Shown here one piece after another: positions 1 through 17,284 of a stretch of 17,284 nt of DNA. Under the pieces are notes generated by a model, which worked only from the letters and a program-made list of their open reading frames with translations, was not told where the DNA came from and did no database searches. This DNA is from Acidobacteriota bacterium (GTDB lineage: Bacteria > Acidobacteriota > UBA4820 > DSQY01). The DNA lies in contig JBMFSH010000046.1 of NCBI GenBank assembly GCA_049967655.1, positions 1 through 17,284 on the forward strand. The letters run 5' to 3'. Position 1 is the first letter of the stretch; the number at the start of each line of letters is the position of its first letter. The position numbers and the translations under genes were made by a program.

Positions 1-102
1 GGTGCGGGGGGGGGGCGATTGGGCACGCGGCCCCACTCCCGTCGCCAGCAGAAACACAATAAGACCGACGAATGCCACAACCGGATAACACGCTCTTCTC
101 AT
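1..102 (-). CDS. 5' end of a probable secreted protein (partial, runs off the window)
   Basis: Manual translation MRRACYPVVAFVGLIVFLLATGVGPRAQSPPPRT: basic N-terminus, hydrophobic core, possible cleavage PRA|QS. SD GGAGGGGGAG directly upstream, preceded by a sigma70-like promoter. Confidence 0.7.
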   Translation of the reverse strand, partial: MRRACYPVVAFVGLIVFLLATGVGPRAQSPPPRT

Positions 103-139
103 GACTCCCCCTCCTGGACGATGGTAACGGAACGATGGT

Positions 140-168
140 AGCGTAGCTAGGCAGGGGAGGATTGTCAA
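140..168 (-). promoter_or_regulatory. sigma70-type promoter for the partial gene at 1..102
   Basis: TTGACA (168-163), 17-nt spacer, TACGCT (145-140). Confidence 0.65.
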
Positions 169-303
169 CGGAAAAGCGCGGTAGGTGAGGAAAAGACCTG
201 GAGTGCGGATGCTCGCCGGGAACAGAGACGGGTGCGTTCGAATCGTCTCCTGGCCGGTCGGCTCTTCCGTGAGGAGATCAATCCGGGAGTTCTGTCCCCC
301 CCC

Positions 304-1137
304 TCAATGGGCCATCACCCCTTTCTTGCCGAGGCGGGAGGCGACGAAATCGATACCGAAGCCCGCCAGGAGCGCCACGAGCACCGAGAGGAGGCCGTAG
401 AGCGAACCGCGCTCGCGGGCGAGCTTGGCCATCCAGGCCGGGAAGCCCACCTCCTCGAGGACCAGTTGGGACGAGGTAGTAGCCTCGACGCCGCCCCCGC
501 GGCAGGCGACCACCTCGACCGTGTAGCTCCCCGGCGGCGCCTTCCTGGGCCAGTGGAACTCCAGCGAGTAGGGCACGCCGGCGGGACCGGCTGGGCCGAG
601 CTTCACCGGACCGGCCTCCTCCTGGTAGACGTTCTGGTTCTTCTTCATGGCGATGAAGTTAGCCCGGATGACCGGCTGGTCGAACCCCTCGGGGGAGACC
701 CGCATCCCTTCGCGGATGGCGGCCTCGTCGAGCTGGAGCTCGTCCAAGACCCCTCGGGCGAGAAGATCCCGGGCGGGGCGCGTGCTGAAGGAGAGGAAGA
801 GGGAGGGCGCGCCGGCGATGTGGACCTTGCCCCTGTTGATCCAGATGGGGCCCACGCGGGCCTTTCGATTGAGCTCCTCCTCGGCCTTCGGCCCCTTGAC
901 GGTCACCAGGAGCTCGGCGCCGGCCGGAGCGATGCCGGTGACGCGCACCTGGGCGCCGCTGTAGAAGGTCTCCAGCAGGATCCGCGAGGGGGAGAGGACG
1001 AGGGTGAGCGCCTGCGTGGCCTGGGCTTGGGCGGCCTGGGCTTGAGAGCGCTGGTCGGCACCCTGGCCCCGCATGGGCGCCGCGGACCAGGCGAGGGAGA
1101 GGAGGAAGATCCCCGACAAAGCTAGCGCGCGCTTCAT
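304..1137 (-). CDS. TIGR02186-like (Alph_Pro_TM) protein with signal peptide and C-terminal TM helix, 277 aa
   Basis: True start MKRALALSGIFLLSLAWSAA lies 2 nt after the tauE stop. Motifs FYSGAQV, RKARVGPIWIN, APSLF, APPGSYTV, VGFPAW and C-terminal TM LYGLLSVLVALLAGFGIDFV. This family typically follows TauE genes. Confidence 0.8.
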   Translation of the reverse strand: MKRALALSGIFLLSLAWSAAPMRGQGADQRSQAQAAQAQATQALTLVLSPSRILLETFYSGAQVRVTGIAPAGAELLVTVKGPKAEEELNRKARVGPIWINRGKVHIAGAPSLFLSFSTRPARDLLARGVLDELQLDEAAIREGMRVSPEGFDQPVIRANFIAMKKNQNVYQEEAGPVKLGPAGPAGVPYSLEFHWPRKAPPGSYTVEVVACRGGGVEATTSSQLVLEEVGFPAWMAKLARERGSLYGLLSVLVALLAGFGIDFVASRLGKKGVMAH

Positions 1138-1139
1138 GG

Positions 1140-2054
1140 TCAGTGCCCTTTCGCGTAGGAGAGCAGGCTGGAAGGGGGCAACACGAGCCCGATGGCCATC
1201 TTCACCATCACTAGAAGGACGATCGTGGCCAGCAGGATCTTGAGCTGGTCGCCCCTCAGGAGCTTGCCCACCCGGGCGCCGGCCTGTGCGCCGATGCTGG
1301 AGCCCACGGCCAGAAGGAGCGCCAGGACCAGGTCCACGGTGTGGTTGGTGTTGGCCTGCATGAAGGTGACGCCGGCGCAGGTGAAGAGGATCTGGAAGAG
1401 GTCCGTCCCCACCGCCACGTGCATGGGCATTCGGAGGAGGTAGACCATCATGGGCACCATGATGAAGCCGCCGCCCACGCCCATGATCGCGGCCAGGATC
1501 CCCACGAAGGCGCACAACAGGAAGGGAACGAAGATGGAGTGCTGGACCCCGGAGCGCGGAAAGTTCATCTGCATGGGCAGGCGGCCGAGGAAGCTTTGGC
1601 TGGCTCCTGGCTTGTGGGGCTTGTGGGCCAGCGCTCCCTGCCTGAGGCTCTGGAGGCTCTCCACGAACATGTAGCCCCCGACGGCGCCGAGCACCACCAC
1701 GTAGGTCAGCGTGATGACCAGGTCGGCGTTGCCCATGGCCCTGAGGGCCTTGATGATCCGAACGCCGACGGCGGCCCCCGCCAGTCCTCCTACGAGAAGG
1801 ATGCTGCCCAGCTTCACGTCCACGTTGCCCATCCGGAAGTGGGCCATTGCCCCCGAAGAGCTCGCCGCCACGATCTGACAGGAGTCCGAGGCGGCCGCCA
1901 CGGTGGGCGGGATGCCGATCATCATCAGGATGGGGGTGAGGAGAAACCCTCCGCCCACCCCGAACATCCCCGACAAGAAACCCACCAGGGCCCCGACCCC
2001 CACGAGGAGGAAGAGATTGATCGAAACCCCCGCCACAGGAAGAAAGATGGACAT
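1140..2054 (-). CDS. TauE/SafE family sulfite exporter (TSUP membrane protein), 304 aa
   Basis: Two repeats of the TSUP signature (GFLSGMFGVGGGFLLTP; GILAAIMGVGGGFIMVP), AVGTDLFQI, multiple TM segments. Confidence 0.92.
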   Translation of the reverse strand: MSIFLPVAGVSINLFLLVGVGALVGFLSGMFGVGGGFLLTPILMMIGIPPTVAAASDSCQIVAASSSGAMAHFRMGNVDVKLGSILLVGGLAGAAVGVRIIKALRAMGNADLVITLTYVVVLGAVGGYMFVESLQSLRQGALAHKPHKPGASQSFLGRLPMQMNFPRSGVQHSIFVPFLLCAFVGILAAIMGVGGGFIMVPMMVYLLRMPMHVAVGTDLFQILFTCAGVTFMQANTNHTVDLVLALLLAVGSSIGAQAGARVGKLLRGDQLKILLATIVLLVMVKMAIGLVLPPSSLLSYAKGH

Positions 2055-2126
2055 GCCCCCCCCGAGACACTCTCAAACCGGCCGTCCGGTGGCGGCCACC
2101 CGTCCGCGCGTCTTAGCGCGCCCCCC

Positions 2127-2936
2127 TCAGACGTCTAGGACCTGCACCAGGTCCGACATCTCCACCTGTTCCACCCCGGGCACCTTCCAGGCCACCTCGC
2201 GGATTTGCTCGAACTGCTCCTGGCCGCGCAGCTTGCCCCGGATGGTCACCACGCCGCCGTGCGCGGAGACGTCCAGCTCTAGGTCCAAGGTCGCCGCGTT
2301 GCAGACGAGGTTGGCCCTCACCTTGCTCGCCAGCGCGAGGTCCTCCATGGCCGCCAGGGACTCGGGCGTCTCTTGGAAGCACTTGAGGTTGGCCATGGTG
2401 GAAATGGTCTCGCAGGCCTCCTGGATGTCCATGTATTCGAGATTCAGCACCACGTCGTAGAGGGTGGGGTCGCCCCAGTTGACCCCGTACAGGTAGTGGG
2501 TCCACTTCGCCCTGTCTTGGTCCATGCGCGCCGTGTAGGCCATCGCCTCCGCGCGGTCGAGCTTGAGGCGGTCCTGGATCATGGCGAGGCGGAATTCCAC
2601 GGGCGCAATGATCCTGGCCCGCAGGACGTGGCTCACGCCCCTCAGGAGCAGGTGGCCGGCGTGGCCGTGATAGACGGCCTTGCCCCCCCGCACCTCCTCC
2701 GTGAGGGCCGCCTGGATCAGCGTGAGGTAGACGTACTTCCTGTGCTTGAAGCGGTCCCAGAAGGAGGGCGGCTTCTCCATGGCGTCGCGGAGCTCCTCCT
2801 GCGAGGCCCCGTAGGCCGCCGCCCGCTCCACGATCACGTCCCGGTCGATGCAGCGGTAGCCCAGCTTGTTGGCGAGACACTCCGCCAGGATCTTGCCGCC
2901 GGTGAATGAGCCACGGGATATGGTGATGACGGCCAT
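2127..2936 (-). CDS. cytidylate kinase-like family protein (Cytidylate_kin2) with C-terminal BON-like domain, 269 aa
   Basis: Start MAVITISRGSFTGGKILAECLANKLGY; GHAGHLLL, RARIIAP, YLYGVNWGDPTLYDVVLN. C-terminal DLALASKVRANL...LDVSAHGGVVTIRG...VPGVEQVE is BON-like. ATG at 2936 is preferred because the ORF-track TTG start at 3020 coincides with the -35 box. Confidence 0.85.
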   Translation of the reverse strand: MAVITISRGSFTGGKILAECLANKLGYRCIDRDVIVERAAAYGASQEELRDAMEKPPSFWDRFKHRKYVYLTLIQAALTEEVRGGKAVYHGHAGHLLLRGVSHVLRARIIAPVEFRLAMIQDRLKLDRAEAMAYTARMDQDRAKWTHYLYGVNWGDPTLYDVVLNLEYMDIQEACETISTMANLKCFQETPESLAAMEDLALASKVRANLVCNAATLDLELDVSAHGGVVTIRGKLRGQEQFEQIREVAWKVPGVEQVEMSDLVQVLDV

Positions 2937-2990
2937 CTTCCCCCCCCAACGCGCCGTTTTTGTAAGCGCTTCCCCCCGCCTTCCATCCAA

Positions 2991-3020
2991 AGTATAGGGA
3001 GGCCCAAAGCGCCAAGTCAA
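2991..3020 (-). promoter_or_regulatory. sigma70-type promoter for the cytidylate-kinase-like/tauE operon
   Basis: TTGACT (3020-3015), 18-nt spacer, TATACT (2996-2991). Confidence 0.7.
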
Positions 3021-3049
3021 CCAAAACGCCGGGGCGCCAGGCCGCTGCG

Positions 3050-3078
3050 TTGATTTCCCCCTCCCGGCGTGTTAGACA
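3050..3078 (+). promoter_or_regulatory. possible divergent promoter for cobA fusion
   Basis: TTGATT, 17-nt spacer ending TGt, TAGACA. The -10 lacks the conserved final T, so the match is weak. Confidence 0.35.
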
Positions 3079-3126
3079 AGTTCTCCCTCGCCAGCCAGGG
3101 CGGGGGCGCGAAGGGAAGGGACGGCC

Positions 3127-4827
3127 ATGGCGGGAGGGAAGGTCTATCTGGTGGGGGCCGGGCCCGGCCACCCGGAGCTGCTCACGCTGAAGGCCGCGGA
3201 GCTCCTCCGGACGGCCGACGTGGTGGTGTACGATCGGCTCATCCAGGAGGAGGTCCTCGCGCTCGCCAAACCCTCCGCCGAACGGCTCTACATGGGCAAG
3301 CCACTGGGCAAGCACGACTCCCGCCAGGAGGAGATCCACGAGCTGCTCGTGCGGAAGGCCCGGGAGGGCAAGATGGTGGTCCGCCTCAAGGGTGGAGACC
3401 CCTTCGTGTTCGGCCGCGGAGGGGAAGAGGCGGAGTACCTGGCGGACCACGGCGTCCCCTTCGAGGTGATCCCCGGCGTCTCCTCGGCCCTGGCCGCCCC
3501 GCTGAGCGCTGGCATCGCCGTCACCCACCGGGACGCCGCCTCGTGCGTGGCCATCGTAACGGGGCACGAGGCCAAGGAGGAGGAGAGCCGCCTCGACTGG
3601 GCGGCCCTCAGCAAGCTGGAGACGCTGGTCTTTCTGATGGGGGTCCACAACGTGGGCCGGATCGCGAAGCGGCTCACGGATCACGGGCGCTCCCCCAATA
3701 CCCCCGTCGCCATGATCCAGATGGCCTTCTGGCACGACGAGCACGTGGTGGTGGGAACCCTGGCGACCATCGCCTCCGAAGTGGAGCGCAGCGGCATCCG
3801 CCCGCCCGCCACCCTCGTGGTGGGCGAGGTGGTTCGGCTCCACGAAAAGCTCAAGCACGCCAGCCGCGATCTGAAGCGCCGGGCCGATGGCAGTTCGCGC
3901 TTCGAGCCTGCCCCGGCCCCCGACCAGTTGCTCCGCCTCTCCACCGCGGGCCTGGGCAGCCAGGTTCTCGGCTTCGCCCTGGAGACCGGCCTGTTCGACC
4001 TCCTGGAGAGCCCGCGCAGCGCTGAAGAAGCGGCGCGGTCTCTCGGCCTGAACGCTTCAGCCACGAAGGAGATCCTGGACGTGCTCGTGGCCCTGGGGGT
4101 GCTCGAAGCGCTGGAGGGAGGGTACCGGAACCTCGAACTGGCCACCCGCTACCTGAGGGCCGATTCGGCCCAGAGCCTTCGCCCGGCCCTTCTCCTTCAG
4201 ACCAGCCAGTCGTCCAATTGGGAGACCCTCGCGCGATACGCCCGTGACGGCCGGCGCGACTTCGTCCCGAGCAGCGATGACCGCGCCCACTCGGAATCCT
4301 GCGAGGCGCTGGCGACCTTCGCCGCCCCCGCCGTGGCCGAGCGGCTGTCCTTGGGCGGCCGCGGCCCGGTGCTGGTGCTCGGATGGGGCTCGGAGGCCTA
4401 CCGCGCCGCGCTGTCCGCCCGCTGGCCCGGGATCGAGGTGGTGGCGCGCAATCCCTTCGAGGGGCCGGACCAGGCCCTCAAGTTCTTGAGCCCCGTGCCC
4501 CAAGGCAGCGGCCCCTTCGGCGCCGCCATCCTTTCGGGCCTGCTCGCCTCCTGCGACCGCGGACAGGTCCAGAAGCTCCTGGAACACGCGGCGAAGGCCC
4601 TCCGGCCCGGGGGCCTGCTCGTCCTCCACGACGCCTTTCTCCCCGTGAGCGTGCTGCCTCCGCCCGAGGTGGTGCTGGGGGCTCTCGGCCGGCACATCAC
4701 CCGAGGCGGCTGTCGGACCTGGTCCATCGACCGGCTCCAGGAGGCCCTCGACGCCCTGGGCTTCGGTGCCCTCGCGAGCGCGGCCCTGCCCGCCGGAACG
4801 GTGCTGGTCACGGCCGAGAAGGGGTAG
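3127..4827 (+). CDS. cobA: uroporphyrinogen-III C-methyltransferase (SUMT) fused to an O-methyltransferase-like dimerisation + Rossmann region, 566 aa
   Basis: N-terminal ~240 aa: VYLVGAGPG, VVYDRL, VVRLKGGDPFVFGRGGEE, VIPGVSS, VTHR, VTGH, LVFLMG. C-terminal ~300 aa: GLFDLL...SAEEAARSLGL...LDVLVALGVL...YRN and ALRPGGLLVLHD. SD GGGAAGGG upstream. Confidence 0.9.
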   Translation: MAGGKVYLVGAGPGHPELLTLKAAELLRTADVVVYDRLIQEEVLALAKPSAERLYMGKPLGKHDSRQEEIHELLVRKAREGKMVVRLKGGDPFVFGRGGEEAEYLADHGVPFEVIPGVSSALAAPLSAGIAVTHRDAASCVAIVTGHEAKEEESRLDWAALSKLETLVFLMGVHNVGRIAKRLTDHGRSPNTPVAMIQMAFWHDEHVVVGTLATIASEVERSGIRPPATLVVGEVVRLHEKLKHASRDLKRRADGSSRFEPAPAPDQLLRLSTAGLGSQVLGFALETGLFDLLESPRSAEEAARSLGLNASATKEILDVLVALGVLEALEGGYRNLELATRYLRADSAQSLRPALLLQTSQSSNWETLARYARDGRRDFVPSSDDRAHSESCEALATFAAPAVAERLSLGGRGPVLVLGWGSEAYRAALSARWPGIEVVARNPFEGPDQALKFLSPVPQGSGPFGAAILSGLLASCDRGQVQKLLEHAAKALRPGGLLVLHDAFLPVSVLPPPEVVLGALGRHITRGGCRTWSIDRLQEALDALGFGALASAALPAGTVLVTAEKG

Positions 4828-4849
4828 CGCGAAAAGCGGAGGCAGACCA

Positions 4850-4875
4850 ACCACAGAGACACGGAGGCACAGAGG
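4850..4875 (+). repeat. 26-bp octamer-repeat element, copy 1 (ACCACAGAGACACGGAGGCACAGAGG)
   Basis: 24/26 identical to 10284..10309; internal 8-nt period. Confidence 0.8.
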
Positions 4876-5009
4876 ATGGGAATGTGGGACTACCGGCGGA
4901 TTTCGCCGCTACCCATCAGCAAGCTAGATGGTCCGCACCTATCGGTCCGGAGCAAGGCACCTCTTTGGCCGCTCAAGCCTCCATTGACCGGGCCTGAGGG
5001 GTGCATCCC

Positions 5010-5078
5010 ATGACGGTTCTTCTGGCCCTTGCCTTGTTCTGCCCCTCACTCCTCACTCCCCACTCCTCCCTGCCATGA
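5010..5078 (+). CDS. putative 22-aa leader ORF MTVLLALALFCPSLLTPHSSLP overlapping the sirC start (ATGA)
   Basis: SD-like GAGGGG at 4996-5001, 8 nt before ATG 5010. TGA 5076-5078 overlaps sirC ATG 5075-5077. sirC has no SD of its own. Confidence 0.45.
   Translation: MTVLLALALFCPSLLTPHSSLP
5044..5067. repeat. heptamer tandem repeat (CCTCACT/CCCCACT x~3.5)
   Basis: cctcact cctcact ccccact cct, directly visible. Confidence 0.7.
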
Positions 5079-5719
5079 GCTACCTCGTCAACCTCTCGAT
5101 TCAAGGGAAGAGGGCCGTGGTCGTAGGCGCCGGCGCCGTGGCGCTGCGCAAGGCGCAGGGGCTCCTGGAGGCGGGGGCGCGCGTCACGGTGGTGGCGCCG
5201 GAGGCCTGCGACGGCCTGCTCGCCCTGGCCGCCGAGGGCCGCCTCGAACTGCGCCTGAAACCCTACGATGCCGGAGAGCTGAAAGGGGCTGCCCTCGTCC
5301 TCGCCGCCACCGACAACGAGGCGGTCAACGCCAGCGTCTCGGCCGACTGCTCCCGCCTCGGCCTGCTCGTCAACGTGTCCGACCGCCCCGCCCTCTGCAC
5401 CTTCACGCTCCCCGCCGTGGTCCGCCGCGGCGATCTCACCCTCGCCGTCACCACCGAGGGGCGTTGCCCCGCCTTCGCCAGGGCCCTTCGCGAGGAGCTG
5501 GAGGGGCGGTACGGCGAGGCTTACGGGGAGGCGCTCGACCTCATGGGGCGCTTGAGGGACGCCATGCTCTCCGAGGGGTGGGAGAGCGCCCGCATCCAGA
5601 AGGCCCTCGCGGGGCTCTACGCGGATGGAATCGTGGCAGTCATCCGGTCCCGGGATACCGAAGCTCTCGCCGCCTTTCTCCGCCACCGTCTCGGTCCCGA
5701 TTTTCCTCTGCCTTCGTAA
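5075..5719 (+). CDS. precorrin-2 dehydrogenase / sirohydrochlorin ferrochelatase (SirC/Met8/CysG N-terminal family), 214 aa
   Basis: NAD-binding VVVGAGAVALRKA, VTVVAP, LAATDNEAVN, LVNVSDRPALCTFTLPAVVRRGDLTLAVTTEG. Confidence 0.9.
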   Translation: MSYLVNLSIQGKRAVVVGAGAVALRKAQGLLEAGARVTVVAPEACDGLLALAAEGRLELRLKPYDAGELKGAALVLAATDNEAVNASVSADCSRLGLLVNVSDRPALCTFTLPAVVRRGDLTLAVTTEGRCPAFARALREELEGRYGEAYGEALDLMGRLRDAMLSEGWESARIQKALAGLYADGIVAVIRSRDTEALAAFLRHRLGPDFPLPS

Positions 5720-5740
5720 ATTCTTCCCATGATCGAATGA

Positions 5741-5764
5741 AGGGCGGGCCATGCGGCCCGCCCT
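5741..5764. terminator. hairpin between convergent sirC and gcvPB, probable terminator
   Basis: Perfect 10-bp stem AGGGCGGGCC-atgc-GGCCCGCCCT; weak U-tail on the minus strand. Confidence 0.6.
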
Positions 5765-5792
5765 GGGTTGAACGGTTGGCGGGGAGTGAGCT

Positions 5793-7262
5793 TTACCCTT
5801 TCGCGCTCTCGGGCTTGTAGGTCAGCCTGGGGTTCCTCGCGGCGGCGACTTCGTCGAGGCGGCGGCGGTAGGCGGTGTGGGGGGCCGACTTGACGAGGTC
5901 GGGCCGCTCCCTGGCCTCTTGCAGAATGGCGCGGACGGCCTCGACAAAGCGGTCCAGCTCCTCCACGGGCTCCGTCTCCGTGGGCTCGATCATGAGGGCC
6001 CCGTGGACGATGAGGGGGAAATAGACCGTCGGGGGATGAAAGCCGTAGTCGATGAGGCGCTTGGCCAGATCCAGCGTGGTCACGCCGTTGGGCAGCTCCT
6101 TGTCGCAGAAGACCACCTCGTGGAGCGTGGGGCCGTCGAAGCCTAGCTTCAGGAGGGGCAGGAGCTGGGCGCGGAGGTAGTTGGCGTTGAGCACGGCCAG
6201 CTCGGAGGCGCGCTTCAGCCCTTCGCCGCCCAGGGTCTCGATGTAGGCGAGGGCCCGCACGAGGACGAGGAAGTTCCCGTAGAAGGCCTGCACCTTGCCG
6301 ATGCTCTTGGGCCTCTCGTGGTCCCAGGCGTAGCGGCCCTCCCGCTGCACGAGGACGGGCTTGGGCAGGAAGGGTTCGAGGTGCGCCTTGCAGACCACCG
6401 GTCCAGCCCCTGGGCCGCCGCCGCCGTGCGGGGTGGAGAAGGTTTTGTGGAGGTTGATGTGCATCACGTCTGCGCCCCAGTCGCCGGGGCGGGTGATCCC
6501 CATCAGCGCGTTCAGGTTGGCGCCGTCCACGTAGACCAGCGAGCCGTTGGCGTGCAGGAGCCGGCAGATCTCGGCGATGTTCTTTTCGAAGATGCCCAGC
6601 GTATTGGGCACCGTGAGCATGATGCCGGCCACGTCTGGGCGCATCCGGGCTTTGAGGGCATCGAGGTCCACGCAGCCGTCGGCGCCGCTCTTGATCTCCT
6701 CCACCTCGTAGCCGGCGAAGTGGGCGCTGGCGGGGTTGGTGCCGTGGGCCGAGTCGGGGATGAGCATGATCCGGCGGGCGTCACCCCTGTCCTCCAGGCA
6801 GGCGCGGATGAGCTGGATGCCCGTGAATTCGCCCTGGGCGCCAGCAGCGGGCTGAAGGGTGCAGGCGTCCATGCCCGAGACGGCGCAGAGGTGGCGCTGA
6901 AGCACGGCCACCAGCTCCAGGGCGCCCTGGGTCATGGACTCGGGCTGCATGGGATGAAGGCGCGCGAAGCCTTCGAGCCGGGCTACCTCCTCGTTGATTT
7001 TGGGGTTGTACTTCATGGTGCAGGAACCGAGGGGGTAGAGGCCCATGTCCACGGCGTAGTTGGTGGTGGAGAGGCGCGTGAAGTGCCGGACCACGTCCAC
7101 CTCGCTCAGTTCGGGCAGGAGCGCCGGAGCTTCGCGCCGGGCCAGCGGACCCAGCAGGGAGGCGGGATCGGCCGCAGGGACGTCGCATGCGGGCAGGGAG
7201 GCGCCGATGCGCCCCGGGTGGTCCTTCTCGAAGATCAGCTTCTCCTCGATGGCGTGGCTCAT
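5793..7262 (-). CDS. gcvPB: glycine dehydrogenase (decarboxylating) subunit 2, 489 aa
   Basis: YPLGSCTMKYNPK, QPAAGAQGE, SAHGTNPASA, PLP-lysine motif HINLHKTFSTPHGGGGPG, MIEPTETE. ATGA overlap with gcvPA. Confidence 0.97.
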   Translation of the reverse strand: MSHAIEEKLIFEKDHPGRIGASLPACDVPAADPASLLGPLARREAPALLPELSEVDVVRHFTRLSTTNYAVDMGLYPLGSCTMKYNPKINEEVARLEGFARLHPMQPESMTQGALELVAVLQRHLCAVSGMDACTLQPAAGAQGEFTGIQLIRACLEDRGDARRIMLIPDSAHGTNPASAHFAGYEVEEIKSGADGCVDLDALKARMRPDVAGIMLTVPNTLGIFEKNIAEICRLLHANGSLVYVDGANLNALMGITRPGDWGADVMHINLHKTFSTPHGGGGPGAGPVVCKAHLEPFLPKPVLVQREGRYAWDHERPKSIGKVQAFYGNFLVLVRALAYIETLGGEGLKRASELAVLNANYLRAQLLPLLKLGFDGPTLHEVVFCDKELPNGVTTLDLAKRLIDYGFHPPTVYFPLIVHGALMIEPTETEPVEELDRFVEAVRAILQEARERPDLVKSAPHTAYRRRLDEVAAARNPRLTYKPESAKG

Positions 7263-8605
7263 GAGAGGCCTCCCAGGACGTCCGCCATCCGATCGCAGGC
7301 CGCCTTGCTCACGCGTTCGGTGGCGCAGAGGAGATGGCCGCCCGCCAGCTCGGGATAGTGGCGGGACAGGTCGTAGCCGCTCAGGAGGTCCACCGCAGAG
7401 GCGGCCTCCGAGACCCTCGATCCCTCCGCGGGGAGCTTCACGGCGAACTCGTTGAAGGTGGGAGAGGTAAAGAGGGGCCGCACGCCCTTTTCCGCCAAGC
7501 GGGCCTTGAGGTACTCGGCCTTGCTCAGGTTGTGGATGGCCAGCTCCCGCAGCCCCTTCCGGCCTACCAGCGACAGGTAGATGGTGGCGGCCAGCATGCA
7601 GAGCCCCTCGTTGGTGCAGATGTTGGAGGTGGCCTTTTCGCGACGGATGTGCTGCTCGCGGGTGGTGAGGGTGAGCACGAAGCCCCGCCGGCCGTCGGCG
7701 TCCACGGTCTGGCCGCAGATGCGGCCCGGGAGCTGGCGCATGTGCTGGGTCCGGGTGGTCATGAAGCCGAGGTAGGGACCGCCGTAGCCCAACGGAAGGC
7801 CGAAGGAGCGGGCCTCGCCGCAGACGATGTCGGCGCCCTGGCGCCCGGGAGGCTCCAGGAGGGCCAGGGAGAGGGCCTCGCTCACCACGACCCCCAGCAG
7901 GGGGCGGCGCTCCTGCGGCAGGGCCGAGGCGACGGCTTTCACGTCCTCCACCACGCCGAAAAAGTTAGGCTGGCCCGCGAGGACGGCGCAGACCTCCGCG
8001 TCGAGCAGGCCCCTCAGCGCGCCGAGGTCAAGCCGGCCGTCCGGTCCGAAGGGGATCTCCTCCACCGTGAGGCCGATGTGCCTCAGGTAGGTGCGCAGGA
8101 CCTCGCGGTAGGCGGGGTGGAGCGAGCGCGCCACGAGCACGCGCCGCCCCTTGTGGATGCGGTGGGCCATGAGGGCCGCCTCGGCGGTGGCCGAGCCGCC
8201 GTCGTAGAGGGAGGCGTTGGAGACGTCCATGCCCGTCAGGTCGGCCATCATGGTCTGGAACTCGAAGATGGCCTGGAGCGTCCCCTGTGCCATCTCGGGC
8301 TGGTAGGGGGTGTAGGCCGTGTAGAACTCGCTGCGCAGCAGGAGCTGGTCCACAGCCGCCGGCGCGTAGTGGTCGTAGGCGCCCGCGCCGAGGAAGCAGG
8401 GGCGGCAGGTGGCGGAGCTGTTGCGGATGGAGCGGATCACGAACCGCTCCCGCAGCTCCGGCTCCGGAACCGCTGGGGGCAGGGCGAGCGGCCCCTTGAG
8501 CCGCACCTCGGACGGAATGGAGGCGAAGAGGTCCTCCACCCCCTTCACGCCGGCCGCGGCGAGCAGGACTTGGGCGTCCTCGTCACTGCATGGGAAATAG
8601 CGCAT
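7259..8605 (-). CDS. gcvPA: glycine dehydrogenase (decarboxylating) subunit 1, 448 aa
   Basis: FLGAGAYDH, EFYTAYTPYQPEMAQGTLQAIFEFQT, NASLYDG, REQHIRREKATSNICTN. Confidence 0.97.
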   Translation of the reverse strand: MRYFPCSDEDAQVLLAAAGVKGVEDLFASIPSEVRLKGPLALPPAVPEPELRERFVIRSIRNSSATCRPCFLGAGAYDHYAPAAVDQLLLRSEFYTAYTPYQPEMAQGTLQAIFEFQTMMADLTGMDVSNASLYDGGSATAEAALMAHRIHKGRRVLVARSLHPAYREVLRTYLRHIGLTVEEIPFGPDGRLDLGALRGLLDAEVCAVLAGQPNFFGVVEDVKAVASALPQERRPLLGVVVSEALSLALLEPPGRQGADIVCGEARSFGLPLGYGGPYLGFMTTRTQHMRQLPGRICGQTVDADGRRGFVLTLTTREQHIRREKATSNICTNEGLCMLAATIYLSLVGRKGLRELAIHNLSKAEYLKARLAEKGVRPLFTSPTFNEFAVKLPAEGSRVSEAASAVDLLSGYDLSRHYPELAGGHLLCATERVSKAACDRMADVLGGLS

Positions 8606-8614
8606 GGCAGATCC

Positions 8615-9004
8615 TCAGTGGGTGACTTCGGCGACGTACTTCTCGTAGGCCGCCGCGTCCATGAGCCCGCCGAGGGCGGCCGGATCGGAGAGGGTCATCT
8701 TCAGGATCCAGCCCTTGCCGTAGGGGTCCTGGTTCAGAAGCTCCGGGTGGTCGGCGAGTTCTGGGTTCACCTCGACCACCGCGCCGGAGAGGGGCGCGTT
8801 CACCTCGGAGACCGCTTTCACGCTCTCCACGCTGCCCATGGGGCTGCCCGCGCTAAGCGAGGTACCGGGCGCGGGCGCCTCCACGAAAACGATGTCCCCC
8901 AGCTCGTGCTGGGCGAAGTCCGTAATGCCCACCGTTCCTTTGTTGCCCTCCACCCGGATCCACTCGTGGGTCTGGGTGTATTTCAGGTCGCTCGGATTGC
9001 TCAT
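8615..9004 (-). CDS. gcvH: glycine cleavage system H protein, 129 aa
   Basis: Start MSNPSDLKYTQTHEW with SD GGAGGG; GITDFAQHELGDIVFVE, lipoyl-lysine VESVKAVSE, NQDPYGKGW. Confidence 0.97.
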   Translation of the reverse strand: MSNPSDLKYTQTHEWIRVEGNKGTVGITDFAQHELGDIVFVEAPAPGTSLSAGSPMGSVESVKAVSEVNAPLSGAVVEVNPELADHPELLNQDPYGKGWILKMTLSDPAALGGLMDAAAYEKYVAEVTH

Positions 9005-9102
9005 GGGTCCCTCCGGTCGCTTGGATTGCGGCGCACCGGGCGCCGCACTGGGTTTCCTCTCGGTGATGCCGGCGAGCGGGCACGGCCGGCCGGCGTCCCT
9101 CC

Positions 9103-10209
<1,107 letters not shown>

Positions 10210-10230
10210 GGTCCCCTCCGTAAGCACCCC

Positions 10231-10259
10231 ATCTTAGGACCGAACCGGAGGAGGGTCAA
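10231..10259 (-). promoter_or_regulatory. sigma70-type promoter of the gcv operon
   Basis: TTGACC (10259-10254), 17-nt spacer, TAAGAT (10236-10231), 21 nt from the gcvT ATG. Confidence 0.75.
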
Positions 10260-10283
10260 ACGGAGTTCGAAAAGAAAAAGATC

Positions 10284-10309
10284 ACCACAGAGACGCAGAG
10301 GCACAGAGG
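10284..10309 (+). repeat. 26-bp octamer-repeat element, copy 2 (ACCACAGAGACGCAGAGGCACAGAGG)
   Basis: 24/26 identical to 4850..4875. Confidence 0.8.
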
Positions 10310-10319
10310 GGAAAGAGGC

Positions 10320-10355
10320 AAAAAATAGTAAGAGCCGGTGGCTTCGTCCATCGGC
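10320..10355 (-). terminator. possible intrinsic terminator after mqnC
   Basis: Imperfect stem GCCGATGG-acgaag-CCACCGGC followed by TCTTACTATTTTTT on the minus strand. Confidence 0.4.
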
Positions 10356-10371
10356 GCACCGATCTCAGCAC

Positions 10372-11466
10372 TCACTCCTCGGCGGGCTCGTAGAGGGTGC
10401 GCCGCTTCTTGGGGATGAAGCCCGCGTCGGCGATGAGGCGCCGCAGCTCCTCTTCATTGGTGCTGTTGCGGCAGCCGGCGCTGGCCACCACGTTCTCCTC
10501 GATCATGATGGAGCCCATGTCGTTGGCACCGAAGTGGAGCGAAACCTGTCCCACCTTGAGCCCCTGGGTGACCCAGCTCGCCTGGATGTTGTCCACGTTG
10601 TCCAGGTAGATCCTCGACAGGGCCAGCACGCGCAGGTAGTCCACGCCGGTGGCGGGCGCATCCTGCAGGGGGGTCGTCGCCCCCGGCTGGAAGGTCCAGG
10701 GGATGAAGGCCGTGAAGCCGCCCGTCTCGTCCTGGAGCTCCCGCACGTGTTGGAGGTGGATCAAGATGTCCTGGGAGGATTCTATGGAGCCGAACATCAT
10801 GGTCGCCGTGGTCCTGAGCTTCTGCCGGTGAGCCTCCCGGTGCACGGCGATCCACTCCGTGACCGTGGCCTTGCCCCTGGCCATCCGCTGGCGCACGCCC
10901 TCCGAGAGGATCTCGGCGCCGCCGCCGGGGATGCTCCCGAGCCCCACCGCCTTCAGGCGCGCGATGACCTCGGCCACGGGCATCTTATAGAGCTTGGAGA
11001 AGAAGGTGATCTCCGGGGCCGAGAAGCCGTGGATGTGGACCTTCGGGAAGCGGGCCTTCATGGCACCCAGCATCTCCTCGTAGAAGCCGAAGGGCAGCTC
11101 GGGGTTGTGGCCGCCCTGCAGGAGGATGCCGGTGCCTCCGAGGTCCACCGTCTCCTGGATCTTCTGGAGGAGCGTCTCAATCGTGTGGACGTAGCCCTCC
11201 GCGTCGCCGGGCCGCCGGTAGAAAGCGCAGAAGGTGCAGTTCGCCACGCAGACGTTGGTGTAGTTGATGTTGCGGTCCACGATGTAGGTGGCCACGTTGT
11301 CGGGGTGTTTGCGCGCCCGGACGGCGTCGGCCGCCTGGGCGAGCTCTAGGAAGGGGGCCTGCTCCAGGAGCAGCAGCCCCTCCTCGGGGGTCAGTCGGCC
11401 TCCGTCGAATACCTTATCGAGAACCGCCGGCACCTCCATCGGGTGCGGCGCAGCCGAGGCGTTCAT
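10372..11466 (-). CDS. mqnC: cyclic dehypoxanthinyl futalosine synthase (radical SAM), 364 aa
   Basis: DRNINYTNVCVANCTFCAF (CxxxCxxC), LLQGGHNP, SIPGGGAEIL, TATMMFG, FIPWTFQP, QASWVTQG, IEENVVASAG; adjacent to mqnA; SD AAGGAGG. Confidence 0.93.
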   Translation of the reverse strand: MNASAAPHPMEVPAVLDKVFDGGRLTPEEGLLLLEQAPFLELAQAADAVRARKHPDNVATYIVDRNINYTNVCVANCTFCAFYRRPGDAEGYVHTIETLLQKIQETVDLGGTGILLQGGHNPELPFGFYEEMLGAMKARFPKVHIHGFSAPEITFFSKLYKMPVAEVIARLKAVGLGSIPGGGAEILSEGVRQRMARGKATVTEWIAVHREAHRQKLRTTATMMFGSIESSQDILIHLQHVRELQDETGGFTAFIPWTFQPGATTPLQDAPATGVDYLRVLALSRIYLDNVDNIQASWVTQGLKVGQVSLHFGANDMGSIMIEENVVASAGCRNSTNEEELRRLIADAGFIPKKRRTLYEPAEE

Positions 11467-12223
11467 CGGGTATCTCCTCCTTCAGGGCCAGGGCGATGAA
11501 CCGGCGGAGCCCCACCACCTCGGCTCCGTCGAGCGGGTAGCTTAGGTGTTCGGTGAGGTAGCGCCGGAGGGTTTCGGGGGGAAGGTCCAAGGTCCGCGCA
11601 AACTCGGCCACGATCTCCTCCAGATGCTCCATGCCGTAAGCGTGGGACCTCGCCAGCACGGTCCTGGTCTCGGGGGTGCAGGCGCTCTTCCGTCCCGCCC
11701 AGACGGCGAAGACGAAGGGGAGGCCCGTCTTCCGGCTCCAGAGCTCGGCCAGGTCGTAGCGGTGCAGCCCCTTCAGGGCGCGGGGCAGGGTGAGGGCCGG
11801 GTCGCCGATCACCAGGGCGGCCTCGTCGGGGCCGAGGGCGGCTGGCGGTTCGGCGACCTCTCGGTAGATGGGCTCCTGGGATGCGAGATCGGCCAGGAGG
11901 AGGCGCGTGAGCATCTGGGACGTCCTGCTGGCGGCGTGGAGATAGACCGTTCGAACGCCCGCCGCCTCGCCCCCGCAGAGAAGGAGCACGGAGGTGACCT
12001 CCCGGCGGGCGCCCACGCACAACGGCGCGGCGAGCACCAGGTCGCGCGAGCGGGCGAACTCGATGGAGGGAATGAGCCCCAGATCCGCCTCCCCCTTAAG
12101 GACCCGCTCGGCGCAGCGCGAGGGAAGGTCGAAGGAGACCTCCCACTCCGGCGGATGGAGGCCGGCCTTCAGCCCCCAGTAGAGCGGAGCGGCGTTCAGG
12201 AAGCCCACGGCTGAGACCTTCAC
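11414..12223 (-). CDS. mqnA: chorismate dehydratase, MqnA/MqnD/SBP family, 269 aa
   Basis: GTG start overlapping the cinA TGA. VGFLNAAPL, LIPSIE, VTSVLL, SRTS, LVIGDPAL, YDLAELW..TGLPFVFAVW. Confidence 0.9.
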   Translation of the reverse strand: MKVSAVGFLNAAPLYWGLKAGLHPPEWEVSFDLPSRCAERVLKGEADLGLIPSIEFARSRDLVLAAPLCVGARREVTSVLLLCGGEAAGVRTVYLHAASRTSQMLTRLLLADLASQEPIYREVAEPPAALGPDEAALVIGDPALTLPRALKGLHRYDLAELWSRKTGLPFVFAVWAGRKSACTPETRTVLARSHAYGMEHLEEIVAEFARTLDLPPETLRRYLTEHLSYPLDGAEVVGLRRFIALALKEEIPDERLGCAAPDGGAGGSR

Positions 12224-13467
12224 GGCGCTGCCTCTCCGATGTGCGACCAAAGGAGGTAGAGGGCGTAGTTCGCGCTCAGCTCCATCACCGATGCCCTGTC
12301 CAGCGGGAAGAAGAGCTTGCGCGCCCACTCCCCCCCGGGTGTGCCGGCGGCCACCCAGACCGTGCCCTCCGGCTTCTCGGGCGAACCCCCCGTGGGGCCG
12401 GCCACGCCGGTGGTGGCTACGGCGCAGGAGGCGTTGAAGCGGGCCCTGGCCCCCCGCACCATGGCCCGAGCCGTCTCCTCGCTCACGGCACCATGCAGAT
12501 CCAGGATCCCCGGAGGAACCCCCAGCAGGTCAATCTTGGCCTCGTTGGCGTAGGCCACGACGCCCCCCTGGTAGTAACGCGAGGCCCCCGGCACGGCCAC
12601 GATCTTCCGGCTCACCGCGCCCCCCGTGAGGGACTCGGCGCAGGCCAGGCTCCAGCCCTTGGCCAGCAGACGCTCTCCCAGGGACTCGGCCAGGCTCTCG
12701 CCCTCCAGGCTCACGAGGTGGCGGCCGTAGCCCTCGCGGAGAGCCTGCCGCACCCGTGTCTCCAGCGCGGGTAGTTTTTCGGCCGGCGGAGAGGTGAGGG
12801 TGAAGGTGATGGCGAGGACGCCCAGGGAGGGCAGGATGGAGACGGCCACGCCGGGCAGGCCGTACCAGGGCTTGAGCACCGGCTCCGCCATGGACTCCGC
12901 GAGTCCAGCCACGGTGGCCCTCACCACCACGACCTCAGGACGCCGAGGGTAAAGGGTCTTCAACCTTGGGATGACGCGGCTCTCCAGCATCTCCTTAAAT
13001 TCGGTGGGCACGCCGGGTAGCAGCACCAGGTCGCCTCCCCCCGCTTTGAGCCAGGAGCCGCAGGCCAGCCCCTTCCCATTCGGCACCGACTCGGCGCCGT
13101 CCACGACGAGCGCCTGCCTACGGTTCACCTCGGTGAGGGGGTAACCTCGGGACTCTAAGCGTCGGCGGATCTCCTCGATCCATTCGGGATCCTCGTGGAT
13201 GCCCACCCCGAGCAGGCGCGCGGCCCCCTCGCGCGTCAGGTCGTCGCCCGTGGGGCCCAATCCGCCGGAGGTGATCACCACGTCACAGGTCGCCAGCGCC
13301 GCCCGCATGGCCGCCTCGATGGCCTCCACGCGGTCCTCCACCCGCGCGAGCAGGACGACGGGGATTCCGGCGGCGGCCAGGCGCGCGTGCGCCGCCGGGC
13401 CGTTGGCATCCGGCCTGGAGGGATCGGTCATCTCTGATCCGATGAGCAGCAGGGCGGCCTTAGCCAT
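12220..13467 (-). CDS. cinA: CinA family protein (MocF-like domain + NMN deamidase PncC domain), 415 aa
   Basis: IGSE, SGGLGPTGDDLTRE, LPGVPTE; C-terminal AESLTGG, PGASRYY, YANEAK, GAVSEETA, TGVAGPTGGSPEKPEGTV. ATG 13467 has SD GGAGG. Confidence 0.9.
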   Translation of the reverse strand: MAKAALLLIGSEMTDPSRPDANGPAAHARLAAAGIPVVLLARVEDRVEAIEAAMRAALATCDVVITSGGLGPTGDDLTREGAARLLGVGIHEDPEWIEEIRRRLESRGYPLTEVNRRQALVVDGAESVPNGKGLACGSWLKAGGGDLVLLPGVPTEFKEMLESRVIPRLKTLYPRRPEVVVVRATVAGLAESMAEPVLKPWYGLPGVAVSILPSLGVLAITFTLTSPPAEKLPALETRVRQALREGYGRHLVSLEGESLAESLGERLLAKGWSLACAESLTGGAVSRKIVAVPGASRYYQGGVVAYANEAKIDLLGVPPGILDLHGAVSEETARAMVRGARARFNASCAVATTGVAGPTGGSPEKPEGTVWVAAGTPGGEWARKLFFPLDRASVMELSANYALYLLWSHIGEAAP

Positions 13468-14167
13468 GGCCTCCGCCTCCTTCCTCCGCGACGCCGCTGG
13501 CCGGAGCGACGGCAAAGACGCCGAGGTAGTCGTCGCGACCCTCCGCTTGCAAAAGCCTCGCGATGGCCTCCATGGAGCGCCGGGAGATGGTTTCCGGGAG
13601 CATGTCCCCAGGGAAGGCGATGGGTTCGCCCACGAGCAGCGTCACCCGGCCGGGCCTGGGATAACGCCTCCCCGGCGGATAGGTTTCCCGGGTACCCACG
13701 ATGGCCACCGGCACCACGGGCACCCCGGCCCGGGAGGCGAAGACGCCGAGGCCGGGCTGGGGATCGAGGAGGCCGCCGGTGTCCGACCTCCGGCCCTCCG
13801 GGAAAATGGCCACGGCCCGGCCGTGCTTGAGAAGGCCCAGGATCCTCCGCACCGCCGAGAGCTGGAAGGCCGCGCCGGCCTTCACCGGGACCACGTCCAT
13901 GAGGCGCGAGAAGGTCTTGACGACGGGTTTCTCGAACTGGTCCTCCGCCATGACGAACCAGAGGCGCCTGTGAAGGAAGCACCCCAAGATGAGCGGGTCC
14001 GCGAAGGAGAAGTGGTTCGCCGCCAGGAGGAAGGCGCCCCGCGGCGGGACCCGCTCGCCCCCCTTCACCCTGACGCGGAAATAGAGCCTGAAGAGCGGCC
14101 AGAAGAAGGCCTTCGCACCGACGTATGAAAGGGCCTTCACTGCGGATTTCCAATCTCGCCCCGCCAT
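13460..14167 (-). CDS. plsC: 1-acyl-sn-glycerol-3-phosphate acyltransferase family (PlsC-like), 235 aa
   Basis: NHFSFAD (HxxxxD), IFPEGRRS, VPVVPVAI. ATG 14167 has SD GGAGGAG. Confidence 0.88.
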   Translation of the reverse strand: MAGRDWKSAVKALSYVGAKAFFWPLFRLYFRVRVKGGERVPPRGAFLLAANHFSFADPLILGCFLHRRLWFVMAEDQFEKPVVKTFSRLMDVVPVKAGAAFQLSAVRRILGLLKHGRAVAIFPEGRRSDTGGLLDPQPGLGVFASRAGVPVVPVAIVGTRETYPPGRRYPRPGRVTLLVGEPIAFPGDMLPETISRRSMEAIARLLQAEGRDDYLGVFAVAPASGVAEEGGGGHG

Positions 14168-14184
14168 GGCTCCTCCGGCCCAGT

Positions 14185-14214
14185 AGCGTACCTCTTGCGA
14201 CCCGGCTGGGACAA
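14185..14214 (-). promoter_or_regulatory. possible sigma70 promoter for plsC-cinA-mqnA-mqnC
   Basis: TTGTCC (14214-14209), 18-nt spacer, TACGCT (14190-14185). Confidence 0.5.
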
Positions 14215-14245
14215 GGGCGCGAAGCGCACTCGGTGGCAGAGCTGG

Positions 14246-14362
14246 AGGGGCAGGGGACGGGGGACAGGGGACACCGCCCGTTGGTTTCGGCATCTCCTCA
14301 TCTCCTCATCACGTCGTTTCATGGGGACAAGGGACAGGGGACAGGAGGATGAGGGATGAGAG
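14246..14362. repeat. cluster of short tandem repeats: GGGGACA-type heptamers (two blocks), CATCTCCT octamers, GGATGAG heptamers
   Basis: caggggacgggggacaggggaca; catctcctcatctcctcatc; ggggacaagggacaggggaca; ggatgagggatgag. Confidence 0.75.
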
Positions 14363-14388
14363 AGAGCGGGGATTTGATGAATGGCTCT

Positions 14389-14458
14389 GTAGGAGGCCTC
14401 TCCCGAGGCCGATGCGCCGTCCCCTCTCCACCCGTCGCGCTCTGGAGAGCGCACCTAC
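14389..14458. repeat. GTAG-family REP doublet (REPIN/BIME-like)
   Basis: GTAGGAGGCCTCTCCCGAGGCCGAT (+, 14389-14413) and GTAGGTGCGCTCTCCAGAGCGCGAC (-, 14458-14434), inverted, 20 nt apart. Confidence 0.75.
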
Positions 14459-14537
14459 GGGCATCACGGGCGAGCAGGGGGCGGTTTTTATGCCTTCCGA
14501 ACCTTTTTCCTCGCCTCCACTCCTCCTCCACTCCTCC

Positions 14538-14566
14538 TGGACAGCCCACCCCCGCACCTCTACAAT
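14538..14566 (+). promoter_or_regulatory. sigma70-type promoter for asnB
   Basis: TGGACA, 17-nt spacer, TACAAT, followed by SD GGGGAGG and ATG 14583. Confidence 0.7.
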
Positions 14567-14582
14567 GCTCGGGGAGGCGCCC

Positions 14583-16457
14583 ATGTGCGGTATCTGCGGG
14601 GAGGTGGGATTCGGCGAGCCTTCCCTCGTGCGCCCCGGTACCACGGAGAGGATGGCCGAGCGGATCGCCCACCGCGGCCCTGACGGCGAGGGCTTCCTGC
14701 ACGAGGCGGGGGTGTCGCTGGGGCACCGCAGGCTCTCCATCATCGATCTCACACCCGCCGCCGCCCAGCCCATGGTCAGCCCCGACGGCCGCTACGTCAT
14801 CGTCTACAACGGCGAGCTCTACAACCATCCGGAGCTGCGCGCCGATCTGGAGCGCCTCGGGGAGACCTTCTCCACGCGGTCCGACACGGAGGTTCTTCTC
14901 AGGGCCCTCATGGTGTGGGGGATGGACGCGCTGAACCGGTTCAACGGCATGTGGGCCTTCGCCCTGTGGGACCGCTCGGAACGGAAGCTCCTGCTCTGCC
15001 GTGACCGCCTCGGCATCAAACCCCTCTACTGGTCGAGGGTCAGAGACGGGCTGGTCTTCGCCTCCGAGATCCCGCCCCTCCTTCAGCACCCCGAGGTTAG
15101 CCGGGAGCTGAACCCCCGGGCCCTGGCCGAGCAGGTGGCCTGCCGCTACGTCCTGGCCCCCCGTACCCTGCTGAAATCGGTGCAGAAGCTCCCGCCCGGC
15201 CACCTCCTCACGGCTTCGGCGCAGGGGATCCGCATCTCCCCCTACTGGCGCCTGCCCATCGGCGACCGGATCCACAAAATGGGGGAGACGGAGGCGCTGG
15301 AGCGGTTCCGCGAACTCTTCGAGGCCTCGGTGCGGCGGCGCCTCATCTCCGACGTCCCCGTGGGGCTCCTGCTGTCGGGCGGCGTGGACTCCTCGGCCCT
15401 GGCGGCGGCCCTGCGTCACTGCGGCCAGGGGCGCATGGCCACCTTCACCGTGGCCTTCGAGGAGCAGGGCCACGACGAAAGGAGCTGGGCCAAGGCCGTG
15501 GCCGAGCAGCTCGAAACGGACCACCACGAGGTCACGATCACGCCGGAGCGTTTCGCGGACTCCCTTGGCACCGTGCTCTCTCACCTGGACGACCCCGTGG
15601 CCGACGTGGCCGTGATCCCTCTCTACCACGTGTGCGGCCTGGCCTCATCCAGCGTGAAGGTGCTCCTTTCGGGACAGGGGGCCGACGAGGTCCTCGGGGG
15701 CTATCACCTGGACCGCGTACTCCGGCAGATCCGATCCATCGTCCTGCTCAGGGGGCTTCCCGGGGCGCGGGCGGCGGCGGCGGCCATCGCCAGACGGGAT
15801 CACAAGCGGGCGCAGCTAGCCCGCTGGGAAGAGATCCGGCGCGCCGTGCCCGGCCAGCTGCCCGGTAAGATCCGGTACGACCTCACCATGCCCCTGCCTC
15901 CGTCCACCATGAACCGGCTCCTGAAGGACTGCATGCCGCCGCCCTACGACCGGACCCTTGACGCTTTTTACACCGAGGTGCCCAGCCACAGAGGCCCCCT
16001 GGACGCCATCCTCTCGACCCTTTGCAAGGGCTGGCTCCCGGATAACCTGCTCAACCACTCCGACCGCATGTCCATGGCCCATGGCCTGGAGATGCGCGTC
16101 CCCTTCCTCGACGTCGATTTGCTCACCTTCTGCTTCCATCTGCCCCAGCGCCTCAAGATCAACCGAGGGATCACCAAGTACCTGCTCAAGCGGTATGCCG
16201 TCAAGGCGGGGATCCCCCACGGCGTGGCCTTCCGCAGGAAGCTCGGTTTCCCCGTACCGTGGAACAGATGGGTCCGCGGCCCCCTGAAGGGGTTTCTGGA
16301 GGAGACCCTGGACGGCGCCGACTGGATGGCCGACTACTTCCATACCGCCGAGGTGCGCCGAGTCCTGCAGGAGCACCTCGACGGGAAGGACCGTGGCCTG
16401 CTCCTGTGGAACCTCGTGGTCCTTGCCCACTGGGGTAGGCGCATGCTCGCTGCCTGA
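14583..16457 (+). CDS. asnB: asparagine synthase (glutamine-hydrolysing) family amidotransferase, 624 aa
   Basis: Ntn start MCGICG, HRGPD, HRRLSIIDL, YNGELYNH, RDRLGIKPLY; PP-loop LLSGGVDSS, SGQGADE, DRMSMAHGLEMRVPFLD, KLGFPVP. Confidence 0.92.
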   Translation: MCGICGEVGFGEPSLVRPGTTERMAERIAHRGPDGEGFLHEAGVSLGHRRLSIIDLTPAAAQPMVSPDGRYVIVYNGELYNHPELRADLERLGETFSTRSDTEVLLRALMVWGMDALNRFNGMWAFALWDRSERKLLLCRDRLGIKPLYWSRVRDGLVFASEIPPLLQHPEVSRELNPRALAEQVACRYVLAPRTLLKSVQKLPPGHLLTASAQGIRISPYWRLPIGDRIHKMGETEALERFRELFEASVRRRLISDVPVGLLLSGGVDSSALAAALRHCGQGRMATFTVAFEEQGHDERSWAKAVAEQLETDHHEVTITPERFADSLGTVLSHLDDPVADVAVIPLYHVCGLASSSVKVLLSGQGADEVLGGYHLDRVLRQIRSIVLLRGLPGARAAAAAIARRDHKRAQLARWEEIRRAVPGQLPGKIRYDLTMPLPPSTMNRLLKDCMPPPYDRTLDAFYTEVPSHRGPLDAILSTLCKGWLPDNLLNHSDRMSMAHGLEMRVPFLDVDLLTFCFHLPQRLKINRGITKYLLKRYAVKAGIPHGVAFRRKLGFPVPWNRWVRGPLKGFLEETLDGADWMADYFHTAEVRRVLQEHLDGKDRGLLLWNLVVLAHWGRRMLAA

Positions 16458-16515
16458 GGCCGGTCCAAGCCTTCGGCCAGAGCGTTCGCCTCCAGATATG
16501 GCGGGCAGACGGCGG

Positions 16516-16551
16516 AAAAGGGGCGGCGCCCGAGAGGCACCGCCCCTTTTT
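16516..16551. terminator. bidirectional intrinsic terminator
   Basis: AAAA-GGGGCGGCGCC-cgaga-GGCACCGCCCC-TTTTT between convergent genes. Confidence 0.85.
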
Positions 16552-16575
16552 CTTGGTGCGACCCGGAGAAAAAAC

Positions 16576-17190
16576 CTACTCCAGGCTCAGCGTGACCTCT
16601 CCGTCGTTGCTCACCACGCGGGCGAGCAGGCCGGTGCCGAGCTGCTTGGCGAAGGGAACGAGCTGAGCGAAGAGGGCCTCGGTATCCACCGGCCCCTTGC
16701 CCTCGACCTTGATCCCCGACAGAAGGGACTGAACGGTGGAGAGGGGCACGGAGATTCGGGTCTCCTCCCCGCCCTCGCCCTTGTTTCGGGCCCGCAAGAC
16801 GAAGTTCGTCGGGGCCTTGCCGGGCCTCGGCTGGGCTGAGGGGGCAAATCCGACCGTGACCGAACTCTTGCGGCCGTGCTTTTCCACCGCGAAGAGCTGG
16901 CTCTCCCCGCCCTTGCTCTCCTTCTTGAGCGCATCGAGCACCTTGCCGAGGTCGAGGGTGACCTGCTGGCCCTCCACGCGGCACCCCTGCAAGCCCTTTT
17001 CCACCTTGTGCTGGTCGAGGAATTGGAGGACCTTCAGGGGCATCTCGATGACGGCCTTGTCCTGCTCCCCCTGGATGCGGAACTGGACCACTTCGTCGGA
17101 TCCGCTCTGGGCCAGAAGCGGCAGGGCGGCGGTCAGTAGCGCGGCGACCAGCGCGGCGAAGAAACCGCGACGAAACCAGTGGACGGCCAT
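16576..17190 (-). CDS. hypothetical secreted protein, 204 aa
   Basis: Signal peptide MAVHWFRRGFFAALVAALLTAALPLLA|QS; strong SD GGAGGTGAGGAGGTG; terminator downstream. Confidence 0.8.
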   Translation of the reverse strand: MAVHWFRRGFFAALVAALLTAALPLLAQSGSDEVVQFRIQGEQDKAVIEMPLKVLQFLDQHKVEKGLQGCRVEGQQVTLDLGKVLDALKKESKGGESQLFAVEKHGRKSSVTVGFAPSAQPRPGKAPTNFVLRARNKGEGGEETRISVPLSTVQSLLSGIKVEGKGPVDTEALFAQLVPFAKQLGTGLLARVVSNDGEVTLSLE

Positions 17191-17255
17191 GGTGTCACCT
17201 CCTCACCTCCTTGTACGCAGGGGGAAGCGGGGAGGTTTGCCGGGGCCGCCCCCCT

Positions 17256-17284
17256 TCACTCCTTCTTCGTCTTGAAATCCTTGC
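17256..17284 (-). CDS. possible 3' end of an upstream gene (...KDFKTKKE*)
   Basis: Short open frame with G/C-ending codons ending in TGA, 65 nt before the next start; too short to identify. Confidence 0.4.

Follow-up and report, generated by a model that had tools for sequence, protein, structure and literature searches.

The window, a 17,284-nt stretch of the Acidobacteriota contig JBMFSH010000046.1, carries a gene that joins a SUMT to a degenerate O-methyltransferase (OMT) fold, followed by a gene of the siroheme route. We delineated the following features:

3127..4827, + strand: fused gene, 566 aa, DsrWa-type SUMT (CobA) plus degenerate family-2 O-methyltransferase fold (open frame)
3136..3843, + strand: SUMT/CobA domain, aa 4-239 (TIGR01469 above cut-off)
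3853..3921, + strand: conserved linker, aa 243-265 (alignment, 121 rows)
3910..4158, + strand: winged-helix OMT dimerisation domain, aa 262-344 (PF08100)
4279..4824, + strand: Rossmann-like domain without strand 3, aa 385-566 (model secondary structure, fold searches)
4300..4305, + strand: C392-E393, the Cys replacing a Met that 87% of intact relatives retain (alignment)
4372..4395, + strand: degenerate SAM motif I, LVLGWGSE, aa 416-423, DxGxGxG in intact relatives (alignment)
4450..4515, + strand: NPF (aa 442-444, 4450-4458) replacing DLP, followed by a variable loop (alignment, segment length)
4546..4548, + strand: A474, within LAS (aa 473-475, 4543-4551), in place of the catalytic His (alignment)
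4690..4734, + strand: putative re-lined pocket helix and loop (pocket placement inferred from alignment)
5075..5719, + strand: SirC/Met8p/CysG-B-type gene (DsrV-like), downstream of the fused gene (profiles, alignment)

The N-terminal half (N-domain) is an intact SUMT. TIGR01469 (CobA) matched aa 4-239 with 307 bits (cut-off 185), so that the domain scores above the cut-off like other SUMT/CobA/CysG-A/NirE enzymes (PDB 1s4d, 2ybq, 1pjq), and TP_methylase of Pfam covered aa 5-215 (E 6e-57). The CobM/CbiF, CobI, CobJ and CbiE models all stayed below their cut-offs on the N-domain. The SUMT motifs GAGPG, YDRL, RLKGGDP and LMG are intact, the GxGPG, T-x-H and M motifs and the class III fold are present, and the top Foldseek matches were NirE, CysG and SUMT 1s4d at 42-47% identity. 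An additional domain of 310 aa follows the SUMT. A tblastn search of the source genome with the N-domain found a single locus, the fused gene, and no second SUMT; no other tetrapyrrole methylase was found there.

The following domain (C-domain) has the fold of a family-2 OMT. The O-methyltransferase Dimerisation profile PF08100 matched aa 262-344 above its cut-off (E 8e-11) and Methyltransf_23 matched aa 460-546 weakly (E 0.013), and Methyltransf_2 had no match in the fused protein at E<=0.05. Modelled with AlphaFold2, aa 257-566 (pLDDT 93.9, pTM 0.89) combined a winged-helix part with a six-stranded Rossmann-like sheet that lacks strand 3. Its best structural match was the family-2 OMT 5i2h (Z 25.1, rmsd 3.0, 290 residues aligned). 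Active family-2 OMTs form homodimers in which the N-terminal helices are swapped, whereas our models are monomers. The monomer model has a 5i2h-like fold and deviates from most other OMT chains by about 15 A rmsd, which may be an artefact of modelling a single chain. Profile matches, the structure model and fold searches thus confirmed the sequence-only reading of an open frame encoding an intact SUMT fused to an OMT-type fold.

Between the halves, linker residues R247, L249, R251, R252, F259, P261, P263 and P265 are each conserved in at least 90% of the 121 aligned rows, and pLDDT drops to 52-58 across aa 251-270 in the full-length model (pTM 0.78). A complex prediction for the SUMT half and the C-domain (score 0.01, mark 0.32) bears neither way on their association. 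We considered a clade-specific AFWH motif of the SUMT as a C-domain contact and rejected it because stand-alone members retain similar residues.

A search of 7,999 scored candidates returned 163 matches. Among the 120 of these that were listed, 111 contain the SUMT core motif, and the other nine begin within the SUMT tail or linker. Because homologues keep the SUMT core and GC shows no break across the junction, the fusion is neither a chance event nor an assembly chimera, which settles a worry raised when the gene was first read. Frames are intact in nearly all carriers, which span at least two families. The search for free-standing or split C-domains gave 15 shorter matches, all from contigs of 3.5 kb or less, and the five that were read all begin inside the domain. 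Loci L012 and L016 have one frameshift each, possibly sequencing errors, and the partial match of G401 ends at a contig end. A consensus scan found no promoter or terminator of the fused gene. The architecture had not been recognised from the sequence, and our literature search located no description of a SUMT joined to a dead OMT fold, which supports an undescribed, conserved architecture whose second domain is very likely methyltransferase-dead.

To characterise this second domain, we compared its motifs between 125 family members and 106 intact relatives in a colinear alignment. The motif-I acid (aa 417), an Asp in 97% of the intact relatives, is Asp or Glu in 0/125 family members, and the string DxGxGxG occurs anywhere in 1/125 of the family versus 85/106 of the relatives. 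Within the motif-I glycine loop a Gly has become Trp or Tyr, and the third Gly has become Glu, Asp or Gln. The end of strand 2 carries an Asn in 97% of the family, aligned by eye to the Asp of intact relatives, and the variable loop after NPF stands where those relatives have helix C and the strand-3 GD motif. The segment from strand 2 to strand 4 has a median length of 22 residues (14-27) versus 40 (24-43) in intact relatives, about 18 aa shorter, and the strand-3 'GD' segment is deleted. We take the strand-2 acid and the strand-3 GD(F) to be the ribose and adenine contacts. The catalytic His after strand 4, found in 92% of intact relatives, occurs in 0/125 family members.

With the motif-I Asp and catalytic His absent throughout the family and the GD segment deleted, methyl transfer is very unlikely, and the second domain is very likely methyltransferase-dead. 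The losses of motif I, DLP, GDFF and the catalytic LHD first noticed by eye were all borne out in place, and the segment noticed as kept, ALRPGGLLVLHD, is indeed present at aa 491-502 of the fused protein.

Family-2 (class I) OMTs, including Plim_1147 (5i2h), RedM, DsyB, ASMT and BchU, share the winged-helix and Rossmann fold with the C-domain. They also include uncharacterised bacterial members, among them ferredoxin-OMT fusions. In the C-domain, the motif-I Asp, the third Gly, the strand-2 Asp, helix C with the strand-3 GD, and the catalytic His are replaced. DsyB has no His at the end of strand 4 and is nevertheless an MTHB methyltransferase, so this His is not universal in family-2 OMTs. 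In the tree, the C-domain family was a single clade with a long stem branch (1.05). The sequence-only reading had linked the C-domain to the tetrapyrrole-binding BchU, a link that was not supported: BchU came 27th in the Foldseek ranking (18% identity) and 24th in that of VIA-align (Z 14.3 versus 25.1 for 5i2h; rmsd 13.8, 243 aligned), and was absent among the 27 sequence matches of the C-domain profile. It is a distant family-2 OMT member and not a sister of the C-domain. The link is weakened further by the loci of the nearest intact relatives, where no common tetrapyrrole gene context was found (6 loci). Descent from HemD-OMT fusions was also rejected, as those nest among ferredoxin-OMTs, apart from the C-domain family, in a tree computed with the mixture model off and with bootstrap not fully settled. 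Scanning metagenomes for HemD-OMT context yielded a single full-length locus (2.9 kb), which was uninformative.

The alignment suggests that the old substrate pocket has been re-lined, with Met and aromatic residues giving way to near-invariant Arg, Gly and Cys. The helix and loop at 4690..4734 contain R522 (Met in intact relatives), H/R523, R526 (Thr), C529 (Gly), R530, W532 and R536 (Glu). Among these, R522 and R536 are each found in 123/125 family members, R530 in 117/125, and W532 is invariant. Elsewhere, E393 is kept in 118/125 and D502 in 125/125, and both pocket Met residues of intact relatives are replaced. In the dimerisation domain, G275 stands where intact relatives have Phe or Tyr, and R270 is present in 125/125. 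Overall, 25% of C-domain positions are conserved at 90% or more, and the net charge is similar to that of intact relatives (-3.2 vs -2.6). Such a re-lined pocket would fit a tetrapyrrole-holding module.

Calculated for six same-genus pairs, dN/dS was 0.20 in the C-domain (0.12-0.25 in all six) and 0.056 in the N-domain, so that purifying selection acts on the C-domain. This comparison had been suggested as a check on whether the C-terminal half evolves neutrally, and it does not.

The domain was present in 18 of 401 sampled Acidobacteriota genomes, and all 18 have dsrA. Within the family of the source genome, domain and dsrA occur together in 17 genomes and are both missing from three, which are also without CobA. 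In a second genus, dsrA is found in 7/7 domain-bearing genomes. Across the two samples, 24/24 carriers have dsrA. At 9 of the 18 carrier loci, dsr, apr or qmo genes lie within the fetched stretch. The source genome has homologues of dsrABD, dsrL, dsrC, dsrK, aprBA, qmoAB and dsrN; its dsr cluster sits on another contig than the fused gene. The fused protein is the dsr-linked SUMT (DsrWa) of Acidobacteriota, and this strict link to dsrA had no place in the sequence-only reading. The gene dsrWa was named as a SUMT homologue, possibly siroheme-making, in acidobacterial dsr clusters (10.1101/197269 = PMC6018796). The DsrWa of those clusters is likewise a SUMT linked to dsr genes, but the two in the supplement are 298 and 272 aa, a stand-alone length, whereas here the C-domain is added.

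The domain is missing from 18 of the 36 dsrA genomes sampled, and other SUMT architectures among dsrA-bearing Acidobacteriota are stand-alone, CobA-HemD, SirC-CobA (CysG) and SirC-CobA-HemD-like. Four stand-alone DsrWa are nested inside the fused clade, and two 100%-complete genomes that are congeneric with a fused carrier encode a stand-alone DsrWa within the dsr cluster. The domain was lost within one genus whose dsrA stays near-identical. Since dsrAB persists alongside a stand-alone DsrWa in sister lineages, the domain can be dispensed with and is accessory rather than essential. The same-genus stand-alone DsrWa are natural controls for the fused protein, and the C-domain is a specific marker for one clade of acidobacterial dsr clusters.

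Expression of a homologue is documented in a study of MAG CO124, which alternates between oxic and sulfate-reducing states (PMC10564751). The homologue (gene 1373, 1,671 nt) had a log2FC of -4.10 (padj 0.0023), the same sign as CO124 aprB (log2FC -6.17), and was transcribed together with the apr genes under anoxia, at low levels (RPKM 0.8-1.9). The dsr-bearing Acidobacteriota, putative sulfate reducers, are widespread, and at least one of them switches between oxygen and sulfate respiration (PMC10564751).

Of the CysG DAPK loop, the SirC-type neighbour retains the Asp and the Pro (as D-R-P), so it is likely a dehydrogenase and ferrochelatase. It adjoins the fused gene at 7 of 18 loci, all in the source genome's own family. 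CbiX and CbiK were not found in the source genome (99% complete), and a haem ferrochelatase is present. We considered a chelatase role for the C-domain and found it unnecessary, because the neighbour retains the DAPK-loop residues and a haem ferrochelatase exists.

In contrast to the carriers, Desulfovibrio-type reducers are not known to keep HemE. Substrate inhibition of SUMT, which the review consulted does not mention, plays no part in our reading. Because carriers keep HemE, siroheme and haem compete for uroporphyrinogen III. We found hemE in 18/18 domain genomes and also in 14/18 dsrA genomes without the domain, and AhbD above its cut-off in 0/40 genomes. A link between domain and haem route was rejected, as these distributions do not discriminate carriers from dsrA non-carriers; because hemE occurs in those 14 domain-less genomes, the branch-point argument does not explain where the domain occurs.

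CysG offers a close comparison for a SUMT fusion on this route. According to PMC7018833, precorrin-2 is oxygen-sensitive, CysG holds siroheme-route tetrapyrroles in charged, arginine-containing pockets, and its SUMT residues assist the next active site. The fused partner in CysG is an N-terminal catalytic dehydrogenase/chelatase, which here is a separate gene; the fused partner here lies at the C-terminus and has an apparently dead fold unrelated to that enzyme.

We tentatively favour the reading that the gene is a predicted DsrWa/CobA of sulfite/sulfate-reducing Acidobacteriota whose C-terminal half, an OMT fold stripped of its SAM-binding and catalytic residues, acts as an accessory tetrapyrrole holder. 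Judging from family knowledge, the N-domain would convert uroporphyrinogen III to precorrin-2, the Met8p/CysG-B-type neighbour would oxidise precorrin-2 and insert iron, and siroheme would be amidated by DsrN and reach DsrAB. The former acceptor pocket of the C-domain may have been widened by Phe/Tyr to Gly changes at 275 and 518, and made cationic by Arg for Met, Thr and Glu at 522, 526 and 536 together with the invariant R270. It could then bind carboxylate-rich, oxygen-labile precorrin-2, sirohydrochlorin or siroheme and either shelter the bound tetrapyrrole or pass it on. Holding the tetrapyrrole would adjust the flux at the branch point, where HemE draws on the substrate of SUMT. The domain would be helpful but not required, because several sister lineages dropped it. 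Conserved Arg in place of the pocket Met, Thr and Glu would lend this indirect support, although these Arg could instead form salt bridges with E393, D502 and E514 and plug the pocket. In a more elaborate version, which we consider improbable, the dead fold would carry siroheme or sirohydrochlorin to DsrN and apo-DsrAB and feed back on the fused SUMT, as a cofactor chaperone and sensor in oxygen-tolerant sulfate reducers. If the C-domain does bind tetrapyrrole, primary cofactor synthesis would offer a clear example of an OMT fold converted into a ligand-holding module. A dead domain tied to dsrA also provides an easily expressed protein for studying DsrAB cofactor protection, regulation or delivery.

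The dead fold might instead bind no small molecule and serve purely as a scaffold, by dimerising, by stabilising the SUMT or by anchoring the SUMT to a partner (the Met8p-type enzyme, DsrN or apo-DsrAB), its charges being structural or on the surface. The dimerisation domain and linker are conserved as strongly as the pocket, the conserved acidic residues (E393, D502, E514, D266) equal the basic ones in number, the full-length pTM hints at an ordered arrangement of the halves, and the domain is dispensable in sister lineages. However, the family-specific changes cluster at sites that flank the acceptor or SAM in intact relatives (M392, M522, F275, F518, T526, G529), a scaffold need not hold such substitutions at 84-100%, and a SirC-type gene is adjacent only in the minority of loci given above. 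We regard a pure scaffold as unlikely, though it carries appreciable weight. It is distinctly unlikely that the domain is a thiol or metal sensor. In that reading C392, C476 and C529, together with H501 and H523 and located around the former active site, would coordinate a metal or the iron of haem or siroheme, or would react with O2 or sulfide, and so control SUMT activity in a facultative organism that alternately respires oxygen and sulfate. The Cys residues are common (C392 in 105/125, C529 in 108/125, C476 in 75/125; 392 and 529 both Cys in 90/125), two of the three replace a conserved Met and Gly, and CO124 does switch states (PMC10564751). Yet none of them is invariant, all three occur in just 50/125, residues 392 and 529 both correspond to Ser in the CO124 homologue, and the gene is already under transcriptional control.

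We give equally little weight to new chemistry, in which a SAM-independent enzyme on the OMT scaffold would modify a siroheme intermediate or an unrelated anion in the manner of AlpH and the PdxI-type pericyclases of other pathways. PMC10477347 provides precedents: AlpH (8h3t) is OMT-like and SAM-independent with its substrate in the emptied SAM site, PdxI is cited as a second SAM-independent case, and in the AlpH and PdxI/HpiI proteins an OMT fold with a degraded SAM site is reused. AlpH and HpiI both appear in the fold-match list of the C-domain, and the invariant polar residues (R270, D502, W532, E393, R522) and the long stem branch fit neofunctionalisation. AlpH, PdxI and HpiI are free-standing enzymes of secondary metabolism, whereas the C-domain is attached to an enzyme of primary cofactor synthesis. 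The C-domain is also more degraded and has gained arginines; AlpH retains a DxCGGxG loop, and its pocket is acidic. Moreover, the siroheme steps seem to be covered by the N-domain and the DAPK-loop neighbour, amidation is ascribed to DsrN, and loss within a genus with near-identical dsrA is hard to reconcile with an obligatory cofactor change. Least probable, to the point of being highly doubtful, is that the C-domain is either a passenger in decay, without any present function, or a SAM-dependent methyltransferase of a non-canonical kind that is still active. G419, G421, Y425, N442 and D502 are kept and DsyB works without the strand-4 His, but here four separate SAM contacts are lost together and a bulky Trp or Tyr sits in the glycine loop. 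For a passenger speak a dN/dS about four times that of the N-domain and the repeated loss of the domain; however, the low ratios in 6/6 pairs, the intact frames in nearly all carriers and the conserved quarter of its positions rule out neutral decay.

The SUMT/CobA domain and the O-methyltransferase (OMT)-like C-terminal domain of the fused gene share one reading frame, with even GC content across their junction. This gene and the other features of the window are as follows.

3127-4827, + strand: fused gene, SUMT/CobA plus OMT-like domain, single open frame, 566 aa
5075-5719, + strand: SirC/Met8p/CysG-B-type (DsrV-like) gene
304-2936, - strand: divergent group of cytidylate-kinase-like (with a BON domain), TauE, Alph_Pro_TM, DVU0150-family and PEP-synthase-like genes
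3020-2991, - strand: sigma-70-like site
4850-4875 (just 3' of the fused gene) and 10284-10309 (between an mqnC-like gene and gcvT): 26-nt intergenic repeats, 92% identical, probably a dispersed intergenic element
5793-13515, - strand, and 14349-16457, + strand: ordinary neighbours, namely glycine cleavage, futalosine-pathway menaquinone (MqnC above cut-off, an MqnA-like gene), CinA and asparagine synthase-like genes

Residues 4-239 exceeded the CobA cut-off (TIGR01469, 307 versus 185 bits) and residues 262-344 matched the OMT dimerisation domain PF08100, bearing out the fusion proposed in the sequence-only reading; the Rossmann part gave a weak Pfam match. By sequence, the SUMT half is a TIGR01469 member and the name DsrWa, used in 10.1101/197269, fits it. 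The two DsrWa proteins of that study (PMC6018796 supplement) have 298 and 272 aa. A model of residues 257-566 built from 120 sequences (pLDDT 93.9, pTM 0.89) has six strands and lacks strand 3, and Foldseek and VIA-align placed it among family-2 OMTs, with 5i2h at the top (Z 25.1, rmsd 3.0, 290 aligned). BchU, to which the domain had been likened, ranked only 27 and 24, respectively; the C-terminal half has the family-2 fold but, when tested, did not qualify as an active member of the family or as BchU. SUMT structures were the first fold matches of the full-length model (pLDDT 85.8, pTM 0.78).

A query with residues 250-566 gave 163 matches among 7,999 scored candidates. The SUMT core motif was present in 111 of the 120 homologues listed, the remaining nine starting in the SUMT tail or linker, and all named sources were Acidobacteriota. 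When 1.84 billion representatives were searched with a profile, 30 proteins reached E<=1e-30; rows 1-28 were family members or short pieces, past which full-length matches fell to ~124 bits and were intact-looking OMTs. No free-standing form was demonstrated among the 15 matches of a search for shorter proteins, every one on a short contig. Positions at least 90% conserved made up 25% of the C-terminal domain versus 55% of SUMT (121 rows). Nei-Gojobori dN/dS was 0.12-0.25 (median 0.20) for the C-terminal domain and 0.04-0.13 (median 0.056) for SUMT; dS was usable in only 6 of the 66 pairs, all within four genomes of the source genus. The fusion is a real, conserved family and not an accident: neither a singleton or chimera nor a neutrally evolving C-terminal half, both considered earlier, agrees with these matches and ratios.

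We compared 125 members of the fused-domain family with 106 intact OMT relatives, and examined a small alignment besides. The motif-I Asp and the His after strand 4, present in 97% and 92% of intact relatives, occur in no member. The middle Gly of motif I is Trp/Tyr in 96% of members, its last Gly is Glu/Asp/Gln, and the strand-2 Asp, aligned by eye, is Asn in 97%. The helix-C/strand-3 segment containing GD is lost (median length 22 versus 40), and each motif quoted in the sequence-only reading lay where it had been placed. DsyB, a working methyltransferase, likewise lacks the His, so it is the joint loss of several SAM contacts that argues for inactivity. These losses uphold the proposed inactivation and make methyl transfer by the domain appear very unlikely. 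R270 is invariant among members and E393 is kept in 94%. Nine further positions, which from plant OMT structures we take to face the acceptor pocket, are re-lined.

Re-lined positions, 106 intact relatives to 125 members
275: Phe/Tyr to Gly
392: Met to Cys
518: Phe to Gly
522: Met to Arg
523: Leu to His/Arg
526: Thr to Arg
529: Gly to Cys
532: Tyr to Trp
536: Glu to Arg

In the source genome (99% complete), contig C22 has a dsr/apr/qmo cluster and C8 has dsrN; hemD, hemE and a ferrochelatase are present too. No second tetrapyrrole methylase, CbiX or CbiK was found in this genome, and AhbD fell below cut-off. Across 401 genomes of the phylum, each at least 90% complete (five candidates scored per genome; G023 counted only in the denominator), the domain profile exceeded 300 bits in 18, the next best scoring 100. 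All 18 carriers have dsrA, which occurs in 36 of the 401, with 17 carriers from one family and hence not independent. In that family, which is the source genome's own, 17 genomes have both domain and dsrA and three have neither; CobA is also absent from those three (29 genomes checked). The 18th carrier belongs to a genus in which 7 of 11 genomes have the domain, all with dsrA; two others have dsrA only and two neither. Genes for dsr, apr or qmo lie inside the fetched stretch at 9 of 18 loci, whereas in the own family the fused gene is flanked by the divergent group and the SirC-type gene.

The divergent group accompanies the fused gene or the dsr cluster at L001-L006 (several from the same genomes as own-family members of the 401), L008, L012, L013, L015 and L016, with the kinase-like gene at 11 of 18 loci. 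At six loci (five labelled Bryobacterales, and L015), a MarR-type gene, which may regulate sulfate reduction in Acidobacteriota, follows the fused gene directly 5' of aprBA or dsrAB. In several genomes the interval from aprA to qmoA or dsrA contains a conserved pair of unnamed genes, one coding for ~95 aa that include Cys motifs and the other for ~270 aa; neither matched NCBIfam at 1e-10.

L011:1423-2028, L013:11224-11856, L014:11252-11893, L015 and L016: MarR-type regulator
L013:14304-15426 and source-genome C22 21370-22393: unnamed gene pair

The 18 genomes that have dsrA but not the domain all encode CobA in a different form, namely stand-alone, CobA-HemD, CysG or SirC-CobA-HemD-like. In a quick, unrooted tree of 48 distinct SUMT domains, made with no mixture model and not separating gain from loss, 25 fused and four stand-alone domains formed one clade (SH-aLRT 100). 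The fused/stand-alone label needed four changes on this tree, of which starred branches force at least two, and a fused SUMT has one of the stand-alone proteins as its sister (support 91). The four stand-alone genes have no trace of the domain 3' of them, and one stops inside the conserved linker. Because the C-terminal domains form one clade on a long stem (100/100) and none was found free, one gain with several losses would be the simpler reading. Elsewhere, other dsrA Acidobacteriota (L071-L075, L077-L079) have SirC fused to CobA and then to a short C-terminal tail that resembles HemD but looks degenerate by eye; this may be a second dsr-linked SUMT lineage with its extra domain eroded.

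The N-terminal domain would make precorrin-2 for the DsrAB cofactor. The SirC-type neighbour keeps the Asp and Pro of a loop that marks bifunctional dehydrogenase/chelatases (PMC7018833), so the C-terminal domain should not be required for making siroheme. We tentatively favour, at somewhat below even chances, a domain that would hold a polycarboxylate tetrapyrrole in a putatively widened pocket lined by arginines, and would shelter this ligand, pass it on or exert feedback. Several results count against this: net charge shows no shift relative to intact relatives, hemE presence does not discriminate carriers, the intact relatives share no tetrapyrrole context (six loci), and the domain is dispensable. 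A pure scaffold is unlikely, though a real contender. A thiol/metal sensor, with its Cys conserved in part only, seems quite unlikely, and a SAM-independent enzyme, by analogy with AlpH/PdxI (PMC10477347), would be doubtful indeed. A still-active methyltransferase, or else a mere passenger, is highly improbable.

In the supplementary data of PMC10564751, gene 1373 of MAG CO124 (L013) has 1,671 nt, annotated dimerisation and tetrapyrrole methylase domains, and a position two genes from aprB. Its RPKM values are 1.0, 0, 0, 0, then 1.9, 0.9, 0.8, 1.5; we take the second set to be anoxic, given that the paper describes a rise of dsrAB under anoxia. Its log2FC is -4.10 (padj 0.0023; aprB, -6.17), and a CobA-HemD gene of CO124 has lower counts. 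Gene 1373 is absent from the main text, with 0 occurrences of 'methyltransferase' or 'siroheme'.

A full-text literature search that did not extend to most subscription journals turned up no description of a SUMT-OMT fusion, and passages of PMC11237513 and PMC7242693 had none either. In one acidobacterial clade the dsr-linked SUMT is joined to a methyltransferase-dead accessory domain, an undescribed variant whose strict dsrA link and re-lined pocket make it worth testing. A second, independent tetrapyrrole-enzyme fusion to the same broad OMT subfamily places HemD before an intact OMT (565-587 aa; nine clusters, P0224 and P0270-P0277, one labelled Bryobacteraceae; L096:77-1819). In the tree these nest among 2Fe-2S ferredoxin-OMT fusions. 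A large family of ~453-aa proteins (P0285-P0388) joins a thioredoxin-like 2Fe-2S ferredoxin to an intact OMT; named members are labelled Bryobacteraceae/Terriglobia, and three loci had no neighbours in common.

L082:8060-9409, L083:7764-9116 and L084:7411-8769: ferredoxin-OMT fusions

P0206, P0245 and P0255 join OMT domains, some with a degenerate motif I, to a Cys-rich C-terminal domain and are possibly a further set of dead OMT fusions.
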